A stretch of 64,000 nucleotides of DNA from positions 98,077 through 162,076 of the forward strand of contig JAYSUD010000005.1 in the NCBI GenBank assembly GCA_043719295.1, given 5' to 3'. This stretch comes from a bacterium. Lineage in GTDB: Bacteria; Patescibacteriota; Minisyncoccia; Phycocordibacterales; UBA918. A program made the position numbers and the translations under genes. A model generated the notes under the pieces. That model searched no databases. It had not been told where the DNA came from and saw nothing but the letters and a program-made list of their open reading frames with translations. Shown piece after piece: positions 1 to 64,000 of this stretch (positions within the stretch are counted from its first letter, which is position 1; each line of letters starts with the position of its first letter).

Positions 1-35
1 CTTACAAATGATATGACGTGATCCATACAAATACT

Positions 36-458
36 TCAATTACTTTCAACATACTTTTTAAAATTGTCTAAAATTGATTGCCAGCCATTTTTTTGCATCT
101 CAAGTGGATTTTCATCTTCAGGGTCAAAGGTTTCTGTAACAGTGGTTACATCACCTTCTTCTTCAAAAGAAATTACGACGGTTCTTCCTCCCTCAAGCGT
201 ATAGGAAATTTTCTCATTTGGAACAACTTCTGTGTAGACTCCATTAAAGTCGAACCCAGCACTGCCATCTTTTGCTTCCATTCTTGTCACAAATTTTCCT
301 CCAATTTTTAGGTCATTTTCTGCGTACGGTGCGTGCCAATCATCTGAAGCAAATACCCATTGTGTAATATGTGACGGCTCTGTCCAACATGACCAAACAC
401 TTCCAACTGGTGCATTGACTGTGATTTTTACCGTAATTTTTTCTTGCATGGTATGCAT
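36..458 (-). CDS. SRPBCC/AHSA1 (activator of Hsp90 ATPase-like, START/Bet v1 fold) domain protein
   Basis: 140-aa ORF; sequence pattern typical of the AHSA1/SRPBCC superfamily (ITQW..., GGKF, mixed beta-rich); terminal gene of the minus-strand block. Confidence 0.55.
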   Translation of the reverse strand: MHTMQEKITVKITVNAPVGSVWSCWTEPSHITQWVFASDDWHAPYAENDLKIGGKFVTRMEAKDGSAGFDFNGVYTEVVPNEKISYTLEGGRTVVISFEEEGDVTTVTETFDPEDENPLEMQKNGWQSILDNFKKYVESN

Positions 459-464
459 CTTAAT

Positions 465-992
465 TTATATAGCAACTTCGATAATCTCTCCATCTCCAAT
501 TGATGCTGGCAAAGGAATATTGAGATGTCGGAGAATCACTTTGATTGAGCCACCGTGACCGAGAATAATAATAGTTTGATTTGGCAAACTCGTGATATGT
601 AAAAATGTCTCTAATACTCGGTTAGTAAAATCGATCCACGACTCCCCTTCAGGGTCAGTATTTGTATAGTCTTTGTGAAGCTCTACCACTTCTGGATACT
701 TCGCTAGAGCTTCAGTTTTTGTAAGTCCACCAAGTACTCCATAATTTCGTTCACGTAAACCGTCAAGAACTTCAATCTGTGTTTTTAAAACAGTATTGAT
801 AATTTCTGAAGATTCTTGTGCGCGGATAAGCGAGCTTGAGAAAATTGCATCAACAGATACGCCTTCAAGTTTTTCTGCGGTTTCTTTAAGCTGTTGCACC
901 CCTTTCTCGGTGAGATGGTCATCATAAAATCCTCCATATCGGTCTTCAAGGTCACCAGTTGTTTCACCATGGCGGATGAGTAGGATTTTCAT
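465..992 (-). CDS. histidine phosphatase (phosphoglycerate mutase-like) family protein
   Basis: N-terminal LIRHGET catalytic RHG motif; 175 aa. Confidence 0.7.
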   Translation of the reverse strand: MKILLIRHGETTGDLEDRYGGFYDDHLTEKGVQQLKETAEKLEGVSVDAIFSSSLIRAQESSEIINTVLKTQIEVLDGLRERNYGVLGGLTKTEALAKYPEVVELHKDYTNTDPEGESWIDFTNRVLETFLHITSLPNQTIIILGHGGSIKVILRHLNIPLPASIGDGEIIEVAI

Positions 993-1332
993 ACATAATT
1001 ATATTAGCACGGGTTCTAAGACGGGAATCTCTTTCCCTACGGGAATGGTATGCCTTTTGGATGGATTGGTACGCTTCGCTTCCAATCCATCACAAAAGCC
1101 TTTCGAGTCCCTTTTTGGATGTGTCCGACACATCCAAAACTCTCGCTCGTAACATAAAATGGCCGTTGCTGTGGCAACGACCATTTTATTAACTGGTCAC
1201 GAGTTACTAACTATAATTGTTCGCTTCGCTCCAATTCAAGTAAGTACTCTCGACCCCGCCTCGACTGTCGCAAGCGACATGTCTATGGCTCGCAGTTAGG
1301 CACGGAAGCAAAGCAGTTTGCTTCCTAAAAAG

Positions 1333-1366
1333 AAAAACACAGTCTGACGAATGTGTTTTTCTTTTT
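1333..1366. terminator. rho-independent terminator hairpin (AAAAACACA...TGTGTTTTT) downstream of tRNA-Asp
   Basis: perfect 9-bp stem flanked by an A-run and a T-run, 10 nt from the tRNA 3' end. Confidence 0.6.
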
Positions 1367-1375
1367 ACCTAACTG

Positions 1376-1688
1376 CGCGAGAGACGGGACTCGAACCCGC
1401 AACCTCTGCCGTGCACTGAATTCATTATTTTCATAATGGCGTGGACTATATCTTTACCATGAGTCTTTCGACTGTTAGGTACCCCGGTATCTAGTCTCTA
1501 CGGCGCCCCCATACTATGTGTTTTTGTATATGGGGTTCCCTCGGTATTCGCATATCTAGTAGTGCTTATTGGGCACTATTTCAAACGACTTAGCCTTCAC
1601 CGATATCCCGGAGAGTTTCAATCCTAACTTTCGAAAGGAAAGCTGCACGTCTACAGGGCAGCGCTCTAACCAATTGAGCTACTCCCGC
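1376..1688 (-). tRNA. tRNA-Asp(GUC) interrupted by a ~239-nt group I-like intron in the anticodon loop
   Basis: 5' half (1653-1688; acceptor GCGGGAG, D-arm GCTC-AATTGGTTA-GAGC, anticodon stem CTGCC) and 3' half (1376-1413; GGCAG, variable AGGTT, T-arm GCGGG-TTCGAGT-CCCGT, acceptor CTCTCGC, discriminator G) are both canonical; splicing at 35/36 gives loop CTGTCAC and a T-arm identical to bacterial tRNA-Asp; 5' exon ends in U and intron ends in G; alternative junction 33/34 would give UGC. Confidence 0.6.
1414..1652 (-). other. putative group I intron (no internal ORF) inside tRNA-Asp
   Basis: 239-nt intervening sequence between canonical tRNA halves; boundaries U|...G| fit group I rules; size matches known tRNA group I introns. 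Confidence 0.45.
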
Positions 1689-2343
1689 AGTTCTTTATAA
1701 ACTCCTCAAAGACGACTTTTTTACGTCGTAAATGGAGTTTGTGAGGAACAGTATACATGATTTTATAAAGTTTCAAAGCGTCTTTAGTTGAGAGGATGAG
1801 TCGTGAATAATTAGCCATCTTTGGCGTATATATTCCCCCACCAATAATACCTCTTGATTGCAACACCATTCGCAAGGATAACAGATACTCGAGTGAACCC
1901 GAGGTGAATATCGATTGCAGTACTTTTGTTGGACTTTTTCGTTGCCTGTTAATAATTCCACTCCAGACATTACCGTCTCCATCAAAATAACCGCGCACAA
2001 AATCTCCAAAAAAATATTCTGGGACCTGCGGCAATTGCATACGCTTAGTTTTATTTGGGAATAAACCAATCTCACCTAAATCATAGAACCACTCCTTACT
2101 TCCAATTTGAATTCTGTATACACATCCAGTTAAGGACTTACGTCCTGAAAGTTTGTGATCAGACTGAAAACACTTTCTCATTGCAACTAATATATCTTTA
2201 TCTGCTGAATATACTGCGACAAAATGAGTGCCTCGCTTTGATTTGACTATATTCCCATCAGCATACATAAACCCTAAAATATAGGCCATGTCGGAAGACC
2301 AAATTTTAAAGAAATCTTTGTTGTATGTTTTAGATATTGGCAT
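1666..2343 (-). CDS. LAGLIDADG homing endonuclease (two-motif, single-chain)
   Basis: two LAGLIDADG-type motifs (LGFMYADGNI and RGYFDGDGNV); its 3' end overlaps tRNA-Asp exon 1 by 23 nt. Confidence 0.8.
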   Translation of the reverse strand: MPISKTYNKDFFKIWSSDMAYILGFMYADGNIVKSKRGTHFVAVYSADKDILVAMRKCFQSDHKLSGRKSLTGCVYRIQIGSKEWFYDLGEIGLFPNKTKRMQLPQVPEYFFGDFVRGYFDGDGNVWSGIINRQRKSPTKVLQSIFTSGSLEYLLSLRMVLQSRGIIGGGIYTPKMANYSRLILSTKDALKLYKIMYTVPHKLHLRRKKVVFEEFIKNCGSSSIG

Positions 2344-2395
2344 CGTGACAGTATATTATACTATACACAACGTGGCAGTTTTATGCATACTACAT

Positions 2396-3409
2396 TTATC
2401 TTCCTAAATGCTTTAATACTTTAAGATACAAATCCTCGACAATTTTTTCTTGTTCTTTTCCCATTTTTGAATAGTGATCTAAACCAGGCGCGGCATTAAT
2501 TTCAATAATCTTAAAGTTATCAATCTGTTGTTTTGTGATATCACCTTGTACTAAAATATCTACTCCGCATAAACGAAGTCCCATGTCTTTTGTAAGTGTA
2601 ATCGCTATCTTTTTAAATGAACTGTGGAGGGCTTTTGTTACATCAACTGATATGCCTCCGGTTGAAAGGTTTGCATTATCAAGTAAAGATACTGCTGTAC
2701 CTTTGGGTAACACAGAAGACGAGTCAAGCTTTAGTCGCTTAAGTTTTTGCAAAATTCGTGCATCGTTTGTTTTTATAACAGTATTGCGTTCTGCTTTTTC
2801 AAATGCTCTTTGTTTTTTTTCTAAAAGCTCAAAGATAGATGACTTTCCATCACCAACAATTGAAAGCGGAATCCGTCTGTATGCAGAAATAATTTCAGTA
2901 TCAAGAACTACAATCCGATAGTCGTCGCCTTGTATGTATGACTGTACCTGTACGAGATTATCAAAGGTAAAAATTTTAGTCACAGCTCCATAAAATTCTT
3001 TTTTGGTATGCACGAGCGTAACCCCAGAACCCTGACTTCCACTATTGGGTTTTACAATAACCGGAAAGCCAATCTTAACCGCATGCCTATACGCTGCATC
3101 AATATCTTCTTTCGGTGCACCGATAGTAACTCCCCAATGTTTTGAGAAAAATACCTTACTGTTTGGGATAACGGGGTACCCCAATGACTTCATAAAGAAG
3201 GTTGCATAGTCTTTGTCTTTTGCAATATCAGATGCCCCAACTGGATTAAGATCAAGCGTGTTAAAGCGGAAGTAGGAACGCTTTCCATTTTTAAAAGTGA
3301 TCTGTCCCGCAATTCTCCATGTAGGTTCTAAAAGAACCGATGCGCCAATAGAGGGAGCAATTTTTTTGATAATGCTCCCCAAAATAAATGATTCCCGTTT
3401 CTTTTTCAT
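2396..3409 (-). CDS. ATP-grasp ligase (RimK/glutathione-synthetase/cyanophycin-synthetase-like)
   Basis: ATP-grasp signature region (VIVKPNSGSQGSGV, EINAAPG) in a 337-aa ORF. Confidence 0.6.
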   Translation of the reverse strand: MKKKRESFILGSIIKKIAPSIGASVLLEPTWRIAGQITFKNGKRSYFRFNTLDLNPVGASDIAKDKDYATFFMKSLGYPVIPNSKVFFSKHWGVTIGAPKEDIDAAYRHAVKIGFPVIVKPNSGSQGSGVTLVHTKKEFYGAVTKIFTFDNLVQVQSYIQGDDYRIVVLDTEIISAYRRIPLSIVGDGKSSIFELLEKKQRAFEKAERNTVIKTNDARILQKLKRLKLDSSSVLPKGTAVSLLDNANLSTGGISVDVTKALHSSFKKIAITLTKDMGLRLCGVDILVQGDITKQQIDNFKIIEINAAPGLDHYSKMGKEQEKIVEDLYLKVLKHLGR

Positions 3410-3498
3410 AGCCGGATTACTGTAGCATTATTATTAGAATTTAAAAAAGTCTTCAATCCTTGACGTACTCTTCCCCGGAGAGCACTTCATCGACAGAC

Positions 3499-3525
3499 GA
3501 AAACCGCCAGAGGCGGTTTTCTTTT
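3499..3525. terminator. rho-independent terminator (AAAACCGCC-AGA-GGCGGTTTT) downstream of tRNA-Met
   Basis: 9-bp GC-rich stem followed by a T-run. Confidence 0.6.
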
Positions 3526-3526
3526 G

Positions 3527-3599
3527 TGTCGACGACAAGAATTGAACTTGTGACCTTTTCTTTATGAGTGAAATGCTCTACCAACTGAGCTACGCCGAC
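3527..3599 (-). tRNA. tRNA-Met(CAU), elongator-type (could alternatively be a lysidine tRNA-Ile2)
   Basis: hand-folded cloverleaf: acceptor GTCGGCG/CGTCGAC, D-arm GCTC-AGTTGGTA-GAGC, anticodon loop CTCATAA, T-arm ACAAG-TTCAATT-CTTGT, discriminator A. Confidence 0.75.
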
Positions 3600-3600
3600 A

Positions 3601-4272
3601 TTATTTACTTGCTTGTATGAGACCTAAAATTTTGTACCTCAATGTTGTACCACGAGCTACTCGTAATGCCAACACGCCGTAATAGGAATCATGATTTTCA
3701 TATATCTTTTTCGGACGGCCTTTGAGGAAAATAACTTTGTTAAATTGCTCTTTCGGGATTGATAGAAAATTAGACCAGAAAGTCATAATGACGCATTCAC
3801 GAGGTTTATGTATCTCTGATACATAAATATATGGTCGAAAATCAGACCTTTGCACCCCTAGTTGCTCAAACCAATTCCGAGCAAAAAGTATAACTGAAGG
3901 GTCAGAATTAACAAGAGCAGTACCACTCCCTCCTGCTTTAACACCCTCACCCCAGTACAACCCAATACCTAACATCAGTCTGTCACGTTTCGTCATTTTT
4001 CCAATTATAGCCTTTGCTTTATGCTCTTGTTCTAGGATATTTTCAATCTTTTTACGTCTATTTGATTCTGCTCCCATCATTCTACCTCTGTTTCCAGCTT
4101 TAATTTGTTGCAGTGTAAGTATTTCTCTTTGCGAATCAGAAAGCACTAAATCTCTACACCAAATACTCACTGAACTACTGGATACCCTAAGTCTCTTAGC
4201 TATCGCTTTAATACTCAGCCCATCAGTACGTAGATTTCTTGCAAGTAGTTTTTCTACACTTTTAGCCATCAA
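3601..4272 (-). CDS. HTH + degenerate LAGLIDADG-like (LYWGEG) homing-endonuclease-related protein
   Basis: N-terminal HTH (LSIKAIAKRLRVSSSSVSIW); C-terminal GIGLYWGEGvK...TALVNSD...ILFARNWFEQLGV parallels the I-CreI-type LAGLIDADG alpha-beta-beta-alpha core; stop codon abuts the tRNA-Met 5' end with a 1-nt gap; paralog at 46912-47569. Confidence 0.5.
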   Translation of the reverse strand: MMAKSVEKLLARNLRTDGLSIKAIAKRLRVSSSSVSIWCRDLVLSDSQREILTLQQIKAGNRGRMMGAESNRRKKIENILEQEHKAKAIIGKMTKRDRLMLGIGLYWGEGVKAGGSGTALVNSDPSVILFARNWFEQLGVQRSDFRPYIYVSEIHKPRECVIMTFWSNFLSIPKEQFNKVIFLKGRPKKIYENHDSYYGVLALRVARGTTLRYKILGLIQASK

Positions 4273-4366
4273 CTTACATTATACACTAAGGTTGGTTCAT
4301 TTATGCGTCAATACGTGGAGAACTTTATTGCAGGACAATCATTATCATCAATGTTGAGTCCCGTGT

Positions 4367-5047
4367 TTATTCTGGACACAGTACAGCTTCAGCTTCTTTA
4401 ATATGCTCTGGGTATCCGATAGGAAGCCATTTAGTTTGTTCAATAACCATCAAACGGTTGTCTTGCGTATAGGCAGTAAGCATATCTGTTGCATACAATT
4501 CTCCTGAAGGACTTACTGTAACGGTGTAGTTAAAAATTGACTGATCAGCAACAAATACTCCAGTATTAATCAGGTTTGATGGAGGAACTTCAGGTTTCTC
4601 AAGTATCTCTTTGAGTGTTCCGTCTTCATTAAGCACAAAGACACCAAACCGTTCGGGAGTATCACTGTGCGTACTTAAAATTGCATGGTCGTGACTTACA
4701 ATTTCCTGGAGCGCTTCTTTACCATGGATATCGTCAGCAAACATAAAAAGAAACTTCCCTGTTACAAGATTTTTTGCACACATAAGAGCATCTCCAGTTC
4801 CCCCAGCACAATTTTCTTGGGTCACGTAGGTTACTTTCTTCCCAAGATATTCTGCCCCACAAAAAGTTTCAATTTGTTCTTTTTTATACCCTACAACTAA
4901 AATGAGTTCATCAATGCAAGACGGCAAAGCTTCAACCACGTGTTGCAAAATTGGTTTTCCACAAACAGGTATAAGCGGTTTTGGAATAGTATCGGTAAGT
5001 GGCCGCATACGCGTACCCTTCCCTGCACAGATAATAACGCATTGCAT
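4367..5047 (-). CDS. sugar-phosphate nucleotidyltransferase (GlmU-N/RmlA-like)
   Basis: N-terminal ICAGKGTRMRPLT nucleotidyltransferase motif. Confidence 0.7.
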   Translation of the reverse strand: MQCVIICAGKGTRMRPLTDTIPKPLIPVCGKPILQHVVEALPSCIDELILVVGYKKEQIETFCGAEYLGKKVTYVTQENCAGGTGDALMCAKNLVTGKFLFMFADDIHGKEALQEIVSHDHAILSTHSDTPERFGVFVLNEDGTLKEILEKPEVPPSNLINTGVFVADQSIFNYTVTVSPSGELYATDMLTAYTQDNRLMVIEQTKWLPIGYPEHIKEAEAVLCPE

Positions 5048-5058
5048 GGTAGGAATGT

Positions 5059-5757
5059 TTAGATTTCTTGATGCCGCGCTTCTTCAACGATAAACCGCGC
5101 ATTTGCATTTTCCACATCTGCAACTGTTGCAATAGGAATCCATCGATTTTGTTCAACAATCGCAATTGGATACTTCTGTGCATATCGTTCAATAACTTCA
5201 GTAAGGTAAAATTCTTCTTTAACCGGTGTCTCTGGATTGAACTCAAAGATGTGATGATCAAGAACCATCGCTCCCGTTGAAGCACAGTTACTTGGTGGGT
5301 GTTCTGGTTTTTCTATCATAAGCCCAAGTGTTCCATCTGGATTTCGAACAACAATTCCAAACTTTTCAGGATTATCAACTGAGGCAACAAGTAATGAGCG
5401 TGTGTATGAAGTTGCGCGCGCAAGATCTTCTTTCCCGTGAATATCGTCAGCAAACAGGAACAAGAAACGTCCCGTGATTAGGTCCTTACAAAGCCAAAGA
5501 GCTTTTGCAGTACCATTTTGTTCTTCTTGAACAATATACGTAACTTTTTTGCCATGAAACACAGGACCGCAGTATTCTTGAATCATGTGTCCTAAGTAGC
5601 CCGTAACAATAACAAGTTCATCAACTGAACTCGGAAGTGCCTCGACAATATGGTCGAGCAATGTTTTACCTCCCACTTGCACAAGTGGTTTTGGTAGGTT
5701 TTCTGTTAATGGCCGTAGCCGTGTTCCTTTCCCTGCAGCTAAAATTACGCATTGCAT
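5059..5757 (-). CDS. sugar-phosphate nucleotidyltransferase, tandem paralog
   Basis: ILAAGKGTRLRPLT motif; start moved to MQCVILAAGKG by alignment with the paralog. Confidence 0.7.
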   Translation of the reverse strand: MQCVILAAGKGTRLRPLTENLPKPLVQVGGKTLLDHIVEALPSSVDELVIVTGYLGHMIQEYCGPVFHGKKVTYIVQEEQNGTAKALWLCKDLITGRFLFLFADDIHGKEDLARATSYTRSLLVASVDNPEKFGIVVRNPDGTLGLMIEKPEHPPSNCASTGAMVLDHHIFEFNPETPVKEEFYLTEVIERYAQKYPIAIVEQNRWIPIATVADVENANARFIVEEARHQEI

Positions 5758-5995
5758 ATAATTACATTTATAACACACTTTTCAGATTATGCAACAATTA
5801 CCGTGAGTCAATTAGACATCTCGAATTTTAAGTGGTATTCTCTTTGTGCACTATTGAATATAGCGGGGTGAGAAAGCGAATACATGGAGCTTTCGTAAGA
5901 CTTTGACTGCTATTTTAAAAGGCTTGACCGAATTAAAATAGCGGCAAAGTGTAAAGATCCTGTAAGGATGAGGAGTGATGGGAGTATAATAATAT

Positions 5996-6066
5996 AGCGG
6001 GGTAGAGGAGTGGTACCTCGGGAGGCTCATAACCTCCAGACCCCGGTTCGAGTCCGGGCCCCGCAA
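5996..6066 (+). tRNA. tRNA-Met(CAU), initiator-like
   Basis: anticodon loop CTCATAA; 1:72 mismatch (A:A) and A11:U24, both initiator hallmarks; T-arm CCCGG-TTCGAGT-CCGGG. Confidence 0.65.
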
Positions 6067-6075
6067 CAAACATAT

Positions 6076-6101
6076 AAAAACACCTCTTGTGAGGTGCTTT
6101 T
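6076..6101. terminator. bidirectional rho-independent terminator (CACCTC-TTGT-GAGGTG)
   Basis: hairpin with an A-run upstream and a T-run downstream, between the tRNA (+) and the 3' end of the large minus-strand gene. Confidence 0.6.
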
Positions 6102-6107
6102 ATATAT

Positions 6108-9100
6108 TTACGGTACTTTCTTTAAGGCAGCTAACTTCGCTTGTAGTTCAGCGAGTAATGTAAGTAACTGCAATATTTTTGCCTGTAACACAAAGTTTGT
6201 TGAAGCCTGTGGAATAATAGAAGAAGATCCCTGCCCAGTTACTCTAGAACAATATACTTCGTTTAATTTAAGTCTCGTCTGTGGACCGACATTTCCGTAC
6301 CCGGTTGTTTGTGGAGTACCTGAAGTGATTATTCCGTACTTCAACTGAAAACGTTCAATTGCTTTTTGTGTCAGTAAACCATAAAAACCAGTGACTTCTT
6401 TTTCTGGATAAACTGCCGAATCAGTCCCAAGCATACGTTGTAGTTGTGAGACAGATGCTCCAGACATACCATAAGAAAGCGATGTAGTAAGTAGACACGA
6501 AGTGTTTAGAGGGATTGGAGTAATACTACGCACTGGCGTTATTGGCTTTATTATAGCAACAGCAGGAATAACTAATGGAGAACTAACAGATGTTGTGGCG
6601 ACAGTTTTCTTTTTACTGCTACTTCCCCCTCCACCACTACTTCCACCCCCACTTGATGCAGCTGCGGTTGTGGTAAACGTTTGATCTGAAGACATTTGTA
6701 GATTATTCGCAGCATCTCTTGAACGCACTCTAAAGTGGTACAGGGTGCTAGCAGTCAAACCACTAAGTGTCACAGTGTGACTTGTTACATCTGCAGTATC
6801 GAGCGTTGTAGATGCACTATAAGAAGACGATAAACCATAATTAATCTGACTGTCTCCGGCTTCATTAGTTGTCCAGGTTATTGTGGCACTTGTGTTCCCT
6901 GTTGATGAGGCGATGGCAGAGAGTATTGGGGAGGTATTATCGACTGTTACCACAAGAGTACTTGAAGTTGCATAATTATTTAATGTATCTCGCACGACTG
7001 CAAGAAGTGAGACTGAACCGTCTGTAAAAAGTGAGGTGTTTGCAAGGGTTGTGTAGGGAGCACTCGTATCTTCACTTCCAATATTTGTTCCATTAATTTT
7101 AAATTGAACTCCAGCTACTCCGATATTATCAGAAGCAGTTGCAGAAATAACGCTTGCTAACCCAGAGATGGTTGCACCTCCAGATGGACTTGTAATGGAT
7201 ACTGTTGGACTTGTTATATCAGCGACTGCAGTTGTTCTCATTGTGGTATCTCCAGAGAAAGTCACATTACCTGAGCTGTCTGCTGTTCTAATGCGGAAAT
7301 GGTATAGCGTACTTGGACTTAGGCTATTTATGACAACACTATGTGAAGTTACTAAAGAGGCATCAAGTGTCGTTGTGGCTCCGTATGCAGTTGTGGGGCC
7401 ATATGAAACCTGTGAGTTAGCTGCTTCATTAGTTGTCCAGGTTATTGTGGCACTTATGTTCCCTGTTGTGGAAGCAATTGCTGTAATAAGAGGAGCGGTT
7501 ATATCAGCACTACTTAGACGCTCGTACACTCCAAGGTCATACCGAGCACTCTGCGGTCGAGTCACCCCAATATAGTCATTTGTTACAAGGGCCGTGGTAG
7601 TACCGATATCAATTGCCGGTGAAGTTGTTGCCAGCAAAAAATTGAGTGCGGAAGCAAGAATAAATTGTGGATCTACACTGATAGAGTTAGCTTCGAGCGC
7701 CGGGTAGGCCACTCTAAAATTAGCGAGGTTAGTATAAAATGTACCTGAAGTCACTCCCCAATGGAACATGTTTGTCACAGTCGGCTGTGTTGAATAATAT
7801 AAGTTATAGTCAGCAATAGTTGACGTTGCAGCTTGTCCCGTCACACGCAATCCTGATACATCATTTGCCTGGTAGATGATGTTGTTTTTGATTATTGTAT
7901 CGTATGCCTGATCTAGAACTGAAATACCTCCATGGTTACCAACAACTGATGTAGCAGAATTATAAATAACATTATTGAGTATTTGGTTTCCATATACCGA
8001 CGTCTCAACAGCATCAATGGTGTTTGATTGCACCACAATTGATGCGCCATACATATCAAAGAAAATATTATTACGTATGATGTTGAAGTCTGAACCTCGA
8101 GAAACATGAAATCCAGTTCCACCAACTCCGTTAGCACGAAATGTTAATCCACAGCTATTTTGTTCAAGAATATTATTGTCACTTAATGATCCGACATACA
8201 CACAAGAATCTCGTAAGTTATAAAATGTATTACGACGAATAGTATTGTTGTCATTCCCAACATACCCACACCCTCCGTCCCCACACAAGTTAATACCATT
8301 ACCTGCAGCTACTCCCAAACCAGTAATTGTATTATCAACAACGATATTATTGTCACTACCGTTTTCAAAGCGCAGACCACCACCAAAGTCACGTTGGTTA
8401 CGTAGGAGCTGGTTGTTGCTTATAGTACTTGAAGACGCACGATGCAAGTACACACCACTCCCAAAATTGTCAACAATATCTGCATTTTGTACAGTGATGT
8501 TTGAAGAAGTTGCGATGACGTATGCACCATCAAGACCCCCGGCACCGTCGTTGTACTTGACCGCAATATCATCAAATACCAAATATTGCTTATTTACGAT
8601 TAAGAAACCTTCATTCCAAAATGGAATATCAATTGTCTTGGTACTAGGATTACTACTATCACTGGTTCGAATATATAAGATATCACCAACGCTATCGTAG
8701 TAGTACATGCCGGCAGTTAACGAAGTGGGCGAACTTCCCGTAGCCATACGAGCATTATTTTCAAAAATATTGTTAGGATCACCAGTTACGTTAATCATTT
8801 TGTACGTATTGGAAGGACCCGCTGCCACAAACGCACCAATGGAACTTGTTGCAACTCTGACATCGTCAATATACAACGTTGAGCCAGCTGCTGCTACAGC
8901 CGTACCCGAAGTACCACCTCCCCATTCAGCACGCCCAATTGTTGTGGTACTCGTATTGTAGGTAAACACTGAACCGGTACTTGAGCTATTAAGCCACATC
9001 TGTGCGCCACCGGTTACCGCATCGCCACCTTTATAACGGTACTCAAGGAGATACCACGTATCAGGAACAATTGAACCAGCAACAGTTGTACCGAAAATGC

Positions 9101-10004
9101 CCGTAAGACCTGTTGCGGGATTAAATGCACGACCACGAAGATAGAACTGATTAGAGGCATTTTGTAATAGCTCTACAGAACCACGACTGTTACTTGAATC
9201 AACTCGAAGATTCATAATGATTTGTCCCACATCATTTGCGATAATATTATAATCACTGTCGATTCTAAAATACATTCGTTGATAGACATCAGCTGAAGGT
9301 GTTGTGAGCGTTGTTGCAACTCGTGCGTTTCTGTTGGTACCACCAAACGTCGCAGCTAGCGCATAGTCGCCATTATTCTTCGTTGTTGCTTGAATGAGAA
9401 GTGTATTCCCAGCATCAACAGTATCACCAGCACCTGCATTATAATTTTGGAATGTGCTGTCATTGTTTTCAAAACCATCGGTAAAAAGTCCTGTTGAGGC
9501 TTCAGTAGAGGCCAAGGATGCAAAACCAGTTCCTAAAATTGCAGCACTGACAATAGGCACTTCACTTTGGTAACTTTGGTAGGTAATCGGACTTCCGTTT
9601 GTACCTGAGTTAGTTGGTGTAACCACCTCTCGATACGTTCCTCCACGAATATTAATAGTGTCTCCTGCTACCGCTGAACTTGCTGCTTTTTGGACGGTAC
9701 ACCATGGAGCACCAAGTGATGTTCCGAGTGCCACATCTGAACACGTCCCTCCGATACTATTACCGTCTACATAATATGTAGCAGCATGTACGGTGGCACT
9801 TGATATAGATAAACTTACGCTGTAGAACAAAATAAAAGCTATCAGATATAGAAATTTATATTTTCGTATTCTATATAATGGGAAGTGAAATGAGTACATA
9901 TACAGGTAATTGTATATGTACGATAGAAGGTGGTAAAGCAAAAGTATGCACAAAATATACTCAATTGAAGCACATACACTACATTCCAAATTCTTTAAAA
10001 ACAC
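6108..10004 (-). CDS. large secreted cell-surface protein: parallel beta-helix (pectate-lyase-like) repeats, two fibronectin type III domains, Gly/Ser linker, C-terminal peptidoglycan-binding domain
   Basis: N/D-rich beta-helix repeats (NNIIYQAND, NNTITG...); FN3-like ITWTTNEA...LYHFRIR x2; SSGGGSSGGGGSSS linker; PG_binding_1-like LQRMLGTDSAVYPEKEVTGFYGLLTQKAIERFQ; signal peptide likely starts at internal Met (~9899, MYSFHF...VHA). Confidence 0.7.
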   Translation of the reverse strand: MFLKNLECSVCASIEYILCILLLYHLLSYIYNYLYMYSFHFPLYRIRKYKFLYLIAFILFYSVSLSISSATVHAATYYVDGNSIGGTCSDVALGTSLGAPWCTVQKAASSAVAGDTINIRGGTYREVVTPTNSGTNGSPITYQSYQSEVPIVSAAILGTGFASLASTEASTGLFTDGFENNDSTFQNYNAGAGDTVDAGNTLLIQATTKNNGDYALAATFGGTNRNARVATTLTTPSADVYQRMYFRIDSDYNIIANDVGQIIMNLRVDSSNSRGSVELLQNASNQFYLRGRAFNPATGLTGIFGTTVAGSIVPDTWYLLEYRYKGGDAVTGGAQMWLNSSSTGSVFTYNTSTTTIGRAEWGGGTSGTAVAAAGSTLYIDDVRVATSSIGAFVAAGPSNTYKMINVTGDPNNIFENNARMATGSSPTSLTAGMYYYDSVGDILYIRTSDSSNPSTKTIDIPFWNEGFLIVNKQYLVFDDIAVKYNDGAGGLDGAYVIATSSNITVQNADIVDNFGSGVYLHRASSSTISNNQLLRNQRDFGGGLRFENGSDNNIVVDNTITGLGVAAGNGINLCGDGGCGYVGNDNNTIRRNTFYNLRDSCVYVGSLSDNNILEQNSCGLTFRANGVGGTGFHVSRGSDFNIIRNNIFFDMYGASIVVQSNTIDAVETSVYGNQILNNVIYNSATSVVGNHGGISVLDQAYDTIIKNNIIYQANDVSGLRVTGQAATSTIADYNLYYSTQPTVTNMFHWGVTSGTFYTNLANFRVAYPALEANSISVDPQFILASALNFLLATTSPAIDIGTTTALVTNDYIGVTRPQSARYDLGVYERLSSADITAPLITAIASTTGNISATITWTTNEAANSQVSYGPTTAYGATTTLDASLVTSHSVVINSLSPSTLYHFRIRTADSSGNVTFSGDTTMRTTAVADITSPTVSITSPSGGATISGLASVISATASDNIGVAGVQFKINGTNIGSEDTSAPYTTLANTSLFTDGSVSLLAVVRDTLNNYATSSTLVVTVDNTSPILSAIASSTGNTSATITWTTNEAGDSQINYGLSSSYSASTTLDTADVTSHTVTLSGLTASTLYHFRVRSRDAANNLQMSSDQTFTTTAAASSGGGSSGGGGSSSKKKTVATTSVSSPLVIPAVAIIKPITPVRSITPIPLNTSCLLTTSLSYGMSGASVSQLQRMLGTDSAVYPEKEVTGFYGLLTQKAIERFQLKYGIITSGTPQTTGYGNVGPQTRLKLNEVYCSRVTGQGSSSIIPQASTNFVLQAKILQLLTLLAELQAKLAALKKVP

Positions 10005-10617
10005 GCTCGTACATTACCATCGCTTCTTTTACCACTTTATGAGTAAGTACAAAATCTGATCCCCCATGCGCTATTTGATTGCGAATACGATGTGCTTGCC
10101 ATGCGTCGTCAATTGTAGCAAACGAACGTATGTTTGAACTTTTTAATTTTTCTCCGATAGTTGCACCTACATACCCGGCTTTTTCAAGTGTTCGTTCAAG
10201 TAATACGTCAGCCTCAATAATGGCAAATTTCCAGTCACTTGGGTTCAATGACTCAAGGTGCTTTTGTACATTGTCCCATCTATTTGTTTCAACATGCCCC
10301 CCATTAAGCTCCTGCCAGAGATGTTCTTGTCTATGTATATCTTTTTCTTCATCTTCCCCCATCTCACTTGCTCGAATATACGCGTAGATAATACCAGCAA
10401 TAAAGAGTGCCGACAGTGCAAATGCGATAATCGAGTACATCGTCCATATCTGGAGAAAGAAAGCAGTAACGGAGTTGAGTGTTGTATCGCTTCCTGACAG
10501 TGAATCATAGAGCTGTTTAAAAACATTGGTATCAAGACCATAGGAAGTATATTCTATATCATTTGCATCTTGAGGCATACAAAGCTTTAAATTCTGCGAT
10601 CTTTTTCGTTGGAACAA
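9979..10617 (-). CDS. membrane-anchored hypothetical protein with HEPN-like Rx4HG motif
   Basis: one TM helix (MYSIIAFALSALFIAGIIYAYI) then ~130-aa domain containing RIRNQIAHGG. Confidence 0.35.
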   Translation of the reverse strand: MFQRKRSQNLKLCMPQDANDIEYTSYGLDTNVFKQLYDSLSGSDTTLNSVTAFFLQIWTMYSIIAFALSALFIAGIIYAYIRASEMGEDEEKDIHRQEHLWQELNGGHVETNRWDNVQKHLESLNPSDWKFAIIEADVLLERTLEKAGYVGATIGEKLKSSNIRSFATIDDAWQAHRIRNQIAHGGSDFVLTHKVVKEAMVMYERVFKEFGM

Positions 10618-10883
10618 AAAATTTGTTCGTCACTGTATTAAACAACTTCCTACGAAGCTGTCTACTCAATGGACTATTCTTCACTTCGATACGAATAGTC
10701 TCATTGAGTCTTGCGAAGTGATACAAATCACTTCTCACACCTCCTCACAAATTTTTGCTCTTTCAACTGAAACTGTATAGGTTGTATGATATTTAAAAAA
10801 TATCGACAACCTTTTACATAATAACATTAAGTTATTATGTAACCTCAAATCTCATCAGAATTTAAAGCTTTGTATGTGAGGTG

Positions 10884-12296
10884 CTACTTTTGATCATCGT
10901 AGATTTTCTTTCCGATGTCAAAGAGGCGTGCATCACCACCATGTGGTCCTATATATTGTACCCCAACAGGGAGACGAACTCCGTCACGTTGTACCACACA
11001 AGAAGGAATTGAAATTGCAGGGACTCCCGCAAGATTCACAGGAACGGTAAAAATATCTGCTTTATACATCGAAAGTAAATCTTTCTTTTCTCCAAACTTA
11101 AAAGCAGGAATTGGTGAAGTTGGAGTTAGGATAAGATCAACGGTTTTGAAAACACTGTCCAACTCTTCACGCATCATCTGGCGCACTGCTTCTGCTTTTG
11201 CATAATAGGCGTCATAGTACCCCGAGGAAAGGACATAGGTGCCAAGTAAAATCCGGCGCTTCACTTCAGGACCAAAACCTTGTGCTCGAGTTTTTTCATA
11301 CACATCAAGAAGTGTCTCTCCATCTACGCTAAGTCCATACCGCATTCCATCGTATCGCGCTGTGTTTGATGAGACTTCAGCAGGGATAGAGATATAGTAT
11401 GCTGCTAAACCTTTCTCAAAAAGCGGAAGTGCAATATCGACAACGGTGTAACCCTCACTTTTTAGAAAAGAAACATGTGCCTCAAATGCTTCCATTACGT
11501 CAGCATCAATCCCCTCTTTCAAGAAATCTTTTGGAATACCAATAGTGTACGTTTCTTTTAACGGCACTTCTTTGTACGTATCATGCGCTATAGTAGTAGC
11601 ATCCATGGCGTCAAGTCCTTCTATGACACTGTGTACTAGCTCTGCATCAGCAACTGAGGTTGTAAGTGGCCCCGCTTGATCAAACGACGAACCCATCGCC
11701 ATAAGTCCACAACGTGAAACGGCACCATAGGTTGGCTTAAATCCAATAAGACCACAGAAACTTGCTGGCTGACGGACTGATCCTCCAGTATCTGTTCCGA
11801 TAGCAACAGGTACAGCTCCCATAGCAACCGCCGCAGCAGAGCCTCCTGAAGAGCCTCCAGGAACACGCGTGGTATCAAGAGGGTTTTTTGTTGGACCAAA
11901 AGCTGAGTTCTCTGTTGAAGATCCCATCGCAAACTCATCGAGGTTAGTTGAACCAATAAGTATTGCCCCAGCTTCTTTTAGGCGAGTAATGATTGTTGCG
12001 TCGTACGTTGCCGTATAGTTCTCAAGAATTTTTGAACCTCCTGTCGCTTTCTTACCTTGTATTAAGATGTTGTTTTTTATAGCGATTGGTACACCAAGAA
12101 GCGCTGGTGTATTTTGACCTTCAGTTTTAAAACGTTCTGTCGCAACTTCCGCCTCCACAAGCGCATCGTGATACACATCTAAAAAAGCATGAATGTCACC
12201 ATCCTTTTCTTTGATAATTTGAAGTGAGTCTGTTACTGCCTGAAGAGGTGTATACGAACCATCAATAAATTTTGTACGTAATTGTGAAATAGTCAT
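10884..12296 (-). CDS. gatA: Glu-tRNA(Gln)/Asp-tRNA(Asn) amidotransferase subunit A
   Basis: amidase signature GGSSGGSAAAVA; ATG 1 nt after the gatC stop. Confidence 0.9.
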   Translation of the reverse strand: MTISQLRTKFIDGSYTPLQAVTDSLQIIKEKDGDIHAFLDVYHDALVEAEVATERFKTEGQNTPALLGVPIAIKNNILIQGKKATGGSKILENYTATYDATIITRLKEAGAILIGSTNLDEFAMGSSTENSAFGPTKNPLDTTRVPGGSSGGSAAAVAMGAVPVAIGTDTGGSVRQPASFCGLIGFKPTYGAVSRCGLMAMGSSFDQAGPLTTSVADAELVHSVIEGLDAMDATTIAHDTYKEVPLKETYTIGIPKDFLKEGIDADVMEAFEAHVSFLKSEGYTVVDIALPLFEKGLAAYYISIPAEVSSNTARYDGMRYGLSVDGETLLDVYEKTRAQGFGPEVKRRILLGTYVLSSGYYDAYYAKAEAVRQMMREELDSVFKTVDLILTPTSPIPAFKFGEKKDLLSMYKADIFTVPVNLAGVPAISIPSCVVQRDGVRLPVGVQYIGPHGGDARLFDIGKKIYDDQK

Positions 12297-12297
12297 A

Positions 12298-12588
12298 CTA
12301 GTCTTGTTGCAGAATTTTCTTAACTTGTACATGCTTCCCACTCACTTTTGGAGCTTCATGCAATAGAGCATCAGTGTATCTTCCCGCTTCGACGGTAACG
12401 ACGTCATCTCGAAAAATATTGTACCGCGCACCAACTTTTTTACTAAGCTTCATGTCGGCTGTTATCGAATTGATGTCACTTACGTATGAAAGTACCGACT
12501 CAATATCAGCTTTAAGTGATTCTGCTTCCTTATCATCAATGCCAATGCGGGCCAAACGTGCGAGGTGTAAAATATCTTCTTTTTCCAT
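12298..12588 (-). CDS. gatC: Glu-tRNA(Gln)/Asp-tRNA(Asn) amidotransferase subunit C
   Basis: 96-aa GatC-like sequence directly upstream of and overlapping gatA. Confidence 0.8.
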   Translation of the reverse strand: MEKEDILHLARLARIGIDDKEAESLKADIESVLSYVSDINSITADMKLSKKVGARYNIFRDDVVTVEAGRYTDALLHEAPKVSGKHVQVKKILQQD

Positions 12589-12643
12589 GTTGGATATACT
12601 AGCATAATGAGCTTTTAACGGCGAACAAAGAAATCAGACTTGG

Positions 12644-14680
<2,037 letters not shown>

Positions 14681-14737
14681 CTACTTGGTATAGAGGGTGA
14701 TTGCAATGACGGGGAGAGGTGATTTTGTGGGGGGGGA

Positions 14738-15306
14738 AATATAGTTATACCTAAAGATTGGAGTACCCTAGACAGGACGCAAACGTACACAACGAAGCAG
14801 GGGTAGTCTTTGCTAAGAAATGCTTACAAAGGCGGGGTTATCTAAGAGTTCGAGACGTCCAGCAGTTTCTCACTCGTTTGCTTATTTCAAGCAAGACACC
14901 AGCACATTTTCTCTCCCGTAGGTCGAAAATGTTGGGTGTTTGCATAAGGCACCTGATTTTTAACGACCGAAGGGAGTGTAAAAATGGATGTACTCTTGTG
15001 GTGGAAATATAGTCATTACTGCTGACAGAGTTAACTGGGACTTTAGAGACGTCCAGCGGTTTTCGCTGAACGATACTATAAGCACAGCTAACGCTGAGGC
15101 TTATAGTATCGTTCTCGGACAGCGCGAAAACCGGGACGGAAGTTCGCTATTGTCGCTACTGCTGACAGAGTTAACTGAAACTTTAGAGACGTCCAGCGGT
15201 TTCTCACTCGTTTGCTTATTTCAAGCAAGACACCAGCACATTTTCTCTCCCGTAGGTCGAAAATGTTGGGTGTTTGCATAAGGGAAATATAGTCGTCGCT
15301 TTGCGA
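14738..15306. repeat. repeat-rich intergenic leader: two ~98-bp direct repeats (14852-14949, 15186-15283), two ~45-bp direct repeats (15017-15060, 15157-15201), a ~78-nt hairpin (15053-15130) and three GGAAATATAGT boxes
   Basis: direct sequence comparison; lies between the ligA start and the 3' end of the minor pilin gene. Confidence 0.7.
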
Positions 15307-15318
15307 CTCTTTATTTCC

Positions 15319-15948
15319 CTAAAATTCCACTGTCAGCTCGCGTTGGATGGTGAAGATGCTGTTGCCGATGTCTGCGCATACTCGGTTATAGCCTCGAGAT
15401 ACAATGATGGTGCATAGATTACCAGCTTCACATGTCTTCCCTCCTCCATTACCAATTCCTTTGTTTATGTCTGTAAAATCATGTGCAACAATCCCAGCAG
15501 CAGTTGTTGGTTGCATGATATACATATCCACTTCACTACAGCGATCATCAGCAGGATTTACCGAAGTTGCACCCCAAGTAAATCTATACGTAAAAACATC
15601 TATAAACCCTCCCACTACTGGTGTTCGTTGCGCATATGTTTTTGAATCTTGAGAGCCTCCAAAACAGGAGATGGTAGGATCAGTGCGGTTTGTGACAAAG
15701 TCTGGTTCAGCCGAATTTTCATACCGCCAATACCATAAACAATCAACACCTGCATGAGCAGCTTGGAAGGCAATTTCTGATTCACGTGCAGTAGAGGCAA
15801 GGTTAATTTGACTTACTGACACATGAAGCAAGGAAACACCAATAGCAAGCACAACACTCGAAATAATGATAGAAAGCAACAGTGCAAATCCACTTTGATT
15901 GTTTTTATTTTTTAGAGTTGCAGTATGCATATGTTTATAAATCTTCAT
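15319..15948 (-). CDS. type IV pilin-like minor pilin/pseudopilin (atypical, no Glu5)
   Basis: prepilin-like N-terminus NQSGFALLLSIIISSVVLAIG. Confidence 0.5.
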   Translation of the reverse strand: MKIYKHMHTATLKNKNNQSGFALLLSIIISSVVLAIGVSLLHVSVSQINLASTARESEIAFQAAHAGVDCLWYWRYENSAEPDFVTNRTDPTISCFGGSQDSKTYAQRTPVVGGFIDVFTYRFTWGATSVNPADDRCSEVDMYIMQPTTAAGIVAHDFTDINKGIGNGGGKTCEAGNLCTIIVSRGYNRVCADIGNSIFTIQRELTVEF

Positions 15949-16573
15949 AGATATTGAATAAACTTGTCTGCAAAACAACACTTTGTGTTGTACCTCCAAG
16001 ATACGTAGTGTTCCAACTTACCTCAACAGATACCAAAACTTCATCTGTACCTTGCCTAGTCAATTTAATAGCACGAGTGTAGGCAGTTGGAAGACCCCCA
16101 GCGATGTTATGGGTATACAGACTTGCAGTATTTGCAGCAGAAGTACGTATTCTCATTCTACATGGATTAATAACAGAAGTTGCAACAGTACAAATAAAGT
16201 CGTTGTTATTTAGAAGTGTAACATCTCTAAAATCAATACCACATCCATAGGGATTTCCTGCAGTAGGAAAACAGTTAAACGGCAAAGCACTGTTGCTATC
16301 TCCTGCAGGAGGGGTTGTCCATACCCAAGGATCTGGGCCCGGACCAGGGGTATTGTATGCTACCAATGCGTATTCATTTCGAATTATATTTACAGCAGTA
16401 ATCCCCTCTTGTGCAAGGAAAAAAGCTGTTGTTTGCTGGCGTGCATACTGTGCTGTTTGAATACTTTTTGCAGCAATAGTTAATGGACCTACAATTGCTA
16501 GCATTAAAATTGATATCGCAATTAATACCTCTACAAGTGAATATCCTTTTTCTGTTTTTGTTATCGTGTACAT
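15935..16573 (-). CDS. minor pilin with prepilin-type N-terminal cleavage/methylation domain
   Basis: KG|YSLVEVLIAISIL class III signal. Confidence 0.65.
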   Translation of the reverse strand: MYTITKTEKGYSLVEVLIAISILMLAIVGPLTIAAKSIQTAQYARQQTTAFFLAQEGITAVNIIRNEYALVAYNTPGPGPDPWVWTTPPAGDSNSALPFNCFPTAGNPYGCGIDFRDVTLLNNNDFICTVATSVINPCRMRIRTSAANTASLYTHNIAGGLPTAYTRAIKLTRQGTDEVLVSVEVSWNTTYLGGTTQSVVLQTSLFNIYEDL

Positions 16574-16574
16574 A

Positions 16575-17195
16575 CTAAATATCAAGGAGTTGTTGCGTTA
16601 CCGTGGTCTGTATGCTAAATGCTGCAGGCGGAACATTGTCATCATCTTTTGCATAACCCTCAACATAAATAGTTACACGAGGTTGTACCAAATCACCAGC
16701 AGTAGAACCATTAACTTCAAAACGCAGGAATGTAATCAGTGTATTCGGTGAGGTAACAGAAATCCATGAACCATTTCCAAGTCTACGTTCAATGGCGTTT
16801 GCATTAAGTCGAAATGCAATTCGATCTCCAAAAACTCCATTGGTTAAACTCTGCCCTCCCTCATTGAAGCTCAAAGCACGTCCATCGGCAGAGCCTGAAG
16901 TGCAATCATTTCGTGTTGTTCCTGAAGTTGTCAGTGAAGCTACGCTACCACAATAGTAATCAGACCCTGTACGTATGTCACGAGTCATACTATCAAGCGT
17001 ATACGTTATATTGGTCATAACTTCTTGCATGTTCCGCGCACGAGCATTTGCGTCTATAAGCACCAAAAGTGATCCCACACTGATGGTAACAACAACCGTA
17101 AAAATAGAAAGTGAAACGAGTACTTCTATCAATGAAAAACCTTTCTTTTGACTTAAAGCTTCGTGCATCATTTTTGAAAAATTAAAATATGTCAT
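16575..17195 (-). CDS. minor pilin with prepilin-type N-terminal cleavage/methylation domain
   Basis: KKG|FSLIEVLVSLSIF. Confidence 0.65.
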   Translation of the reverse strand: MTYFNFSKMMHEALSQKKGFSLIEVLVSLSIFTVVVTISVGSLLVLIDANARARNMQEVMTNITYTLDSMTRDIRTGSDYYCGSVASLTTSGTTRNDCTSGSADGRALSFNEGGQSLTNGVFGDRIAFRLNANAIERRLGNGSWISVTSPNTLITFLRFEVNGSTAGDLVQPRVTIYVEGYAKDDDNVPPAAFSIQTTVTQQLLDI

Positions 17196-17812
17196 GGCAG
17201 ATTTTCAACACTCATTTGGCCTGATGCTGAAACGCGTACAATTTTTGAAGCTGAAACATCAGCAATACTAGAAATATAAACAAGTGCAGTTTGGACATTA
17301 GCTACAGTTGGACCAGTGCTATAAAACGCAGCATCAAAATCAGGACGTTCAAACGTGACTGCGAGGGTAGTAACATCAGTTGCACTACCACCACAAGCAC
17401 TAATTGCTCCCGTTGAGACGCACATACGACTTATAACAAAACGAGGATCAACAATTGTTGGGCCACCTATTTCTTCACCAGCATTATAATGCGCAGGGAC
17501 GTCAGCATCACCAACATCTTGAAAGAGTAAGTATTGAGTTGGGAGACTCATATTAAAATACAACCCATACTCCTCTCTGAAGTTGTTGTTTTTACCTTTT
17601 GAACTAATGGCAAGTGATTGTGTCTCTCTTAGATCAAACGCTGTCTTGTACGCTTGACTCGTGAGTAACACCGAACTGTTAAAAGACGAATACTGGACGA
17701 GCACAATTCCTGTTACTAAAACAACAATGGTGATAGTCACCATAAGCTCAACAACGGTAAAACCACTTTTTTTAAAACGTAGCCATTTATTGTTTGAGAT
17801 AGGATTGACCAT
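17192..17812 (-). CDS. minor pilin with prepilin-type N-terminal cleavage/methylation domain
   Basis: KSG|FTVVELMVTITI. Confidence 0.6.
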   Translation of the reverse strand: MVNPISNNKWLRFKKSGFTVVELMVTITIVVLVTGIVLVQYSSFNSSVLLTSQAYKTAFDLRETQSLAISSKGKNNNFREEYGLYFNMSLPTQYLLFQDVGDADVPAHYNAGEEIGGPTIVDPRFVISRMCVSTGAISACGGSATDVTTLAVTFERPDFDAAFYSTGPTVANVQTALVYISSIADVSASKIVRVSASGQMSVENLP

Positions 17813-17816
17813 AGAG

Positions 17817-18647
17817 TTAAAAAAGTTTTGCGATGATTGAAAGTACGTCTGTCTGCATGAAGAACACAATCACAAACGCAATAAGCATAAACGGAGCGAA
17901 TGGAACTTCACTCTTCATTGTAATGGGTATTTGTAAAAATGACATCTGATTTTTCCCCTTTTCCAATATTTTTTGAATGACAATGAGTGCAATACTCAAA
18001 ATCGCTCCAATCCAAAATGAAAATACCACAAACGAAAACGCACTTAGAGGTAGAAGCATAAGGCCAAGCGGAAACGCAAGTTTCACATCCCCAAGACCAA
18101 TCCATCGTCCTTTTGATACAAGCCAGAGTGTAAGATAAAACAGTGTCGCTCCAAATCCTGCAATAAGGTGTGGGATGAGACTTAAAAGTGAAGATGCTAC
18201 GTACGCCTCATAGCCTACATACAAACTTGCACACAAGAAGACTGCAACCACAAACTCGTTTGGAATAATCATATGGCGCATGTCATAGGCCGCAATTACC
18301 ACAAGAAATGATGCGAGCGTTAGTCCAAATGCTAGAAAGAGTAACGATGGCGAAGAAAGGTACACAAGCATAAAGAGCCCTGCTGTTGTTAGCTCCATCA
18401 GGAGTAACCGCATAGGAATAAACGCATCACACGACTTACACTTCCCTTTTAACAGGACGTATGACAACAGTGGAAATAACTCGTACCATGAGAGCGTATG
18501 GCCACACGACATACACCGTGATCTACCATTAATTGATTTTCCCGTATGGAAACGGCAAACAATAACGTCGAGGAAACTCCCCATAATGAGACCAAGGATT
18601 GCTGTCAGAAAAAGCATATAATACGTTGGCAAAAGTGACATCAGTTC
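17817..18647 (-). CDS. pilD: prepilin peptidase (A24 family)
   Basis: CxxC...CxxC zinc cluster (CMSCGH...CKSCD) and multi-TM peptidase A24 core; start trimmed so it does not run into the upstream terminator. Confidence 0.85.
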   Translation of the reverse strand, partial: ELMSLLPTYYMLFLTAILGLIMGSFLDVIVCRFHTGKSINGRSRCMSCGHTLSWYELFPLLSYVLLKGKCKSCDAFIPMRLLLMELTTAGLFMLVYLSSPSLLFLAFGLTLASFLVVIAAYDMRHMIIPNEFVVAVFLCASLYVGYEAYVASSLLSLIPHLIAGFGATLFYLTLWLVSKGRWIGLGDVKLAFPLGLMLLPLSAFSFVVFSFWIGAILSIALIVIQKILEKGKNQMSFLQIPITMKSEVPFAPFMLIAFVIVFFMQTDVLSIIAKLF

Positions 18648-18708
18648 CATATTGCATAATTGTACACCATGCATAGAGATACAATACCACTTATTAAAAT
18701 AGTAATAT

Positions 18709-18739
18709 AAAAAATCCTGCACAAGTACAGGATTTTTTT
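18709..18739. terminator. rho-independent terminator after pilin gene (ATCCTG-cacaagta-CAGGAT + T-run)
   Basis: hairpin flanked by an A-run and a T-run. Confidence 0.55.
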
Positions 18740-18757
18740 GAACAGGCTCTAACTATT

Positions 18758-19171
18758 TTATGGGCAGAGGGTATTTGATGAAGGAAGAGTACCTGATGGT
18801 GATGTAGTTGAAGTACCGAGACTATCCATACAGATAAATCCACCCGTCTTTAGTGGTCCAGCAAAGACCCACTCATCAGCATCGTTTTCGTTACAATATG
18901 GTGCTGCTACTTTTAAGGTAATGTCAGCAATAATTTGGAGTATGTTTGCATTTGTACAAAGATTATCATAACTTACTGTACCGTCTGCCTTACTCCCAAA
19001 AATGTTTGCTTGTGCTCGTGCGTTATTAACAGATGCCTGGACTGATGCGTCAGTGCCTTTTTCACGTGCAGTAGACAATGATGCCAACACTACAGAGGCC
19101 AAGATTCCGATAATAGCGATAACCACCAAGAGTTCGATGAGGGTGAAACCTCGTTGTGCGAATTTGTTAAT
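18758..19171 (-). CDS. pilA: type IV major pilin (PilA-like)
   Basis: MINKFAQRG|FTLIELLVVIAIIGILASVVL prepilin N-terminus; C-terminal Cys pair. Confidence 0.8.
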   Translation of the reverse strand: MNKFAQRGFTLIELLVVIAIIGILASVVLASLSTAREKGTDASVQASVNNARAQANIFGSKADGTVSYDNLCTNANILQIIADITLKVAAPYCNENDADEWVFAGPLKTGGFICMDSLGTSTTSPSGTLPSSNTLCP

Positions 19172-19233
19172 CATAGATAAAGTATACCTCTGTGTCACCT
19201 ATCGATTTATACACTTTGGGGAAAACTGTGCTA

Positions 19234-19267
19234 CAAAAAAACTCCCAGCGGGAGTTTTTTTGTTTTG
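19234..19267. terminator. bidirectional rho-independent terminator (ACTCCC-agc-GGGAGT)
   Basis: A7 run, hairpin, T7 run. Confidence 0.6.
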
Positions 19268-19281
19268 TAGTACAATCTTGG

Positions 19282-19722
19282 TTATGGACAGGTTGCTCCT
19301 GATGGAGCTGTGTACCCAGTTGTATATGTTTTAGAAGTTCCAGTACTGTCAGAACAAATACCAGAACCACTAGTAGTCACAAGTGGTGTTGCCAAAACCC
19401 ATGATGTAGCTGCTGGTGTACAAGTTACAACATTACTTGTGCCATTCTTTGCTTCCATATCAGCAACAATAGCTGCTCCTTGACCATTGGTACAAACGTT
19501 AGCGCCAGAAGCGTTATAAATAACTGTACCATTAGGTTGATTACCGACAATTTCTGCATTCGCTCTGAAGTTACTTAGCCCAGCTTGAAGCGCAGCATCC
19601 GTTCCTTTACTTCGTGCAGTAGACAATGATGCCAACACTACAGAGGCCAAGATTCCGATAATAGCAATAACCACCAAGAGCTCGATGAGGGTGAAACCTC
19701 GTTGTGCAATTTTTTTAATCAT
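19282..19722 (-). CDS. pilA: type IV major pilin paralog (PilA-like)
   Basis: MIKKIAQRG|FTLIELLVVIAIIGILASVVL; ~95 nt of the 5' coding region is near-identical to the neighbouring pilin. Confidence 0.8.
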   Translation of the reverse strand: MIKKIAQRGFTLIELLVVIAIIGILASVVLASLSTARSKGTDAALQAGLSNFRANAEIVGNQPNGTVIYNASGANVCTNGQGAAIVADMEAKNGTSNVVTCTPAATSWVLATPLVTTSGSGICSDSTGTSKTYTTGYTAPSGATCP

Positions 19723-19915
19723 ATCGTACTTATTTTTTAAAACACTAATTTGTGTGTACCGTATTCAGACATCAGCTGAGGTGTCTTAATTCGGTTATCA
19801 CACAGTGATTCACCAACGTGAATATATACAGTATACGCCCTCCTTCAAAAGAAAAGGCAACCGTATGTGGAGAAATGGTTATTTCTTTTCTCATATTCAC
19901 TCATTAGTACAGAGG

Positions 19916-20245
19916 TTATAATAATCCTAATTGAGTACGCAACGCTTGTTCAATTCCGAGCATATCAAGTGAATGCACCTCTGTGTACTTTTTAATAAGT
20001 TTTTCTTTACTCACCGTTGTTAATTGATTAGTCATCGCTTTACCTTTTTTATCTAACACGTTAATTAGTGCTTCCCCAGGAAAAATTCGATCAGTATTGG
20101 ATGTTAGTGGCACAACTTGAAATCGATCAATGTGGGCATTTGAAATATTATTACTCATAATAACTGCAGGTCGTGTTTTTTGAATTTCAGAGCCAATACT
20201 TTGCTCGAAGTTTACCCACCAGACTTCACCACGCATAGGTGTCAT
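19916..20245 (-). CDS. MazF/PemK-family type II toxin endoribonuclease
   Basis: GEVWWVNF...RPAVIMSNN MazF/PemK signature. Confidence 0.75.
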   Translation of the reverse strand: MTPMRGEVWWVNFEQSIGSEIQKTRPAVIMSNNISNAHIDRFQVVPLTSNTDRIFPGEALINVLDKKGKAMTNQLTTVSKEKLIKKYTEVHSLDMLGIEQALRTQLGLL

Positions 20246-20259
20246 ATAATTTATTTAGG

Positions 20260-20514
20260 TTAAGAAGCCCAATTATTTTCATCAACAATGGGTTCTTGTG
20301 TGCCTTCAATCCACTCTTTTGCATCGCGGTTGTAGGCAATATCAGCAGCCATAGCTTTATAACCAGCTTCTAGGTCACTTAGAACTACATGTGGACGTGC
20401 TAGAGAACTAAGGTATGTTCCCATCCCCCGTGCACCAAATTTAGCCAACAGACCTAAATAGACTTGTCGATCAAGCATCAAGGTGACTTTCTGCTTTGCA
20501 ATTTTAGTATTCAT
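20260..20514 (-). CDS. putative antitoxin cognate to MazF-like toxin
   Basis: 84-aa ORF immediately upstream in the same operon; RHH-like N-terminus. Confidence 0.4.
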   Translation of the reverse strand: MNTKIAKQKVTLMLDRQVYLGLLAKFGARGMGTYLSSLARPHVVLSDLEAGYKAMAADIAYNRDAKEWIEGTQEPIVDENNWAS

Positions 20515-20580
20515 AATACGTAATAGTATACGTATTAATAATTACTGTCAATATAATGTCCCCACCTTGCACATCTAGTA

Positions 20581-20844
20581 TTAAAGCTTTACATGCTTAT
20601 GGAGAATTGAAGAAATGAGTGTTTGATAGGGAATACCTTCACGAGCTGCTGAAGCTTTGATCTTATTATAACTTTTCTCTGTTAACCGAATACTGATTGT
20701 TCTTGTTTTCTCGAGGGTATAGCGTGCAGCGGCAGCGTACTTAATTTTTTCAGCCTCAAGATCAGCCACAGGTGTATACTCACCCCGCTCGAAAGCGTCT
20801 TCAATTTCTTGTTCTTCAGGAGTTAATGCGAATTTATCTTTCAT
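20581..20844 (-). CDS. BrnA-family antitoxin
   Basis: C-terminal GIPYQTLISSILHKHV matches the BrnA (COG3514) signature. Confidence 0.6.
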   Translation of the reverse strand: MKDKFALTPEEQEIEDAFERGEYTPVADLEAEKIKYAAAARYTLEKTRTISIRLTEKSYNKIKASAAREGIPYQTLISSILHKHVKL

Positions 20845-20857
20845 ATATAAATGTTAA

Positions 20858-21121
20858 TTACTTTAAATACTTCTTTGTTGCGACTCTACTTGGATATACT
20901 GTCTTCAAGAAAAATTTTTCATCATCTTCCACAAACGGAACCTCGTATATATACCCATCAATATTTATAATAAATATCTTTTGATGCTCATATGGTGGAT
21001 GATTATCTACAATATCTAAATAATCACCCTGTTCAATATATGTCACACACAAATTGAACGAGATATCTCTATTCTCAATGAGCCACTGATTTTTTTCTTC
21101 ATTCCAATCAAAGTACTTCAC
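20858..21121 (-). CDS. BrnT-family toxin (DUF497/COG2929 ribonuclease)
   Basis: FDWNEEKNQWLIENRDISF BrnT-like N-terminus, upstream of brnA. Confidence 0.65.
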   Translation of the reverse strand: MKYFDWNEEKNQWLIENRDISFNLCVTYIEQGDYLDIVDNHPPYEHQKIFIINIDGYIYEVPFVEDDEKFFLKTVYPSRVATKKYLK

Positions 21122-21204
21122 ATTAATATTCTATACAATGTATATCAAATGTCAACATGATCTCATGAAAAGAGCTGAAAACCATACAAATGAGCTACAC
21201 CCTG

Positions 21205-22413
21205 TTAGATAGTATTAGTAAGGTTGTAAATTGGCATCAGAACTGATGCGAGCAAGATTCCAACTCCGAGTCCAAGCATTACAATCATCACTGGTTCAAT
21301 AAGGCCAATAAGCGTGTCTACTGCGTTATCAACTTCACGTCGATAGAACTTAGCTAGGGTATTTAAAATCTCAGGTAAGTTTCCTGTCTCCTCCCCTACT
21401 TTTGCCATTTGGGCTAGAACTCCAGGTATCTCAGGATACTCACCGATAGTATCAGCAAACGAACGGCCCCCTTTTACTTCTAAGAGTGTGAACATGAAAA
21501 TCTCTTTGTATACTTCGTTATCAACGACGTCTGCAGTTACTTCAATTGCTTGCACCATTGAGATTCCACTTGCAAGCATTGTTGCTAAGTTGTCACAAAT
21601 ACGGGTGAGGTAGAGTTTACGATTTAAGTCACCAATATACGGAATAGAAATCTTAAACTCATCGTACGCTCGTCGCCCGACGTCTGTTTTAAGAAACCTG
21701 AAGAGAAAGAACCCACCAATTGCCATCACCACAAGAATCACACCAATGTAGTTAGCGAAGAAATTTGATATTGCAAGCACAATCCGTGTGTAGATAGGAA
21801 GCTCTTGCCCAGAGTCTATCAGAATCTGACTAATACGAGGGATCACCATTGTGAACATGAGCCCCATTACCGCGACAAACGTACCAACAACAAACGCTGG
21901 ATACACCATCGCATTTTTGGCCTTTGTCACTACTTGATAGGTACGATCAAGGTAGTCTGCAAGATAGTTAAATGATTTTTCAAGTGATCCTGTTTCCTCT
22001 CCTGAACGAACCATGCTTACGTAGAACGTCGAGAAAATCTCTGGGTGTGCAGATAGTGCACGCGAAATAGAACTTCCCGCCTGCAGTTCGTCCCCAATAG
22101 TAGTTAAGACCGACTGGAGTTGTTTATTTTCTGACTCAGTTGCAAGGAGGCGGAAGATACGCAACGCTGAAACTTGTGCTTCAAAGAGTGTCGCCATCTG
22201 TCGAGACAAAATCACCACATCTTTATTCGATACACTATTAAACCAGTCAAATTGAATGTTAAGAATCGAATTTTTTTCTTCAACCGGATCAATAGCAACA
22301 ACTGTATATCCACGTTTTTGAACCGTGACAATGGCAGCATCAATGTTACTTGCTTCTACCGTTCCTTCTCGCGAAGCGTTATGTTGATCAATTGCTTTGT
22401 AGTTAAAGAGCAT
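21205..22413 (-). CDS. pilC: type IV pilus assembly platform protein PilC (GspF family)
   Basis: 402 aa; duplicated T2SS-F domains with 3 TM segments. Confidence 0.85.
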   Translation of the reverse strand: MLFNYKAIDQHNASREGTVEASNIDAAIVTVQKRGYTVVAIDPVEEKNSILNIQFDWFNSVSNKDVVILSRQMATLFEAQVSALRIFRLLATESENKQLQSVLTTIGDELQAGSSISRALSAHPEIFSTFYVSMVRSGEETGSLEKSFNYLADYLDRTYQVVTKAKNAMVYPAFVVGTFVAVMGLMFTMVIPRISQILIDSGQELPIYTRIVLAISNFFANYIGVILVVMAIGGFFLFRFLKTDVGRRAYDEFKISIPYIGDLNRKLYLTRICDNLATMLASGISMVQAIEVTADVVDNEVYKEIFMFTLLEVKGGRSFADTIGEYPEIPGVLAQMAKVGEETGNLPEILNTLAKFYRREVDNAVDTLIGLIEPVMIVMLGLGVGILLASVLMPIYNLTNTI

Positions 22414-22694
22414 GTTAGATTTTATTATGAGCGAAGCGAATTATAAACATCTTACACCCTGCCCCATTTTTTGACGAGTCTTTATTGCAACAGTTTTCTA
22501 TTCGAGTATTCATATTTGAAACATTCATTGGTGTAAAAAGAGAAAATGGGGCGGGTAAATTCGAGCATCTGCATTTTCTTTCGTTTTACTCATAAAATAA
22601 TAGAGCCTATTTACTACCAAGTGAGCGAGCAAAGTAGAAAACATTCTTGTTTTCTTCTTTTAAGCGATCGCAGGTAGAAAGATTGTTCATACTC

Positions 22695-23765
22695 TTACAT
22701 CAGTCGTTCAAGTCCTTTTGGATTAACCGAGTATGCAAATGCATTCTCAACGGTGATTACACCCTTTTGTACCATCTGTACCAGTGATCTATTCATGTCA
22801 ATCATACCATGCTCAAGACCTGTCTCAATAATAGTCTGCACTTCATGGGTTCTGTTTTCACGAATCAAGTTTGCAACCGCACTATTGTTGATAAGGAGTT
22901 CGTATGCAGGAACGAGTCCACCAGAAATAGACGGAATCAGACGCTGTGAAAAGATTCCCGTAAGTGATCCTGCAAGCTGTGCCCGAATCTGTCCTTGTTG
23001 GGCTGCTGGAAATGAGTCAATGATACGATCAATTGTTTGTGCAGCGTTGTTAGTATGAAGTGTTGAAAGTACCAAGTGCCCCGTTTCTGCTGCGGTAACT
23101 GCAGTTGCAATAGTTTCTGCATTACGCATTTCTCCAACTAAGATAACATCAACGTCCTGTCGGAAGACAGCAGTAAGCGCGGTTTGAAAACTGTCGGTAT
23201 CAACTCCTACTTCTCGTTGCACAATAAGCGATTTCTTTGGTTCGTAAATATATTCAATTGGATCTTCGATAGTCACAATGTGCTGCGCGAAATTTTGATT
23301 AATGAGCTCAACCATTGAAGCAAGGGTGGTTGACTTCCCTTGCCCTACCGGGCCCACACAAAGGAAAAACCCCTGTGGTCGCTGTGTGAATGTCTCTAAG
23401 ATGCTCGGAAGCCCTAGCTCCTCAAGTGTTCGGATACTGTCAGGGATAAGTCGAAGTGCAATTGCTTTTGTACCATTTTGAAAAAAACCGTTACCACGAA
23501 ATCGAACTCCATCTTGGTGCGCATATGAAAAGTCCACTTCAAATGTTTCAAGGTAACTCTTGTACTTTTGTTCACTCATCAAGGTCCGAGCAAATCCATC
23601 AACGTCTTCATTGGTCAAAATTGGTTTTTTAATGAGTGGAATGAGTGAGCCTGTGATACGTACAATAGGATGTGAGCCTGTACTCAAGTGCAAGTCAGAG
23701 CCTTTTTCCGCATGAAGTATCTCAATAAGTTCTTTTAGTTCTCGTTTGTAATCAACTGATGCCAT
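22695..23765 (-). CDS. pilT: type IV pilus retraction ATPase PilT
   Basis: Walker A GPVGQGKST; Asp box, His box; ~355 aa, PilT-size. Confidence 0.85.
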   Translation of the reverse strand: MASVDYKRELKELIEILHAEKGSDLHLSTGSHPIVRITGSLIPLIKKPILTNEDVDGFARTLMSEQKYKSYLETFEVDFSYAHQDGVRFRGNGFFQNGTKAIALRLIPDSIRTLEELGLPSILETFTQRPQGFFLCVGPVGQGKSTTLASMVELINQNFAQHIVTIEDPIEYIYEPKKSLIVQREVGVDTDSFQTALTAVFRQDVDVILVGEMRNAETIATAVTAAETGHLVLSTLHTNNAAQTIDRIIDSFPAAQQGQIRAQLAGSLTGIFSQRLIPSISGGLVPAYELLINNSAVANLIRENRTHEVQTIIETGLEHGMIDMNRSLVQMVQKGVITVENAFAYSVNPKGLERLM

Positions 23766-23775
23766 ATAAATAAAA

Positions 23776-24138
23776 TTATGAAACAATGGTGTGCACTTTT
23801 GCTACTACTTCACTTGGAATTAAATCTGCTTTAATAATATACCCTACTGCGCCTTGTGCATATGCGGCGGTAATATCACTTTCTTCACCTTGGTTTGAAA
23901 GTACAATACATTTTGCACTTGGTGCAATATTTTTATCTTTTATCTCTTTTAAAAGCTCTACACCACTCATCCCTGGCATCACCATATCCATAATGATGAC
24001 ATCAAAGGCTTCAGAACCAAGTTGTAACAGCGCATGTTTGCCGTCTTCTGCACTCTTAACTTCATCTCCATATTCTGAAAATTTTGTTGCGTACATATCA
24101 CGCAAAAAGATGTCATCATCAACAAGTAAAATCTTCAT
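23776..24138 (-). CDS. single-domain response regulator (CheY/PilH-like receiver)
   Basis: MKILLVDDD...D54...K receiver-domain pattern; 120 aa. Confidence 0.75.
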   Translation of the reverse strand: MKILLVDDDIFLRDMYATKFSEYGDEVKSAEDGKHALLQLGSEAFDVIIMDMVMPGMSGVELLKEIKDKNIAPSAKCIVLSNQGEESDITAAYAQGAVGYIIKADLIPSEVVAKVHTIVS

Positions 24139-24147
24139 TACTGTGTA

Positions 24148-25971
24148 TTATACTTGAGTTAGATCTTCAATTGGTGAGTTATTGACAGGCACGACTTCTT
24201 CAAGCTCTTGATCCATCGCGTTTTCAAGTCCAATCTTTGTACCAAAGTTGTTAATTTCTTCGTACGGGATGACGTGATCAAGCGCCTTGATGATGGCATC
24301 TTCTTTCATGCTCATAAAACCATTTTTCCGAGCAATTGCGAGGATGTCTTCTTCAGATCCATTCTTGAGAATCTGTTCTTGGATTTCACTTGAGATTTCA
24401 AGTACCTCCATAACTGCAGAGCGGCCTTTTGTTCCTGAAGCACATCCTGACGTTGCTTCAGGATGCATGACTGACTTCCCTGTCGGAACTAAGTGTCGAT
24501 ATTTTTCTGGAAGTGTTTTGAACTCCTCATCAATCATCATTTGAAGTGACGTATCAACAGGAACTTCCTTACCTGTGTTAGGACATAAACGTCGTGCGAG
24601 TCGTTGCGCAATAGCAAGCTTCAACGTAGGTGCAATCAAATACGGATCAACACCCATATCAATCAAACGTGGCACAACTCCAATTGAGTTGTTGGTGTGA
24701 ATTGTTGAAAGTACCAAGTGCCCTGTAAGCGCAGCTTGTACCGCAAGTTGTGCTGTTTCTTTATCACGAATCTCTCCTACCATAATAACGTCGGGGTCTT
24801 GACGTAACGCACTTCGAAGTCCATTGGCGAATGTGTACCCAATCTCAGGACGGACTTGTGACTGACTTACTCCTTTGATGTTGTACTCAATAGGGTCTTC
24901 AAGCGAAAGTACGTTTTTTGAAACACAGTCAACTTCAGACAACATCGCATAGAGCGTTGTTGATTTACCACTTCCTGTTGGTCCCGAGATAAGGATTATC
25001 CCATACGGTTCTTTAAGCATTCTCCTAATAGTTTGAAGATTATGGGGTGAGATTCCTGTGTCTTCAAGCGTACTTACCCCTTTGATGTTATCAAGAATAC
25101 GCATTACCACTTTTTCACCATAGTTTGTTGGCAGAATTGATACACGAAAGTCAATCTTGCGACCATCAAACGTTGAGGAGAAACGCCCGTCTTGTGGCTT
25201 ACGCTTTTCATCAAGACGCATGGACGATAAAATCTTCACACGTGCAACAACAGCTGCTTGCACATTTTTTGGCAACTCAAGACTTTTCGCAAGAATACCG
25301 TCAACTCGAAATCGCACAACCACATTTGCATCAGTTGGTTCAATGTGAATGTCAGACGCTGCTCCATCAATCGCGTAACGCAAAATGGTTGCAACAATTT
25401 TTGTAACAGGAGCATCCTCTTTGATATGTTGCAGGTTTTCTTCTGCCTTAGCATCAATATCCTCGCCAGTTAATGCAGCGAGATCTTTATCACTCTTAGT
25501 TGTATCAAGTGATCCTAATGCCTCACCTATCTCTCCGCTTAGAGACTCATACGACTCTAGTACTTTTTCAATATCAGATTCCAATACAAATACCAGCTTA
25601 GAAGGTAGATCATACTGCAGACTAATAAAGTTTAAGACCTCACGGACTTTTAAGTTATCCGGGTTGTTTGCCCCAATGATAAGTACACTATCTTCGATTT
25701 TAAGGGGTACAATCTGATAATGTCGAGCAGACTCTTCAGGTAAGTATTGCAATATCTCATGGGGAACCGACTCATCTTTTCCAATTAAGTATCCAGGTAC
25801 ACCAAACTCTTCGGCAAATGCATTGAGTACAACTTCTTTTGGCACCTCTTTCTGCAAAAGAGCTCTCTCAAGAGAAAAACCTAAATCGTTACTTTTAGCA
25901 CCAATCTCCAAAGAATCTTCTTCTGTTATTGCGCCCGATTGTAAGAGACGTTCGAGTACATCCATACACAA
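24148..25971 (-). CDS. pilB: type IV pilus assembly ATPase PilB (GspE family)
   Basis: Walker A GPTGSGKST; tetracysteine motif; N-terminal GSPII domain. Confidence 0.85.
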   Translation of the reverse strand: MCMDVLERLLQSGAITEEDSLEIGAKSNDLGFSLERALLQKEVPKEVVLNAFAEEFGVPGYLIGKDESVPHEILQYLPEESARHYQIVPLKIEDSVLIIGANNPDNLKVREVLNFISLQYDLPSKLVFVLESDIEKVLESYESLSGEIGEALGSLDTTKSDKDLAALTGEDIDAKAEENLQHIKEDAPVTKIVATILRYAIDGAASDIHIEPTDANVVVRFRVDGILAKSLELPKNVQAAVVARVKILSSMRLDEKRKPQDGRFSSTFDGRKIDFRVSILPTNYGEKVVMRILDNIKGVSTLEDTGISPHNLQTIRRMLKEPYGIILISGPTGSGKSTTLYAMLSEVDCVSKNVLSLEDPIEYNIKGVSQSQVRPEIGYTFANGLRSALRQDPDVIMVGEIRDKETAQLAVQAALTGHLVLSTIHTNNSIGVVPRLIDMGVDPYLIAPTLKLAIAQRLARRLCPNTGKEVPVDTSLQMMIDEEFKTLPEKYRHLVPTGKSVMHPEATSGCASGTKGRSAVMEVLEISSEIQEQILKNGSEEDILAIARKNGFMSMKEDAIIKALDHVIPYEEINNFGTKIGLENAMDQELEEVVPVNNSPIEDLTQV

Positions 25972-26259
25972 TTAATTTACTTCAAATGGGTTTTGACTTC
26001 CAACTGGTTCAGCGCTTACGTTAGGTGTAACATTCTTTAGCGAAGCAAAACGGGGATCATAAAATATTTCGCCATTGAGCTCAACTGCCGATAATTCATT
26101 AAGACGACTCAAGATTTGGGCACTTTCAATTTCAAGATTATCTGCAAGAGGACTAGTAGTAAGTGTTGCCAGAGAATTTTGCTTGTAGAGGTAATAGCCA
26201 AGTGCAACAGTCCCCACAAGGCCTAAGAGTATAAATAAGTTTTTAAGTAATGAAGTCAT
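25972..26259 (-). CDS. hypothetical small membrane protein in the PilP position of the pilMNOP operon
   Basis: single TM; location only. Confidence 0.3.
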   Translation of the reverse strand: MTSLLKNLFILLGLVGTVALGYYLYKQNSLATLTTSPLADNLEIESAQILSRLNELSAVELNGEIFYDPRFASLKNVTPNVSAEPVGSQNPFEVN

Positions 26260-26263
26260 ATGA

Positions 26264-26914
26264 TTATGATGAGGGAGTAAGACCAAATGCGCGAAGTGTT
26301 AATTCAAAGTTATACTCACCATTTTTTCTACTTTGTGTCTCTGTGTTTGCGCCAGTTTGGCCACCTCCCGTTGCGGGCTTGAGAGTGAATTCAACAACTT
26401 CGAGCAATGCAGGATTAGCTTCAATTTGCGCGAGTGCATTTTTCATGTCTTCATAAGAACTTGAAAACATCACTTTGATGTCGCGTGAATAGATGCCTGA
26501 TGTAATAGTTGGCTTCACTGTCTCCATAACAGTACCATCAGCATTGTATACAATCTCTTCTTCTACTGATGCTTCAGAGAAGGGTGCAATTTCTTCAGCA
26601 ACAGTCATCGACGTAGGAAGTATGTTTGTTCCAAGAAGGATACTTTCAAGGTCGTGCATAATCGCAATCTCATCAATAGAGAGTGGAATAAATTTCTCAA
26701 GTGATACTAATCCTTCTTGTGGAAATGACTCTTTGGTTGCAAGGAGCTCCTGAAGCCGTTCGTTATATTGTGAAGCTTTATCTACCGCATCGCTATATTT
26801 AAAGATATCGTCTTGAATTGCTTTAGTATCTTCAAACTTTGGCATGACATAGGTAAATATGATGACACATGCTGCGCCAATGAGTACCACCTGCATGAGT
26901 AATGAGTATTTCAT
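26264..26914 (-). CDS. PilO-like pilus assembly protein
   Basis: N-terminal TM plus coiled-coil, operon position after PilN-like. Confidence 0.5.
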   Translation of the reverse strand: MKYSLLMQVVLIGAACVIIFTYVMPKFEDTKAIQDDIFKYSDAVDKASQYNERLQELLATKESFPQEGLVSLEKFIPLSIDEIAIMHDLESILLGTNILPTSMTVAEEIAPFSEASVEEEIVYNADGTVMETVKPTITSGIYSRDIKVMFSSSYEDMKNALAQIEANPALLEVVEFTLKPATGGGQTGANTETQSRKNGEYNFELTLRAFGLTPSS

Positions 26915-26918
26915 ATAG

Positions 26919-27674
26919 TTATTGTATGCTTGTGTCTACCTCTGAGGTTGTGTCAGTTGACACATTGTCAGTAGAATCAGTACTATTTTGTTCTGCAGAA
27001 TCAGAAGTAGTGTCTTGATTTTGTTCTACTGTTACATCGCTATTTTCTACTACTTGTGGAGCATAGTTCACTAATGTAGGGTCAATGTCAGAAGAAATTT
27101 CAAATGCAATTACAGGATCATCTTGCGTTTCTCTTTGACCGTCTTTCTCAACATCGTCTGATACTTCACCAGCTATTTCTACCTTAGTGAAGGTGGCTTG
27201 AGCCAAGACAGGGTTTAAATCAAGTACTTCCCGTTGGAAGAGTACGCTATTGAAACTTCTTGCTTCACCTTTAAGTGTGATTAGAGGCGCAGCGTCGCTC
27301 ACTCGTTTGTAATCAAAAGAAGTTAGGGTTAAAGATTCAAGTGCACTATTTTCAATGGCACCAAAAATACGCGGAAGTGAGATATGCGCATCCATCTTTG
27401 CTTCTGCAGTATTAATAAGTTGCTCAAGTCGTAGAACACTTTCAATTTCACCTTGTCCAAACTTACTCTGTTCCTGGGTAAGTTTCGTCTTTTCTACATT
27501 TACTTTTGCCTCAAGCGTGTAGGTGTATAAGAAGACTGCTGCTGCAGATACGATTGCCCCAAAGAATAAAACATACGCAACGTACGAGAGTATATATATT
27601 TTACGTACACCTCGATTTTGTACGTTACCTTGCGTTGGACGCTTGGGTATAAAAGAAGTATTTTGAGGGTTCAT
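26919..27674 (-). CDS. PilN-like pilus assembly protein
   Basis: N-terminal TM plus coiled-coil downstream of pilM; acidic S/T-rich tail. Confidence 0.5.
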   Translation of the reverse strand: MNPQNTSFIPKRPTQGNVQNRGVRKIYILSYVAYVLFFGAIVSAAAVFLYTYTLEAKVNVEKTKLTQEQSKFGQGEIESVLRLEQLINTAEAKMDAHISLPRIFGAIENSALESLTLTSFDYKRVSDAAPLITLKGEARSFNSVLFQREVLDLNPVLAQATFTKVEIAGEVSDDVEKDGQRETQDDPVIAFEISSDIDPTLVNYAPQVVENSDVTVEQNQDTTSDSAEQNSTDSTDNVSTDTTSEVDTSIQ

Positions 27675-27735
27675 ATTCTCTCTTAGTATACGTGAGCATA
27701 CTTACATCATAGTTTCATCTGTGTGGATAAGAGCG

Positions 27736-28824
27736 CTACTGTTCAAATGATTGAAGTGCTGCTCCAAGTGCAACTGTAAACACAGGGGCAATGGAAGTGA
27801 GTGTATCTTCCATAAATGCCGGATATGCAATTTTATTAAACGGATTAGTGATTTCTACTTGTGCATCAAGTGCATACGAAAGTAAGGGGACAAAATCAGT
27901 GTGTAGTGATGCTCCGCCAGTTGCAACAACACGACTCACCTTCTTTCCTGTTCGTGTTTGATACTGATCAAGTACACGTTTGAACTCTTGGAACGTACGG
28001 TCAAAAGCGGTACTCATAATTTTTTTAATCAATTGGCCGTCTTCACTTTGCCCATCTGCGCTCCGTTTAATATTTTCAGCATCTTCAAATGAAATATTTT
28101 TCTGTTTGGCAAGTGAGGAAGTTACGTACGACCCTCCAGTTTGGACCCTATGGATTCTGCATAAAAAACCACCCTCAGCGATGTATAGCTTGCTTGTTTT
28201 AGCTCCAATATCAATAACAGCAATGGAACTATCAGAGTCTTTTGTTACTGCCCGCAATGTACTGAAAATCTCAAGCTCAGAACGTCGTGAAGCCATGGAA
28301 ACGGATTCTCCGAGCGCATTCATTTCCCGAAGTGCTTCGTTTAAGATTGCGACAAGAAGTACCTCGCGGGTTAAATTATCTTTTTTTCCTTCTTGAGCCA
28401 ATTCTGACCACTCAAGCGCGACATCAGTAAGTGGCACGGGGATGTATTTCCGTGCTTCAACATGAACACGAGGAGTAATATCTTCCCCCGCTTTTGCTTG
28501 GAGTGGAATAATCGTGACAAAACTATCAGATAGTGGTAACGCAAGTGCGCCTGTTTTTGCAGTAACTCCTGACTCACGAAGCACGTCAACAAGCGCTTCG
28601 ATGCGCTTTTGAAGTGGCAACTTCACTGCATTTCCTAATCCCGATTCACCATACGGACCAAGTTGTAATTCACCATAGGTTGATAATGAAAGCACACCCT
28701 CACTCTTTTCTACTTCAACAACTTTAATTGAAGATGAACCAAAATCAATCCCAACCACCTTAGAAGCAAGTGGTGGAGTCACTTTAGAAACAGATGAAAA
28801 AACTTTTTTGAAATCAAACGCCAT
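27736..28824 (-). CDS. pilM: type IV pilus assembly protein PilM (actin-like ATPase)
   Basis: VVGIDFGSSSIKVV actin-fold phosphate-1 motif. Confidence 0.8.
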   Translation of the reverse strand: MAFDFKKVFSSVSKVTPPLASKVVGIDFGSSSIKVVEVEKSEGVLSLSTYGELQLGPYGESGLGNAVKLPLQKRIEALVDVLRESGVTAKTGALALPLSDSFVTIIPLQAKAGEDITPRVHVEARKYIPVPLTDVALEWSELAQEGKKDNLTREVLLVAILNEALREMNALGESVSMASRRSELEIFSTLRAVTKDSDSSIAVIDIGAKTSKLYIAEGGFLCRIHRVQTGGSYVTSSLAKQKNISFEDAENIKRSADGQSEDGQLIKKIMSTAFDRTFQEFKRVLDQYQTRTGKKVSRVVATGGASLHTDFVPLLSYALDAQVEITNPFNKIAYPAFMEDTLTSIAPVFTVALGAALQSFEQ

Positions 28825-28850
28825 ACTGCTCTTATTCTAGCATCATCTCT

Positions 28851-29483
28851 ATGTATACTTATAGTATGAAAAAGCTCTACCTGAGGATACTTGATGTGCT
28901 ATTTCCGCAAGGAGATGATGAGAAACTTCTTGCGCGCACAACAAACGAGCACTTTATTCAAAAATTCCTCCATGCAAAAGAAGATACTGTAGTCTATCTC
29001 TCTTCATTTAAAGATCTTCAGATACGCGCTGCGCTACACCTAAATAAGTTTCATAAAAACACCCGTGCCCGAGAGCTACTTGCACAACTGTTGACTTTGT
29101 ACCTAACGCAACTACCAAAGAAAGAGTACCTTCTGATACCCATTCCCCTTTCAAGCAAGCGAGAACGTAAACGAGGATATAATCAAGTAACCATCATTGC
29201 AGAAGCAGCACTTTTACAGTGCAACCTGCCTGTACATCTGACAACACATATCTTACAAAGAAACCGTGATACTAAACCACAAACTTCACTTCATAAAGAG
29301 GCTCGACTTACAAATCTCGCTGGTGCATTTTCTGTCTCGCAAAAAGAAAGTCAAAGCCTAAAGGGTGCACACATCATTTTACTTGATGACGTTACTACAA
29401 CAGGAGCAACGTTACATGAAGCAAAAGCTGTGCTTTTGCTTCATCATCCTTCTTCGGTTACGTGCGTTGCTATTGCCCGGTAA
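28851..29483 (+). CDS. comFC: ComF-family phosphoribosyltransferase-domain competence protein
   Basis: PRTase motif ILLDDVTTTGATL. Confidence 0.75.
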   Translation: MYTYSMKKLYLRILDVLFPQGDDEKLLARTTNEHFIQKFLHAKEDTVVYLSSFKDLQIRAALHLNKFHKNTRARELLAQLLTLYLTQLPKKEYLLIPIPLSSKRERKRGYNQVTIIAEAALLQCNLPVHLTTHILQRNRDTKPQTSLHKEARLTNLAGAFSVSQKESQSLKGAHIILLDDVTTTGATLHEAKAVLLLHHPSSVTCVAIAR

Positions 29484-29741
29484 TGTTGGTTTATACCATG
29501 GCACACGTGTTGGTTGTGCAACAAAAATTTTTATTCATCTTACAGAAAGTAGGTCTTATAAAATATTTTTTGCACGCCTCCTATTACACTCAGTGTATAG
29601 ACCCAGCAAAATCCTAAAACTTGTAAAAGTGAGTGCAATTCGAGACGCACAAACAAAATAGGACGAGTCGTACGCATAGTACGGTGAGGAGTATTTTCGT
29701 GCAGTGTAACGAAGAAGTGTACCGCTTTTACAAGTTTTATA

Positions 29742-30014
29742 TTACTCAATAATAGAAGCCATTACTGCCTGAATCATATTTCCGGTTTGTGGCGATACGG
29801 CGAAATGGAGCGTGAGCGAAGTAATGAGTGCCACAAGGACAGTTGCGCCAAGTGCCGTCCCCATTCCACGGATAAACCCATGGACAAAAATAAACCCAAG
29901 TGAGTTTTGACGTCGAAGTGCGATATCAATCTCAGCAAGAACTGGTTCTAAATTATTTTCAGTCTTCTTTTTTTGCATACACAGATGATACCATTTGATT
30001 TTGTAATACCGCAC
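29742..30014 (-). CDS. hypothetical small membrane protein
   Basis: ORF only. Confidence 0.25.
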   Translation of the reverse strand: MRYYKIKWYHLCMQKKKTENNLEPVLAEIDIALRRQNSLGFIFVHGFIRGMGTALGATVLVALITSLTLHFAVSPQTGNMIQAVMASIIE

Positions 30015-30092
30015 ACAATTTTTTAGGAGGTGTGGAAAGAGAAAATGAGCTGTCTGTGTATACCCTTTCCTATTGATACAATATAATGTACC

Positions 30093-30650
30093 TCAAACAA
30101 CATCAACCAACTCAGGGAATGCATCTGTGCCCATTTCGATTGTAATGTAATGCCCATGATTGGGTAATTCAGTCACTTTGCAATCTAATTTTGTAGTGAT
30201 TATATTTCTGCTTGTTGTACCATCCTTATCTTCAGTATTAGAGGAGAATACAATTCTTTCACCAACTCTTTCTTTTATGCTTTCATCAATTTTAAAATTG
30301 TAAAAATCTTGAATAGACTTACTATCACTTTTGGTGACAAAATTTGGTGCAACCATAATTAGCTTAGCAATGGATATTTTAGTTTCTCCAAGCCACCGCA
30401 CCAGAAACGCACATCCTCGACTATGCCCAATGAGCACTGAATCTTCATCTACTCTATATTTTTCAAACTCAGTTTTCCATTCTGCATATTCACAATTCCA
30501 AGGATTCGGCATTGATGGAGTAATAGTGATTATCCCATTGCTTTCAAGTTTAGATTTAACCCATGGTAACCAATACATTGTATGAATATGATGAGGTGTT
30601 TCTTCCTTATCAGATAGAGGTCCCCCGTGAATGATAATGCAGGTTTTCAT
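30093..30650 (-). CDS. alpha/beta hydrolase (YdeN/RBBP9-like serine hydrolase)
   Basis: GHSRG nucleophile elbow. Confidence 0.6.
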   Translation of the reverse strand: MKTCIIIHGGPLSDKEETPHHIHTMYWLPWVKSKLESNGIITITPSMPNPWNCEYAEWKTEFEKYRVDEDSVLIGHSRGCAFLVRWLGETKISIAKLIMVAPNFVTKSDSKSIQDFYNFKIDESIKERVGERIVFSSNTEDKDGTTSRNIITTKLDCKVTELPNHGHYITIEMGTDAFPELVDVV

Positions 30651-30762
30651 GTACGAATTAGTGTAGCAAAATTCTGGAAGATGAGGGAATTTCTACCCTT
30701 ACAGGGTCAGTACCCCGATTGGATATTTTAGTTCGCTTCGCTCCTAAACTATCTCAATCTGG

Positions 30763-30875
30763 CTTCGAATCCCTCCGCACGTGACATTTAGTCACGTGCT
30801 CATCTTCCGCGAACAAAATATGCGCCCTTGTGGGGCGCTATTTTGAATCGCGGAAGATGAGGGATTCGAACCCTC
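30763..30875. repeat. extended inverted repeat: inverted copy of the 3'-terminal ~25 nt of tRNA-Ser(ACU) (30763-30775 + 30799-30811) facing the tRNA 3' end (30849-30875), with two nested hairpins
   Basis: reverse-complement comparison of the flanks. Confidence 0.7.
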
Positions 30876-30937
30876 GAAGGATTTAACTCCTTGGCAGTTT
30901 AGTAAACTGCTGCTTTCAGCCACTCAGCCAATCTTCC
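30851..30937 (-). tRNA. type II (Ser-like) tRNA with anticodon ACU (loop TTACTAA)
   Basis: 87 nt; acceptor GGAAGAT/ATCTTCC, 3-bp D-stem GCT/AGC, long variable arm (AAGGA-GTTAAA-TCCTT), T-arm GAGGG-TTCGAAT-CCCTC, discriminator G; anticodon stem GCAGT/ACTGC. Confidence 0.65.
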
Positions 30938-31151
30938 AATATATTCGCTTCGCTCAAATTGTAACCCTACGGGAGGATTAACTTCGTGTCTGCCACGCAG
31001 ATGAATCTGCGGTAAAATATGAAGAAGTTCATATTGAACCCACGGAGCCAATCTTCCACAGGCGGGGGTATTATAGACTGAAATTGGTTTGTTTCAAAAT
31101 ACATAGTTCGGTGCGATAATGGTGTCCTGAATTCCTTATCTCTACTTATAT

Positions 31152-32642
31152 ATGTACAGCACCTTAAAACAATACTTTGGATACGATACGTTTCGACCGT
31201 TACAGAAAGAAGTTATAGACAAGGTAATGGAAAAAGAAGATTGTTTGGTACTTATGCCAACAGGTGGTGGGAAATCACTTTGTTTTCAATTGCCTGCATT
31301 ACTCCAAGAAGGGATAACTATTGTTGTGTCGCCACTTATTTCTCTCATGAAAGATCAGGTAGATGCACTTTTGGGGTATGGGATTAGTGCGGCACTTTTA
31401 AACAGTTCGCTAACGGGAGAACAGATGCATGAGGTTATAGAAAAGGCAAAAAACGGAAGTATCAAAATCCTCTATGTTACCCCTGAGCGTTTAGCACTTG
31501 TCCAATTTGAAGCTATTTTGCACACTTTAGATATTAGTTTGTTTGCCATTGATGAAGCACACTGCATCTCAGAGTGGGGTCATGACTTTAGACCAGACTA
31601 TCGAAACCTAAAGTCACTTAGACAAAAGTTCCCAAGCGTCCCCATCATTGCACTTACCGCTACCGCAACTCCAAAGGTGCGCGATGATATTGTGCGACAA
31701 CTTGCACTTCCTTCTCCCCACATCTTTACCTCAAGTTTTAATCGACAGAATCTTTCGTATGAAGTGCTCCCAAAAAAAGATTCTTTTGGTACTATCCTTT
31801 CTCTTATATCCCTCTACAAAGACGAAAGCATCATCATTTATTGTTTCTCTCGTAAGGACACGGAGACTATTACGGACAAACTTCAAGCTCAAGGATATAA
31901 CGCGGGTGCATATCACGCAGGACTGTCCTCAGACAAACGCCGCGATAACCAAGAAAAATTTATTCATGACGATATTCAAATCATGGTAGCAACCATTGCT
32001 TTTGGTATGGGGATTGATAAACCCGATGTGCGGCTTGTTATTCACCATAGCTTACCTAAGTCTATAGAAGGCTATTACCAAGAAACGGGTCGTGCGGGGC
32101 GTGACGGACTTCCTTCGCGGTGTGTATTGTTATTTTCAACCGCTGACAAATTTAAACAAGACTACTTTATAAACCAACTACGCGAGAGCGAAGAAAAAGA
32201 GCAAGCGCAACAAAACCTCGACCAATCAGTGACCTATGGGACACTAAGCGGGTGTAGGCGTAAATTTTTGCTTCAATATTTTAATGAACGGTATGAGGAA
32301 CATAACTGCGGCAATTGCGACCGTTGTGTTACTCCTACTCCTTTAACAGTACATAAACTCAAATCGAAAAAAAGTGTTGCGCAAGCTGCATCAGTATTCA
32401 CTGACAATGCACACTACGACACCTCACTGTTTGAGGTCTTGCGACAAGTACGTACGAGCGAAGCCTCACGTCGCGGAGTTCCCCCCTATATTGTGTTTGG
32501 CGATAAAACACTCCATGAAATGGCATTGCATAGACCACAAAGTGATGAGGACTTTTTAAACATTAACGGTGTAGGTGAAAAAAAGTTAACCCAGTTTGGA
32601 GAGATTTTCATGAGTGCTATCAGGCAACATACTGCTCCATAG
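31152..32642 (+). CDS. recQ: ATP-dependent DNA helicase RecQ
   Basis: Walker A PTGGGKS; DEAH box (AIDEAHCISEWGHDFRPDY); RQC Cys cluster. Confidence 0.85.
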   Translation: MYSTLKQYFGYDTFRPLQKEVIDKVMEKEDCLVLMPTGGGKSLCFQLPALLQEGITIVVSPLISLMKDQVDALLGYGISAALLNSSLTGEQMHEVIEKAKNGSIKILYVTPERLALVQFEAILHTLDISLFAIDEAHCISEWGHDFRPDYRNLKSLRQKFPSVPIIALTATATPKVRDDIVRQLALPSPHIFTSSFNRQNLSYEVLPKKDSFGTILSLISLYKDESIIIYCFSRKDTETITDKLQAQGYNAGAYHAGLSSDKRRDNQEKFIHDDIQIMVATIAFGMGIDKPDVRLVIHHSLPKSIEGYYQETGRAGRDGLPSRCVLLFSTADKFKQDYFINQLRESEEKEQAQQNLDQSVTYGTLSGCRRKFLLQYFNERYEEHNCGNCDRCVTPTPLTVHKLKSKKSVAQAASVFTDNAHYDTSLFEVLRQVRTSEASRRGVPPYIVFGDKTLHEMALHRPQSDEDFLNINGVGEKKLTQFGEIFMSAIRQHTAP

Positions 32643-32737
32643 AAAAATCGCCCAAAGATACACAGAGGGCGACTAGGTATGTTGCCCCATCTATGCGATG
32701 GGACAACAGTGATTGTTGAGACTATTCTTTGCAGTCT

Positions 32738-33988
32738 TTACGGCAAGGGAGCATGGGGATGCCATCCCAAAAGGAACAGTGTCGAGAACCCGGCCACATA
32801 CGCTACAGGAATCGGCCAAGATTCGCGGAGAAACAACTTAGTATTCCGCATATCTGGGTTGTCTTTGGCAACTGCAACCCCAGCAGAAGATCCAAACCAC
32901 ATCATCGAACCACCAAACCCCACAGCATATGCAAGCCATCCCCAATCGTATCCGCCTTGATCAAGCGCGAGCTTGGTAAGCGGAATATTGTCGAAGATTG
33001 CTGATACAAATCCGAGCACGAGGACTGTGAATTCTGAAGCTTTTGGTAATTCCTCAACAGGCATCAAGCTTGCAGAAAGTACCAACGCAAGCAAGAAACT
33101 TGCGTTAAGGGTAGCGTGTGGAACTTTTTTCCATGATGGCGCGCGGAGAAGTGCTGTTACGATGATAACCGTCCACAAGCCTAAAGCAGGCAGACCCCAC
33201 TGTATGTTCCCCACAACAACGCCAACGAGCATTGCAATCACAATCAATATTCTTGTGTAGTCAGCAGAAACATCCTCAGATACAACATTTCGCATTCTCA
33301 CAATCGGCTGATACCGATGTTGAGCAATTGATAGCGGAATGCCAAACATGCAAAGTGCAGTAATAGCTGGCAAAAATGCGTGAGTGACATCTTTCCAGTT
33401 GACCCCTGCAATCCACATCATAGTTGTAGTTGTGTCACCAACAACGCTACCTGCCCCACCAGCATTACTCGCTGCAACAATAGCAGCGAGGTATCCAACA
33501 CGAATCTTTGCATTAAACACCACTATTGCTAGTGAGGCTCCAATCATTGCCGCAGCAATATTATCAAGAAAGACTGATAGCGTGAAAATAAGGCACAAAA
33601 GCACGAACGGCCCTTTCCAACCATCGGGCAAATACGCAGAAACCTTCAGAGATAGACGAGACTTTTCAAAATGATCAGCCATCAACTCAAAGCCAACAAG
33701 TAGCCCGAGCAGATTTACAAGAAGTAATGCTTCATGCTCAAGGTGCAAAATAAGCGACATGTTGGTAAACGCTGCTTTGTAACAGATAATCACCAGAAGT
33801 CCACAAAATGCTACTTTGAGATGGTGCGAACTGTATCGCAAAAGTGCTACCAGCATGAGGCCGAAGAGCAGAAATTCAATGAAGAGTGGCACGTGAGGCC
33901 TCCTTTGGTTATGGGGATGACGAAGTACAAAAAGAGCAACTTTCTTCGGAAAGCTCTTTTCCGCAAAGGTTGAAACCTTAACACTCAA
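32738..33988 (-). CDS. ArsB/NhaD-family ion transporter (permease)
   Basis: ~12 TM helices, 416 aa; family call from general resemblance. Confidence 0.5.
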   Translation of the reverse strand: MSVKVSTFAEKSFPKKVALFVLRHPHNQRRPHVPLFIEFLLFGLMLVALLRYSSHHLKVAFCGLLVIICYKAAFTNMSLILHLEHEALLLVNLLGLLVGFELMADHFEKSRLSLKVSAYLPDGWKGPFVLLCLIFTLSVFLDNIAAAMIGASLAIVVFNAKIRVGYLAAIVAASNAGGAGSVVGDTTTTMMWIAGVNWKDVTHAFLPAITALCMFGIPLSIAQHRYQPIVRMRNVVSEDVSADYTRILIVIAMLVGVVVGNIQWGLPALGLWTVIIVTALLRAPSWKKVPHATLNASFLLALVLSASLMPVEELPKASEFTVLVLGFVSAIFDNIPLTKLALDQGGYDWGWLAYAVGFGGSMMWFGSSAGVAVAKDNPDMRNTKLFLRESWPIPVAYVAGFSTLFLLGWHPHAPLP

Positions 33989-34069
33989 AACTAACTTTGT
34001 ACAGGAAGACGTACCCGAGTGGTGTTGCTATGATTTTAAGGAAGATTACAAATCTATATCACTTAGCAT

Positions 34070-34504
34070 ATGTCAAAAGTAAGTATTTATCTAAATTTCA
34101 ATCGTACGACCGAAGAAGCATTTTTGTTTTATCAATCAGTCTTCAAAACTGAATTCCAAGGTGGAATTAGTCGTATGGGTGAAGTGCCTCCAAGTGACGA
34201 CATTCCTAAGCTTGCTGATGAAGACAAAAACCTCGTCATGCACGTGGCCCTCCCCCTTTTAGGAGACTTTGTACTCATGGGAACAGACTCACCTGAATCC
34301 ATGGGTTTTACCGTTATCAAAGGTAACAACGTGTATATCAACCTTCAACCTGACACTAGAAGTGAAACACAAAGACTCTTTATGGAACTAAGCCAAGGTG
34401 GCACTATTGAAATGGAACTTCAAGAAATGTTTTGGGGAGATTATTTCGGCTCTCTTACCGATAGATTTGGAGTTAAGTGGATGTTTAATTGTGAAGAAAA
34501 ATAA
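34070..34504 (+). CDS. VOC-family (PhnB/glyoxalase-like) protein
   Basis: PhnB-like 3-demethylubiquinone-9 methyltransferase-type domain pattern. Confidence 0.55.
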   Translation: MSKVSIYLNFNRTTEEAFLFYQSVFKTEFQGGISRMGEVPPSDDIPKLADEDKNLVMHVALPLLGDFVLMGTDSPESMGFTVIKGNNVYINLQPDTRSETQRLFMELSQGGTIEMELQEMFWGDYFGSLTDRFGVKWMFNCEEK

Positions 34505-34507
34505 TAT

Positions 34508-34909
34508 ATGAAAATAATCAATATACTTTTTAAAATTGTTTTCGGTCTTATCGTTGCATTACCAATTCCAGGTGCGCTCGGCATCTTTCCTCCTCCAACA
34601 AGAGATCTCTACAACACGCAAGAGGCGTTCGATTTTATTCTTGCTCTCATGAACGTTGGGTACATTACGTCAATCATGGCCGTTGTATGTAGTATCATTT
34701 TGTTTTTGATGCTAACAAAACGTATGGCTTTTGCATCACTTTTAATTCTCCCCATTACTGTAAACGTTGTTGCATTCCATGCGGTTATTGACGGTGGATT
34801 GTTTACAAGTGGTGCGGTACTCGGAAATATTATGCTTGCACTAAACATCTACTTCCTCTGGCAAAGTCGTGAGGTATACAAGACGCTGTTAGAGAAGCGC
34901 CCAGTGTAG
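34508..34909 (+). CDS. hypothetical membrane protein (4 TM)
   Basis: ORF with hydrophobic helices. Confidence 0.35.
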   Translation: MKIINILFKIVFGLIVALPIPGALGIFPPPTRDLYNTQEAFDFILALMNVGYITSIMAVVCSIILFLMLTKRMAFASLLILPITVNVVAFHAVIDGGLFTSGAVLGNIMLALNIYFLWQSREVYKTLLEKRPV

Positions 34910-35046
34910 GTTACATGTCGAAGCTGGATACTATGAAAATGCATCAAACCCAAGGCATTGCCTTGGGTTTGATGGTTGCGGAGGGAATTTCGGTCATTAC
35001 ATGACCAGTATCTGTTGTCGCTCTTTTTCCAAAAGAGCTGGCAACA

Positions 35047-35142
35047 GCTTCGAATCCCTCCTTTTCTCGCAAATGCAACAAAACCCAAACAAAGCTTTGG
35101 CTTTGTTTGGGTTTTGGCATTTGCGGAAAAGGAGGGATTCGA
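35047..35142. repeat. ~45-bp near-perfect hairpin whose outer arms are the tRNA-Ser(GCU) 3' end (35125-35142) and its inverted copy (35047-35064)
   Basis: reverse-complement comparison; inner arms cgcaaatgcaacaaaacccaaacaaagc / gctttgtttgggttttggcatttgcg. Confidence 0.7.
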
Positions 35143-35209
35143 ACCCTCGAGGGTTATTCACCCTACTTTCTTAGCAAGAAAGCACAATCGGCCTCTCTGA
35201 CACTTTTCC
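35124..35209 (-). tRNA. tRNA-Ser(GCU), type II
   Basis: 86 nt; acceptor GGAAAAG/CTTTTCC, anticodon stem CTTTC/GAAAG loop TTGCTAA, variable arm AGGGT-GAATA-ACCCT, T-arm GAGGG-TTCGAAT-CCCTC; D-arm irregular in hand fold. Confidence 0.6.
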
Positions 35210-35226
35210 TTATTCGACATAATACG

Positions 35227-36216
35227 TTATTTCAAGTACCTTTTCAAATGCTTTGGATTATGAGTTCCAATTTCTTTCATGTACCGAGCAACATCGTGGA
35301 TTGCATCAATACGAACATTGGTTCCACTACATGTGGCAGTACTCCCGAATCGATGCAGAATAAATAACACCTCGTTTCGAAGCGGTTTTGAAGCGGAAGA
35401 AAAACATAATTTCTTATATTGATACTCCTTACCTCCTACTTTATATTTATGGAGATACACTGAACCATCTGTATCCATTAATCCTCGTAGACATGCCGAG
35501 GAATATTCTTCATTTTCTAAAATCCATGCAGGGATATGTACCTGCTGTTTCACTTTGTTACCTATAACGAGTCCTAGGGATACAAGAAAGATGACTGCCT
35601 TTTTCCGTGCCAAAACAATACTATGTGCATGTGCATCTTTACGAACATACACACTTGGCATCACCCCAAATAATTTTTGCATCAATGATTTAACAAACAA
35701 CCCATATTCAAAATCATCAACAGAATGTAAAGTGACCGACACCTGATACTGTGTCAGTCCTCCATCGCCAAGCATGATGCCTATAAATTCAGCAAGTTTA
35801 TTATTTCTCACTGGTATACAAATATTTTTTGTAAAAAAATCTGCTATTTCAGTTTTTCCGCCATTATCAAACCATCTACGCCAACTCTCTTTGCGCACTG
35901 TTTCATTCACAGGAACTCTGCCATACTTTTTCATTACTGCGGAAGAACCTGCTAAACCAGCCCGACTAGTATGCTCATAGCGATTAATTTGACAGACTCT
36001 TGGGACAAGCATATTGGCTTCTTTTGCGAGCAAAACTAGACTCTCATATGGCATCATAGTTTTACCTAACTTCCATCCACGAATTGTACGGTCCGAACAA
36101 TTGCAAATTTTTGCCATACGACCTACTGATACTTTATCGCATGCTTTTGACATCCACAGGGCTTGTTTTTCTATCGAAGCAAACTTTGCTTTTTTATCTA
36201 CTAAAGAATCTATCAT
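35227..36216 (-). CDS. LAGLIDADG homing endonuclease (two-motif) with N-terminal HTH
   Basis: motifs EFIGIMLGDGGL and LRGLMDTDGSV; HTH near the N-terminus; directly upstream of tRNA-Ser(GCU). Confidence 0.8.
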   Translation of the reverse strand: MIDSLVDKKAKFASIEKQALWMSKACDKVSVGRMAKICNCSDRTIRGWKLGKTMMPYESLVLLAKEANMLVPRVCQINRYEHTSRAGLAGSSAVMKKYGRVPVNETVRKESWRRWFDNGGKTEIADFFTKNICIPVRNNKLAEFIGIMLGDGGLTQYQVSVTLHSVDDFEYGLFVKSLMQKLFGVMPSVYVRKDAHAHSIVLARKKAVIFLVSLGLVIGNKVKQQVHIPAWILENEEYSSACLRGLMDTDGSVYLHKYKVGGKEYQYKKLCFSSASKPLRNEVLFILHRFGSTATCSGTNVRIDAIHDVARYMKEIGTHNPKHLKRYLK

Positions 36217-36255
36217 GTTTCCATTATACTACATAGAATGCTATAATATTATTTT

Positions 36256-37563
36256 ATGTCTAACTATCCTCTCTTTTATCGACTTCTTGCAAACCATCTT
36301 GTGGCGAACATTACAAACATGTTTGTTTGGTTTGCACTTACTTTTTGGGTATTTATCGAGACGCAATCAGTATTGGTAACTTCTTGGATAGCGGGGATTT
36401 TTGCAATCTTAAGTCTCTTTGGAGGTTTTATATTTGGTCCAATTGTTGATCATGAACGAAAAAAAACAGCAATGCTACATTCAAGTATTATTTCGCTTAT
36501 CTTTTTTACCCTTGCAAGCATCTTTTACTACACAGTCGGACCCGAGGCGTTTATTGATACTACTTCCTACGAGCTCTGGCTCTTTGTTACATTAGTACTT
36601 ATAGGTACCGTTGCAGGCAACTTACGAACCATTGCCCTTTCAACTACCGTTACCATGCTCTTTACCGAAAACCGTGACAAGGCAAATGGACTTGTTGGAG
36701 CAACACAAGGAATCACCTTTGCGTTCACGTCGGTGTTAAGTGGACTTGCTATTGGTTTTTTAGGCATGGAATTTTCACTCTACGCGTCGGTTGTTGCAAC
36801 AGTACTCGTACTGCTCCATTTACTCTTTTTCATCTCGCTTCCTGAGCCGTCAATTGTCCATCTTGAAGAAAGTGCTAAACCAAAAAAAGTTGACTTGCGA
36901 GGTACGATGCTTGTTGTATTAGCAATCCCTGGGTTGCTCGGACTCATTTTCTTCAATACGGTAAACAACTTTTTAGGTGGAGTTTTTATGGCACTTATGG
37001 ATGCGTACGGACTGTCCTTGGTGTCAGTTCAAACATGGGGCTTCATGTGGGGAGTTATGAGTATTGCGATGATTGGAGGGAGTATCTATGTAACTAAGTA
37101 CGGGGTTGGTACTTCACCTCTACGTCGAATTATGGTTTTAAACATTGTCATGTGGGGATCGTGTATGCTATTCCCTATTCAAGCATCAATTCTATTTTTG
37201 GCGGTTGGCATGTTTATTTGGATGTTGTTATCACCTATGATTGAAGCCGCTGAACAAACAGTCATGCAAGCGATTGTCCCCTTTGAACGACAAGGTCGCG
37301 TATTTGGACTTGCACAAAGTATTGAAAGCATGGCGTCACCAATTACTACTTTTTTCATCGGCCCTATAGCGCAACTTATCTTTATACCGTTTATGACTAC
37401 AGGTGCGGGAGTAGTACTTATTGGAGATTGGTTTGGCACCGGCATAGACAGAGGAATTGCCTTGGTGTTTATCCTCGCTGGATTCTTGGGTGTAATCGCT
37501 ACACTTTTCGCTTGGTATTCAAAGTCATTTAAAAAACTTTCTGAACACTATACGGAACTGTAA
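36256..37563 (+). CDS. MFS transporter
   Basis: 12 TM helices, 435 aa. Confidence 0.75.
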   Translation: MSNYPLFYRLLANHLVANITNMFVWFALTFWVFIETQSVLVTSWIAGIFAILSLFGGFIFGPIVDHERKKTAMLHSSIISLIFFTLASIFYYTVGPEAFIDTTSYELWLFVTLVLIGTVAGNLRTIALSTTVTMLFTENRDKANGLVGATQGITFAFTSVLSGLAIGFLGMEFSLYASVVATVLVLLHLLFFISLPEPSIVHLEESAKPKKVDLRGTMLVVLAIPGLLGLIFFNTVNNFLGGVFMALMDAYGLSLVSVQTWGFMWGVMSIAMIGGSIYVTKYGVGTSPLRRIMVLNIVMWGSCMLFPIQASILFLAVGMFIWMLLSPMIEAAEQTVMQAIVPFERQGRVFGLAQSIESMASPITTFFIGPIAQLIFIPFMTTGAGVVLIGDWFGTGIDRGIALVFILAGFLGVIATLFAWYSKSFKKLSEHYTEL

Positions 37564-37716
37564 ACACGCAAAAGCAGTATGCAATTATGCTCGTAGTGTT
37601 TGCTTAAAAAGTTCAAATACGAGGCGGCCAAAGAAATTTTTACGAGGTGTACGATGTAGTACATTGAGAAAAAATTTCTGTAGGCCAACAAAGTAGTTGG
37701 GATTTTTAAGCAAGTA

Positions 37717-38955
37717 CTACTTAATTACACTCGCAACTGCCTTCATTAACCCCTCCTGCATCACACTCGGAATAATTAACTGCGGAGTGGGTTTTTTAAT
37801 AAGTCCCGAAATCTTCTTTGCGGCAAGGAGTTTCATTTCATCAGTAATTTTTGTTACTCCTCTATCAAGCGCACCTCGAAAGATTCCAGGAAACGCGAGT
37901 GAATTGTTTACCTGATTTGGATAGTCACTTCGGCCTGTTGCTATCACATACGCTCCCGCTGTCTTCGCGTCATCAGGTTTGATTTCAGGTACAGGGTTTG
38001 CAAGTGCAAATACAATTGGTTTCTCTCCCATTTCTTCAATATGGTGTTTGGTAATAGTCCCAGGACCCGATACACCAATAAGTACATCAGCACCTTTAAT
38101 TGCATTTAGCACTTCGCCACTTTTTTTCTCTTTGTTTGTCAATTTTGCAAGTTCTTTTTTGTATGGAATTAATCCCGTACGTCCTTCATAGATAAGTCCC
38201 GTACTATCAGAGATAATCACGTTTTCAATTCCTGCTTTTAGGAGCAAGCGTGCAATAGCGGTTCCTGCAGCACCAGCACCAACAATAACAACCTTCAGTG
38301 ACTCCATCTTTTTCCCAACTACCTTTGACGCATTGATAAGACCTGCCAAAACCACAATTGCGGTTCCGTGCTGATCGTCATGCATCACAGGAATAGAAAG
38401 TTCTTCTTTTAAGCGTCGCTCGATTTCAAAACAACGAGGTGCCGAGATATCTTCAAGGTTAATACCTCCAAAGCCTGGTGCAATGGCTTTGATAGTTTTA
38501 ATGATTTCTTCTGTATCTTGTGTAGCAAGTACAATTGGAAATGCATCAACATTTCCCATCTCTTTAAAAATCGAACACTTACCTTCCATAACAGGCAACG
38601 CTGCAATCGGACCAATGTTTCCAAGACCCAAAACCGCTGACCCGTCACTGATAACCGCGACAGTATTCCGGACAATAGTGTACTCTCGGGCATCTTGAGG
38701 ATTTTTTGCTAAATGTACTGACACCGCACCAACTCCTGGGGTGTACATCGTACTCCATTGTTCACGGTTAGTTAGTTTTCCTTTACTTACAATCTCAATT
38801 TTCCCTTTAAGTTTTTTATGAAGCGCCAACGCAAGTGCGTTATAGTCTTTCTTTTTTTGTACCGGAGTAACTTTTTTAGCTATAGCTGTTTTCTTTGATA
38901 CAGCAACACTTTTTTTAGTGGCAACTTTTTTTAACTTTTGTAGAGGCTTTGGCAT
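37717..38955 (-). CDS. NAD(P)-dependent malic enzyme
   Basis: malic-enzyme NAD-binding VIVGAGAAG plus catalytic region; Lys-rich N-terminal extension. Confidence 0.85.
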   Translation of the reverse strand: MPKPLQKLKKVATKKSVAVSKKTAIAKKVTPVQKKKDYNALALALHKKLKGKIEIVSKGKLTNREQWSTMYTPGVGAVSVHLAKNPQDAREYTIVRNTVAVISDGSAVLGLGNIGPIAALPVMEGKCSIFKEMGNVDAFPIVLATQDTEEIIKTIKAIAPGFGGINLEDISAPRCFEIERRLKEELSIPVMHDDQHGTAIVVLAGLINASKVVGKKMESLKVVIVGAGAAGTAIARLLLKAGIENVIISDSTGLIYEGRTGLIPYKKELAKLTNKEKKSGEVLNAIKGADVLIGVSGPGTITKHHIEEMGEKPIVFALANPVPEIKPDDAKTAGAYVIATGRSDYPNQVNNSLAFPGIFRGALDRGVTKITDEMKLLAAKKISGLIKKPTPQLIIPSVMQEGLMKAVASVIK

Positions 38956-39204
38956 GGAAATTAAAGAACAAATTTAAAATAAAATAATACCGACAGTATA
39001 CTCCAAAGGAAATTAGTACGCGACAATGTATAAAAATACACCATACATGAAAACAACCTTTGATCGCTTTCATCCTTAAATAAAGGTAAGCAACAAAGGT
39101 TGGTGTTCTAAGCGTAAGCTTGCGATAGGGACGGCCGTGAAGGCCGCCCCTCGTCATAATTTGGAAAGATCATGTCGGATCGCGTATATGCAGATTCGGC
39201 ATGT

Positions 39205-39562
39205 TCAGGTCGCCAGGATTTCGGCAGCGCGTGTTGCAAGCTTGGCGGATGTTGCCAGCGGGACGGTCGTATCATCAATCGACATTTTGCCCTTCAGATC
39301 GGTATCAACAGCAGTTGCACCGCGATTCATGCCTTCAGGATGCATTGCGATTTTCCGCATCGGGTCGGTCGTCAGGCCACCAAGGGTCGCACCGGTGTCG
39401 GTGGGTGCATATGTTGCCGATTTTGCGAAAATGCAGCCGGGCAGATCAGGTGCCGAATGTGCGCGCTTGTCTACAACGGAACCACGCAGCGCATCTGGCG
39501 GGCTGGCGACGATCATAGCACCGACTGCACACAGCGCAGTCGAGCAAGAGAAGTTTCTTCAT
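39205..39562 (-). pseudogene. small secreted protein gene with a +1 frameshift after codon 7
   Basis: AGGAGA RBS + ATG (39562) encodes MKKLLLL, then reading shifts to the frame encoding TALCAVGAMIVASPPDA...; the fused product has a textbook signal peptide; GC-rich. Confidence 0.45.
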
Positions 39563-39812
39563 CTCAAGTCTCCTCGTTAGCCGAAATCGTCATTGACGAA
39601 ATCCGGCTGGTTTCAGTTATAGCCCTCCCTATCGGGACGACTGTTTCCAGTTATACCCCCAACTCCCCAAATTCACAAGCCCCCTTGTGTATATTCAAAA
39701 AGCTCCAATCAAAATTGATGGAGCTAGTGTCACTTGTACTCTACAATGGGTACCTTTTTATTTCTTTAGTTTAAATGAACAAACTTAAAACTACAAAGAA
39801 CAAAACTCACTT

Positions 39813-39847
39813 GTCGGCGGGACTGTCGCCCCGCCGTGCAGTTTTTT
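39813..39847. terminator. GC-rich hairpin (CGGCGGG-actgtcg-CCCGCCG) followed by T7
   Basis: seen on plus strand between two minus-strand island genes. Confidence 0.4.
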
Positions 39848-39853
39848 TCAACC

Positions 39854-40390
39854 TCAGTTACCGCCTTTTGCCCGATGGAAACCCCCGCCACCTCTGGCGC
39901 GATTGCCTTTACCAGAACGGCCACCTTCGTAGCCTCTGATCAAAGCGCCTTCCCCTTTGCCCGGCAATGGCTTCGGCCGATGCACTGACAATATCAAGTC
40001 GCCTGGAATATGTGTGGAATGGATCTTCATCCCGTGAAGCATCGTTTCACCAGAAAAATTCGGGTGAGTATCCTCGACCACAATGGCATCATCAATGTTG
40101 GCAAATGGATCAATCTGATCAAGGTCAAGTTGCCCAGATAGGCCATACTCACCCTCAGACATCCCAAAAATGAATTCAAAGCTGAGAAGTTCGAGCAGTC
40201 CACCCAAATCGTCGATCACAATAATATGTCGGTTCGAGTTAAGACGTTCTGCATTCAAAATGAAAAGATCAGCGTCTTCATCGTCATCGATATGACCTGC
40301 TTCAAGCATGTTGGCACAAGCGCAATCTGGACCTAAGCCCTTGTCACAGTTTGCACGTATTTCGTCAGCTCGCTTTTGTCTCGTCTGCAT
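39854..40390 (-). CDS. hypothetical acidic protein with C-terminal Gly/Arg-rich (RGG-like) tail
   Basis: start at MQTRQKR with an AAGGG RBS; GC-rich codon usage; no recognisable family. Confidence 0.4.
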   Translation of the reverse strand: MQTRQKRADEIRANCDKGLGPDCACANMLEAGHIDDDEDADLFILNAERLNSNRHIIVIDDLGGLLELLSFEFIFGMSEGEYGLSGQLDLDQIDPFANIDDAIVVEDTHPNFSGETMLHGMKIHSTHIPGDLILSVHRPKPLPGKGEGALIRGYEGGRSGKGNRARGGGGFHRAKGGN

Positions 40391-40779
40391 GATACCGCCC
40401 TTTAATGTTTCAGTTTCCGCTTTCGTTGCGGAAAAAAACAATACCATATAAAATGATTTTGTACAGGATTCCTATGTTCGGTCTCTTAAAACCAACATAA
40501 TTTCTATATCTAATGTGGGGTCTCGTAAACCCCACATTAAGATTTTTTGCGGTGCAGTCGTCTTAATATATAAAACAAAGCCCACATAATCGCGGACGAT
40601 TTGCGGGCAGGTGGACTATCAAAATATACTGATAGTGAATTTAATTTTTTGGTTCACATGAACCGAAGAACAAAGTGATAACTGGTTAAGAACAGTTTGG
40701 TCGGGGCGGCAGTGACACGCCGCCCCTTCCTTTCGCTCCGACGCTTTGAGGGGGCGTCATCACACCGGAACGAAATTCA

Positions 40780-41300
40780 TCACGCCGCTTCAGCCAACAA
40801 CAGGTCAAGCTCTTTGGCGAAGATGGGCCAGAGGTTGGTTTTGCCATCGGTTGGTTCGAGCCCAAGGATGGTTTTCATCACATCAGCCATATCTTGCGAC
40901 ATGCACCCGACAGTGTTTATGGTAATCCCGCCCTGTTGCAACAGTTCGCCATCTGCGTCGACCATGATGAACGTATTCGGTTCGCCCAATTGCACATTGC
41001 TGAGCAGGTCGATGTCGAAGTCGGTATCGTCAAGAATCTGCGTGATTTTGACCTTGTCGGAAACCGACAGATCTTCAAAGACGATTTCGGCCTTGACCAG
41101 CATTGCCGGATGGGATTCGGTCTTTGCCATCAGTTCAAATTGGCCTTTGATCTTGGCGCCAGAAAGACTGGTGGTGTGCAAAGGATTATTGATAGCGCTC
41201 ACGAGCATGGGCTGAGCCTTCCCGAACAGGTCGGGCATGCCCATGATCAACGCTGCCATAACTGGTGCCTGCACGAAAATCTGCTTTGGTGTGTTCATTG
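40780..41300 (-). CDS. hypothetical protein (GC-rich island)
   Basis: AAGGA RBS 9 nt before the MNTPKQ start; 173 aa. Confidence 0.4.
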
Positions 41301-41458
41301 GTCGAGTCCTTTTTTTGGGCTTTTGCCCGTGGATTGACTCAAAGAGATTGCCAAAGCAACCTCCCTGAGCCGGAGAAATATAACACACCTTATGTAAAAC
41401 ACAAGGTGTGATTTAGGGTTAGTGAATACGTAAACTCTGAACTTTCGGCCTTTTAAAA

Positions 41459-41818
41459 TCAACCAACTTTTGAAAAATTGAAATCAATTTTTTTTCCACT
41501 CTCTTCATCACTTTGTTCAGGTCGACTTTCTAAATAAAAAATGGGTTTACCCATATTAAAACCTTTGGACACATAAAATTCTCCGTTCCCCATTGGCCCA
41601 GTTATGGAAACTCGAACTTCGCTGCCTGAAGCAGTTTCAATTACTTCAATGGTATGTACTGAAGAGTCACGTTCGTACATATTTCCTTCAGCATATATAC
41701 CTGAAATCTGAACCTGAACGTTTTGTCCTGGAATTTTGAAAACTGATTTTATTCTTTCACAGAATTCTGAAGCTGTTTCTGGCTTTTTTTCTGGAGTTGG
41801 TATTGTGGGCGATTCCAT
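41459..41818 (-). CDS. hypothetical protein
   Basis: 119 aa from MESPTIP; hairpin plus T-rich tract downstream. Confidence 0.35.
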   Translation of the reverse strand: MESPTIPTPEKKPETASEFCERIKSVFKIPGQNVQVQISGIYAEGNMYERDSSVHTIEVIETASGSEVRVSITGPMGNGEFYVSKGFNMGKPIFYLESRPEQSDEESGKKIDFNFSKVG

Positions 41819-42249
41819 ATTCGTACAATAGTGCCACACTAACTCCAAACTTAAAAGCATCCCTAGGGTCACCCTCGAGATTGATTGCACAATCCTAGGA
41901 GTACCCTAGGGATGAAGCTTAACCAATAGGAATTAAAACAACAAAACCGCAGGTTTCGAGTCTTAAAAAAGAAAAGAAAAATGCGGTTAACGAATGGGTG
42001 GAATCAAACTAAATTTTGATTATGTGGTGAGTTCAAAGAACGATTGTTTAAAGTCACTTGGCTAAAACATAAGCCAGAAAAGAACTTGGTCATTGCGTCA
42101 GCAAGCCAATTTGCGGGTCGAGCCCTGTTTCATTCGCCAATCTGGCTACGAAACGACAAATTGTCGTGCTTCTTCAAAAGTAAACCTCTGAAGATATATA
42201 AAGTGTATACCTGTCTTTAAATTCCGCAAGTACCCTATAGGGCGAGGAT

Positions 42250-42633
42250 TTACCTCGCCCTACCTAGACGTACACTTCCTGTGCAAGAACTCTCTGCTTT
42301 TGAGACTGCGAATGTGGCAACAATCGCTTCAATCAAACATGAATCCAACTGTTGACGATTCAAATCTTCAAATACCATTTCATACCAAACAAGATGTACG
42401 GCACTTTCAAGACTCTGTTCACCACCTAAGTACGCTTCAAGCTTGCCACAGACACGGCACGAATGTGCCGATTCAATCATCTTGCTTGACCATATACATA
42501 ATGGCCCGCAAGACTGAGCCTTAATTTCGTTCTGCAGAGCAAGATAACGAGGTCTTCTTGAAAACAATAGCATCTCCTTCCTAAAGAAACATAGGACTTT
42601 CCCTGTCCTCTCAGCACCAGTAGCTTCAGACAC
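42250..42633 (-). CDS. hypothetical Cys-containing protein
   Basis: ORF only; CxxC pair. Confidence 0.2.
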   Translation of the reverse strand: MSEATGAERTGKVLCFFRKEMLLFSRRPRYLALQNEIKAQSCGPLCIWSSKMIESAHSCRVCGKLEAYLGGEQSLESAVHLVWYEMVFEDLNRQQLDSCLIEAIVATFAVSKAESSCTGSVRLGRAR

Positions 42634-42922
42634 AACAGCGTCCTTTTGGTGGACTCTTTAAAGCAGAGAGCATAAATAGGCTTAAGTCTCCACCAACATC
42701 CGCAAGACTAAGGCCAATTGCGGAAGTAATTCCGAGCGGCGGAACCGTCGACGTTTGAGCAGATATCCTATTGTTGCAGACTCTCCCCTTTATCAACCCC
42801 CGTATTGCATCACCAGTTGGACAAGTTCTATCTCCCTTCATGACCTACCTCCCTTTCTAATGTGGTCAAAAGCAACTGTACACAAAAGCGGAGCTTCGTG
42901 CAATTTGTTACTATTAACACCT

Positions 42923-45115
42923 ATGCAACCCCAAGACGAACTTACTAAACACTTCCGTATTGATGCGCCACACATTAAGGCACTAAAGAAACTTGGTGTA
43001 GCTTCCGTCAGTGACTTGCTCCACCACTTACCTGCGCGATATGAAGACGTAAGCGATATCCAGTCGGTAGGTGGACTTCAAAAAGATCAAGAAGCAATTG
43101 TGTTTGGGCAACTGTCGGGACTGAAGCTCCGTAAAGCGTGGAAAAGTAAACGGCCGATTGCTGAGGGGTACATTGAAGATGGGTCGGCTAAAATTAAAAT
43201 CATGTGGTTTAACCAGCCATACTTAGCAAAGATGTATAGCGACGGCATGTATGTAAAGATTGTAGGGAAAGTTACCGGAAGTGAAGGAAAACTGTACATC
43301 GCAAACCCCGAAGTTGAAAAACTTGATTCACTTCCGGTTGATCGTCATGATTCAATTTTTCGTAATACTGAAAACCTCGACGACACAATTTATCCCGTTT
43401 ATCGAGAGAGTAAGGGAGTAACGAGCAAGTGGTTTTACCATACGGTTTTGAAGTGTTTTGAAAAAGGAATTCTTGAAACTCTTGAAGATCCTATTCCAAG
43501 CGAAATTCTCAAACGCTATAACCTCCCCGATTTAAAAACAGCACTTGTGTGGATTCACTCACCAAAAAAAGCTGATCATGCACAAAGCGCACGAAAGCGT
43601 TTTGCATTTGAAGAAGTTTTTTATATTCAAATTCAAAACGCAGAATCTCGTAAAGAAGCCAACGCCGCAACAACCTACCAATTCAAAACAGACAAGGCGC
43701 ATCTTAACGCATTTACTGAACGGTTCCCCTTTGAGTTAACAAAAGCTCAAAAGACTTCTATTGATACCATCTTAGAAAACTTCAACGGCAACTACGCAAT
43801 GTCCCGATTGCTTGAGGGGGATGTGGGAAGCGGGAAAACAGCAGTTGCAGCAACAACCGCGTATGCCGTTGCAACGTCTCGCCCACCTGAGGGTACTAAA
43901 GCAATTGAGAAAGGAACGCAGGTTGCCTTCGGCAACTTACAAGTAGCCTACATGGCACCAACGGAGATTTTGGCAAAACAACACTTTGAAAGTTTTATTG
44001 AATACTTCAAACATCTCCCTATTTCAATTGGCCTTATCACCGGAAGTGGTTGTCAAAAGTTTCCGAGCAAAAGTGATCCAAGTAAACCAACTAACATAAG
44101 TAAGGCACAGCTGTTGAAGTGGGTTAAAAACGGCGAGATACCAATTTTGATTGGAACGCATGCTCTCATCTATAAGAGTGTTGAATTTAAACATTTAGCA
44201 TACGTGATTATTGACGAGCAGCATCGATTTGGAACCAACCAGCGTAAGGCCCTCGCAAAGAAAGATGCGCGGATGCCCCACCTCTTATCGATGACTGCAA
44301 CCCCAATTCCCCGTACACTTGCCTTAACCATTTACGGCGACCTCGACATTACGCTTCTTGATGAAATGCCAAAAGGACGCAAGCCAGTGATTACAAAAAT
44401 CATCGGGCCCGGTCAAGAAAAACCAATGTATGAGCACGTCAGAGAAGAACTTAAAAATGGCCGACAAGCCTACGTCATTTGTCCCCGCATTGATGAACCA
44501 GACCCGGAAAAAGAAAATGCATTTAACTTAAAGAGTGTCAAAGCAGAAGCATTACGATTGCAGAAAGATGTGTTTCAGGAGTACGTTATCGGAGTGATGC
44601 ATGGGAAAATGACGCCAAGTGAGAAAGATAAAGTGATGGCAGAATTTTACGCACACAAAATTGACGTGCTTGTTGCAACATCAGTAGTTGAAGTTGGAGT
44701 GAATGTACCAAACGCAACCAACATTATCATAGAAGGAGCAGAACGTTTTGGACTTTCACAACTCCATCAACTCCGAGGACGAGTAATCCGTGGGACACAC
44801 CAACCATACTGCTTTGCGGTAAGCGAAAGTAAAAGTGAGAAAACTAAAGAACGTCTGAAGGCCCTCACTACCGCAAAAAATGGATTTGAACTTGCCGAAT
44901 ACGACCTTACCTTTAGAGGTGGAGGTGAACTCTATGGAGCAAAACAGTCAGGGCTTTCTGATTTAGGTATGGAAGCAATCAAAAATTTAAAACTTGTTGA
45001 AGCGGCACGAACTGAATCGTACAAACTTGTTGATGACAATAAAAACCTTTCAGAAACTCATCCTCAGATTGCGAAGCGTGTTCTTCTCTTGGGAGAAAGA
45101 CTGCACATGGAGTAG
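42923..45115 (+). CDS. recG: ATP-dependent DNA helicase RecG
   Basis: wedge domain plus SF2 helicase motifs (GDVGSGKT, DEQHRFG); start set at MQPQDEL to match the RecG N-terminus (LLHHLPARYED). Confidence 0.85.
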   Translation: MQPQDELTKHFRIDAPHIKALKKLGVASVSDLLHHLPARYEDVSDIQSVGGLQKDQEAIVFGQLSGLKLRKAWKSKRPIAEGYIEDGSAKIKIMWFNQPYLAKMYSDGMYVKIVGKVTGSEGKLYIANPEVEKLDSLPVDRHDSIFRNTENLDDTIYPVYRESKGVTSKWFYHTVLKCFEKGILETLEDPIPSEILKRYNLPDLKTALVWIHSPKKADHAQSARKRFAFEEVFYIQIQNAESRKEANAATTYQFKTDKAHLNAFTERFPFELTKAQKTSIDTILENFNGNYAMSRLLEGDVGSGKTAVAATTAYAVATSRPPEGTKAIEKGTQVAFGNLQVAYMAPTEILAKQHFESFIEYFKHLPISIGLITGSGCQKFPSKSDPSKPTNISKAQLLKWVKNGEIPILIGTHALIYKSVEFKHLAYVIIDEQHRFGTNQRKALAKKDARMPHLLSMTATPIPRTLALTIYGDLDITLLDEMPKGRKPVITKIIGPGQEKPMYEHVREELKNGRQAYVICPRIDEPDPEKENAFNLKSVKAEALRLQKDVFQEYVIGVMHGKMTPSEKDKVMAEFYAHKIDVLVATSVVEVGVNVPNATNIIIEGAERFGLSQLHQLRGRVIRGTHQPYCFAVSESKSEKTKERLKALTTAKNGFELAEYDLTFRGGGELYGAKQSGLSDLGMEAIKNLKLVEAARTESYKLVDDNKNLSETHPQIAKRVLLLGERLHME

Positions 45116-45167
45116 GAAAACAAACATAATTCGACGGTATATTAAAACACGCGTATACTTGCACTCT

Positions 45168-45797
45168 ATGACTACAAAAGAATCACTGGCGTGGAGATAC
45201 GCAACACAACAATTTGATCTAACTAAGACAATCCCTGAAGATGACTTAACGTACATTCTTGAAGCAGGCAATTTGAGCGCAACCGCATATGGACTCCAAC
45301 CATTTTTATTTGTGGTTGTAACCGATCAAGCAAAAAAAGATGCACTTATCCCTGCTGCATACAATCAAGAACATGCGGGTAAAAATAGTGCACTTATTGT
45401 GCTTGCAGTACGTACTGATGTTGATGAGGCATACATAACTGAATACTCAACACGTATTGAAACTATTCGAGGTTTACCCGAAGGAACAGTAGACGGATTC
45501 AAACAAGCAATGATGAATGATCTACCTAACCGAACGCCAGAAGCACGACTCACCTGGTCACAAAAGCAGGCATACATTGCACTTGGTACACTGATGGTAG
45601 CAGCTTCAGAAAGAGGGGTTGATAATCATGCGATGGAAGGATTTAACCCCACTTCCTTTAATGAGATTTTAGGACTGGATGCACTCAATCTTCATGCAAC
45701 CGTCATCCTTGCTCTCGGCTACCGATCAAGTGAAGACCAAACACAACACTATGCAAAAGTACGTAAACAACTTGATGACATTGTAGTACGAATGTAA
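45168..45797 (+). CDS. nitroreductase-family oxidoreductase
   Basis: nitroreductase-fold pattern; start at MTTKESLAWRY. Confidence 0.7.
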   Translation: MTTKESLAWRYATQQFDLTKTIPEDDLTYILEAGNLSATAYGLQPFLFVVVTDQAKKDALIPAAYNQEHAGKNSALIVLAVRTDVDEAYITEYSTRIETIRGLPEGTVDGFKQAMMNDLPNRTPEARLTWSQKQAYIALGTLMVAASERGVDNHAMEGFNPTSFNEILGLDALNLHATVILALGYRSSEDQTQHYAKVRKQLDDIVVRM

Positions 45798-45889
45798 CCC
45801 CCACAACTAAGTTAGTTTGCATACTCAGAAAACCGGCTTCATGTCGGTTTTTCTTTATCTTAAAACTTGCTACAGTTACTCTATACTCT

Positions 45890-46615
45890 ATGTTTGATTT
45901 CCTTATTCGGGCACTTACCCACCCTCATGACTACATCACGATGTTTAATAAACACGTTATTACTCTTACACAAATTATTCAAGAGTCTCCAACTATCTAT
46001 TCTTTTATTTTTACTCACAAAAAACCTCTTTCATGGAAAGCAGGACAACATGCAATCTTCTATTTCCCCCATACAAAAATTGCCGGTAAGGTATGGCGAC
46101 CTTTTTCAATTGCATCATCGTCACATGAAGGCGTTATCCGTATAAGTACCATAATCACAAATACACCAAGTGATTTTAAGAGACAGTTACTATTGCTCAC
46201 CCTTGGTGACACACTCATGATGAATGGTCCATTTGGAGAATTCCATATTTCAAATGAAATACATCAGATTGTCGGAGTTGCAGGAGGAATCGGTATCACC
46301 CCTTTTCGGGCGATACTCACGGATATCTCACTTGGAATTATTACTGATACAAAAATTGCCCTTATTTATTCAGCAGTTGATACGTATACCTACAAACAAG
46401 AAATCGATATGCTCGCGCAACACCCATCAATTGAAGTCATCTATACGAAGACACCAGAAGAAGTAAACAAGGCTCTTGATGCACAGGTGGCACTCCACCA
46501 AAATAGTGCAGAGTACTTCATCTCAGGGTCACCTCGGATGATTGGTGCAATTAAAAAGTCACTTAAAGAAAAGGGGGTGAAGAAAATCGTAAACGACCCA
46601 TTTAAGGGATACTAA
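45890..46615 (+). CDS. ferredoxin-NADP reductase-like FAD/NAD(P)-binding oxidoreductase
   Basis: RPFSIAS (RxYS FAD motif) and GGIGITP NAD(P) motif. Confidence 0.7.
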   Translation: MFDFLIRALTHPHDYITMFNKHVITLTQIIQESPTIYSFIFTHKKPLSWKAGQHAIFYFPHTKIAGKVWRPFSIASSSHEGVIRISTIITNTPSDFKRQLLLLTLGDTLMMNGPFGEFHISNEIHQIVGVAGGIGITPFRAILTDISLGIITDTKIALIYSAVDTYTYKQEIDMLAQHPSIEVIYTKTPEEVNKALDAQVALHQNSAEYFISGSPRMIGAIKKSLKEKGVKKIVNDPFKGY

Positions 46616-46688
46616 TTGCAACACAAACCACTTTTCTTTCAATTGAGCAGAATCAACTTTTACGGTATAGTTTGTACCGACCAACCAT

Positions 46689-46762
46689 CCGCCCTTAGCT
46701 CAGTTGGTTAGAGCATGGAGCTTATACCTCCAGGGTCCCACGTTCGAGTCGTGGAGGGCGGA
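46689..46762 (+). tRNA. tRNA-Ile(UAU)
   Basis: acceptor CCGCCCT/AGGGCGG, D-arm GCTC-AGTTGGTTA-GAGC, anticodon stem TGGAG/CTCCA loop CTTATAC, T-arm CCACG-TTCGAGT-CGTGG, discriminator A. Confidence 0.7.
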
Positions 46763-46911
46763 CAAAAATTGAATTCATATACAAAAATGGTCATTGGTTC
46801 GCACCACAAGAGTATTTCCGTTTTCTAATTCCTTTCAGTCATAAAAAAACTAGGTCAGTCCAAGAGGTCAGACACAGTATATCTCTTTTATATTTTGAAA
46901 AAAATCCTAGT

Positions 46912-47569
46912 CTAGGAATAGATACTTCGTAAGTATCGGATGCCTTCTATCACATATTCGTACATATCTCTATCGTGATATGAAACAACGCACGTACCGT
47001 AATTAAACATTCCTTTGTACGTCCTTGCTTCCGCAGAAGTATTTTTTACATACGTTTTATTAAAGTTTTGCATTGGTATACTTAGATGCTTACACCAAAA
47101 TTCTTTAAGCTCATCTTCATTTTGATTAGTATACGTATGTAGTTTAACTTTAAGTTCGTCCCTTAAGACACCCATATTTTCAAGCCACATGACAAAACAT
47201 TTTACAACAGCAGGATCTGAGTTAGTTAATGACGTCGTATATTCGGCTGATTTTGTACCTTCATCCCAATAAAGGTAAAAGCCTGCAATAAATTCAAGAT
47301 TTCTACTACAGGAAATGTCATGTGATACTTTTTTAAATACAACACTCCTCCTATCATCTTTTTTCTTCTGCATAGTCATTCGATATTTCTCAATTCGAAT
47401 CTCAGAATTCGCTCGTAATTCATTAATACGCTTTTTTTGAAAGTGGCATGTCACTTAACCATCCGCTAAGGGTACTTTTACTGATTCCTATTTCGGTTTT
47501 TATTTGAGAATAGCTCATCCCTTTCTTTCTTAAGGTAATTGCTTTTAGTTTATTTTTCGAACGTACCAT
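46912..47569 (-). pseudogene. frameshifted paralog of the HTH + degenerate LAGLIDADG-like protein
   Basis: HTH part (47423-47569) and LYWDEG C-terminal part (46912-47454) overlap by 32 nt in different frames; collinear with the intact 3601-4272 gene. Confidence 0.5.
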
Positions 47570-47728
47570 ACATATTATATAATTTACATTCCTTAGTTCG
47601 ATTATATCACACACCAAAACCTCACAACGACATATTATGAACATTGCCATTTCCCTGTTTTCCGTTAGACTACGCAACAGACTATCCGCCTAATTACTCA
47701 CACAGAGAAAACACAAGGAGAGTACACT

Positions 47729-48610
47729 ATGCCGAAAGAGATCTTTGACGTGGGCATCGCCGCTGGCATGCTCAAAAAAGCGAGCGACTTCAACAGGCGT
47801 GCACTTTCGAGTATCGCTTCAACAGCACTCGGCTCATTTACGCTTCTTTCGAGACAAGGAAACCCTGAGCCGAATTCGTACTGGGATGCAGCATCCAAAA
47901 CCGGGTTCAATGCCATTGGACTCAGGAACCAAAGCCTTACTACATTCTTCGAGGAAGATGCCCCTTTGCTTCGCAAACTCTTTGCGGAAACAGGCGCACA
48001 GGCCGACATCAGCCTCGCGCCAACCGAAAGTGGCGAACTGAAGAGAATGTGCCAAGTGCTTCGACAGCAACCAAGAATTCTCCCTATTCGCTTGGTTGAA
48101 GTGAACGCGGCATGCCCAAATCATCGTAAGGGCGAAAACCTGCAACCAATTCTCGCGTACGACCCTGTCGCGCTTGATGCACTTTTGATGGAGGCGAAGG
48201 ATTGCCCCTTCTCGATTTCACTCAAGATTGCTCCGGATACCAACGAGGCGACGCTCTTTGAAATCGTGCAACTTTGTGTCAAGTACGGTGTGTCCGAAAT
48301 TGTCTCGGGAAACACCCGTCGCACTGAGGCAGTCTGGAACGGGAAGTCTGTTCTCTCTGTTCCTTATGGAGGACTGTCAGGAGCACCTTTGTTTGACAAC
48401 GCGGTCGAACAGGTTGCAACCCTCAAGGCGATGATTGAGGCACAGAGAAGTCTTATCAAGGTTCGTGGAATCGGTGGAATCTTCACACCCGAAGATATCG
48501 CAATCATGCGCAATGCGGGTGCAGATAGTGTAAGCGTCGCATCACTGTTCTACTTCGGTGGCGGGTGGGACGCAGTTGCCGATCTTTCTACAAGCTTCAA
48601 TCTACGCTGA
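47729..48610 (+). CDS. pyrD: dihydroorotate dehydrogenase-family protein (class 1-like)
   Basis: EVNAACPN active-site motif and TIM-barrel flavin-binding pattern; GC-elevated. Confidence 0.7.
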   Translation: MPKEIFDVGIAAGMLKKASDFNRRALSSIASTALGSFTLLSRQGNPEPNSYWDAASKTGFNAIGLRNQSLTTFFEEDAPLLRKLFAETGAQADISLAPTESGELKRMCQVLRQQPRILPIRLVEVNAACPNHRKGENLQPILAYDPVALDALLMEAKDCPFSISLKIAPDTNEATLFEIVQLCVKYGVSEIVSGNTRRTEAVWNGKSVLSVPYGGLSGAPLFDNAVEQVATLKAMIEAQRSLIKVRGIGGIFTPEDIAIMRNAGADSVSVASLFYFGGGWDAVADLSTSFNLR

Positions 48611-48777
48611 AGCAAAACACATGTTCACGGTGGGCGTTTAGGCGCCCACCTGTACAACACTGCTCTTCACCCACACTTTCCCTACAGCTTCCCTGTTAGG
48701 GAATTTTTTGTTATGGTACAGGCGGACGTTTTTTTGACACGACCCTGTTTCGCATCAACAACTAGAGAGGACAAACA

Positions 48778-49827
48778 ATGACGCAAAGTCTCACAATACG
48801 CAGACCTGACGATCTCCATCTCCATCTTCGTGACAAAGAGATGCTTGAAAGAATTCTTCCTGAGAGTGCTCGTCACTTTAGGCGAGCACTTATCATGCCG
48901 AACCTCGTACCTCCTGTTGTGACAGAGGCAGAGGCAGTTGCCTATCATCAACGAATTTTGGCAGCATTGCCAAAAGGAGCAGAATTCACTCCTTTGATGA
49001 CGGTGTATTTGACTGAACACACTAACGCAAACGACGTTGCTCGTGCCTATGCAAATGGCAACATACGTGCGGTGAAGCTTTATCCAGCCGGTGCCACCAC
49101 AAACAGCCATGGCGGAGTTGGCAACTTCGACAACGTCCAAGGTGTCTTGGAAAAAATGAATGAAGTTGGCATCCCACTTTGTGTTCATGGCGAGGTTACT
49201 GATCCAGCGGTTGATATCTTTGATCGTGAGGCAGTTTTCATCGACAAGGTGCTTGAACCTTTGCGACAGAGAAATCTTGGACTTAAAGTCGTAATGGAGC
49301 ATATCACGACTGAAGACGCTGTGGATTATGTGAAAGATAATGACGGCGACAATCTTGCTGCCACCCTTACCACCCATCATCTCATCATCAATCGGAACCA
49401 CTTGCTAGTTGGAGGAATTAAACCCCACTACTACTGCTTGCCAATTGCAAAACGTGAAAAGCACCGCCTTGCACTTGTGAAGGCAGCGACATCAGGCGAT
49501 CCAAGATACTTTCTTGGGACAGACAGTGCACCGCATTTCGACAGTCTCAAGGAACACGCATGTGGATGTGCCGGTTGCTTCACTGCAACCAATTCCATCT
49601 CAATTCTTGCACATGTGTTCGAGAAGGAAAATGCACTACTGAAGCTAGAGGACTATACCTCACGTTTCGGTGCCGAATTCTACGGACTTCCACTGAATGA
49701 GGGGACTTTGACCCTGATGAAGGAAGAGGCTCAGGTCATCTATCCAAGCAAGATTCTGATTGCTGGTGGCGAATCGGTGACGGTCTTTGATCCAGGATTT
49801 CCAATCCATTGGCGTGTTGAGGCATAA
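48778..49827 (+). CDS. pyrC: dihydroorotase (class II, E. coli-type)
   Basis: [12 protein letters not shown]-terminal metal-binding motif; 349 aa. Confidence 0.85.
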
Positions 49828-49869
49828 TACTGGAATATTTTGCACTTGCAGAATATTTCAAAACGCGGG

Positions 49870-49903
49870 CTGTGAAAATTGGCCCGCGTTTTTCTATGTC
49901 TGC
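49870..49903. terminator. rho-independent terminator after pyrC (ACGCGGGC...GCCCGCGT + T-run)
   Basis: 8-bp GC stem, then TTTTT. Confidence 0.6.
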
Positions 49904-49983
49904 GTTATTTAATATTGTTTTTACCCACACACAAAAAAGCGGCCAAAGGCCGCTTTTAATTTTTGGAATGTACTACCTACTAG

Positions 49984-51402
49984 CTAGTTACTTTGAAATA
50001 AACTTGCACTTGAAGGGTTCGTGACAGCAATGGTCTTTGTGTATGTTTTAGGAGCTCCAGTATTTTGCAAGAGATTGAGGGTTACCGTGTACCTTCCTGC
50101 TCTTGCATAGGTGTGTACGCGCGTTACTTCAGTAATTGCTAGTGTACACGCAAGTTGTGTAGACGCAGCTACTTTATCTTCTCCAGTGCCATCACCCCAC
50201 GTAATCGCATATCCCTGACAACCATTAGTTAACGAAAATTTTGCAGTTGCTGTAAGTCCTGTAACCGCAACAGCAAGTTCTTGTGTTGATGAGGCCACTT
50301 TCTTTACAACTTCCCAACTTCCATTTCTACAAACGTATGAACGGTCAGAGCTTAAATAACGATTTGAAGTAAATCCACTATTGCTTGTACGTGTCTCACC
50401 CTCTTGATAGGTTTGACGGTCATTGGTACATACACGAGCTTTTTTAGCTAACGCAATGAGCTTTGCAATATCACCAGTGTATCCACTATCTCTAAAAGCA
50501 CTGTCTCTGTTAGCATCTGTACATCCACGACTAACACAAACACTCACAACCACCTGTGTTCTATTTTTAAGCTTAATAGTGTATACCGCAGGCCCGTCAA
50601 AAAGTGTTTTTGATGAATCAAGTGTCACTGAAGCAACATCATCAAATCCATATGTAGTAGAGACTGAAGTCGCAAGAGCTAACAATGCATCAATATTTCC
50701 TGTGTAACCCGTTGCTTTCACTTGGTTTTCAAAAGCACCAAGTGGGGTAAAGCCTCTTTTAAATGTATGCACTTTCCCACTCTTAAGTGTAACGGTATAG
50801 AGCGTGTATTCATCATCAATTGCTAGCGGTATTGGGTCAACTGATTTTTTTGTTACTGATTGTACATCAGCAAGTGTGTAACTTTTGACTTGAGGATTAC
50901 ATTGTGCCTTCATTTTTTCACGGGTATTTTGTCCAAAAACACCATACCCAGTAGTAGCTGGTGTACCAGAGGTCACCACTCCGTTTGCTTTCTGCCAATT
51001 CTGTACAGCCCGTTCTGTTGATGGTCCATAAAAACCAGTAATACTTCCGTGTGAATAATGACCAGTTTTAGTAAGATAACTTTGCAATTTTCCTACTTCA
51101 CCACCTGAAGTTGCGTCAGTAGACCCAAGTTTTAGAGTTCGTGTGAGTGGAGTACAAGCTCCTGATGGTGTAGAACTCGCATTTCCAATATGTGCAGTAT
51201 CTTTTTGTAGTAACGCAATTTGAGCCATCAGATCTTTAATCATCTTTTCAAGGTTTGCAAGCGTGGTGGCTTGTGTTTGCGCTTGAGAAGTTGTCTGTAC
51301 CTGTGCTTGTGCTGGCAAGGAAAACGCCAACAGGACTACTGTTGCAAGAAAACAACTTGCGAGCACTGTCCGCATCTTGTTTGTATTAAATACTTTGTGA
51401 TT
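49984..51402 (-). CDS. secreted protein with peptidoglycan-binding (PG_binding_1-like) domain and C-terminal domains of unknown function
   Basis: signal peptide (MRTVLASCFLATVVLLAFSLPAQA); LQSYLTKTGHY...GFYGPSTERAVQNWQ PG-binding pattern. Confidence 0.55.
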   Translation of the reverse strand, partial: NHKVFNTNKMRTVLASCFLATVVLLAFSLPAQAQVQTTSQAQTQATTLANLEKMIKDLMAQIALLQKDTAHIGNASSTPSGACTPLTRTLKLGSTDATSGGEVGKLQSYLTKTGHYSHGSITGFYGPSTERAVQNWQKANGVVTSGTPATTGYGVFGQNTREKMKAQCNPQVKSYTLADVQSVTKKSVDPIPLAIDDEYTLYTVTLKSGKVHTFKRGFTPLGAFENQVKATGYTGNIDALLALATSVSTTYGFDDVASVTLDSSKTLFDGPAVYTIKLKNRTQVVVSVCVSRGCTDANRDSAFRDSGYTGDIAKLIALAKKARVCTNDRQTYQEGETRTSNSGFTSNRYLSSDRSYVCRNGSWEVVKKVASSTQELAVAVTGLTATAKFSLTNGCQGYAITWGDGTGEDKVAASTQLACTLAITEVTRVHTYARAGRYTVTLNLLQNTGAPKTYTKTIAVTNPSSASLFQSN

Positions 51403-51574
51403 CATATACTGTGTGTAATAAATTTTAAATAAATTGAAATGGCACCGGCAGCAAGCCGATGCCTCCATCCATATATGGTAACACCAAAAAATACCCAAAA
51501 GAATTGTCATGGGGACATAATAAAAAGTAAGATGTCCAACACCTTACTTTTTATTGCATCCCTTAGTAAAAACT

Positions 51575-53647
51575 TTAAGCCAAAGCCTTTGTCGGATCAC
51601 CCGCTTTTTCTTCCGCTATTCGCGCATCTCGATACACATCATTTATTGGAACTCCTTCGGCCTTTAACAAAATTTCATACGCTTCACGTTCAAGTGTTTC
51701 AACTTCAAATAGTCTCTGAGAAATCACGTCGAGTGCAGGGCGATACTTTGTGAGGATTTCACGAGCTTTTTCTTTTCCATCTTCAATGATTTTGTTTACC
51801 TCGTCATCAATAGTCTTTGCAATCTGCGGTGAATATCCTCTATCTTCGCTCATACCTCCACCAAGCATCCTTCCTCCAGTTCCCTCAAATGCGATAGGTC
51901 CAAGCGGCGACATTCCGTATTTTGTCACCATATCGCGTGCTAGGTTTGCTACAACTTGTAAGTCGTTTGAAGGTCCAGTAGTTAAGTCATCGAAAACCAT
52001 TTGCTCAGTAACGTACCCTCCAAGTGTCATTGCAATATCATCAAGAAATTCTTTACGTGTATGCATTTTTCGATCTTCGTCTGGCAGTTTAAGTGTGTAT
52101 CCCGCAGCTCGTCCTCGAGAAATAATTGAAATTTTCTGTACAGGATCAGCGTATGGTAATACCGAAGCTACAAGTGCGTGCCCCACTTCGTGGTACGCGG
52201 TAACAAGGCGTTCTTTCTTTGAAAGCACGTGGCTTTTTCGTTCAGGACCTAACATCACTTTTTCAATAGAACGAATTAAGTCAAACTGCCCTACTGTCTT
52301 TCGCTTTTCACGCGCTGCTAAAATCGCACCTTCATTCATGAGTGAATACAAATCTGCTCCTGAGAACCCTGGTGTTCGTTGCGCAATAATCTCTAAGTTC
52401 ACATCATCTTGTAGAGGTTTTGTGCGTGCATGCACTTCAAGAATTGCTTTACGATCGTGACGATCGGGCAAGTCAATGGTGACCCGTCGGTCAAATCGCC
52501 CTGGACGTAATAGCGCTGGGTCAAGTACATCAGGACGGTTTGTTGCAGCCATCACAATCACTTTTGCATTTGGTTCAAATCCATCCATCTCAACGAGAAT
52601 TTGGTTAAGTGTTTGTTCACGTTCATCGTTGCCTCCCCCAATTCCTGTTCCTCGCACGCGTCCGACCGCATCAATTTCATCAACGAAAATAATCGACGGT
52701 GCAGACTTTTTTGCCATCTGGAATAAATCCCGCACTCGAGAAGCACCTACACCAACAAACATTTCTACGAACTCAGAACCCGAAATTGAGTAAAATGGAA
52801 CACCTGCTTCACCTGCTACCGCACGTGCAAGCAAGGTTTTTCCTGTTCCTGGTGCCCCCATCATCATGACACCCTTTGGAATTTCAGCACCAATGTCCAA
52901 AAACTTCTTCGGATTTTTTAAGAAATCAACAATTTCTTCAAGTTCCTGTTTTGCCTCTTTTGCACCAGCAACATCTTTAAAGGTAACTTTCTTTGAAGTG
53001 TCGTTTGGATCGATAAATCGTGCCTTACTTGCTCCAAAACTCATCGCCTGCATTCCTGCTCCTTTAACAGAGCGAGTGAAAAACCAGATAATAATTCCTA
53101 AGAAAAGGAGTGGGAAAATAAATGGAGCTGCATTTGAAAGCCAGTATGAAAAGCCAGTTTCATTCTGCACATCAATTTTTACCGCATTAAGTTGATCGGT
53201 AGTAACTCCGAGTGCCACAAGTGTTTCGGTAACTGCAGCATCTCGTTCTTTTTTTGCAGTACCTTTAGTCTTAGTTGCGTCAGTATACTCAACTTCAAGC
53301 TCAGCTCCACGCACAACAATTTTTGCAACCTCCCCTTTCTTTACTTGCTGTGCAATCTCAGATACTGCAAACTCTTCTGACTTTACTTGTCTATCTACTA
53401 CGTACGAATATGCGGCAGTAATAAACACCAACAGAAGTACAGTTGAAAGAATATTGTTCCAAAAATTACCCGGACCAATAGGCATGTTTTTTCCAACCCC
53501 TTTTCCATTCTTAAGCATTGGCATTTTAATACCCTTCTTTGCACTTCCTTTTTTAACTTCTTTAGACACCACTTCAACATTCTCCTTTTCTACAGGAGTT
53601 GTTGTGGTCTCTTCATTAATTTCCTCGTTTTTTTGGTTCTCTGACAT
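51575..53647 (-). CDS. ftsH: ATP-dependent zinc metalloprotease FtsH
   Basis: AAA Walker [18 protein letters not shown] zinc motif, N-terminal TM pair. Confidence 0.9.
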
Positions 53648-53712
53648 AGAGTGTCATTATACAGAAATGAGGCTATTTGGCGAGTAATTTGATATAGTTG
53701 GGATAATAAAAT

Positions 53713-54159
53713 ATGAGCGCATACATTAGTAATAAAAAGGCATCGTTTAACTTTGAACTCCTTGAAACCTTTGAGGCAGGAGCGGTGCTTTTTGGGTATG
53801 AGGTAAAGTCCATTCGCGCAGGTAAAGGAAAGCTTGAAGGAGCTCACGTGGTTATCCGAGGTGGTGAGGCATTTTTGGTAGGTGCTTCAATCACCGCTTT
53901 TCAGCCTGTAAATACTCCAAAAAGTTATGATCAAGAACGTGCACGAAAACTTCTTTTGTCTAAAAAAGAACTCCAGGTTCTTGAACGTCAAAGTGAGAAT
54001 GCTGGCTTGACAATAGTGCCATTAAAGTGGTATAATAGTGGACGCAATGTAAAGCTTGCAATTGCTATCGGCCGTGGTAAAAAGAAGGTCGATAAACGTG
54101 AAGCGCTCAAGGAGCGTGACACAAAAAGAGAAATCAATCGTACCTTGAAAGAACAATAG
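53713..54159 (+). CDS. smpB: SsrA-binding protein SmpB
   Basis: SmpB pattern (NKKASFNFELLE...GxEVKS); tmRNA follows. Confidence 0.85.
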   Translation: MSAYISNKKASFNFELLETFEAGAVLFGYEVKSIRAGKGKLEGAHVVIRGGEAFLVGASITAFQPVNTPKSYDQERARKLLLSKKELQVLERQSENAGLTIVPLKWYNSGRNVKLAIAIGRGKKKVDKREALKERDTKREINRTLKEQ

Positions 54160-54236
54160 AATCTTCGCTACAGTGAGATGGGTTCACATTCGGTGGCACA
54201 TCAAAAAATCAAACAACAAGTTGAGGGCAGTGACTA

Positions 54237-54476
54237 ATGGCTGATATCGTAATACTCCAATTCGGGACAAAACGTGATCCCGAAACAGAGCAAAAGCAGA
54301 TAGAACTGCTGACAAAACGGGTCTTGAATGAGATCTACAAAGGCAGAGTTGCAGAAATGCTCTCTGATATGCGGCACGACACTTTTAAAGGTGAATGCTC
54401 GCACTTGAAGCTGTGGCTCCAAGAAAAACTTGAGGTAGTTCAAGTTTCAAGACCAGTTCGCGTACTAATACAGTAA
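54237..54476 (+). CDS. hypothetical 79-aa ORF inside an inverted-repeat-bounded element
   Basis: GAGGG RBS; bounded by 16-bp inverted repeats at 54167-54182 and 54518-54533. Confidence 0.25.
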   Translation: MADIVILQFGTKRDPETEQKQIELLTKRVLNEIYKGRVAEMLSDMRHDTFKGECSHLKLWLQEKLEVVQVSRPVRVLIQ

Positions 54477-54590
54477 GCGAACGAGAGGAACGACTCGAGC
54501 AGTATCCTGCCGTTCCTCCCATCTCACTGCAGCGAATATTAATTTAGATACAAACCGGTGGTCATATGACCCCAAAAAAGGGAGAGAACT

Positions 54591-54758
54591 ATGCTGTACA
54601 ATGACCCGACTCTGATGATTGTAGTAATGGCGATACTGTATATCCCCATTGCAATTTTTTTCACAATTCTCGGATTCAGACTACTACTTTGGAGACGAGC
54701 AAAAAAGCACGTCCCCCGGCGGACACTATATAAGTCCGCCCCATCATTTTGTATCTAA
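54591..54758 (+). CDS. hypothetical 55-aa single-TM small protein
   Basis: strong RBS AAGGGAGAG 6 nt upstream; not in the ORF track (<60 aa). Confidence 0.3.
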   Translation: MLYNDPTLMIVVMAILYIPIAIFFTILGFRLLLWRRAKKHVPRRTLYKSAPSFCI

Positions 54759-54887
54759 ACAATATACGCACACTATCCCCTGAAAATTTTTAAATTCAAT
54801 TTGAAAATTGTAAGAGACTTACAACTTGTACGTCATGATGTATGTACAACCTTCCCATTGAGTATTTAAGCTATTTGAATTTTCAAT

Positions 54888-55280
54888 GGGGATGCTAGGC
54901 ATCGACGGTTAGTCCCTGCTGTTGTGTGCAGTGTCAAAAGAGCATGTGGATTTGTAAAAATACATGCAACACTTACGTGCTAAGAATAACGTAGTAAGTC
55001 CATACTTCTCGAAGTTGGATCTCGTACCCGCTCTCGCGTAACCCGCGACGGCCGGTCGACATTGTTTCTCTTGAGGTTTCATAGAGAGAATTGCAGTGTA
55101 ATAAAAATGAAACTTGAAAGTAGTACCCCTTCCTAGTACTACTTAGACCTTCTTAGGAATCGAGAGTGTACGATTTTGTTTATCTTATACGTCCACCCTT
55201 TAAATCAAAAGAAATACTACACACTGTAGACGCGCGATAGCAACCTAATTCGGACGTGGATTCAATTTCCACCATCTCCA
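54888..55280 (+). ncRNA. ssrA: tmRNA (ssrA), one-piece
   Basis: 5' GGGGATGCTAGGCATCGACGG (conserved TCGACGG); 3' tRNA-like end GTGGA-TTCAATT-TCCAC + CATCTCC + A; G3:U70 alanine determinant; candidate tag ORF (A)KNNVVSPYFSKLDLVPALA* at 54979-55041. Confidence 0.8.
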
Positions 55281-55574
55281 CAATTTAAAAATCTGCACAC
55301 ATTTTTCGTGGGCGATTTTTATTTGTGGAGATGGTGAACAGGCAAACTGCTTTGCCTGTGTGAAATTGAATCAAGCGGAAGCATGTTGCCTTGCAACAGC
55401 TGAGCTCGGGGAGGAAGTTCTTAGTAATTTAGGAACGAAGTGAACTTAAGTACTTAGAAACTTGACCCTTCAATTTCCACTATCTCCACCGACACATAAA
55501 ATCACTCAGATCCATGAGTGGTTTTATGTTTTATTTGGCACGGTGACCCACGGAAGTATGTCATACTTATATAT

Positions 55575-56336
55575 ATGCAAACTGAATCTTTTTACTATAA
55601 AAAAGGAACTGCGGTTCCATTTGCGCTTGCCATTGCAGGGATCGTAAGCACTCTTACAGTTGCTGGATTAATGGCAAATTCTTTTAGTGCATATCCTCAA
55701 GCGGACATGAGAACAGAGGCTGATCTCAAAACACGAACTATTGGTGAGACGTTTCAAGTGAAGTTGGTTGTAGAGTCATCAGTACCTGTCAATGCCTTTT
55801 CTGGAGATTTGTCATTTAATACAGATGTGCTCACTGTTGAGCGAATTGATTACAACATCTCTATTGCAGACTTGTGGGTAAAAGAACCTTGGTACAGTAA
55901 CGGTGACGGGACCATTCACTTTGCAGGAGGCACCACAAAACAAGGAGGTTTTACAGGAACTGACACCCTCTTAACTATTACCTTTACAACACGTAAAGAA
56001 GGTCAGGGATTTATTGGAATTAATAATGCACGCATCTTACAGCACGATGGACTTGGGACAGATACAAAACTTAAAGAATCATTTGATATGCTCTTTGTTG
56101 TACAAAATTCTGCAACAAATACTATTGATATCTTACGAAAGACAGATCCAAAAAGTACTTGGTACGCCGTACAAAAAGATAAACCAACAACAGATCTGAA
56201 CAAAGATGGAGCACAAACAATTATTGATGTAAGTATTTTTATGATGCACACGGTTCGCCAGAATATGCAGTCTGACTTTAATCAAGATGGGGTCGTAGGA
56301 GCAGCTGATTTAAGTATCTTAATGGGAAAAGAGTAA
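55575..56336 (+). CDS. secreted cohesin-like domain protein with C-terminal dockerin (type I) repeat pair
   Basis: signal/TM start; C-terminal DLNKDGAQTIIDV...DFNQDGVVGAADLSIL Ca-binding dockerin repeats. Confidence 0.55.
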   Translation: MQTESFYYKKGTAVPFALAIAGIVSTLTVAGLMANSFSAYPQADMRTEADLKTRTIGETFQVKLVVESSVPVNAFSGDLSFNTDVLTVERIDYNISIADLWVKEPWYSNGDGTIHFAGGTTKQGGFTGTDTLLTITFTTRKEGQGFIGINNARILQHDGLGTDTKLKESFDMLFVVQNSATNTIDILRKTDPKSTWYAVQKDKPTTDLNKDGAQTIIDVSIFMMHTVRQNMQSDFNQDGVVGAADLSILMGKE

Positions 56337-56373
56337 TAAAAGAAACTGTTGATACAGTGCTACACTGATACGT

Positions 56374-56727
56374 ATGAAAACATACACGGGAAGTTGCCAC
56401 TGCAAGAAGGTGCGGTACGAAGTCGATATTGAACATCTGAAGGAAGTTATATCTTGTAATTGCTCTATCTGTTCTAAGCGAGGATGGTTGCTTACCTTTG
56501 TACCAAAAGCTTCATTTAGACTTATTACAGGTGAAGATGAACTTACAGACTACCAGTTTAATAAACATCTCATTCACCATCTGTTCTGTACCACCTGTGG
56601 CACCGCTTCATTTGGAACTGGAAGCGATGGTCAAGGTAACGAATCTATCGCAATCAACGTCCGTTGCCTTGATGATGTAGACATTGATTCCCTGGTAATT
56701 TCCAAATACGACGGTAAGAATATATAA
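56374..56727 (+). CDS. GFA-family (CENP-V/glutathione-dependent formaldehyde-activating-like) zinc protein
   Basis: CxC...CxxC...CxxC Cys pattern of GFA/DUF636. Confidence 0.7.
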   Translation: MKTYTGSCHCKKVRYEVDIEHLKEVISCNCSICSKRGWLLTFVPKASFRLITGEDELTDYQFNKHLIHHLFCTTCGTASFGTGSDGQGNESIAINVRCLDDVDIDSLVISKYDGKNI

Positions 56728-56730
56728 CGT

Positions 56731-56756
56731 AAAAAACTCCCTTAGGGAGTTTTTTA
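56731..56756. terminator. bidirectional terminator (AACTCCC-TTAG-GGAGTT)
   Basis: A-run, hairpin, T-run between convergent genes. Confidence 0.65.
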
Positions 56757-57221
56757 TTCTTTTTCTTCGCTTTGACTTATTGCTTCAAGCACGCGCATAT
56801 ACGCAAGAAAATCAAGTGGCGACACACCCGTAATCCATGTTCTACTTACCACCCGAAGTTTACGTTCGATAGTTACAACCAATGATGATCCCTCTTTAGT
56901 GAGGTGTATATTCTTTGCTCGTGAATCAACGTTACTTTTTTCAATGGTAACAAGTCCTCTTTTTTGGAGCTCAGCAATAATTCTTGTTACAAAAGGAGGC
57001 TTCACACCAAGTGCATCTGCAATGTCTATCAAATATAACGTCTCTTCACTTGTTTCATACAATATACCCAACAGTGCCCAATCTACCGTTGATAAATCAT
57101 ACACAGAAAGAAATGCTGTTGTTTTCTTTTTAAGAATACGATAACTCTTAGCCTGTAAGAGGCCAATCGAGTACGTTGAAAACTTTTTTTTGTAGGAAAT
57201 GAGACGTTTTATGAGATTCAT
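56754..57221 (-). CDS. MarR-family transcriptional regulator
   Basis: winged-HTH MarR pattern (DIADALGVKPPFVTRIIAELQKRGLV). Confidence 0.75.
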   Translation of the reverse strand: MNLIKRLISYKKKFSTYSIGLLQAKSYRILKKKTTAFLSVYDLSTVDWALLGILYETSEETLYLIDIADALGVKPPFVTRIIAELQKRGLVTIEKSNVDSRAKNIHLTKEGSSLVVTIERKLRVVSRTWITGVSPLDFLAYMRVLEAISQSEEKE

Positions 57222-57355
57222 AGTTTTGTATACCCACTAGTATATTGCCCTTTCTTGAAATATGCTATACTAAATTTACTTAACTTAGTTAAGTAAAGGT
57301 ACTCCATGGCTTTACCTATTGGTAGTACAGATTTATTTAATATAAAAAAATACAT

Positions 57356-57973
57356 ATGAAAAATAATGGATTGATTATCGGAATTATTGGAGTGATTATT
57401 CTTGGAGTCTTAGTGTATATGTTCTCAAATAATGATGCTGAGATACAAAATACAACAGTAAACACACAAACGCCACCGGTAACACAGAATAATACAGCAC
57501 CAACAACAAATACACCTGAAGAAACAGGCGTAATGGTTGGAGGTGCAATGATGCTCCCAAGTCTTGATATTGTAGATAATGCTGCTAAAGCAAAAAATGT
57601 AACAACTGTCGTAGCGGCTGTAACTGCTGCAGGACTTGTTGATACACTTAAGGGTCCTGGACCGTTTACTGTATTTGCACCAAGTAACACTGCGTTTGAA
57701 AAGTTGCCCGCAGGTACTGTTGACACACTTCTTAAACCTGAAAACAAAACAAAGTTATCAGAAATACTGACCTATCACGTAGTTGCAGGAAGATACACCA
57801 CAGCCGACCTCAAGGATGGACAAGTATTAGAAACTGTTAATGGACAAGATATCACCATCAAAAAGGTCGGTAACAAAATTACTGTTAATGGATCTGCTAT
57901 GGTAGAAACAGCAGATGTGATTTCAAGTAACGGTGTCACGTTCGTAATTGATACTGTACTAATGCCGAAGTAG
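57356..57973 (+). CDS. fasciclin (FAS1) domain protein, secreted/anchored
   Basis: FAS1 motifs TVFAPSNTAFEKL and LTYHVVAG; N-terminal TM. Confidence 0.75.
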   Translation: MKNNGLIIGIIGVIILGVLVYMFSNNDAEIQNTTVNTQTPPVTQNNTAPTTNTPEETGVMVGGAMMLPSLDIVDNAAKAKNVTTVVAAVTAAGLVDTLKGPGPFTVFAPSNTAFEKLPAGTVDTLLKPENKTKLSEILTYHVVAGRYTTADLKDGQVLETVNGQDITIKKVGNKITVNGSAMVETADVISSNGVTFVIDTVLMPK

Positions 57974-57997
57974 TTAGTTGTTAAGAACCCTACACAT

Positions 57998-58029
57998 AAA
58001 AAGAAGACTCCCTAGGGAGTCTTCTTTTT
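57998..58029. terminator. bidirectional terminator (AGAAGACTCCC-TAG-GGAGTCTTCT)
   Basis: perfect 11-bp stem with A/T runs. Confidence 0.65.
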
Positions 58030-58050
58030 ATGTGTATTACTAGACATTAT

Positions 58051-58662
58051 CTATACTTCTTTTGTATCAACGTTCTTGAATGTCACCACACGATAAAAAT
58101 AAATGCCGAAGAACGTGAAGATGATCCCGTTTGATATAAAGTCGATATATACTGACATAGTTTCATACTGACTCTCAAGTACATACCCTAAGAAAAGAAG
58201 CATCGATGTCCAGATAGTGGTACCGAAAAAAGAGTAGAGCACAAAACGGCCAAACGGCATTCGCGCAATTCCTGCAGGCACAGAGATGAGTGTTCTAACA
58301 GTAGGCATGATACGCCCGAAGAATACCGCAAGGTGTCCATGTTTACTAAACCATGTTTGTGCAGCATCAATGTCATCGGCAGATACCGTCATCACTCTTC
58401 CATATTTTAAAGAAAGTTTTTTTAGTCGTGGTACGCCATAGAGACGTCCAAGAAAGTACCACGGAATACAACCGACAAGTCCCCCACTTATTGTTGCTAT
58501 CAATACTCCAATGATATTAAGTTCTCCTTTTGCCGCAGCAAACCCTGCAAGTGGAATAACTAACTCAGAGGGAATTGGCGGAAAAAGGTTTTCTAATACC
58601 ATTAGAAAAAAAATCCCTAAATACCCTCCTGCTTCAATAATGTATAAAATCCATTCAAACAT
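58051..58662 (-). CDS. DedA/VTT-domain membrane protein
   Basis: DedA SNARE-associated pattern (GxxxxP...E...R). Confidence 0.75.
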   Translation of the reverse strand: MFEWILYIIEAGGYLGIFFLMVLENLFPPIPSELVIPLAGFAAAKGELNIIGVLIATISGGLVGCIPWYFLGRLYGVPRLKKLSLKYGRVMTVSADDIDAAQTWFSKHGHLAVFFGRIMPTVRTLISVPAGIARMPFGRFVLYSFFGTTIWTSMLLFLGYVLESQYETMSVYIDFISNGIIFTFFGIYFYRVVTFKNVDTKEV

Positions 58663-58739
58663 ATGTACGTATTATGGCTCTTAGTATAACAGTATGGTCA
58701 GGTCAAAAATGAACAACTCCCCATCTATCCTGATAGAAG

Positions 58740-59144
58740 CTACTTATAACAAGCGATAAGTGACGCACCTTCTAGTACCGATGGTGTTGCACCTGCCATA
58801 ATTTCTGCTACACGGGCTTTCCCTACTTTTGCTTCTGCACAGGCAATCATCGCTGGAGTTAATGTAGCTTCATCAGGGTTAAGGCCGAACGATTCAAGCA
58901 TTTTTTTCTGACCTGATGACAGGCCACTTTGTGAACTTGAATCTCCTTGTGCAGGTACATCACTTTGCCCAACATTATTTACACCACTTTGTTGAGTATT
59001 TTCTGAGCTATTTTGTTTTAGCATATCCGAGGTATCGTCTGCAATTGAATTGAGCCTGGTTTCTATCCCTGACCTTCCAAGAACAAACCCTATAGCTAAA
59101 GCTAAGAGAACCACACATACCCATCCAACAATTTTTATATTCAT
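58740..59144 (-). CDS. hypothetical membrane-anchored protein
   Basis: N-terminal TM then Ser/Gln-rich linker and a small C-terminal domain. Confidence 0.3.
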   Translation of the reverse strand: MNIKIVGWVCVVLLALAIGFVLGRSGIETRLNSIADDTSDMLKQNSSENTQQSGVNNVGQSDVPAQGDSSSQSGLSSGQKKMLESFGLNPDEATLTPAMIACAEAKVGKARVAEIMAGATPSVLEGASLIACYK

Positions 59145-59253
59145 CACTACAGTATACTCCTCTTTTAATCTCATTTTCTGGATAGGTATTACCCCCTCTT
59201 TCCCACAAAATCATAACGTTGATTTGGGTACTCTTTGCTATACTGTTCCAACT

Positions 59254-59670
59254 ATGCTTGATGATTCATACAGACCAGAGGTAAAAGTAAAGAAAAGTTC
59301 TGCTGGACTTGGCCTTTTTGCAAATGAAGATATTAAAAAAGACCAACTTGTTATTGAGTACACTGGTGAACGCATTACTGAAGCTGTCGCAAATAAACGA
59401 GGTGGTCGCTATCTCTTTGAAGTTACCGATGACTTAGTTATTGATGGTAAGGGGCGAGAAAACAAAGCTCGCTACATTAACCATGCCTGCAAACCTAATT
59501 GTGAAGCAGAGCATGATGAAGATGAACATCGAATCTACATCCGTGCATGCAAAAATATTAAGAAAGGTGACGAACTTTCATACAATTACGGAAAGGTGTA
59601 CATGAAAGAAATCATTGGACCTGAGGGTTGCTTGTGTACCACCTGTACTGCAAAGAGTTTGAAAAAATAA
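59254..59670 (+). CDS. SET-domain protein (putative lysine methyltransferase)
   Basis: INHACKPNC (NHSCxPN) and ELSYNYG (ELxxDY) SET signatures plus post-SET Cys cluster CLCTTC; start at MLDDSYRPE. Confidence 0.7.
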   Translation: MLDDSYRPEVKVKKSSAGLGLFANEDIKKDQLVIEYTGERITEAVANKRGGRYLFEVTDDLVIDGKGRENKARYINHACKPNCEAEHDEDEHRIYIRACKNIKKGDELSYNYGKVYMKEIIGPEGCLCTTCTAKSLKK

Positions 59671-59718
59671 AAACAAAGATGCAATTGTCTCTTTGTTTTT
59701 ATTTTATATACGCGGTAT

Positions 59719-60243
59719 CTACTCAGTAATTGGTTCTGCTTCAGCACTCACTTCTGTTGATGGAACTGTCTCAGCTGACGATGTTGACGAAGCAGATACA
59801 GATGCCGAACTTGACGAAGTGTCGTCTGTTGATGTGGCTACGGGAACAGCGACCTCTGGAGCTGCCTGTCCCATTCCAACAAGCCCACCATTTGGTGCAC
59901 CTGCACCTGCTTGTTCAATTGGTACAGACTGTAAGGCAGCTTGCTCGTCGCCAGTTGCGTTTTGCTTTCGATCGCGGATTGTGTTTTCAACGCTAAGCTG
60001 TCCCGTATCTGAAAAACCTATTAAGGCTGAGGCCCCCATAACCAAGAGAAACAAGGTGAAGCCGACAATAAGAACTTTAGGAGAACGTCTAGTTTTTGAT
60101 GCGACAACCACTGTTTTTACTGGAGCTTTTCTTGTTGTAGTACGAACTGGTTTCGCTGCAGAAGAAGAACCAGATACCGTTTTAGTGGTTGTCCGACGTA
60201 CTACTTTTTTTGCGGTTGTTTTACGAACTACTTTCTCTGTCAT
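59719..60243 (-). CDS. hypothetical protein: basic K/R/T-rich N-terminus, one TM, acidic Ser-rich C-terminus
   Basis: ORF only; the overlapping plus-strand ORF looks spurious. Confidence 0.35.
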   Translation of the reverse strand: MTEKVVRKTTAKKVVRRTTTKTVSGSSSAAKPVRTTTRKAPVKTVVVASKTRRSPKVLIVGFTLFLLVMGASALIGFSDTGQLSVENTIRDRKQNATGDEQAALQSVPIEQAGAGAPNGGLVGMGQAAPEVAVPVATSTDDTSSSSASVSASSTSSAETVPSTEVSAEAEPITE

Positions 60244-60648
60244 AGAAAAAAGGTGTATCGTAATTGTAGCATCATCTCTTCTATTTTATTTTCTTTTTTA
60301 CGCATTTATACACACATTGAATCTCTATAATTTTTAGAAACTCATTTGCATTATTTAAAAAAGTGATCAGTTGTGTCTAAAGGTGTGGTCTTTGTTTTTA
60401 GCCATATCTGTGGTACATTGCATGTATCAACAGTTAGTGCTGTGAGGTGTACAAAGTGAGGGCTTCGTATACGCTAGGACAAACGAAAATGGCACACTTC
60501 TTCGTTGTACTACACAAAATAATCCTCGATGTACAACAACGTACACCTCGTTTTATTTTGTTTGTACGTCTCGAATTGCACTCATTTTCATTTGTCCTAC
60601 ATAGACCAGGAGTTCCCGCTCCGCCAATTATAAAATAAGATCATCTAC

Positions 60649-61323
60649 TTGATAACAGAACGCAAACAATATAGCCAGAAAGATAAAACTCGAATTAACC
60701 ATGCCATTCGTGCAAAAGAACTGCGCGTCATTGGGTCACAAGGAGAGAATCTTGGTGTTATTACTGTAGAAGAAGCACTTAAAGAAGCAGATCGGGTAAA
60801 CCTTGATCTTATTGAAATTTCTCCAAACGCCAAACCTCCTGTTGCGAAGATTATGGACTTCGGTCAATATCGCTACGAAACAAAGCGAAAGGCAAACGAA
60901 GTAAAGCTAAAATCACACGTCACAGAGACTAAGAGTGTCCAAGTAAAGATTGGAACCGGTGAACACGATCAACAGCTCAAAGCCAAGCGTTCAGCAGAAT
61001 GGCTCAACGAAGGCCATCGAGTAAAAGTAGACCTATTCCTCTCAGGGAGATACAAGTACATGGAACAAGGGTTCCTTAAAGAGCGACTCGAGCGTTTCTT
61101 GAAGATTATCCCTGCCGAGTACAAGCTTGCAGATGAAATCAAAAAAAGTCCTAAAGGATTCAGTGTGACCCTTGAACGTGTCGGAAAAAGTGTCAAAGCA
61201 CCGAAGATTATTAAGGAAAGTGATGTTGTAAAAGCTGAGGTACCAGAAGAAACAACAACAGAAACTGTTTCCAAATCAAAGAAAAAGACCCTCGACGAGC
61301 TACTCGATCTCGGAATGGTGTAA
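60649..61323 (+). CDS. infC: translation initiation factor IF-3 (non-ATG start, TTG)
   Basis: RINHAIRAKELRVIG...ISPNAKPPVAKIMDFG IF-3 N and C domains; Lys/Glu-rich C-terminal extension. Confidence 0.85.
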   Translation: MITERKQYSQKDKTRINHAIRAKELRVIGSQGENLGVITVEEALKEADRVNLDLIEISPNAKPPVAKIMDFGQYRYETKRKANEVKLKSHVTETKSVQVKIGTGEHDQQLKAKRSAEWLNEGHRVKVDLFLSGRYKYMEQGFLKERLERFLKIIPAEYKLADEIKKSPKGFSVTLERVGKSVKAPKIIKESDVVKAEVPEETTTETVSKSKKKTLDELLDLGMV

Positions 61324-61521
61324 CATAAACGCGTTTTTTAAGCCCATCTGCGTCGTTGCCTGCGTCATAAAAAAGTTCAACGTACTCAATGTACGTCTCA
61401 CATTTTTATTCCTTGTCGCCTCGCATCTGAACCTAAAAACCACGTTTATAGAAATTAAGTGGACAAATTGAGCAGAATACGCTATAGTTCTCCCACTTTT
61501 TGCCTTATAAAGTCAATTATT

Positions 61522-61713
61522 ATGAAAACAAACAAGTCATATACCAAACGTCTGAAAGTAACTAAAAACGGTAAGATTATTGCTCGAAAAGCAGGTCAAA
61601 ACCACTTTAATGCACGACAGACTGGACAACAGCGACTTCGCCGAAAGCGAACACAGCTCTTGAACCTTTCAAAGAGAATTACCCGTCGTTTCCTTCCAAG
61701 TACCGGTGCGTAA
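61522..61713 (+). CDS. rpmI: 50S ribosomal protein L35
   Basis: MKTNKSYTKRLKVTKNGKI... L35 pattern; start at internal Met. Confidence 0.8.
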   Translation: MKTNKSYTKRLKVTKNGKIIARKAGQNHFNARQTGQQRLRRKRTQLLNLSKRITRRFLPSTGA

Positions 61714-61747
61714 GCGTTTATCAGTTAATTAATCTAATACCAATACT

Positions 61748-62092
61748 ATGTCACGAGTAAAAGGAGGAATCATGGCCGCAAAACGCCGCCGAAATATCCT
61801 CGAACAAGTAAAAGGCTACCGATTCGGTCGTGGAACCAAGAAGCGACAAGCACGTGAAGCTATCTACCATGCACAACTGCACTCTTTTGCGCACCGTAAA
61901 GATAAAAAGAATGACTTCCGTCGACTTTGGATCTCACGAATCAACGCAGCACTCCAAGGACACGAAATGAAGTACAGCATCTTCATCAATACGCTATTAA
62001 AGAAAGAAATCAAACTCGACCGAAAGGTACTTGCAACACTCGCAAACGAACGCCCAGAAGCATTCAACCGAGTAATCGCGCAGGTTAAATAA
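61748..62092 (+). CDS. rplT: 50S ribosomal protein L20
   Basis: MSRVKGG...FRRLWISRINAA L20 signature. Confidence 0.9.
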   Translation: MSRVKGGIMAAKRRRNILEQVKGYRFGRGTKKRQAREAIYHAQLHSFAHRKDKKNDFRRLWISRINAALQGHEMKYSIFINTLLKKEIKLDRKVLATLANERPEAFNRVIAQVK

Positions 62093-62109
62093 TTCACTTC
62101 TAACGATAT

Positions 62110-62146
62110 AAAAAGCAACATCCTTTGGGATGTTGCTTTTTATTTT
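62110..62146. terminator. rho-independent terminator after rplT (AGCAACATCC-TTTG-GGATGTTGCT + T-run)
   Basis: 10-bp stem plus TTTTT. Confidence 0.65.
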
Positions 62147-62170
62147 ATTGGTTTTTCTCTTTGACTCATT

Positions 62171-63532
62171 TCAGAACTCAATCTCCACTTCTTGATTGAG
62201 ACTTGGCGCAACTGCGTTAAGTCCTAGGTAATCTCGCAAACGTTGGACTAAAAACAATGACGATTTCTCTTCACCCATAGTGACGAAGATTTGTTTTGCT
62301 TTATCTTTACCCCCTGCCACAGTTTCAAGTAATTGGTCACGGTCGGCGTGGCCTGAAAATCCACGTATCATAGCAATCTCAGCTTTTACTTTTACAAACT
62401 CCCCATCAATATTTACCTTCTTCGCACCGTCACTTAAAATGCGCCCAAGACTTCCAAGTGCCTGATATCCCACAAGTAACACTGTGGTGTTTTTGTCATC
62501 GAGGTAGTTCTTCTCGTGCATACGAATTCGCCCTCCGTGACTCATGCCACTTCCTGCGATAATTATCTTTGCTCCTTTGTGGTTTTTTATTTCTTGTGAA
62601 TCTTTAACTCCTTTAGTGAACGATAGTCCCTCAAAATCGAAAATATCATCACCTGCTTTAATCTGTTCTTGTACTTCAGTCTTTAAGTACTCAGTATATT
62701 TTCGATAGACATCGGTGACCGTAATGGCTAAGGGCGAATCTAAGAAAACCGGCAGGGGTTCAATGAGTCCTTGCTCTACCATGTTGTTTATTTCAAGGAG
62801 CATCCCTTGAGTACGCTCAAGTGAAAAAGCTGGAATAATGAGTGTTCCCCCTCTTTTCTGTGTGGCGACAATATACTGCTGTAAAAGTGAAGAGCGTTCT
62901 TTTACTTCTTCGTGCACACGGTCACCATAGACACTTTCCATGACCATGTACTCATACTCACTTGGGATAACGGGTGCGTTTAGAAGTGGTTGCGGGATAT
63001 TTCCTATGTCTCCAGTAAATACAATCTTCTTTCCTTCCTTTTGTAGATGTACCATCCCTGAACCAAGAATGTGTCCTGCATCGGTGTAGTGCATAGTAAC
63101 ACCATCTTTGAGGGTAACTTCTTCATTATATGAGACACGTCGCCAAAGCGTTACTGCCATATCAATATCTTCAGTGCCATAAATCACTTTACTTCCATAT
63201 TTTTCTTTTTCATATTCCATTACCTTGAGTGCGTCGCGGAGCATAATGTGTGCCAAGTCAAAGGTTGGAAACGTGGAATAAATAGTTCCTCTAAAGCCAT
63301 CTTTTACCAGTTTCGGGATACGACCAATGTGGTCAGCGTGTGCGTGAGTAACCAATAAGAAATCAATGTCAGCTGGATTATAGACAAATGGAAGCGCGTT
63401 ACTTTCTTGTACAAACCGATCTCCTTGCACCAGTCCACAATCAACTAAAATTGCAACGTTCCCTGTATCAAGTAAAAAGTTAGCCCCTGTTACACTCCCT
63501 ACTCCTCCATAAAAACCCAATGTTGATGACAT
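62171..63532 (-). CDS. beta-CASP metallo-beta-lactamase-fold ribonuclease (RNase J-like)
   Basis: HAHADH MBL motif plus beta-CASP region; 453 aa. Confidence 0.7.
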   Translation of the reverse strand: MSSTLGFYGGVGSVTGANFLLDTGNVAILVDCGLVQGDRFVQESNALPFVYNPADIDFLLVTHAHADHIGRIPKLVKDGFRGTIYSTFPTFDLAHIMLRDALKVMEYEKEKYGSKVIYGTEDIDMAVTLWRRVSYNEEVTLKDGVTMHYTDAGHILGSGMVHLQKEGKKIVFTGDIGNIPQPLLNAPVIPSEYEYMVMESVYGDRVHEEVKERSSLLQQYIVATQKRGGTLIIPAFSLERTQGMLLEINNMVEQGLIEPLPVFLDSPLAITVTDVYRKYTEYLKTEVQEQIKAGDDIFDFEGLSFTKGVKDSQEIKNHKGAKIIIAGSGMSHGGRIRMHEKNYLDDKNTTVLLVGYQALGSLGRILSDGAKKVNIDGEFVKVKAEIAMIRGFSGHADRDQLLETVAGGKDKAKQIFVTMGEEKSSLFLVQRLRDYLGLNAVAPSLNQEVEIEF

Positions 63533-63538
63533 GCGCTA

Positions 63539-63916
63539 TTATTTTAAATTACGTAAACTAGAACCTACATAATACCCTACCACTGCACCACATAAGCCCA
63601 TGAGCATATCGAGTACTGTGTCAGAAACAAAGGTGTCTTCAATAGGCACGCCCGCAAAGTATTCAAAAACCTCCCAAGCTACTGCTGTAAGTAACACAAA
63701 GAAAACAATCTTAGAGAGGGTAAGTAAACTGCTTTTGATAATACGCAAATCAGCAAGCGTAAATAAACCGAGCGCAACAACTACTCCACCAAACAAATGC
63801 ATTGCAATATCAAACCACCAGAAGTGCCAATACAATGACAGTGTTAGGGCAATTTGATGCAATACCGCAAGCATTGAAAATGCTATGAGAAAAAAGGTTG
63901 TCGTAATCTGTACCAT
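63539..63916 (-). CDS. hypothetical membrane protein (4 TM)
   Basis: ORF only. Confidence 0.3.
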   Translation of the reverse strand: MVQITTTFFLIAFSMLAVLHQIALTLSLYWHFWWFDIAMHLFGGVVVALGLFTLADLRIIKSSLLTLSKIVFFVLLTAVAWEVFEYFAGVPIEDTFVSDTVLDMLMGLCGAVVGYYVGSSLRNLK

Positions 63917-64000
63917 GTTCTCATTCTACCATACGAAAAAATGTGTAAAATAAGGAGCGTAGCGAATATATTTTTCATACGTATAATTTTTTATTTCTAA

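Follow-up and report, generated by a model that had tools for sequence, protein, structure and literature searches.

The window (the whole stretch of 64,000 nt that was analysed) carries a LAGLIDADG endonuclease gene and, overlapping its end, a tRNA-Asp gene split by a group I intron, all on the minus strand (Table 1). The two tRNA halves lie 239 nt apart in the anticodon loop, as described in the initial annotation, which had given no strand. The 5' exon has 36 nt for tRNA nt 1-35 because its D-loop contains one additional residue, and its register was 100% conserved relative to homologues. When the intron was removed in silico at 35/36, the product formed a 75-nt cloverleaf that ARAGORN called tRNA-Asp(gtc), the identity proposed earlier, and the intron mode of the program called the split gene directly as Asp i(37,239). 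Note that the gene was missed by the default mode of ARAGORN and by the Rfam tRNA model. The T-arm GCGGGTTCGAGTCCCGT, G73, the U that closes the 5' exon (U35 at 1653) and the G at the end of the intron were all located where they had been claimed. The acceptor stem contains G3:C70, the Ala determinant G3:U70 being absent, as well as G4.U69; both G73 and C38 are present, and intronless orthologues with identical exons were called tRNA-Asp. The A/T-rich inverted repeat directly after the tRNA is likely the terminator of an endonuclease-tRNA transcription unit, judging from its sequence; its low G+C content kept it from being called in a consensus terminator scan.

Table 1. Positions of the features at the split tRNA-Asp locus and in its upstream neighbourhood.
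Feature	Position	Strand	Remarks
tRNA-Met(CAU)	3526..3599	-	conserved neighbour upstream of the cassette
ATP-grasp gene	3409..2396	-	between tRNA-Met and the endonuclease gene in the window
Putative tRNA-Asp site mimic over the endonuclease promoter	2344..2366	-	GTATAG-TATAATAT-A-CTGTCACG, then ATG directly
LAGLIDADG endonuclease gene	2343..1666	-	two-motif, free-standing; 225 aa; Pfam PF14528, E 8.9e-9
tRNA-Asp(GUC) 5' exon	1688..1653	-	nt 1-35, ends ...CCUGU; ARAGORN, spliced in silico and in intron mode
Left part of the putative homing site	1653..1671	-	GGTTAG-AGCGCTGC-CCTGT, severed by the intron; from mimic and site statistics
ORF-less group I intron	1652..1414	-	239 nt; begins AGACGUGCAGC, finishes ...CAGUG
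Guide sequence GCAG	1646..1643	-	G1646 pairs with U35 (1653)
P3	1613..1608 / 1487..1482	-	
P4	1603..1599 / 1545..1541	-	
P6	1535..1529 / 1513..1507	-	
P7	1496..1492 / 1448..1444	-	
P8	1481..1478 / 1458..1455	-	
P9	1438..1433 / 1428..1423	-	
Terminal (omega) G	1414	-	last intron position; invariant in 37/37
Right end of the putative homing site	1410..1413	-	CACG, moved 239 nt by the intron
tRNA-Asp 3' exon	1413..1376	-	nt 36-73; CACGGCAG...CUCUCGCG; G73 at 1376; CCA not encoded
Inverted repeat, A/T-rich	1327..1366	-	perfect 14-bp; AAAAAGAAAAACAC ... GTGTTTTTCTTTTT, directly after the tRNA; read from the sequence

The element in the anticodon loop is a 239-nt group I intron inserted at 35/36, with all core helices. 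Its full-length match to the Rfam model RF00028 (1669..1422, minus strand) scored 51.1 bits (E 4.7e-10) against a gathering score of 50, bearing out the group I assignment made from the sequence, and its sense strand lacks any ORF of at least 40 aa, as had also been stated. In P1, CUGU(A) pairs with (U)GCAG of the guide sequence, and the U35.G wobble was present in 37/37 homologues. Covariation was tested on a manual structure that includes the P7 pseudoknot. Across the 37 homologues, 92.7% of the helix cells were paired and compensatory changes were found in 36 of 52 pairs, distributed over P2, P3, P4, P6, P8 and P9; by comparison, 0/500 shuffles equalled the real value, and slid controls reached at most 48%. 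P7 (GACUA/UAGUC) was invariant in these homologues, which is consistent with the structure but gives no covariation evidence. The manual structure replaced a fold from RNAalifold only, in which the 3' end (the P7'/P9 region) was wrongly paired with exon 2. In four divergent homologues (L020, L022, L029 and L037), an extra insertion was observed between P7 and P3', which could be P7.1/P7.2.

The intron itself is already known, as it belongs to the 35/36 class of tRNA-Asn/Asp group I introns, reported as subgroup IA, that Nakagawa et al. described from Patescibacteria (bioRxiv July 2025; mSystems January 2026, PMC13011429). Three intron-bearing tRNA-Asp genes of that study come from complete genomes (GCA_001029755.1 at 698,633, GCA_023898525.1 at 845,753 and GCA_030583725.1 at 182,876). 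A Paceibacteria tRNA-Asp intron in its Table S3 (GCA_023898525.1) agrees with the window intron in P1 (agacgtgcagc) and in the conserved core, and the two sets have in common the host gene, the insertion site, the phylum-level source and the Asp/Ala annotation ambiguity. A relative of the window intron self-splices in vitro precisely at 35/36, as confirmed by sequencing of the spliced products, and splicing of close relatives in vitro restores the CUGUCAC anticodon loop (PMC13011429). The same study described the 2-nt ambiguity by which annotation tools call such genes tRNA-Ala. On the other hand, Nakagawa et al. sought endonuclease genes only inside introns, flanking ones being unmentioned, and they considered that most tRNA introns lack endonuclease genes and are therefore hardly mobile (PMC13011429). 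In contrast, the endonuclease gene in the window lies outside the intron and is fused to exon 1. The novelty of the locus lies in the endonuclease, not in the intron.

The endonuclease ORF closes with a TAG at 1668..1666 and thus extends 23 nt into exon 1, stop codon included, as noted in the initial annotation; its final 7 codons and the stop are read off tRNA nt 1-23. The protein contains two motifs, LGFMYADGN (with D29) and RGYFDGDGN (with D123), and both catalytic Asp residues were invariant in 27 sequences and in all 81 copies examined. An AlphaFold2 model (pLDDT 89.4) consists of two alpha-beta-beta-alpha-beta-beta-alpha halves, with the tRNA-encoded tail (residues 221-225) below a pLDDT of 50. 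Its top PDB fold matches were all LAGLIDADG enzymes and included the bifunctional I-AniI and the bI3 maturase. More than 1000 homologues were found, with relatives in at least 493 species genomes; the nearest relatives are Kaiserbacteria/Paceibacteria-type MAGs, and in the many species concerned the majority of copies remain intact, at 40-76% identity. Searches of the accessible literature for free-standing LAGLIDADG genes beside bacterial tRNA genes returned none, and a report may still exist. The family is widespread and apparently undescribed, and the comparative evidence strongly indicates that the window protein is a free-standing homing endonuclease.

Next to the endonuclease gene, a tRNA-Asp(GUC) gene follows, abutted or overlapped by it, in 78/78 loci with enough sequence, and the ORF mostly ends at tRNA nt 10 or 23. 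In 57 of the 78, a tRNA-Met gene of the same strand is found no more than 400 nt upstream of the endonuclease gene. The intron was present at 45 of the 78 loci and absent from 33. The tRNAs of 26 loci, which had unusual D-arms or lay on truncated contigs, were classified by eye and by ARAGORN coordinates. The cassette is thus conserved and widespread, and its link is with tRNA-Asp, not with the intron. The initial annotation had called the combination unusual; an external endonuclease gene is indeed present, but it is no local oddity, and since the arrangement recurs in dozens of independent genomes it is not a chance pattern. In an unbiased sample, the endonuclease gene was found at 7/9 intron-bearing loci compared with 3/62 intronless loci (p = 3e-6).

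Comparison of syntenic genomes revealed gain and loss of the gene. Specifically, the occupied locus L004 and the empty locus L091 share synteny over ~6 kb at 72-78% identity, and their tRNA-Asp exons are 100% identical; L004 has 867 nt in place of the 72-nt tRNA-Met/tRNA-Asp spacer of L091, and in addition a 215-nt intron exactly at CCTGT|CACG. This pair shows a clean insertion of cassette and intron. Presence/absence polymorphism was also seen more widely in syntenic genomes (L004 and L008 occupied versus L091 and L193). Decay was evident at every stage, as single internal stops in 5/81 endonuclease copies, fragmentation in L082, L134 and L175, and 30-codon remnants in L123 and L143, while L189 has cleanly lost the endonuclease gene and kept the intron. 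Among species representatives, cassette identity was similar to flank identity, with no clear excess of similarity in the cassette, and recent horizontal transfer is therefore not claimed; much of the cassette's distribution may be vertical.

Upstream of the endonuclease gene we found a motif that resembles nt 18-39 of the tRNA-Asp gene, GGTTAG-N8-CCTGTCACG, with the same two blocks at the same 8-nt spacing, and that is conserved in most loci. In the window, it holds the -10-like boxes TATAAT (2360..2355) and TATACT (2355..2350), within a promoter-like match at 2378..2350 on the minus strand. The bipartite pattern occurred 35 times, in every case no more than 120 nt upstream of an endonuclease start, compared with 0.13 expected, and elsewhere in 1.1 Mb it was found in one tRNA only. 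Its distance from the start codon is fixed at 23 nt, or at 5-8 nt, and it contains or adjoins TATAAT boxes.

This resemblance, together with the allele statistics described below, suggests that the endonuclease targets intact tRNA-Asp genes at a stretch that runs from the D-loop into the anticodon loop, GGTTAG-N8-CCTGT|CACG (nt ~18-39). The site would span the intron insertion point, and the endonuclease stop codon falls inside its GGTTAG block. The canonical site was present in 52 of 59 endonuclease-free intronless genes but in only one of 33 endonuclease-linked intronless genes (p = 8e-17), a contrast that lineage effects inflate because the control set, chosen by T-arm pattern and including other phyla, is broader. 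After in-silico splicing, it was found in 30/42 intron-split genes (p = 4e-10). With a stricter site definition, the counts were 39/59, 0/33 and 29/42 for endonuclease-free, endonuclease-linked intronless and intron-split genes, respectively. Within the window's own endonuclease clade, 7/7 intronless loci were variant and 6/7 intron-bearing loci were canonical, a comparison resting on smaller numbers. The variants include an insertion, GGCTAG, GGTTAA, GGAGTG, CTTGTCACG and TCTGTCACA, and in the pairs L001/L003 and L002/L005 exon 1 differs only by one inserted T.

Some loci fit less well. Two endonuclease-linked intronless loci, L049 and L182, are exceptions in that they retain a loose canonical site, and in both nt 24 is unlike the AGC of intron-protected alleles. 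The intronless L019 and L073 have tRNAs identical or nearly identical to those of the intron-bearing L042, L064 and L080, all with a CGGTAG D-loop variant, indicating that the intron is not always needed. Two further findings count against the proposed target and operator: about 20 of 79 loci have no recognisable promoter motif, and the centre of the proposed site is ~8 bp from the intron insertion, farther than for most intron-encoded LAGLIDADG enzymes.

Taken together, we favour the reading that a free-standing homing endonuclease targets tRNA-Asp and that immunity is provided either by the intron or by mutation of the site, that is, a form of collaborative homing; we regard this as probable, though by no means certain. 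The idea that the endonuclease targets the intron insertion site and every cassette allele needs the intron was ruled out by the 33/78 intronless cassette loci, and these loci together with the site analysis led us to adopt two routes of immunity. At the window locus, the promoter (~2370..2350), the endonuclease gene, the split tRNA-Asp and the terminator-like repeat (~1366..1327) would form one transcription unit. The enzyme would cut tRNA-Asp genes that lack the cassette, and repair from a cassette-bearing copy, with tRNA-Met and tRNA-Asp as homology arms, would copy in the endonuclease gene. The gene ends within the tRNA, ~25 nt from the presumed cut, and repair would also transfer whatever makes the donor tRNA uncuttable. 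By the first route, the intron would split the right half-site and leave the mature tRNA unchanged; by the second, the site would be mutated through a 1-nt insertion altering the block spacing, D-loop substitutions or C32U. The intron is thus probably the protection of the tRNA-Asp gene against its own neighbour. Cassette and intron could then work much as an addiction module does, since a genome that lost the intron precisely would again have a lethal target in an essential gene of which it has a single copy. The motif over the -10 boxes may act as an operator that the enzyme binds without cutting, thereby repressing its own transcription, by analogy with I-TevI. More speculatively, RNase P might, by cutting at tRNA +1, take the stop codon off the endonuclease message, which would yield a non-stop mRNA and still less enzyme. 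The strictest form of this reading, in which the enzyme cuts any intact tRNA-Asp, the intron or else a D-arm-distorting mutation is the sole protection, precise intron loss is lethal while the enzyme is active, and the promoter mimic of the homing site mediates self-restraint, is somewhat less likely than not.

Among the alternatives, the endonuclease might home to the spacer between tRNA-Met and tRNA-Asp, or else to tRNA-Asp's 5' boundary, so that its own insertion gives immunity and the intron, 36 nt away, is a co-converted passenger. The cassette does always abut the tRNA 5' end, the whole spacer was replaced in L004 relative to L091, and endonuclease-linked alleles occur with and without the intron. 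However, such a target leaves unexplained both the near-absence of GGTTAG-N8-CCTGTCACG from intronless cassette genes and the promoter copy of exactly those two blocks; moreover, spacers are not conserved between species and would make a poor target for a family found in so many of them. We consider this explanation unlikely. The protein might instead be a factor retained by the host, such as a maturase aiding the folding of the intron or another tRNA-linked function, that is inherited vertically with tRNA-Asp and is no longer a mobile nuclease, in keeping with the many intact copies, the similar divergence of cassette and flanks, and the fold matches to I-AniI and the bI3 maturase. This is quite improbable in view of the gene's presence beside intronless tRNA-Asp in 33 loci, its invariant catalytic Asp residues and the self-splicing of related introns without protein (PMC13011429). 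The empty sites, pseudogenes and remnants likewise indicate a dispensable gene that is gained and lost, and the depletion of canonical sites is hard to account for without nuclease pressure.

Adjacency without function would mean that the upstream motif is a decaying partial tRNA duplication and that variant sites merely mark carrier lineages. The endonuclease-free controls are indeed phylogenetically broader than the linked set, and the motif could stem from a duplication at insertion. Nevertheless, the two blocks are kept while the inner 8 nt and the surroundings diverge and the endonucleases are ~40% identical, the motif is degraded in L123, whose endonuclease gene has decayed too, the site variants are of many independent kinds and the contrast persists within one endonuclease clade, so that this reading too has a low probability. 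Least credible is splicing at 33/34 to give tRNA-Ala(UGC), a product that we could reproduce, that ARAGORN accepted and that matches the annotation of relatives (PMC13011429), with U33 before the alternative 5' junction and a G before the 3' one: the guide sequence pairs with U35 while U33 faces A, the alternative intron would end in A in 7 homologues, and together with G3:C70, G73, C38, the intronless orthologues and the sequenced products of relatives this resolves the ambiguity, which is real, to Asp. On the evidence counted against each, we rejected a role as maturase alone, a neighbourhood by chance and splicing to tRNA-Ala.

Nakagawa et al. left open why minimal genomes keep tRNA introns and how introns without endonuclease genes spread. 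For tRNA-Asp, the locus suggests one answer to both, namely that the endonuclease is encoded outside the intron and that the intron is kept as a shield of an essential gene. If the strictest form of the reading is true, it would account for the retention of introns by genome-reduced bacteria and would provide hundreds of natural snapshots of endonuclease genes and introns coming together. The states found across the family form a large natural series, from naive sites through cassettes that come with an intron or with a mutated site to decaying cassettes and orphan introns. Because standard tRNA finders miss tRNA-Asp genes that are split by introns or have variant D-arms, genome completeness estimates are biased. 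In addition, a LAGLIDADG enzyme whose recognition sequence consists of two short conserved blocks in an almost universal tRNA gene may be toxic to cloning hosts and may be of interest as a broad-host-range meganuclease. The tRNA-Asp gene of E. coli, for one, appears to have GGTTAG-N8-CCTGTCACG.

Several known systems resemble the window locus in part. The protein is closest to single-chain LAGLIDADG endonucleases such as I-Tsp061I (PDB 2dch), which was both the best sequence-profile match (E 5e-6) and the best fold match (E 8e-10, TM 0.64-0.70); each is built of two pseudo-symmetric domains and has two acidic residues for catalysis, but they are only ~15% identical, and the gene for I-Tsp061I lies in an intron of archaeal 16S rRNA. 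With regard to the promoter, I-TevI represses its own transcription through an operator resembling its homing site (Edgell et al. 2004, as described in PMC2988022), and in both cases a homing-site-like sequence overlaps the endonuclease promoter, with 15/20 nt matching for I-TevI and ~15 conserved positions in two identically spaced blocks for the window. I-TevI, however, is of the GIY-YIG type and has its gene within a phage intron, with binding and repression shown experimentally, whereas the window case is known by sequence resemblance. With regard to the target, endonucleases specific for tRNA anticodon regions, such as I-SspI (I-Ssp6803I) of the cyanobacterial tRNA-fMet intron and those of the LAGLIDADG genes in cyanobacterial tRNA-Arg(CCU) introns, resemble the enzyme proposed here in that a group I intron interrupts the site (PMC13011429; Bonocora and Shub 2001, as cited in PMC3984707); there, however, the gene is found within the intron, the enzymes are of the PD-(D/E)XK or PF03161 LAGLIDADG type and the host tRNAs are different. 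Collaborative or trans homing has been described for F-CphI beside the ORF-less psbA intron of cyanophage S-PM2 and for mobE with the nrdB intron of T4 (PMC3984707, PMC2988022, PMC2790892), where the target is thought to coincide with the region of intron insertion, so that the intron confers immunity and is mobilised in trans. Those systems involve phages, protein-coding genes and Endo VII-like or HNH enzymes, whereas the window has a bacterial chromosome, a tRNA gene and a LAGLIDADG ORF that overlaps an exon. The family to which it belongs further differs from them in occupying hundreds of species at all stages of the life cycle and in having, at a target deduced from comparison, what appears to be a second route to immunity through mutation of the site.

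The exons and insert of the tRNA-Asp gene were read from the reverse complement of window positions 1700..1370. Together the exons make up 75 nt that fold as a cloverleaf, have GUC as anticodon and G73 as discriminator, and are called tRNA-Asp by ARAGORN; the intron mode of the same program reported the split gene itself, as Asp(gtc) i(37,239). The two tRNA-Asp halves around a 239-nt insert that the initial annotation had described, and for which it had proposed an intron-aware search, are thus present. Note that default ARAGORN and the Rfam tRNA model missed this gene in the window.

Features of the window considered in this part
Feature	Position	Strand	Remarks
tRNA-Asp exon 1	1688..1653	(-)	GCGGGAGUAGCUCAAUUGGUUAGAGCGCUGCCCUGU
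Intron insert	1652..1414	(-)	239 nt, between both tRNA-Asp exons
tRNA-Asp exon 2	1413..1376	(-)	CACGGCAGAGGUUGCGGGUUCGAGUCCCGUCUCUCGCG
RF00028 match	1669..1422	(-)	51.1 bits (gathering score 50), E 4.7e-10 for the window
CRISPR-DR9 match	1615-1654	(-)	16.8 bits (gathering score 45), E 0.68
Inverted repeat	1327-1366	(-)	perfect, 14 bp, A/T-rich, 12-nt loop
LAGLIDADG ORF	2343..1666	(-)	225 aa; Pfam LAGLIDADG_3, E 8.9e-9
Stop codon TAG of this ORF	1668..1666	(-)	23 nt into exon 1
GGTTAG block	1666-1671	(-)	includes this TAG
Promoter mimic	2366..2344	(-)	GTATAG-TATAATAT-A-CTGTCACG, then ATG directly
tRNA-Met(CAU)	3526-3599	(-)	
Second ORF	3601-4272	(-)	223 aa
tRNA-Ser(ACU)	30850-30937	(-)	ARAGORN; A at position 34
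tRNA-Ile(UAU)	46689-46763	(+)	ARAGORN
Fragment resembling second ORF	47053-47295	(-)	35% identity over residues 98-180, E 2e-13
tmRNA gene	54888..55283		

The group I intron model of Rfam, suggested earlier as a check on the group I-like insert, matched end to end, and the sense strand had no ORF of 40 aa or more, in agreement with its description as ORF-less. The window intron was aligned with 36 homologous introns of other genomes, and a manually drawn structure (anticodon stem, P1, P2, P3, P4, P6, P8 and P9, with P7 as a pseudoknot) was tested on the alignment. Standard pairs filled 92.7% of the sequence-by-pair cells and compensatory double changes occurred at 36 of the 52 pairs; none of 500 shuffles reached the observed pairing and covariation values, and sliding the 3' partners by 1-3 columns lowered pairing to 37-48%. 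No variation was seen in P7 (GACUA/UAGUC), in the terminal G or in the U.G wobble pair that marks the 5' splice site. The wobble U is U35, since C32-U33-G34-U35 is the stretch paired by the guide sequence GCAG.

As pointed out from the sequence at the outset, a junction at 33/34 would change the anticodon to UGC and the tRNA to Ala. This junction would require U33 as the wobble U, yet U33 pairs with A, and in 7 homologues the intron would end in A. The acceptor stem carries G3:C70, not the alanine determinant G3:U70, and where orthologous genes lack the intron but are identical in exon sequence, they are ordinary tRNA-Asp. The U35 wobble, G3:C70 and the intronless orthologues favor Asp with splicing at 35/36. 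Overall, the alignment argues for a genuine group I intron with a predicted junction at 35/36, and our confidence in the intron and tRNA as described is high.

Several observations concern the intron and its surroundings. A weak CRISPR-DR9 match in the P1-P2 region is almost certainly due to chance. Directly 3' of tRNA-Asp, an inverted repeat looks like a terminator by its sequence; it was not called by a consensus terminator scan, being below the G+C rule of that scan. Among the numbered loci from other genomes or metagenomes, L020, L022, L029 and L037 have a divergent tRNA-Asp intron subtype; its P1 starts with CGAUUGGCAG or AGAAUUGCAG, its P4-P6 sequences are different, and ~25-35 additional nt, possibly P7.1/P7.2, are inserted between P7 and P3'.

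The window intron is a member of an already published class. Nakagawa et al. (PMC13011429) had come across this two-base ambiguity between Asp and Ala as well. In their hands, one Asn intron and one Asp intron spliced themselves precisely in vitro, and their Table S3 lists a Paceibacteria tRNA-Asp intron (GCA_023898525.1) that equals the window intron in P1 (agacgtgcagc) and core (gtagagactagatacc, aaagatatagtcc). They sought endonuclease genes only within introns and concluded that most tRNA introns are without them and hardly mobile; flanking endonuclease genes go unmentioned.

The LAGLIDADG ORF ends inside the 5' exon, just as originally annotated. Its database homologues, 220-225 aa long, number more than 1000, and a scan with one genome per species placed relatives in at least 493 species; among the matches listed, all relatives inspected bore Patescibacteria-type names. 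The homologues have two classes of C-termini: ...NCG(G/S/R)SS(T/A/I)G, encoded by tRNA nt 1-23 with the TAG of the D-loop GGUUAG as stop codon, and ...K(L/M)R(S/A/P), whose stop codon is U8-A9-G10. In the window and in the 80 best loci, tRNA-Asp(GUC) starts at or inside the ORF end wherever downstream sequence suffices (3 contigs end too early to read it). Of these tRNA genes, 45 carry a 190-260-nt intron at 35/36 and 33 do not, and intron-bearing and intronless loci are interleaved when clustered by endonuclease sequence. It is tRNA-Asp, and not the intron, that the endonuclease gene accompanies. A confident AlphaFold2 model (pLDDT 89.4, pTM 0.88) shows two alpha-beta-beta-alpha-beta-beta-alpha halves and a disordered tRNA-encoded tail; the best PDB matches are I-Tsp061I, E-DreI, I-AniI and the I-OnuI family, and the catalytic aspartates D29 and D123 are retained in 81/81 copies.

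Upstream of the endonuclease start codon, most loci have T-GGTTAG-(tatAATnt)-C-CTGTCAC-G at a fixed distance (23 nt in the main class, 5-8 nt in the class of the window). The tRNA-Asp gene itself has these blocks, likewise 8 nt apart: GGTTAG (D-loop, nt 18-22), 8 variable bases and CCTGTCACG (nt 31-39), within which lies the intron insertion point CCTGT|CACG. In the 1.1 Mb of locus sequence, 0.13 occurrences of a relaxed bipartite pattern were expected and 36 were counted: 35 within 120 nt upstream of an endonuclease start, one in tRNA-Asp and nothing further. The center of the mimic is a -10-like TATAAT, where a promoter-like site was called in the window. The promoter of I-TevI is overlapped by a sequence that agrees with the homing site at 15/20 positions and acts as a self-repression operator (PMC2988022), and by this analogy we read the mimic as a probable copy of the recognition site of the enzyme. 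That it also serves as a self-repression operator is more speculative, and we hold it with less confidence than the homing model below. The stop codon of the window endonuclease itself belongs to the GGTTAG block of this inferred site.

If the motif is the recognition site, genomes carrying the enzyme must not keep it intact, and the alleles seen agree. The site GGTTAG-N8-CCTGTCACG (intron-split genes being scored after in silico splicing) was intact in 52/59 endonuclease-free intronless genes, a phylogenetically broader set than the cassette set, against 1/33 endonuclease-linked intronless genes (p = 8e-17); among intron-split genes it was intact in 30/42 (p = 4e-10 vs linked intronless). The stricter site GGTTAGAGC-N5-CCTGTCACG gave 39/59, 0/33 and 29/42, respectively. 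Variants were of many kinds, such as GGCTAG, GGTTAA, GGAGTG, CTTGTCACG and TCTGTCACA, and a one-base insertion (GGTTAG-T-AGC...) alters the block spacing; exon 1 of L001/L003 differs from that of L002/L005 solely by one inserted T. In the endonuclease clade of the window, 7/7 intronless loci were variant and 6/7 intron-bearing loci canonical. L049 and L182 are cassette-linked and intronless and keep the loose site, and the CGGTAG D-loop variant is found both with and without intron. Alleles adjoining the endonuclease gene thus appear, by sequence, to be interrupted or mutated.

The endonuclease gene and its promoter, inserted 5' of tRNA-Asp, are here called the cassette. L004 (cassette and intron) and metagenome contig L091 are syntenic over ~6 kb at 72-78% identity with 100% identical tRNA-Asp exons; compared with L091, L004 has 867 nt (promoter and ORF) in place of the 72-nt tRNA-Met/tRNA-Asp spacer, and a 215-nt intron exactly between CCTGT and CACG. 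The same picture was obtained for L008 vs L193. tRNA-Met(CAU) is the upstream neighbor in 57/78 cassette loci; it has the same place in 22 cassette-free loci, where the spacer measures 4-400 nt. Every stage of decay is represented: 5/81 endonuclease copies have a single internal stop, those in L082, L134 and L175 are fragmented, only the last ~30 codons remain before the intron-bearing tRNA-Asp in L123 and L143, and L189 has an intron-bearing tRNA-Asp with a clean 62-nt spacer. In an unbiased sample of 120 metagenome contigs drawn by a 3'-exon pattern, the endonuclease was linked to 7/9 intron-bearing genes (9/11 with remnants counted) and to only 3/62 intronless genes having enough upstream sequence (p = 3e-6). 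The cassette behaves as an insertion that is gained and lost. Separately, the upstream flanks of two Kaiserbacteria contigs (L001 1411-1851 and L003 1-372) share 92-96% identity, against only 75% for their endonuclease/tRNA regions, and L003 has ~1 kb extra between the two; replacement of an allele could explain this, or just the presence of conserved RNA genes in the flank.

We favor, as fairly probable, a model of homing and immunity. The enzyme would cut intact tRNA-Asp genes, probably near nt 25-30, and repair from a cassette-bearing copy, with tRNA-Met and tRNA-Asp as homology arms, would copy in the endonuclease gene along with the immune tRNA allele of the donor. The intron would confer immunity without cost to the mature tRNA and be mobilized in trans. 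As long as the enzyme is active, a precise loss of the intron would be lethal, except where the site has mutated. More speculatively, RNase P cleavage at tRNA +1 may remove the stop codon from the endonuclease message; the cut would fall 20 nt before this stop. The window also has a tmRNA gene.

Other unusual tRNA loci were seen. The second ORF encodes a helix-turn-helix at its N-terminus (Pfam HTH_23, below cut-off) together with a LAGLIDADG-like motif, LGIGLYWGEG, and stops 1 nt before tRNA-Met(CAU). In 7/11 other loci, homologues with 29-46% identity precede tRNA-Met by 1-57 nt, and in one case (L030) the homologue is upstream of tRNA-Trp; by sequence, they may be a second endonuclease-like family attached to tRNA 5' ends. 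A fragment resembling this ORF is close to tRNA-Ile(UAU), whose anticodon, like that of tRNA-Ser(ACU), is uncommon in bacteria. Just 3' of tRNA-Asp, a tRNA-Thr(GGU) is split at 36/37 by an intron of 180-190 nt (L010 4879-5144, L012 4800-5055, L056 889-1153); these introns probably correspond to what Nakagawa et al. called 'divergent group I introns'. L143 may have a tRNA-Met with a 248-nt intron at 33/34. In 11 loci (L013, L018, L019, L026, L031, L032, L036, L042, L064, L073, L080), tRNA-Asp has an unusual T-arm (GTGGGGTCAGCACCCAT) with the T-loop GUCAGCA, not UUCGAGU, and a short D-loop (AACGGTAG); ARAGORN, intron mode included, missed most of them.

We found no description of the endonuclease-tRNA-Asp arrangement in the searchable literature. 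A trans-mobilized intron with a separate endonuclease would match the scheme of collaborative homing (PMC3984707), and the arrangement would work like the collaborative, or trans, homing of phages. However, it differs from the phage systems in that the enzyme is of the LAGLIDADG family, the host is a bacterial chromosome and the host gene a tRNA, the endonuclease ORF physically overlaps the exon, the scale is hundreds of species, mutation would be a second route to immunity, and the promoter carries a mimic.

Follow-up and report, generated by a model that had tools for sequence, protein, structure and literature searches.

The repeat-rich region between a pilin-like operon and ligA in the 64-kb stretch of DNA analyzed here (the window) is probably a tandem, partly rearranged array of modules belonging to a dispersed intergenic repeat family of Paceibacteria, inserted at this site in a lineage-specific manner. 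A REP/BIME- or MITE-like repeat family is the best reading of the data. The family is apparently undescribed and patchy in Paceibacteria genomes, and close relatives differ by the gain and loss of its arrays, which grow by tandem duplication. Dispersed intergenic palindromic repeats are a kind of element that is already known; what is new here is a structured, modular family in Paceibacteria, which we did not find in Rfam, in GTDB representatives, in phage, plasmid and viral collections or in the literature.

Organization of the window array and its relation to ligA

The gene order on the minus strand is pilD, four pilin-like ORFs, the gap, ligA, gatC and gatA, with N_methyl motifs carried by the three genes preceding the last pilin-like gene. 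A first-pass annotation had placed the region between ligA and the pilin operon; more precisely, the pilin-like operon lies on its upstream side and ligA on its downstream side in the direction of transcription, both being on the minus strand. The remainder of the window is ordinary chromosome, including type IV pilus genes, recQ, recG, ftsH, smpB and tmRNA. A Pfam scan of approximately 50 ORFs of the window found no transposase, RAYT, integrase, reverse transcriptase, Cas/Tas or DEDD_Tnp_IS110 gene, and CRISPR, retron and DGR readings were rejected because their partner genes were absent as well. No enzyme that might mobilize the repeats was found among these ORFs, and the fetched loci hold an IS110 element only.

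The repeats reported in the first-pass annotation are real, with some corrections to their extent. The 98-bp direct repeat is 101 nt long, its two copies being 98% identical with 2 mismatches, and the 45-bp direct repeat is the near-identical core of a 55-nt repeat (91% identical). The box GGAAATATAGT does occur exactly three times in the 64 kb, versus 0.02 occurrences expected, and each 101-nt copy does embed a hairpin, TTGCTT-ATTTC-AAGCAA (14878-14894 and 15212-15228). The long imperfect hairpin has perfect arms of 16 nt rather than 15 (15068-15083 / 15099-15114), within a stem of ~35 bp that spans ~15050-15138 and has a predicted dG of ~-52 kcal/mol on either strand. As had been stated, no ORF explains the region, none within it having support. 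The 646-nt gap as a whole folds far better than shuffled sequences, with z scores of -7.9 (plus strand) and -6.6 (minus strand). A 17-nt head, GAGACGTCCAGCRGTTT, is found at 14852, 15046 and 15186 and nowhere else in the window.

According to the key obtained from the whole family, which is described in the following section, the three boxes are tails with a 5-nt deletion and the 55-nt repeats consist of tail, linker and head (Table 1). The H models give the 101-nt repeats no more than 12-14 bits, and we therefore regard M1 as a rearranged or degenerate member. The match of 14951-15002 to L026 runs opposite in relative orientation to the H match (blastn). At the other end of the array, the core of the terminal hairpin, GTCGC-TTT-GCGAC (15295-15307), is terminator-like on both strands, and the whole hairpin extends as far as the pilin-like stop codon. 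The window copy looks decayed and partly scrambled, given that three short tails share the same 5-nt deletion, an X module is inverted and a head is fused to a post motif without a hairpin. The 101-nt copies represent a recent internal duplication, which would probably have arisen by unequal recombination between heads. Promoter-like strings can be read in the boxes in either direction (plus strand, TATAGT; minus strand, TTAACT-17-TATATT). This promoter reading was not used, as a promoter and terminator scan gave no more sites than shuffles, with 1 promoter-like and 3 terminator-like matches, near shuffle level.

Table 1. Coordinates of features in the window and of family members and arrays in other loci (positions refer to the window unless a locus is named).
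Feature	Position	Strand	Basis or remark
ligA (NAD-dependent DNA ligase)	12644..14674	-	Pfam DNA_ligase_aden, OB, HHH, BRCT
ligA promoter-like site, TTGCAA (14701-14706) - 17 nt - TAGGAT (14678-14683)	14678..14706	-	sequence shared with relatives
Box 1 GGAAATATAGT, tail with 5-nt deletion, GAAAT[TCGCA]ATAGTC	14735..14745	+	comparison with full tails of the family
Unique segment	14746..14848	+	blastn against all fetched loci: no hit
101-nt repeat copy 1 = module M1	14849..14949	+	repeat search, motif map
M1 H-type head GACGTCCAGCAGTTT	14854-14868	+	fused directly to post-like motif
M1 post-like motif CACTCGTTTGCTTATTTCA	14871-14889	+	with TTGCTT..AAGCAA hairpin (14878-14894)
M1 X-type hairpin, loop CTCCCGTAGGTCG at 14913-14925	14895-14940	+	motif map
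Inverted X-type hairpin module, minus-strand loop CTCCCTTCGGTCG	14951..15002	-	77% identity over 52 nt to L026:17042-17093
Box 2 (deleted tail), overlapping start of 55-nt repeat copy a (15008-15062)	15003..15013	+	repeat search
Canonical H element = module M2	15032..15165	+	covariance model, 140 bits (R1), 129 bits (R2), E ~1e-33 to 1e-35
M2 head GACGTCCAGCGGTTT	15048-15062	+	motif map
M2 conserved apical mini-hairpin CACAGCTAACGCTGAGG	15083-15099	+	family alignment
M2 full-length tail GGAAGTTCGCTATTGTCGCTAC	15137-15158	+	family tail consensus
Second 55-nt repeat (copy b), bridge between M2 and M3	15148..15202	+	repeat search
101-nt repeat copy 2 = module M3, composition as M1	15183..15283	+	repeat search, motif map
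Box 3 (15283-15293) in terminal hairpin AGGGAAATA...TATTTCCCT	15281..15320	.	repeat search, folding
Last pilin-like operon gene, 226 aa	15319..15999	-	no Pfam hit
pilD	17817-18722	-	same pilin-like operon neighbourhood
Full H member	L016:1443-1575		covariance model
Full H members	L017:628-761, 2238-2371		covariance model
Full H member	L021:353-485		covariance model
Full H members	L026:9854-9989, 11401-11524, 17080-17202		covariance model
Full H members	L030:938-1070, 2480-2613		covariance model
Array, tail-H-X-tail-S-tail-post	L026:16910-17252		motif map
Array, (S-X-tail) twice, S-tail-post	L031:16910-17302		motif map
Array, H-tail-S-tail-post	L017:2135-2371		motif map

An independent assembly (Logan contig L001, SRR23617205), which encodes a 100% identical LigA protein, is identical to the window over a stretch that begins in ligA, includes box 1 and reaches into the first 101-nt copy. 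The match breaks off inside this copy, as is typical when a repeat exceeds the k-mer length of the assembler. For the right junction, no second assembly was found when the last pilin-like protein was looked up by its exact sequence.

LigA is only 71-74% identical in the closest relatives. We compared five of their loci (L002-L006) that are syntenic with the window, in the order pilD, four pilin-like genes, ligA, gatC and gatA, and found that the gap separating ligA from the last pilin-like gene measures only 48-64 bp. A promoter-like site, TTGCAA-N17-TACGCT/TACGAT/TAGGAT (TTGCAA-N17-TAsGmT), is located directly upstream of ligA in L002, L003 and L005, and the window keeps such a site between the array and the ligA start. 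From its conservation and its sigma-70-like form, we infer that this site is the ligA promoter. Judging from the aligned loci, the ~610 bp in the window is a lineage-specific insertion upstream of the promoter-like site and not a leader, because the relatives have 48-64 bp in its place and the promoter-like site stays next to ligA. The array replaces a few bases between the pilin-like stop codon and the -35 box of ligA in the relatives. A riboswitch-like leader of ligA had been one of the candidates in the first-pass annotation, and a cis-regulatory leader or riboswitch would fit a highly structured region upstream of ligA on the coding strand side. However, this reading is scarcely credible in view of the short gaps of the five relatives and the position of the region upstream of the putative promoter; furthermore, the homologous elements found elsewhere adjoin unrelated genes (argS, an ABC transporter and hypothetical genes), and no aptamer was matched. 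The Rfam search that had been proposed returned nothing in 12000-18000 even at E<=10, and nothing in the region at gathering thresholds when the whole window was scanned. We therefore advise against annotating this region as a leader or riboswitch of ligA. Its local effect would likely be a passive one, in which the array puts distance between ligA and the pilin-like operon and places a terminator-like hairpin immediately behind the last pilin-like gene, with ligA presumably keeping its own proximal promoter.

Modules, covariation and distribution of the family

Arrays of the family are composed of H, X and S modules. The H module is a hairpin of ~110 nt with the head GAGACGTCCAGCRGTTT, the apical mini-hairpin CAGC-TAAC-GCTG-AGG and a conserved 3′ internal loop, TCTCGGnCAGC. 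The X module is a hairpin with the loop CTCCCnnnGGTCG, and the S module is a short hairpin preceded by GTAGTGCGCCGAT, the stem of which covaries between loci (GATTCC/GGAATC, GACTGC/GCAGTC and AATTTGCTC/GAGCAAATT). A 22-nt tail, GRAAATTCnnAATAGTCRCTAC, comes after every module, and the array ends in a "post" motif (..CTCGTTTGCTYATTTMA / ..CGCTCGTTTGCTCATTTCA). In nearly every array the end of this motif overlaps or adjoins the start codon of the adjacent gene if the two are co-directional, and the stop codon if they are convergent. The units are irregular, ranging from 110 to 280 nt, and module direction is uniform in L026, L031, L017 and L021, with one inverted X in the window.

Scanning metagenomes for the head motif yielded L016 and L017, with 71-76% identity over the whole central hairpin module, and RNAalifold predicted from four sequences a hairpin of 32 pairs, 15 of which had compensatory changes. 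More members were obtained by running the covariance model R1 over contigs retrieved via two neighboring proteins, the L016 ArgRS and the L017 ABC ATPase. The set then comprised 10 distinct full H members (73-142 bits), one in the window and nine elsewhere, the latter from independent samples and assemblies (JGI, ENA and Logan). In the alignment of the 10 members, 93.8% of pair cells were paired, compared to 74% in column shuffles and 32-44% when partners were slid. Changes on both sides were seen in 20 of the 32 pairs, with 68 such cells versus 23 ± 3.4 in shuffles, and none of 500 shuffles reached the observed score. The two members in L017, which are on one contig and differ by ~30%, keep their pairing through compensatory changes, and the loop sequences are conserved across lineages.

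Watson-Crick pairs accounted for 297 of the 320 pair cells, with 3 G-U and 12 A-C. The difference in folding energy between the strands, over the ten hairpins, had a mean of 0.7 kcal/mol and no consistent sign, and neither this nor the counts of G-U versus A-C revealed a preference for one transcribed strand. Selection may keep the stem pairing while the sequence of the stem drifts. With Watson-Crick pairs predominating so strongly and no difference in how well the two strands fold, the selected object would be the palindrome itself, either as a DNA hairpin or cruciform or in whichever strand is transcribed, as in REP/BIME, BOX and MITE elements. Conserved loops and compensatory divergence of copies within one contig would also be expected of a functional RNA or a protein-binding site, and such functions therefore stay plausible.

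The taxon labels of the LigA and ArgRS matches were mixed and apparently partly mis-binned; several were Paceibacteria/Parcubacteria, which points to that CPR group. Scanning 185,579 GTDB species representatives for the head-motif pattern revealed no family member. The four single matches to TTHGAGACGTCCAGCRGTTT were in unrelated taxa, approximated the number expected by chance and had no similarity in their flanks. Head and tail pattern scans of viral contigs gave nothing, or one chance match inside a coding region, and blastn searches of phage and plasmid collections had no match. The empty GTDB, viral, phage and plasmid searches suggest that the family is rare or narrowly distributed. Several other matches were rejected. 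Metagenome matches L011-L015 were attributed to chance, L012 and L015 being in repeated coding sequence encoding ..FETSS.., and a covariance-model match at window positions 35032-35154 (28-30 bits) consisted of the 3′ end of a tRNA-Ser and the same end repeated in inverted orientation, together with a long perfect hairpin. Resemblances noted by eye between the head and a tRNA T-arm, and between the S head and a dif/XerC arm, were too weak to be used. Our literature search found no dispersed structured repeat family in CPR genomes, and to our knowledge none has been described for CPR/Patescibacteria.

Gain, loss and duplication of arrays

Filled and empty orthologous sites were found among relatives at the pilin-ligA gap, at the 3′ end of argS and at the ABC operon sites. 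In L021, L022 and L024, argS ends in ATG TAG followed by unrelated sequence, with no element at this site, and in L016 and L018 it ends in ATG TGA AAT GA, where the TGA stop is supplied by the post end of the element. In L017, L026 and L030 (88-100% ABC identity), an H element in sense orientation stands directly before the starts of both the ABC ATPase and the permease; L031 (80% ABC identity) has no elements at these sites but has spacers of 62 nt and 113 nt instead. We considered whether the ABC ATPase flanked by two elements in L017 might be a defense or mobile cassette, which was ruled out by its being a highly conserved, transport-type ATPase that is followed in relatives by a MacB/FtsX permease. 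Family members were absent from the 58 kb of LigA-relative loci and from the 32 kb of ArgRS-relative loci. Arrays were present at three loci within 17 kb of L026 and at another in L019, from the same sample, and the covariance model detected a single array locus in the 64-kb window. Several short contigs end inside family elements.

Tandem units of 146 and 147 nt in L031 are 100% identical. L031 also contains an S-type element of 111 nt that has a direct repeat of 15 nt, AACTGGACTGG(T/G)TA(G/A), on its two sides, and the flanks, AACTGGACTGGTTAG and AACTGGACTGGGTAA, duplicate the last five codons of the adjacent gene. This is the one case of a putative target-site duplication, none being recognizable at the window insertion. 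New copies would arise by an insertion process.

The same IS110-family element (NF033542, 221 bits) was found within degenerate family members at two loci, L018/L019 and L026 (L019 and L026 being from the same sample). The junction is identical in both, ..CTTCTTACAGTTTCGACT/ATGACC.. (..CTTCTTACAGTTTCGACT/ATGACCCCC..), the left side of which is also written ..ACAGTTTCGACT/.., where the slash preceding the element marks the point of insertion. IS621, a member of the IS110 family, targets REP sequences. Two reports likewise describe IS110-family elements that target REP sequences (PMC1525189, PMC12288879).

Alternative readings and relation to known elements

Strand symmetry and the pattern of gain and loss favor a palindromic repeat over a strand-specific RNA gene. 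A structured ncRNA, another candidate in the first-pass annotation, was borne out insofar as the central hairpin is conserved with strong covariation, but its pairing is strand-symmetric, its orientation to genes is inconsistent and it is dispensable in close relatives. One could nevertheless imagine that H, X and S are genes or domains of a new structured ncRNA, acting in trans or as a cis-acting mRNA element (a stabilizer, processing site or protein-binding site), with arrays as multi-copy RNA genes and mobility as a secondary property. Besides the covarying structure, this would account for the conservation of head, apical-loop and internal-loop sequences across lineages and in diverged copies of the same contig, for the sense H elements directly before two start codons of the ABC operon (L017, L026, L030), and for the recurrence, as judged by eye, of a -10-like TAATAG/TATAGT upstream of heads and inside tails. 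We consider it unlikely, though plausible, since strand specificity was not observed: orientation is mixed, being sense before starts at two positions and convergent at at least five others, and only 1% of pairs are G-U, with both strands folding equally well. In addition, hairpins are not followed by a terminator on either strand, except for the small one that ends the window array, no Rfam family matches, and elements are absent at orthologous sites of relatives with 70-80% protein identity. Of the first-pass suggestions, the remnant of a duplicated small element came closest and was broadly right, although what we found is a tandem array whose modules come from a dispersed repeat family and have been rearranged. 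Absence of the repeats from relatives had been taken as a possible sign of simple duplication noise; they are indeed absent at the orthologous site, but homologous elements occur at other sites in other Paceibacteria, so the region is not mere local noise. A purely local tandem duplication or an assembly artifact would be compatible with the near identity of the 101-nt copies, the absence of the region from relatives at this site and the confirmation of only the left junction by a second assembly. It is nonetheless very improbable, as nine full homologues with compensatory changes exist elsewhere and the X module and tails are shared as well.

The tandem alternation of a short conserved tail with hairpins might also recall a guide-RNA array or its remnant (TIGR, CRISPR-like or IS110 bridge RNA), especially as an IS110 element lies beside family members and TIGR-Tas systems occur in CPR genomes. 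In TIGR arrays, which are located beside a Tas gene with a Nop domain, each unit is 36 nt long, with repeats of 8-12 nt and spacers of 9 nt (PMC12045711). The arrays described here have long irregular units of 110-280 nt, the "spacers" between tails are conserved hairpins common to different organisms, the window neighbors are pilin-like genes and ligA, and no Tas, Cas or DEDD recombinase gene was found among the scanned ORFs of the window. Unlike a bridge RNA, the repeat is not in the non-coding end of the IS110 element, which the covariance models miss; rather, the IS is inserted into the repeat (L018, L026), interrupting it and not being flanked by it. A guide array is thus a far-fetched explanation. 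A broader idea, which we regard as rather unlikely, is that the modules are cis-acting parts of a so far unknown CPR mobilization or RNA-protein system. In one form of it, transposition would proceed through a single-strand hairpin, an enzyme reading the hairpin and the 22-nt tail ending in CTAC, and copies would insert exactly at start and stop codons. In the other, multi-hairpin RNAs would supply expression signals to genes lacking Shine-Dalgarno sequences. If either is true, organisms whose genomes are very small and otherwise poor in repeats would carry an element of a new class.

The reading that we prefer, a REP/BIME- or MITE-like repeat family, can be compared with several known systems. 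As with REP/BIME/REPIN elements of Enterobacteria and Pseudomonas, these are intergenic imperfect palindromes past gene ends that form mosaic clusters with short motifs, their presence varies between relatives, and IS110-family elements target both. REP sequences are ~35 nt long and flanked by GTAG/CTAC. The S modules here start with GTAG (GTAGTGCGCCGAT) and the tails end in CRCTAC, which can pair with the S start, but the H modules lack a consistent GTAG, the modules are 60-135 nt long with conserved loop sequences, and, unlike in BIMEs, they mostly run in the same direction rather than alternating. REP elements are associated with RAYT, a Y1 transposase, and neither the approximately 50 window ORFs that were scanned nor the fetched loci showed a RAYT gene. 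BOX elements of Streptococcus pneumoniae (boxA-boxB(n)-boxC) and ERIC/IRU elements are similar in having few module types in variable number, strong predicted secondary structure, an intergenic location and no coding capacity, but have no sequence similarity to the family. We know of no counterpart in BOX or ERIC/IRU of a 22-nt tail after every hairpin together with a terminal motif abutting start or stop codons.

MITEs such as the Correia elements of Neisseria and RUP are of similar size, non-coding and present or absent at orthologous sites, and one insertion here has a flanking direct duplication. Like MITEs, the elements may supply expression signals, given their placement immediately upstream of start codons. 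They differ from MITEs in that inspection of their ends revealed no convincing terminal inverted repeats, and no parent IS whose ends match was found, since the one IS detected, of the IS110 family, has unrelated ends and interrupts the repeat. A duplication of 15 nt is also unusually long, and copies in the same contig are highly diverged yet keep their structure. Riboswitches and other mRNA leaders share with the family a long, conserved, covarying hairpin with conserved loops, and some copies are in a 5′ UTR position, but the family is not tied to a gene family, is strand-symmetric, is not conserved upstream of ligA orthologues and has no Rfam family.

CPR/Patescibacteria genomes are ~1 Mb in size, compact and usually described as repeat-poor. 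The family described here likely causes assembly breaks in them, and it may supply transcription or translation signals. With its sites at gene boundaries, its tandem expansion and its role as a landing pad for RNA-guided IS110 elements, it is a marker of recent genome dynamics in CPR symbionts.

Promoter-like site and start codon of ligA

A TTGCAA-N17-TA(C/G)G(A/C)T site is conserved upstream of ligA, both in the window (14672-14706) and at three loci of LigA relatives (L002, L003 and L005). As this promoter-like site lies just 3-10 nt from the annotated ligA ATG, the leader is suggested to be very short or absent, or the second ATG (window 14660-14662) to be used.

tRNA loci and paralogous pilin genes of the window

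The group I intron, the LAGLIDADG ORF that adjoins it and the tRNA-like 3′ half together (window 1375-2343) probably represent a tRNA gene split by an intron and missed by ARAGORN. At tRNA-Ser(GCT), the 3′ end of the gene has an 18-nt perfect inverted copy (35049-35066 vs. 35126-35143), and the two copies bracket a 17-bp perfect hairpin (35079-35116). This arrangement, which might be the remnant of an integration site, accounts for a spurious match of the H-hairpin covariance model at 35032-35154. The anticodons of two further tRNA calls, ACT and TAT, are both uncommon among bacteria. A 208-nt direct repeat (18968-19175/19516-19723, 78% identical) corresponds to the two neighbouring pilin genes.

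Coordinates of features in the window and in two other contigs (L018, L026)
Feature	Position	Strand	Remark
tRNA-like 3′ half	1375-1405	minus	
Group I intron	1422-1669	minus	Rfam RF00028, 51 bits
LAGLIDADG ORF	1666-2343	minus	immediately adjoins intron
Pilin gene	18758-19198		N_methyl motif
Pilin gene, paralogue	19282-19722		N_methyl motif
tRNA-Ser(ACT)	30850-30937		ARAGORN
tRNA-Ser(GCT)	35123-35209		
Second LAGLIDADG ORF	35227-36216		just upstream of tRNA-Ser(GCT)
tRNA-Ile(TAT)	46689-46763		ARAGORN
IS110-family insertion	L018:3547-4885; L026:17272-17304		
IS110-family transposase	L018:3755-4810		NF033542, 221 bits

Arrays and insertions on other contigs

On contig L031 (16770-17302), S-X-tail units of 146/147 nt stand in tandem with 100% identity, together with a 111-nt element flanked by a 15-nt duplication, in which the final five codons of the adjacent gene are repeated. 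Contig L017 carries a CRISPR-like array of period 62 nt (3733-4019), and two family members lie 1.4 kb away from this array; the repeat of the array includes ATCTACAAAAGTAGAAAT, which on the opposite strand is similar to Cas12a-type repeats. The IS110-family insertion junction (..CTTCTTACAGTTTCGACT|ATGACCCCCTCC..) is identical in two different family members, on L018 and L026, which suggests that the guide RNA of the IS110 element is programmed for this repeat family.

Follow-up and report, generated by a model that had tools for sequence, protein, structure and literature searches.

The window analyzed here, a stretch of 64,000 nt from the chromosome of a CPR/Patescibacteria bacterium, carries on its minus strand a gene for a serine tRNA with the anticodon ACU. 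This gene is genuine, as had been proposed from the sequence in an earlier note on this DNA. The last ~25 nt of the tRNA, comprising the T-loop, the T-stem 3′ strand, and the acceptor 3′ strand (“X”), are the source of copies in the element that follows the gene. In the direction of the tRNA, the locus is composed of

30938 to 31058, minus strand: leader between a promoter-like site and tRNA-Ser(ACU)
30850 to 30937, minus strand: tRNA-Ser, anticodon ACU (ARAGORN; Rfam RF00005, 56.4 bits)
30812 to 30849, minus strand: trailer and bidirectional terminator-like hairpin (terminator scan, both strands; inverted repeat I1)
30800 to 30811, minus strand: inverted copy of the acceptor 3′ strand, the discriminator, and the first trailer bases (CGCGGAAGATGA on the minus strand)
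30777 to 30799, minus strand: hairpin Pa (GCACGTGAC-TAAAT-GTCACGTGC on the minus strand) at the exact acceptor/T-stem boundary of the inverted copy
30682 to 30776, minus strand: conserved core matched by model R1 (cmsearch, 98 bits, E = 2.3e-22; covariation)
30770 to 30775, pairing with 30683 to 30688: closing helix P1b, part of the core
30764 to 30770: inverted T-loop copy, part of the core
30714 to 30762: long hairpin P2 with the tip GAGCGAAGCGAA at 30732 to 30743
30708 to 30713: GUACUG motif, part of the core
30694 to 30708: hairpin P3 with a GUA loop at 30700 to 30702
30688 to 30693: T-loop-derived GAAAUU, part of the core
30676 to 30687, minus strand: direct (distal) copy of the T-stem 3′ strand and the acceptor 3′ strand (CCCTCATCTTCC on the minus strand)

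All five repeats listed in the earlier note exist, minor shifts aside. The direct copy, which begins at 30676 and not at 30677, agrees with the tRNA in 13 of 13 nt (30676 to 30688 and 30852 to 30864, GGAAGATGAGGGA). There are two inverted pairs, one of 15 nt (93%; 30761 to 30775 and 30859 to 30873) and one of 29 nt (79%; 30799 to 30827 and 30833 to 30861), and a perfect hairpin, CACGTGAC/ATTTA/GTCACGTG, is located at 30778 to 30798. The TTCGCTTCGCTC box occurs twice, at 30732 to 30743 instead of 30731 to 30744 and at 30944 to 30955, and CCACnnAGCCAATCTTCCA at 30920 to 30938 is found again at 31040 to 31058 (89%). Each of these repeats alone is borderline when compared to shuffled sequences: an exact direct repeat of at least 13 nt appeared in 6 of 500 dinucleotide shuffles of positions 30500 to 31200, and an exact inverted repeat of at least 14 nt appeared in 28 of 500. 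The decisive evidence is that at the level of the family.

The hairpin in the trailer possesses a GC stem at 30822 to 30838, and the flanking A-run and T-run also pair. The GC-rich stem and T run of an intrinsic terminator are present at this position, accounting for only ~40 of the ~260 bp. Nearly every family member has such a terminator module after its tRNA. For a read-through transcript, the fold predicted to have the lowest energy (−129.9 kcal/mol, z = −10.9) contains the long hairpin sequestering the tRNA 3′ strand that had been envisaged before, and its formation would need read-through of the terminator-like hairpin at 30822 to 30838. On the other side of the tRNA gene, a strong promoter-like site is located at 31070 to 31097, upstream of the leader. 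The leader harbors a 19-nt copy of the tRNA 5′ end (31040 to 31058), small hairpins, and the second GAGCGAAGCGAA motif (30944 to 30955). It reads as an insert of ~100 bp between direct repeats of the tRNA 5′ end, holding fragments of another element. Model R1 gave no match in the leader at an E of ≤1, and the leader may be the relic of an element.

No curated Rfam 15 family matched in the window, in positions 30550 to 31200 at an E of ≤10, or in 11 related loci, and no such element was found in full-text literature searches; the ~200-base tRNA-trailing module is apparently undescribed. The intron-split tRNA-Asp and tRNA-Asn genes are explained by PMC13011429, which does not cover the tRNA-trailing element. 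A tRNA-Sec, a split or permuted tRNA, and a T-box were rejected for the 135-nt segment on the basis of helices that misfit by eye and of the missing tRNA or Rfam call. A self-cleaving ribozyme, a retron, a group I or group II intron, a bridge RNA, and an omega RNA were discarded, as Rfam gave no match and no protein gene is adjacent. Pairing of the GUA loop with the UAC of GUACUG in a pseudoknot was rejected on geometry since a 3-nt loop cannot fully pair. The inverted arm complements the genomic trailer and not CCA, which excluded its reading as a retroelement primer-binding site.

Members of the family and their architecture

The segment 3′ of tRNA-Ser(ACU) belongs to a large family of modular, noncoding, folded units of ~200 bases. 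A seed pattern of 23 bases, GATTCGAA-N35-65-TACTG-N5-GTA-N6-GAAATTC, matched twice in the window compared to no match in 100 shuffles. It was found in at least 120 metagenome stretches, with about 1 match expected by chance according to our own estimate; this family sample was ascertained with a pattern taken from the window itself. Covariance model R1 identified 4 copies in the window (98, 81.5, 80.3, and 33.3 bits), 135 copies in 100 metagenome loci, and 31 more in 24 loci. Copies were also present in two GTDB contigs, L002, labelled Kaiserbacteria, and L013, labelled Patiriisocius sp., the RecQ of the latter being 68% identical to that of the window. The “interrupting” hairpin and the TTCGCTTCGCTC box, previously described as features of one locus, are both conserved modules of the family, namely, Pa and the tip of P2. 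The other copies in the window and their surroundings are

34942 to 35122, minus strand: second full unit, behind tRNA-Ser(GCU) (35123 to 35209), 81.5 bits
35079 to 35116, 35056 to 35070, and 34980 to 35061: terminator, inverted arm, and core without Pa of the second unit
34942 to 34974: second terminator of the second unit, which also contains the distal copy CCCTCC..GCAA
1653 to 1688 and 1376 to 1413: exons of tRNA-Asp(GUC), split by an Rfam group I intron
~1185 to 1330: second core type between tRNA-Asp(GUC) and the third core
1020 to 1114, minus strand: third full core, behind the intron-split tRNA-Asp(GUC), 80.3 bits
5897 to 5976, plus strand: degenerate copy, 33.3 bits, E = 5.5e-06, model positions 12 to 88, just upstream of tRNA-Met (5996 to 6067); it belongs to a sister subfamily that lacks tRNA-derived junctions

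On the tRNA strand, a unit starts with the bidirectional terminator-like hairpin, followed by an inverted copy of the trailer, the acceptor 3′ strand, the T-stem 3′ strand, and the T-loop of the neighboring tRNA. An optional side hairpin, Pa (here the CACGTGAC hairpin), is inserted at the exact acceptor/T-stem boundary. The core comes next, composed of the long hairpin P2 with a tip that is often the TTCGCTTCGCTC box, GUACUG, and the short hairpin P3 with its GUA loop, and the end of the unit repeats, in direct orientation, the T-loop 3′ part, T-stem, and acceptor 3′ strand of the same tRNA. The distal and the inverted copies can pair into a 12-bp helix with the same sequence as the acceptor/T-stem stack of the tRNA. 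Pa homologues with compensatory changes in the stem were found in L002 (TGAGTGAC..GTCACTCA), L071, L031, L049, and L076, and Pa is missing in some copies, for instance, that at 34980 to 35061.

A tRNA gene on the same strand, followed by a median of 70 nt, preceded 75 of the 135 R1 matches and represented 21 anticodon types. Another 18 matches came after another unit, 13 were at contig ends, and 29 remained, several of which follow intron-split tRNA-Asn genes that are missed by ARAGORN (PMC13011429). In the window, 3 of the 7 tRNA loci are followed by a unit; in the retrieved loci, which had been chosen for carrying one, this holds for 75 of 107 tRNAs. Of 73 copies, 32 had a distal copy identical to the local tRNA at 13 of 13 positions, 48 had an identical inverted T-stem (5/5), and 34 had an inverted acceptor arm that was a perfect reverse complement of the local tRNA (8/8). 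Both junctions follow variants of the local T-loop (TTCGAGT, TTCGATT); those of the third core in the window, for instance, copy the variant T-loop of tRNA-Asp, with TTCGAGT appearing as ACTCGAA and GAGATT. The direct repeat varies in length from 13 to >60 nt. Of the 73 copies, 27 have a repeat that covers the T-loop through the tRNA 3′ end, to within 2 nt; the repeat is decayed in another 27 and reaches through trailer and terminator in 5. Trailer and terminator types tend to go with the tRNA type, an observation as compatible with long vertical residence as with mobility, or more so.

The P2, P3, and Pa types are shuffled among the copies. Tandem arrays with up to 5 units exist in L002, L051, L060, L101, and L105, and three tandem units of the sister subfamily without tRNA arms exist in L153. 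Decayed relics were also seen, as were nested insertions in hairpin loops (L111). Cores with 94% identity are located behind different tRNAs in L051 (a tRNA-Ser as judged by the arms, with no tRNA detected upstream) and L052 (tRNA-Gln). The mean core identity is 54% within a contig compared to 46% between contigs, and the only near-identical cores are tandem or segmental duplicates.

The fold of the unit is conserved. In the 31-sequence seed, 87.0% was paired compared to 63.8% in shuffles, with compensatory changes in 26 of 32 pairs. In the large alignment, 88.9% of the cells were paired compared to 59.4% in shuffles and 38 to 53% in slid controls, with compensatory changes in all 32 pairs. 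These values need to consider that the sequences are related, that the large alignment was fitted to the model, and that palindrome correction could mimic selection. The unit behaves as a structured single-stranded element with a conserved fold, be it in RNA or in single-stranded DNA. GUACUG and the GUA loop are near-invariant in 31 matches that were not chosen by the seed pattern. Concerning the strand, 1-by-1 mismatches on the tRNA strand showed G-U versus A-C at a ratio of 56:23; this early excess was weakened by de-replication (18:9, p = 0.12) and by counting on fixed columns (120:90 and 73:52). P2 folds better on the tRNA strand in 97 copies versus 25, and the nearest downstream open reading frame (ORF) is co-oriented with the unit in 70 cases versus 38.

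Relatives, att-like ends, and candidate partner genes

The “empty site” that the earlier note had suggested looking for in orthologous loci did not appear. RecQ-based loci from 28 GTDB genomes shared no synteny with the window, hydrolase-based relatives were rearranged and not empty, and no clean pair of a filled and an empty allele was found among the compared loci. In one relative, L151, with a hydrolase 88% identical to that of the window, the distal tRNA-Ser(ACU) end and the hydrolase leader are conserved. In L151, this distal end continues into the left half of a tRNA-Trp unit, and the tRNA side is replaced, as would be expected of a displaced original 3′ end. The insert is flanked by direct repeats of the 3′ block of the tRNA as in an att scar, with 13 of 13 nt at the locus. 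The resemblance to att sites stated earlier holds to the extent that the direct repeats behave like attL and attR, but a single integration scar does not agree with 4 copies in the window and at least 120 elsewhere. The other proposal made then, a tRNA-targeting miniature element, comes near to the best reading given below.

The earlier note had also suggested looking for integrase or recombinase genes on the contig; in the 64-kb window, Pfam identified no integrase, recombinase, transposase, or reverse transcriptase domain among 62 ORFs. Among 757 flanking ORFs at the related loci, of which the largest clusters were inspected by eye and not all by Pfam, no recombinase was recurrent. Clustering of these ORFs yielded no linked family, but housekeeping families plus a LAGLIDADG-like ORF, which was rejected as a general partner because it is upstream of the tRNA in 9 loci, too few. 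The adjacent reverse transcriptase of a retron was likewise absent, with no such domain in the window and no linked ORF family near the loci. A viral origin was dismissed since the main pattern and 2 of 3 subtype patterns matched 0 viral contigs. One subtype pattern had a single viral match, L150, with the order tRNA-Ser(GCU), unit, and then tRNA-Ser(ACU).

Origin and meaning of the units

The best explanation, in our judgment about equally likely to be right or wrong, is an old nonautonomous insertion module residing between two direct repeats of the tRNA 3′ end that resemble att sites. Of these, the gene-proximal one would complete the working tRNA, and the distal one would be the displaced original tRNA 3′ end. 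The module may have entered and been reshuffled among tRNA loci by recombination in the near-universal T-loop/3′-end sequence, and we infer a mechanism that would hand each new tRNA its own inverted arm. Palindrome-type conversion or selection might keep this arm in step with the local tRNA, and the hairpins would be kept intact as a single strand, either RNA or DNA. As a side effect, the unit would provide the tRNA gene with a terminator, plus dispersed homology for genome rearrangement. Against an insertion module speak the absence of a recombinase in the window or recurrently near the loci and the within-contig copies, which are old and diverged without signs of recent bursts.

Bacterial interspersed palindromic repeats include REP/BIME/REPIN, MITEs, and Correia/ERIC-type sequences. 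REP/BIME elements are short palindromes whose conserved head is of the GTAG type, and the genomes that carry them encode a RAYT (Y1 transposase). The units resemble these repeats in being short, noncoding, hairpin forming, multicopy, and intergenic, often just after genes, and in their tandem arrays, terminator-like hairpins, decayed copies, and use as rearrangement substrates. They differ in the absence of conserved terminal inverted repeats and of a fixed target-site duplication, since the closing arms vary and equal the local tRNA end, and in the strict anchoring to tRNA 3′ ends. Instead of the many near-identical copies of a MITE, there is deep divergence within contigs, for which the core identity averages 54%. 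The GUACUG before P3 differs from the REP head, and no RAYT, transposase, or Y1 transposase domain was present in the 64-kb window, which is a part of the genome only.

Campbell-type integration restores the tRNA 3′ end, and Williams (2002) is said to give an example of tyrosine-integrase att sites in tRNA genes at the T-loop. The units share with such sites the direct repeats on both sides of the insert, which run from the T-loop to the 3′ end, the proximal repeat completing the tRNA and the distal one keeping the old downstream flank. These repeats would also be left by an ordinary scar, a prophage or integrative element that entered tRNA-Ser via a tyrosine integrase and of which later deletion spared the att arms alone. 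This is very improbable. The insert is only ~200 bp in length without integrase or cargo; it contains the att block once more in inverted orientation, plus a hairpin core that covaries, neither of which is a known feature of att arms. It recurs behind >20 tRNA types, each with arms that match it, at least 4 times in the window, and in tandem arrays of up to 5. There is also no integrase among the 62 ORFs, and the single viral match, L150, belongs to a subtype pattern with the unit between two tRNA-Ser genes. The main rival, rather unlikely but to be taken seriously, is a host-functional, tRNA-mimicking RNA on the tRNA strand, generated by read-through or from its own start, with the acceptor/T-stem minihelix of the partner tRNA, Pa in place of the tRNA body, and P2 and P3 at the elbow. 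It could be recognized by RNase P, RNase Z, the CCA-adding enzyme, and T-loop modifiers and serve as a processing or punctuation signal, a decoy, or a tRNA partner. The 12-bp closing helix does reproduce the acceptor/T-stem stack. Pa is always at the 7/5 boundary with linkers of 2 to 3 nt, across Pa types and tRNAs; this exact placement looks like tRNA architecture and favors the mimic. Compensatory changes keep the helices among copies only ~46 to 54% identical, the unpaired GUACUG and GUA are near-invariant, many units are followed by their own terminator, and the G-U excess, P2 folding, and orientation of the downstream ORF point to the tRNA strand. On the other hand, a promoter would not fit between the unit and the terminator-like hairpin directly upstream, the strand bias becomes weak when counted on fixed columns or on de-replicated copies, and about half of the copies have a decayed acceptor part in the closing helix. 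At the left junction, there is simply the local T-loop in reverse complement, even for variants that would break a T-loop fold, the same core exists without tRNA-derived arms in the sister subfamily, and tandem arrays and relics would be odd for a dedicated RNA gene. Plant mitochondrial t-elements and mascRNA-type RNAs also have a tRNA-derived acceptor/T-arm-like helix beside other transcripts that could be a substrate of RNase P or RNase Z. In the unit, compared to these, a two-hairpin core of ~75 nt replaces the T-loop and each copy mimics its own adjacent tRNA; t-element-type processing would be suggested by sequence mimicry of the acceptor/T-stem helix only.

A by-product of replication or repair is improbable. 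Template switching at the terminator hairpin and the T-arm would produce a direct-inverted-direct triplication, quasi-palindrome correction instead of selection would keep the hairpins perfect, and the core would spread by gene conversion via T-loop microhomology. As in DUP-TRP/INV-DUP structures and quasi-palindrome correction, the tRNA 3′ end is present three times in the order direct, inverted, and direct, and the two switch points coincide with natural palindromes. The inversion is centered on the terminator loop and ends exactly at the T-loop. The inverted arm includes the complement of the trailer, indicating that DNA and not the mature tRNA was copied, and the near-equal G-U and A-C counts fit a DNA-level process. 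A second direct copy that usually carries trailer and terminator is predicted, but this was seen in only 5 of 73 copies. The native hydrolase leader follows the distal copy in the window, with a junction that is conserved in L151, and the conserved unpaired motifs and a foreign core shared by 21 tRNA types, located between the inverted and the last direct copy, would remain unexplained. A convergent tRNA-like gene on the plus strand (30676 to 30811), sharing the bidirectional terminator with tRNA-Ser and ending in the exact T-loop, T-stem, acceptor strand, and trailer, is highly improbable. Its 3′ part does read TTCGAAT-CCCTC-(hairpin)-ATCTTCC-GCG and then the terminator, exactly as in the tRNA, and the plus strand of this segment folds with a z of −5.95. 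Neither ARAGORN nor Rfam RF00005, however, called a tRNA there on either strand, even at an E of ≤10, there is no promoter-like site upstream, the T-stem 5′ strand is separated from the T-loop, and both the P2 folding and the weak G-U bias point to the minus strand. Chance repeats around a simple terminator, for which the borderline single repeats (6 and 28 of 500 shuffles) might argue, have already been refuted by the pattern, the R1, and the covariation results: the E-values of the family range from 1e-18 to 1e-22, the pattern had no match in 100 shuffles, the at least 120 metagenome stretches stand against ~1 match expected by our estimate, and covariation is far above that of the shuffled and slid controls.

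Beyond the insertion module as such, the units might represent a class of “target-programmed” elements, which we regard as doubtful. Both strands of the T-arm/acceptor end of their own tRNA would form a single-stranded replica of the top half of the tRNA, with the two-hairpin core as a cap. Such a replica could act as a single-stranded attachment site by which a mini-element without cargo recombines with any tRNA gene via the universal T-loop and then re-specifies its arms. Alternatively, it could be a “shadow tRNA,” one structured RNA per tRNA gene that is recognized by the tRNA-processing enzymes. Integron attC sites and the forked-hairpin attP of the CTX phage are similar in that two inverted target-like copies ~80 to 100 nt apart could fold into a target-like duplex, that the structure is more conserved than the sequence, and that an extrahelical feature, here Pa, is on one strand. 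The unpaired motifs and the terminator module have no counterpart there, and the likeness is purely an analogy. If the target-programmed reading were true in either form, it would be a mechanism without described precedent, widespread in CPR bacteria.

Genomes of CPR/Patescibacteria are tiny and tightly packed, and these compact genomes nonetheless retain the module behind a large share of their tRNA genes. Widespread in ultra-small bacteria, the module has a fold that copies the tail of each neighboring tRNA and is absent from Rfam, and its copies also provide a set of natural terminators. If the module is mobile or recombinogenic, it would explain the breaks of synteny at tRNA genes, as between the window and L151, and also the T-stem mismatches of some tRNAs. 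If the units are RNA, dozens of tRNA-mimicking transcripts per genome would be added to the biology of CPR bacteria. The units also matter for annotation, in which they give rise to false ORFs and tRNA-like fragments.

The tRNA-Ser(ACU) locus and its family of units

All repeats named in the earlier note around tRNA-Ser(ACU) are present in the sequence. The gene was found by ARAGORN (Rfam tRNA, 56.4 bits), and the following features surround it:

30850-30937, minus: tRNA-Ser(ACU)
30822-30838: GC hairpin with A-run and T-run flanks between the tRNA and the inverted copy, with a terminator score on both strands
30761-30811: inverted copy of the tRNA 3' end, interrupted by the next hairpin
30778-30798: perfect hairpin CACGTGAC/ATTTA/GTCACGTG
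30676-30688: direct copy of the tRNA 3' end, 13/13 nt
30732-30743 and 30944-30955: TTCGCTTCGCTC box
31040-31058: copy of the tRNA 5' end

Taken singly, these repeats are borderline, since a direct repeat of at least 13 nt occurred in 6 and an inverted repeat of at least 14 nt in 28 of 500 dinucleotide shuffles; it is the family-level evidence that makes them real. tRNA-Ser(GCU) (35123-35209, minus) is trailed by the same arrangement. A terminator comes first, then the gene's own 3' end in inverted orientation, a long hairpin and a short one whose loop is GTA; GAAATTC leads into a direct repeat of the gene's T-stem and acceptor strand, and a second terminator comes last. No such "unit" is located downstream of the two tRNA-Met genes and tRNA-Ile(UAU) in the window.

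A pattern with 23 fixed bases was taken from the two tRNA-Ser loci, GATTCGAA-N35-65-TACTG-N5-GTA-N6-GAAATTC. It had two matches in the window and none in 100 shuffles, two behind tRNA-Tyr in contig L002 of the closest relative, and none in viral contigs. At least 120 metagenome stretches matched, in a sample ascertained via a pattern from the window itself. The covariance model of the core, R1, gave these hits in the window:

30682-30776: core, 98 bits
34980-35061: core, 81.5 bits
1020-1114: core, 80.3 bits, following an intron-split tRNA-Asp(GUC)
5897-5976, plus: degenerate copy of a sister subfamily, 33 bits

With 135 R1 copies in 100 metagenome loci, 31 more in 24 further loci, and others in L002 and the related contig L013, the units form a family. 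They are modular: the types of the long core hairpin P2, the short core hairpin P3 and the optional side hairpin Pa are freely combined, up to five units stand in tandem within 2.5 kb, and relic units as well as nested insertions within hairpin loops (locus L111) occur. Cores in one contig share a mean identity of 54%, which gives no sign of recent bursts. Two cores identical at 94% lie behind tRNA-Gln (L052) and, as inferred from the arms, behind tRNA-Ser (L051, with no tRNA detected upstream of the unit).

A second, longer core type, to which R1 gives no match, occupies the same T-loop-derived junctions at about 1185-1330 (minus) in the window and in L136, L144, L149 and L152 (2790-2900); it contains ...GCGACAGTCGAGGCGGGGTCGAGAG, a hairpin tipped by GAGCGAAGCGAA, and ...GTGACC. 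The sister subfamily (window 5897-5976, plus; L153, about 1100-1480, minus) has a P2/GUAC(A)G/P3-GUA core without tRNA-derived arms, uses GGGTGAG...CAAGAC junctions, and forms tandem arrays within ordinary intergenic DNA.

Another conserved, structured segment of about 100 nt often separates the unit terminator from the 3' end of a tRNA-Ser or the end of a gene. It ends in a sequence like a degenerate tRNA 3' end, has no Rfam match, and comes as ...GGTTCTAACTCGAGnnnnCCCGC (L063, L083, L104, L134) or GACCCGAGTRCC...GGTACTTAACCCGAGTGGCCCGC (L115, L130, L146 1095-1190). In L146 (465-1400), an ORF of about 500 nt, HIT-like by eye, separates tRNA-Ser(CGA) from its unit, and the ORF is flanked on either side by a repeat of the tRNA 3' end with about 30 nt of trailer. 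Such a locus would be the same direct-repeat arrangement enlarged to carry cargo.

Fold of the core and its tie to the neighboring tRNA

Thirty-one cores of 95 nt were aligned without gaps (A1). On the tRNA strand, a closing helix of 6 bp built from T-stem sequence is followed by the reverse complement of the T-loop, P2 (8 bp, bulge, 10 bp), GUACUG, P3 (5-6 bp, GUA loop), T-loop-derived GAAAUU and the second strand of the closing helix. The P2 tip is often GAGCGAAGCGAA, the box of the earlier note as read on this strand. The helices covary. In A1, 87.0% of the cells pair versus 63.8% in shuffles, 26 of the 32 pairs changed on both sides, and the covariation score was 0.557 compared to at most 0.156 for slid partners. 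The 135-sequence alignment, which is model-fitted and whose members were mostly found with the 23-base pattern, has 88.9% pairing cells (59.4% shuffled; 38-53% in slid controls) and compensatory changes at all 32 pairs. GUACUG and the GUA loop are almost invariant in 31 hits outside this pattern.

The units are anchored to tRNA 3' ends. A same-strand tRNA precedes 75 of the 135 hits, which start at a median of 70 nt behind it and represent 21 anticodon types; 18 more lie behind another unit, 13 at contig ends, and several of the remaining 29 behind tRNA-Asn genes with group I introns, a gene class missed by standard tools (PMC13011429). The arms take their sequence from the local tRNA. Among 73 units, full identity is seen in 32 for the distal copy (13/13 positions), in 48 for the inverted T-stem (5/5) and in 34 for the inverted acceptor (8/8). 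Both junctions track the local T-loop variant (TTCGAGT to ACTCGAA and GAGATT; TTCGATT to AATCGAA and CGATT). The inverted arm runs on into the complement of the trailer, which means that the gene and not the mature tRNA was copied. Where present, Pa falls precisely at the boundary of the inverted acceptor (7 nt) and the inverted T-stem (5 nt), joined by linkers of 2-3 nt, and its stem shows compensatory changes between loci.

Some unit-carrying tRNA-Tyr genes (L002 7452-7535, L058, L091) have a T-stem in which GAAGG stands mismatched against CCCTC; the sequence of the 3' strand agrees with the unit arms and not with the tRNA's own 5' strand. This may be a sign of units converting tRNA 3' ends.

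Origin of the units

The earlier note had proposed a search for an empty site in relatives; no clean one was obtained. Contig L151, with a hydrolase 88% identical, retains CGAAATTC-ACTCATCTTCC-AGAATTTTGCTACAC-...ATG before the hydrolase gene; in this stretch, the distal copy of the tRNA-Ser(ACU) end is joined to the native leader. Preceding the stretch are tRNA-Trp, its terminator, a Trp-specific inverted arm, Pa and P2. The distal copy thus goes with the downstream flank, as expected of an original 3' end that was displaced, and a rearrangement has taken place within the element. The more distant L152 has tRNA-Gln and another unit type at the same place.

The fold may act in read-through RNA or in single-stranded DNA, or may be kept by palindrome correction, because the bias toward G-U is weak and a promoter would not fit between the unit and the terminator directly upstream of it. 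Of 122 cores, 97 have a P2 that folds better on the tRNA strand. Single mismatches between Watson-Crick pairs were of the G-U type in 56 and of the A-C type in 23 cases, 18:9 after de-replication (p = 0.12); fixed paired columns gave 120:90 (73:52 de-replicated). For a structured RNA, such a bias is weak. For the read-through transcript of tRNA-Ser(ACU), the predicted preference is the long hairpin of tRNA 3' strand and inverted arm (-129.9 kcal/mol, z = -10.9), as the alternative in the earlier note had it.

We give about even chances to the reading that the unit is an insertion module, old and non-autonomous, set between direct repeats of the tRNA 3' end that resemble att sites. The module would enter and reshuffle through recombination within the T-loop/3'-end sequence, which is near-universal, and its inverted arm would stay matched to the local tRNA through conversion or selection. 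A functional RNA mimicking a tRNA, favored by the placement of Pa and the long-term maintenance of the helices, is rather unlikely, and a by-product of template switching is improbable. The att-scar or miniature-element reading of the earlier note holds insofar as the direct repeats resemble those at tRNA att sites; a classical prophage scar is very improbable, and no integrase, transposase or reverse transcriptase domain was found among 62 ORFs of the window. A convergent tRNA-like gene on the plus strand is a shade less probable still, and chance repeats are a negligible explanation.

The unit resembles tRNA att sites in its direct repeats, REP/MITE-type elements in its hairpin-repeat behavior, t-elements in its acceptor/T-arm mimicry, and attC and CTX phage attP in the notion of a site folded from a single strand. 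Of the traits that define such systems, it showed no integrase, no conserved terminal repeats and no cloverleaf, and it had no Rfam match. No description of such a unit turned up in full-text literature searches. It was filed as an interspersed structured intergenic repeat or tRNA-anchored insertion, without precedent in having arms programmed by the neighboring tRNA.

Linked genes, unusual tRNA genes and genomic setting

The unit has no linked gene: except for a LAGLIDADG-like ORF, no ORF family is tied to it. This ORF abuts the tRNA 5' end in nine loci and in two of the three full units of the window:

1666-2343, minus: LAGLIDADG-like ORF abutting the 5' end of tRNA-Asp(GUC)
35227-36216, minus: second LAGLIDADG-like ORF, ending 18 nt before tRNA-Ser(GCU), with an N-terminal helix-turn-helix-like region
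1376-1688, minus: split tRNA-Asp(GUC), group I intron of about 239 nt between anticodon positions 35 and 36

Homologues of the second ORF occur in L038, L041, L048, L056, L075, L090, L115 and L124, in most of these eight metagenome loci immediately 5' of the unit-carrying tRNA. There may be a link to a spread of units driven by double-strand breaks. The tRNA-Asp intron (Rfam Intron_gpI at 1422-1669) and the ORF at the tRNA 5' end are reminiscent of a free-standing homing endonuclease with an endonuclease-less intron. ARAGORN missed this tRNA, which fits the class of intron-split tRNAs in PMC13011429.

The tRNA-Ser at 30850-30937 (minus) has the anticodon ACU, and the window also holds a normal tRNA-Ser(GCU). 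A34 is unusual in bacteria except in tRNA-Arg(ACG), and if deaminated here, AGA would be misread. Three other CPR loci also have this anticodon (L017 7269-7356, L025 6645-6732, L150 10531-10618); in one of them, tRNA-Ser(ACU) directly adjoins tRNA-Ser(GCU), pointing to duplication of a GCU gene. Within 30938-31097 (minus), the promoter-like site that scores best, TTGAAA-16-TATAAT (31070-31097), lies just ahead of the 19-nt repeat of the tRNA 5' end and not of tRNA-Ser(ACU) itself. An insert of about 100 bp seems to have entered the 5' region of the tRNA, duplicating its first 19 nt and giving rise to a structured leader. At 34849-35120 (minus) and 30899-31051 (minus), the mechanical ORF list has short ORFs of 50-79 aa that overlap the units and might be annotated as genes by mistake.

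The window covers an unremarkable part of a CPR/Patescibacteria chromosome, with housekeeping content (type IV pilus, ComF, LigA, GatC, FtsH, SmpB, IF-3). The best relative of RecQ is in a Kaiserbacteria MAG (80% identity), and other relatives are mostly in CPR genomes. The tmRNA (54888-55283, plus), behind which there is no unit, encodes an unusually long tag peptide, AKNNVVSPYFSKLDLVPALA.

Follow-up and report, generated by a model that had tools for sequence, protein, structure and literature searches.

Introduction

Is the gene at 30851..30937 on the minus strand of the window (the whole 64-kb stretch of DNA that was analysed), which combines the body of a type II serine tRNA with the anticodon ACU, a working tRNA gene with adenosine at the wobble position, or is it a defective or misassembled relative of tRNA-Ser(GCU)? 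A34 has been stated to be universally missing from the Ser-Arg box, and phage tRNAs have been stated to lack the same 'prohibited' genes (PMC8007984). Similarly, seven split-box tRNAs with ANN anticodons have been called universally absent, split-box ANN genes being described as only sporadic in GtRNAdb, with no mention of CPR (bioRxiv 10.64898/2026.05.15.725136). The original prediction for this locus, made from the sequence, held that A34 outside tRNA-Arg(ACG) is essentially unknown in bacteria; this matches the published statements but fails for the CPR (Patescibacteria) bacteria and the phages described below, and the natural tRNA-Ser(ACU) is a clear exception to the supposed universal absence of A34 from the Ser-Arg box. 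No paper describing Ser(ACU) in Patescibacteria/CPR was found in a literature survey whose incomplete coverage makes an earlier mention possible, and no anticodon-level statement was found in the main text of Morgado & Vicente 2019.

Structure of the tRNA-Ser(ACU) gene

Six RNA genes were detected in the window by ARAGORN, among them tRNA-Ser(act) at 30850-30937 on the minus strand. The Rfam tRNA model RF00005 matched 30851-30937 on the same strand over its full length (1-71) with 56.4 bits and an E value of 1.8e-9 for the whole window, and flagged no non-canonical pairs. The predicted type II Ser-like tRNA with a canonical cloverleaf and the anticodon ACU is thus correct in every detail, with the minus strand, which the prediction had left unnamed, as its coding strand, and the suspicion that covariance scoring would reveal a pseudogene is contradicted by the score and by the lack of mismatched pairs.

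In the minus-strand reading, a 7-bp acceptor stem (GGAAGAU/AUCUUCC) is followed by U8 and G9, a 3-bp D-stem (GCU/AGC) with G13.A22, a 5-bp anticodon stem (GCAGU/ACUGC) closing the 7-nt loop UUACUAA (30899-30905), a variable arm of 17 nt (CAAGGAGUUAAAUCCUUC) with a 5-bp stem (AAGGA/UCCUU), and the T-arm GAGGG-UUCGAAU-CCCUC with a 5-bp T-stem; the 3' end carries the discriminator G73, and CCA is not encoded. The anticodon occupies 30901..30903 (A34 at 30903, C35 at 30902 and U36 at 30901), so that A34 appears as T on the plus strand at window position 30903. In E. coli, the serine identity set consists of G73, G1-C72, G2-C71, A3-U70, a 3-bp D-stem with C11-G24 and a long variable arm. The gene was found to carry G1-C72, G2-C71, A3-U70, C11-G24, the 5-bp variable-arm stem and G73. 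The anticodon ACU lies outside the canonical serine set (NGA or GCU), yet it matches the serine codon AGU; with a serine anticodon on a body that carries the serine identity features, the proposal of a suppressor-like variant is not sustained.

A putative sigma-70-like promoter (TTGAAA-16-TATAAT, 11 of 12 matches) was located by a consensus scan at 31070..31097 on the minus strand, about 130 nt upstream of the gene; the scan gave four promoter-like sites against 1.0 expected. Initiation at this site would yield a transcript with a long 5' leader, and the leader contains a partial copy of the tRNA 5' end at 31040..31058 on the minus strand (direct repeat D7, 89% identity; TGGAAGATTGGCTCCGTGG versus TGGAAGATTGGCTGAGTGG). 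On the other side, 12 nt past the tRNA 3' end, lies a bidirectional hairpin resembling an intrinsic terminator (30822..30838; GCGCCC-loop-GGGCGC, with T-runs on both strands), which is the centre of a palindrome with 29-nt arms that extends into the 3' end of the tRNA gene. The neighbouring genes are ordinary cellular ones (Ser_hydrolase, RecQ, PilM, a ComF-like protein, transporters and a LAGLIDADG ORF), and no integrase or phage genes were found within about 5 kb.

Conservation of A34 in CPR genomes and metagenomes

One genome per species (GTDB) was scanned with the anticodon arm AGCAGCAGTTTRCTAAACTGCC as the query, with R allowed at position 34. A34 was present in 20 of the 21 loci found, a ratio that is valid only for the scanned anticodon-arm sequence, the arm being fixed in the query, and all 20 were called tRNA-Ser(act) by ARAGORN; the sole G34 locus, from Cytophagales, encodes a tRNA-Ser(GCU) whose body is the same. 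Most of the loci are labelled as CPR (Saccharibacteria, Magasanikbacteria, Parcubacteria, Nomurabacteria, Kaiserbacteria and Paceibacteria) and a few belong to MAGs labelled Gammaproteobacteria, Patiriisocius or Acidimicrobiales. For at least two of the MAGs with non-CPR labels, the tRNA is identical to that of a CPR MAG, and the label may therefore be wrong or the bin contaminated. In an alignment of 17 ACU genes and the Cytophagales GCU gene (18 members), 450 of 450 cloverleaf cells are paired and 12 of the 25 pairs show compensatory changes, values reached by none of 500 shuffles; all five pairs of the variable-arm stem covary, and the serine identity positions are invariant.

Because the genome scan had fixed the anticodon arm, the metagenome scan was seeded instead on the D-arm of the CPR-type Ser(GCU), independently of the ACU tRNA. 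This seed also matched Ser(GGA) and Ser(CGA) of other bacteria, and Ser(GCU) accounts for 53 of the 120 matches listed. Among these 53 listed loci, 21 have a Ser(ACU) neighbour, at a distance of 17 nt to 6.6 kb; where the listed loci extend 700 nt or more to each side, the fraction is 14 of 26, and where they extend 3 kb or more, it is four of six. No second GCU tRNA was found beside the seed in any listed locus. Several of the ACU partners show compensatory changes in the D-stem (GCU/AGC, GAU/AUC, GGU/ACC, GAC/GUC and GCC/GGC) and various anticodon stems (GCAGU/ACUGC, ACAGU/ACUGU, GCGGU/ACCGC and CCGGU/ACCGA), and the loop UUACUAA is kept in all 21 despite the diverged bodies. From these comparisons, tRNA-Ser(ACU) is a family conserved across many CPR bacteria, with its A34 under purifying selection.

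Relation to tRNA-Ser(GCU)

A CPR-type paralog, tRNA-Ser(GCU), lies 4.3 kb away at 35124..35209 on the minus strand (35123-35209 according to ARAGORN), and the T-arm that it had been said to have in common with tRNA-Ser(ACU) was confirmed. It is presumed to read AGC, and AGU by wobble. Its Rfam tRNA score of 44.9 bits, with a mismatch in the D-stem, is below that of tRNA-Ser(ACU). The two genes of the window are 72% identical, whereas the identity of the ACU tRNA to the ACU tRNAs of other CPR genomes is 86-90%, the highest value being that for a Parcubacteria tRNA; since the ACU tRNA is closer to its counterparts in other CPR than to its own GCU neighbour, the two serine tRNAs are old paralogs. 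The idea of a recently mutated, possibly inactive paralog is refuted by these identities, by the full compensatory covariation, and by the occurrence of A34 in 20 of 21 genome loci and in 21 listed metagenome loci.

The Cytophagales tRNA-Ser(GCU) shares with the window gene the type II body, the 3-bp D-stem, the long variable arm, G73 and the T-arm; its anticodon arm is identical except for position 34, and the overall identity is 86%. By sequence, the ACU lineage looks like a standard bacterial tRNA-Ser(GCU) body with a G34A change, and the CPR GCU gene is the more divergent of the two serine paralogs.

Ser(ACU) tRNAs in phages

A scan of IMG/VR for a serine D-arm, a free anticodon stem and the anticodon ACU gave at least 120 loci. 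ARAGORN called at least 116 tRNA-Ser(act) genes in the 120 phage contigs listed, with 82 distinct sequences that include 35 acceptor stems and 35 anticodon stems, all different; among the listed tRNAs, the acceptor stem is 99.8% paired, the T-stem 99.3% and the anticodon stem 95.9%. Like the window gene, the phage tRNAs combine the anticodon ACU with a type II architecture, with identities to it of up to 85%, and the acceptor stem GGAAGAT of the window tRNA recurs in several of them (84-85% identity). G73 is present in 82 of the 91 listed. Unlike the window gene, the phage genes lie mostly in tRNA arrays, beside Thr(tgt), Leu(taa), Arg(tct), Gly(tcc) and Asn(gtt), often encode CCA (52 of the 91 listed) and almost never have a Ser(GCU) partner: Ser(gct) accompanies Ser(act) in only one of the 120 listed loci, and that locus is CPR-like. 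They also differ from the CPR loci in being without the tRNA-linked repeat described below, of which no copy was found in 941 kb of phage loci. In the listed arrays, which were selected for an A34 serine tRNA, the tRNAs for Asn, Asp, Tyr, His, Phe and Cys keep G34 with two exceptions, both Asp(atc).

A type II tRNA with the anticodon ACU, annotated as tRNA-Ser, also occurs in two isolated phages, the jumbo phage 7t3 of Salmonella and the Erwinia phage Hallingskeid, and the same ACU tRNA was matched by BLAST in phages SE_PL, Munch, PHA46 and fENko-Kae01; that of 7t3 has A73, in contrast to G73 in the window gene. When isolated phages were searched by BLAST with an ACU tRNA of the low-GC phage type, all the matches returned were GCU tRNAs of cyanophages, and cyanophages S-SKS1, S-PM2 and S-CREM1 have the anticodon GCU instead. 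The chlorella virus ATCV-1 is listed with tRNA-Ser(ACU) in a review table (PMC4810235). The gene of the window is an ordinary serine tRNA in all but its 'forbidden' wobble base, conserved in the CPR radiation and common in phages.

Proposed charging and decoding

We consider it likely that the gene encodes a functional chromosomal tRNA-Ser isoacceptor that is charged by seryl-tRNA synthetase (SerRS), keeps an unmodified A34 and decodes AGU beside tRNA-Ser(GCU). Of the options offered by the original prediction, a dedicated AGU reader fits best. The transcript would start at the gene's own promoter and end at the intrinsic terminator, and would be matured by RNase P and 3' trimming, with CCA added because none is encoded. 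Recognition by SerRS does not use the anticodon; since the synthetase is blind to it and the serine identity features are all present, charging with serine is expected, and would proceed via the long variable arm, G73 and the acceptor and D-stem pairs. The charged tRNA would then read AGU by Watson–Crick pairing, while the nearby tRNA-Ser(GCU) would take AGC, and AGU by wobble. A34 would pair in this way with AGU only and, unlike the G34 of a canonical Ser(GCU), would not wobble to AGC.

We infer that A34 is left unmodified in CPR. In these bacteria, tRNA-Arg(ACG) appears to be lacking and Arg(GCG) to be used instead, and inosine is not used by some deep-branching bacteria (Shulgina and Eddy, PMC8629427); with tRNA-Arg(ACG) lacking, TadA is probably absent too, so that A34 would stay A. 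No tRNA-Arg was found by ARAGORN in the 64-kb window.

The comparison of AGU with AGC usage that had been proposed shows AGU to be favoured in the window, where AGT/AGC is 307/85 = 3.6 in the long ORFs, the highest U/C ratio of the two-codon boxes (1.3 to 2.7 for the others). In the pooled CPR loci, the ratio is 1.6, no higher than for other boxes, and codon demand alone therefore fails to explain why the gene is retained; codon bias was rejected as a general explanation for Ser(ACU). It may also be observed that a G34 tRNA already reads AGU, so that a selective benefit of an added A34 tRNA is not obvious.

Among the amino acids of the NNY split boxes, serine alone has, to our knowledge, a synthetase that disregards position 34. 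Since SerRS ignores this position, a G34A change should cost no charging, which would make serine special among the split boxes, and this status fits the phage arrays, with A34 on the serine tRNA and G34 on the other split-box tRNAs.

Comparison with other A34 tRNAs

The window gene resembles two other groups in which an encoded A34 other than that of Arg(ACG) is conserved within a lineage, namely tRNA-Thr(AGU) of Mycoplasma, with an unmodified A34, and tRNA-Leu(AAG) of Lactobacillales, Oenococcus and Streptococcus; some of these A34 tRNAs also occur in organisms without TadA (PMC3711424; PMC11066159; bioRxiv 10.64898/2026.05.15.725136). Thr(AGU) and Leu(AAG) belong to four-fold degenerate boxes, in which misreading is silent, and usually replace the G34 gene, whereas the CPR Ser(ACU) belongs to the split Ser/Arg box and always coexists with a G34 gene.

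The same anticodon as that of the window gene has been placed on an engineered E. coli Ser-tRNA(ACU) and on orthogonal tRNAs, and these were translationally active, AGU-selective and non-toxic or beneficial (PMC11066159; bioRxiv 10.64898/2026.05.15.725136). An orthogonal ACU-anticodon tRNA decoded AGU at 9.4% and AGG at 0.36%, with AGC and AGA below detection (PMC11066159), and overexpression of Ser-tRNA(ACU) improved the growth parameters of E. coli (bioRxiv 10.64898/2026.05.15.725136). The engineered tRNAs are laboratory constructs in a TadA-containing host, whereas the window gene is natural and conserved, in a lineage reportedly without the inosine system.

On balance, though with less assurance than for the gene of the window itself, we favour the broader reading that selection maintains tRNA-Ser(ACU), with an A34 that is truly unmodified, as a normal component of decoding across much of CPR and in many phages. 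If this is true, it is not the ribosome that bars A34 from the Ser/Arg split box, and such an anticodon is permitted wherever the synthetase takes no account of it and TadA is either missing or inactive on the tRNA, and the question of why ANN anticodons are missing becomes testable in natural systems. The Ser(ACU) family offers natural material for studying how an unmodified A34 decodes, and natural tests of whether misreading of AGA/AGG is really a barrier and of whether anticodon-blindness of the synthetase sets which 'forbidden' anticodons can exist. Conversely, a real isoacceptor would be lost from tRNA censuses and annotation pipelines in which Ser(ACU) is dropped as suspect.

Alternative explanations

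The tRNA could be functional and yet have its A34 converted to inosine by a TadA-like or other deaminase, in which case the anticodon ICU would read AGU and AGC, and weakly AGA, and would duplicate the GCU tRNA. We regard this as unlikely for the CPR gene. An engineered two-codon-box A34 tRNA tested in E. coli was converted to I34 (bioRxiv 10.64898/2026.05.15.725136), and Ser(ACU) is also found where TadA is expected, Arg(acg) and Ser(act) standing together in at least eight phage arrays among the matches listed; in TadA-containing hosts, by analogy, Ser(ACU) may be deaminated. In CPR, however, the TadA substrate tRNA-Arg(ACG) is reported to be lacking (PMC8629427). An ICU anticodon could moreover place serine at AGA, a codon often used here (117 AGA in 16,453 codons), and a search of the 64-kb window in six frames found no CDA-type zinc deaminase motif (H[AS]E...PCxxC), which is weak evidence as it concerns the window and not the genome. 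The recognition loop of TadA is U33-A34-C35-G36 (UACG), from which the U33-A34-C35-U36 of tRNA-Ser(ACU) differs at position 36.

The abundance of Ser(ACU) in phage arrays, where it replaces Ser(GCU), brings to mind a gene kept mainly for a non-routine role: as a serine tRNA resistant to a nuclease or toxin, the anticodon-directed attack being aimed at tRNA-Ser(GCU), as a gene exchanged with phages, or as a non-ribosomal serine donor. Changes in the anticodon loop have been proposed as a means by which phage tRNAs evade host tRNases (PMC10264068), and the acceptor stem in common with several phage ACU tRNAs points the same way. The CPR gene, however, is a chromosomal one, with cellular genes around it and Ser(GCU) as its consistent partner; its body shows no departure from an elongator tRNA, and its similarity to phage tRNAs is no higher than that to the Cytophagales GCU tRNA. 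We know of no nuclease that targets tRNA-Ser(GCU), and consider a role of this kind quite improbable. Next to no credence can be given to an artefact or a dead gene, whether position 34 was misassembled or wrongly called in the consensus or the gene is a recent inactive mutant of tRNA-Ser(GCU). Repeats do surround the gene, and the Logan contigs of the same organism that were retrieved by exact-protein look-ups with both neighbours, which are identical in sequence to the window, end at 30801 and start at 30922, so that the anticodon, with base 30903, falls between them. However, A34 recurs in the 20 genome loci, the 21 listed metagenome loci and the 116 or more listed phage loci, from unrelated assemblies, and its conservation across genomes makes an assembly error at 30903 very unlikely; all of the helices are perfect and covary within the family through compensatory changes, and the gene scores above the GCU gene, to which its identity is too low for a recent copy.

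The tRNA-linked structured repeat

The partial duplicates that flank the gene, which the original prediction took to favour a mobile or duplicated copy, are real: 30676-30688 is a direct copy and 30799-30811 an inverted copy of the tRNA 3' end. They form the arms of the closing helix in a structured repeat that is linked to tRNA genes generally in CPR, and therefore give no evidence for mobility of the tRNA, whose neighbours, as described above, are ordinary cellular genes. The repeat unit after tRNA-Ser(ACU), at 30675..30809 on the minus strand (about 135 nt; 111.4 bits with the covariance model R1, fold z = -6.1, with covariation in the family), follows the palindromic terminator-like hairpin; it opens with the reverse complement of about the last 12-20 nt of the tRNA and closes with a direct copy. 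A shorter variant follows tRNA-Ser(GCU) at 34973..35071 on the minus strand (model R1, 49.1 bits, E = 1e-10; fold z = -4.6), and a third unit, at 1016-1145, stands behind a tRNA unrelated to these two and interrupted by a group I intron. In each of the three units, the arms copy the end of the unit's own adjoining tRNA, and the repeat is also found 3' of tRNA-Ser genes in dozens of CPR loci.

The core of the repeat consists, in order, of ATTCGAA, stem a, UUGAG, stem b with a GAGCGAAGCGAA loop, CCAA, stem a', RUACUG and a hairpin with a YGUAR loop. RNAalifold predicted 26 pairs in the repeat units, 14 of them with compensatory changes. Model R1 found 62 copies at E < 1e-8 in 40 CPR sources, and in the 58 distinct sequences 95.8% of the cells are paired and 21 of the 26 pairs are compensatory, which was matched by none of 500 shuffles. 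No Rfam family matched the element at E values of up to 1. The transcribed strand is weakly indicated by 39 G.U against 20 A.C pairs in the tRNA orientation, to which the alignment had been fitted. The repeat is an undescribed element with strong covariation that is worth a separate study.

Candidate roles are that of a co-transcribed RNA excised by the tRNA-processing enzymes and that of a REPIN-like element targeting the ends of tRNA genes. A hammerhead-like reading of the 'CUG-hairpin-GAAA' of the repeat was rejected, the required core residues being absent, as was a primer-binding site of the retroviral type, the complementarity tracking the trailer of the gene and not the mature CCA end. 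In one locus, a Y1_Tnp ORF (PF01797, E = 4.7e-16; IS200/RAYT-like) lies 145 nt from a repeat unit; tblastn found no further Y1_Tnp copies in the window or in any of the loci, so that the RAYT link concerns this one locus. Tandem arrays of two or three repeat units also occur.

A structured repeat linked to tRNA genes

A conserved structured repeat of about 100–135 nt adjoins tRNA genes in CPR genomes, and its closing helix is made of two copies of the adjacent tRNA's own 3' end, one inverted and one direct. With the covariance model R1, 62 copies were found (E < 1e-8), and compensatory changes are seen in 21 of the 26 pairs of the structure, which is matched by no family in Rfam. In the window, units lie at 30675–30809, 34973–35071 and 1016–1145, all on the minus strand, with a partial unit at 5897–5970 (+). 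Outside the window, the repeat occurs in the fetched loci L003, L009, L013, L018, L019, L021, L022 and L061 and in many of L149–L263, and units are also arranged as tandem arrays; 941 kb of phage loci contain no copy.

At two sites in the window, a tRNA is preceded, at a distance of approximately 100–130 nt, by a partial copy of its own 5' end: ATAGCGGGGTGAG at 5855–5867, before tRNA-Met (5996–6067), and TGGAAGATTGGCTCCGTGG at 31040–31058, before tRNA-Ser(ACU). Fragments of the repeat core are present between the 5'-end copy and the tRNA, and this arrangement suggests that the downstream repeat has an upstream counterpart.

In L013, a Y1_Tnp (IS200/RAYT-like) ORF at 3022–3696 (+) starts 145 nt past a repeat unit (2680–2877) that has Ser(ACU)-type arms despite being 2.5 kb away from the tRNA. 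No other Y1_Tnp gene occurs in any of the fetched loci. The same organism is represented by two independent Logan assemblies, SRR23617205 and SRR22198340, whose sequence agrees with the window at 100% identity. Both break inside or beside tRNA-Ser(ACU), at window positions 30801 and 30922, as would be expected if the tRNA-linked repeats had interrupted the assembly.

The partner tRNA-Ser(GCU) and its neighbour

In the CPR-type tRNA-Ser(GCU), the D-arm is unusual, GUCAGAGUGGUCUAUCGU, and its stem carries mismatches that are conserved between the window gene (35124–35209, minus strand) and the Ser(gct) genes of loci L005–L023; the window gene scores 44.9 bits, below tRNA-Ser(ACU). Upstream of this tRNA, at a distance of 18 nt, is the end of a free-standing LAGLIDADG-like ORF of 329 amino acids (35227–36216, minus strand; PF14528, E = 1e-8), and no intron was detected around the ORF.

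Phage tRNAs with A34

Salmonella phage 7t3 (L145, 1501–1591) carries a type II tRNA with an ACU anticodon and an encoded CCA, in which the discriminator is A73 and not G73. Because A73 in bacteria is a discriminator of the leucine or tyrosine type, the amino-acid identity of this tRNA is uncertain. Among the matches listed, A73 is found in seven of 91 phage ACU tRNAs, and further A34 tRNA calls adjoin Ser(act) in phage arrays, namely Asp(atc) in L064 and L065, Leu(aag) in L025 and Ser(aga) in L133. Of these, Asp(AUC) has a further split-box anticodon that is regarded as absent.

Other RNA genes in the window

A group I intron (Rfam Intron_gpI, 1422–1669, 51.1 bits) splits a tRNA gene at about 1383–1688 (−); the 5' exon of this gene begins with GCGGGAGTAGCTCAATTGGTTAGAGCGCTGCCCT and the 3' exon terminates in GGTTGCGGGTTCGAGTCCCGTCTCTCGCG, and the gene is absent from the ARAGORN calls on the window. 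A tRNA-Ile with anticodon UAU, where the lysidine-dependent CAU is usual, lies at 46689–46763 (+; 64.5 bits), also occurs at L018 7880–7953 and L021 193–266, and recurs in the CPR loci L153, L157, L174, L185 and L265, which suggests that AUA is decoded without TilS. Finally, the tmRNA at 54888–55283 (+; 107 bits) has a long and unusual predicted tag, AKNNVVSPYFSKLDLVPALA.
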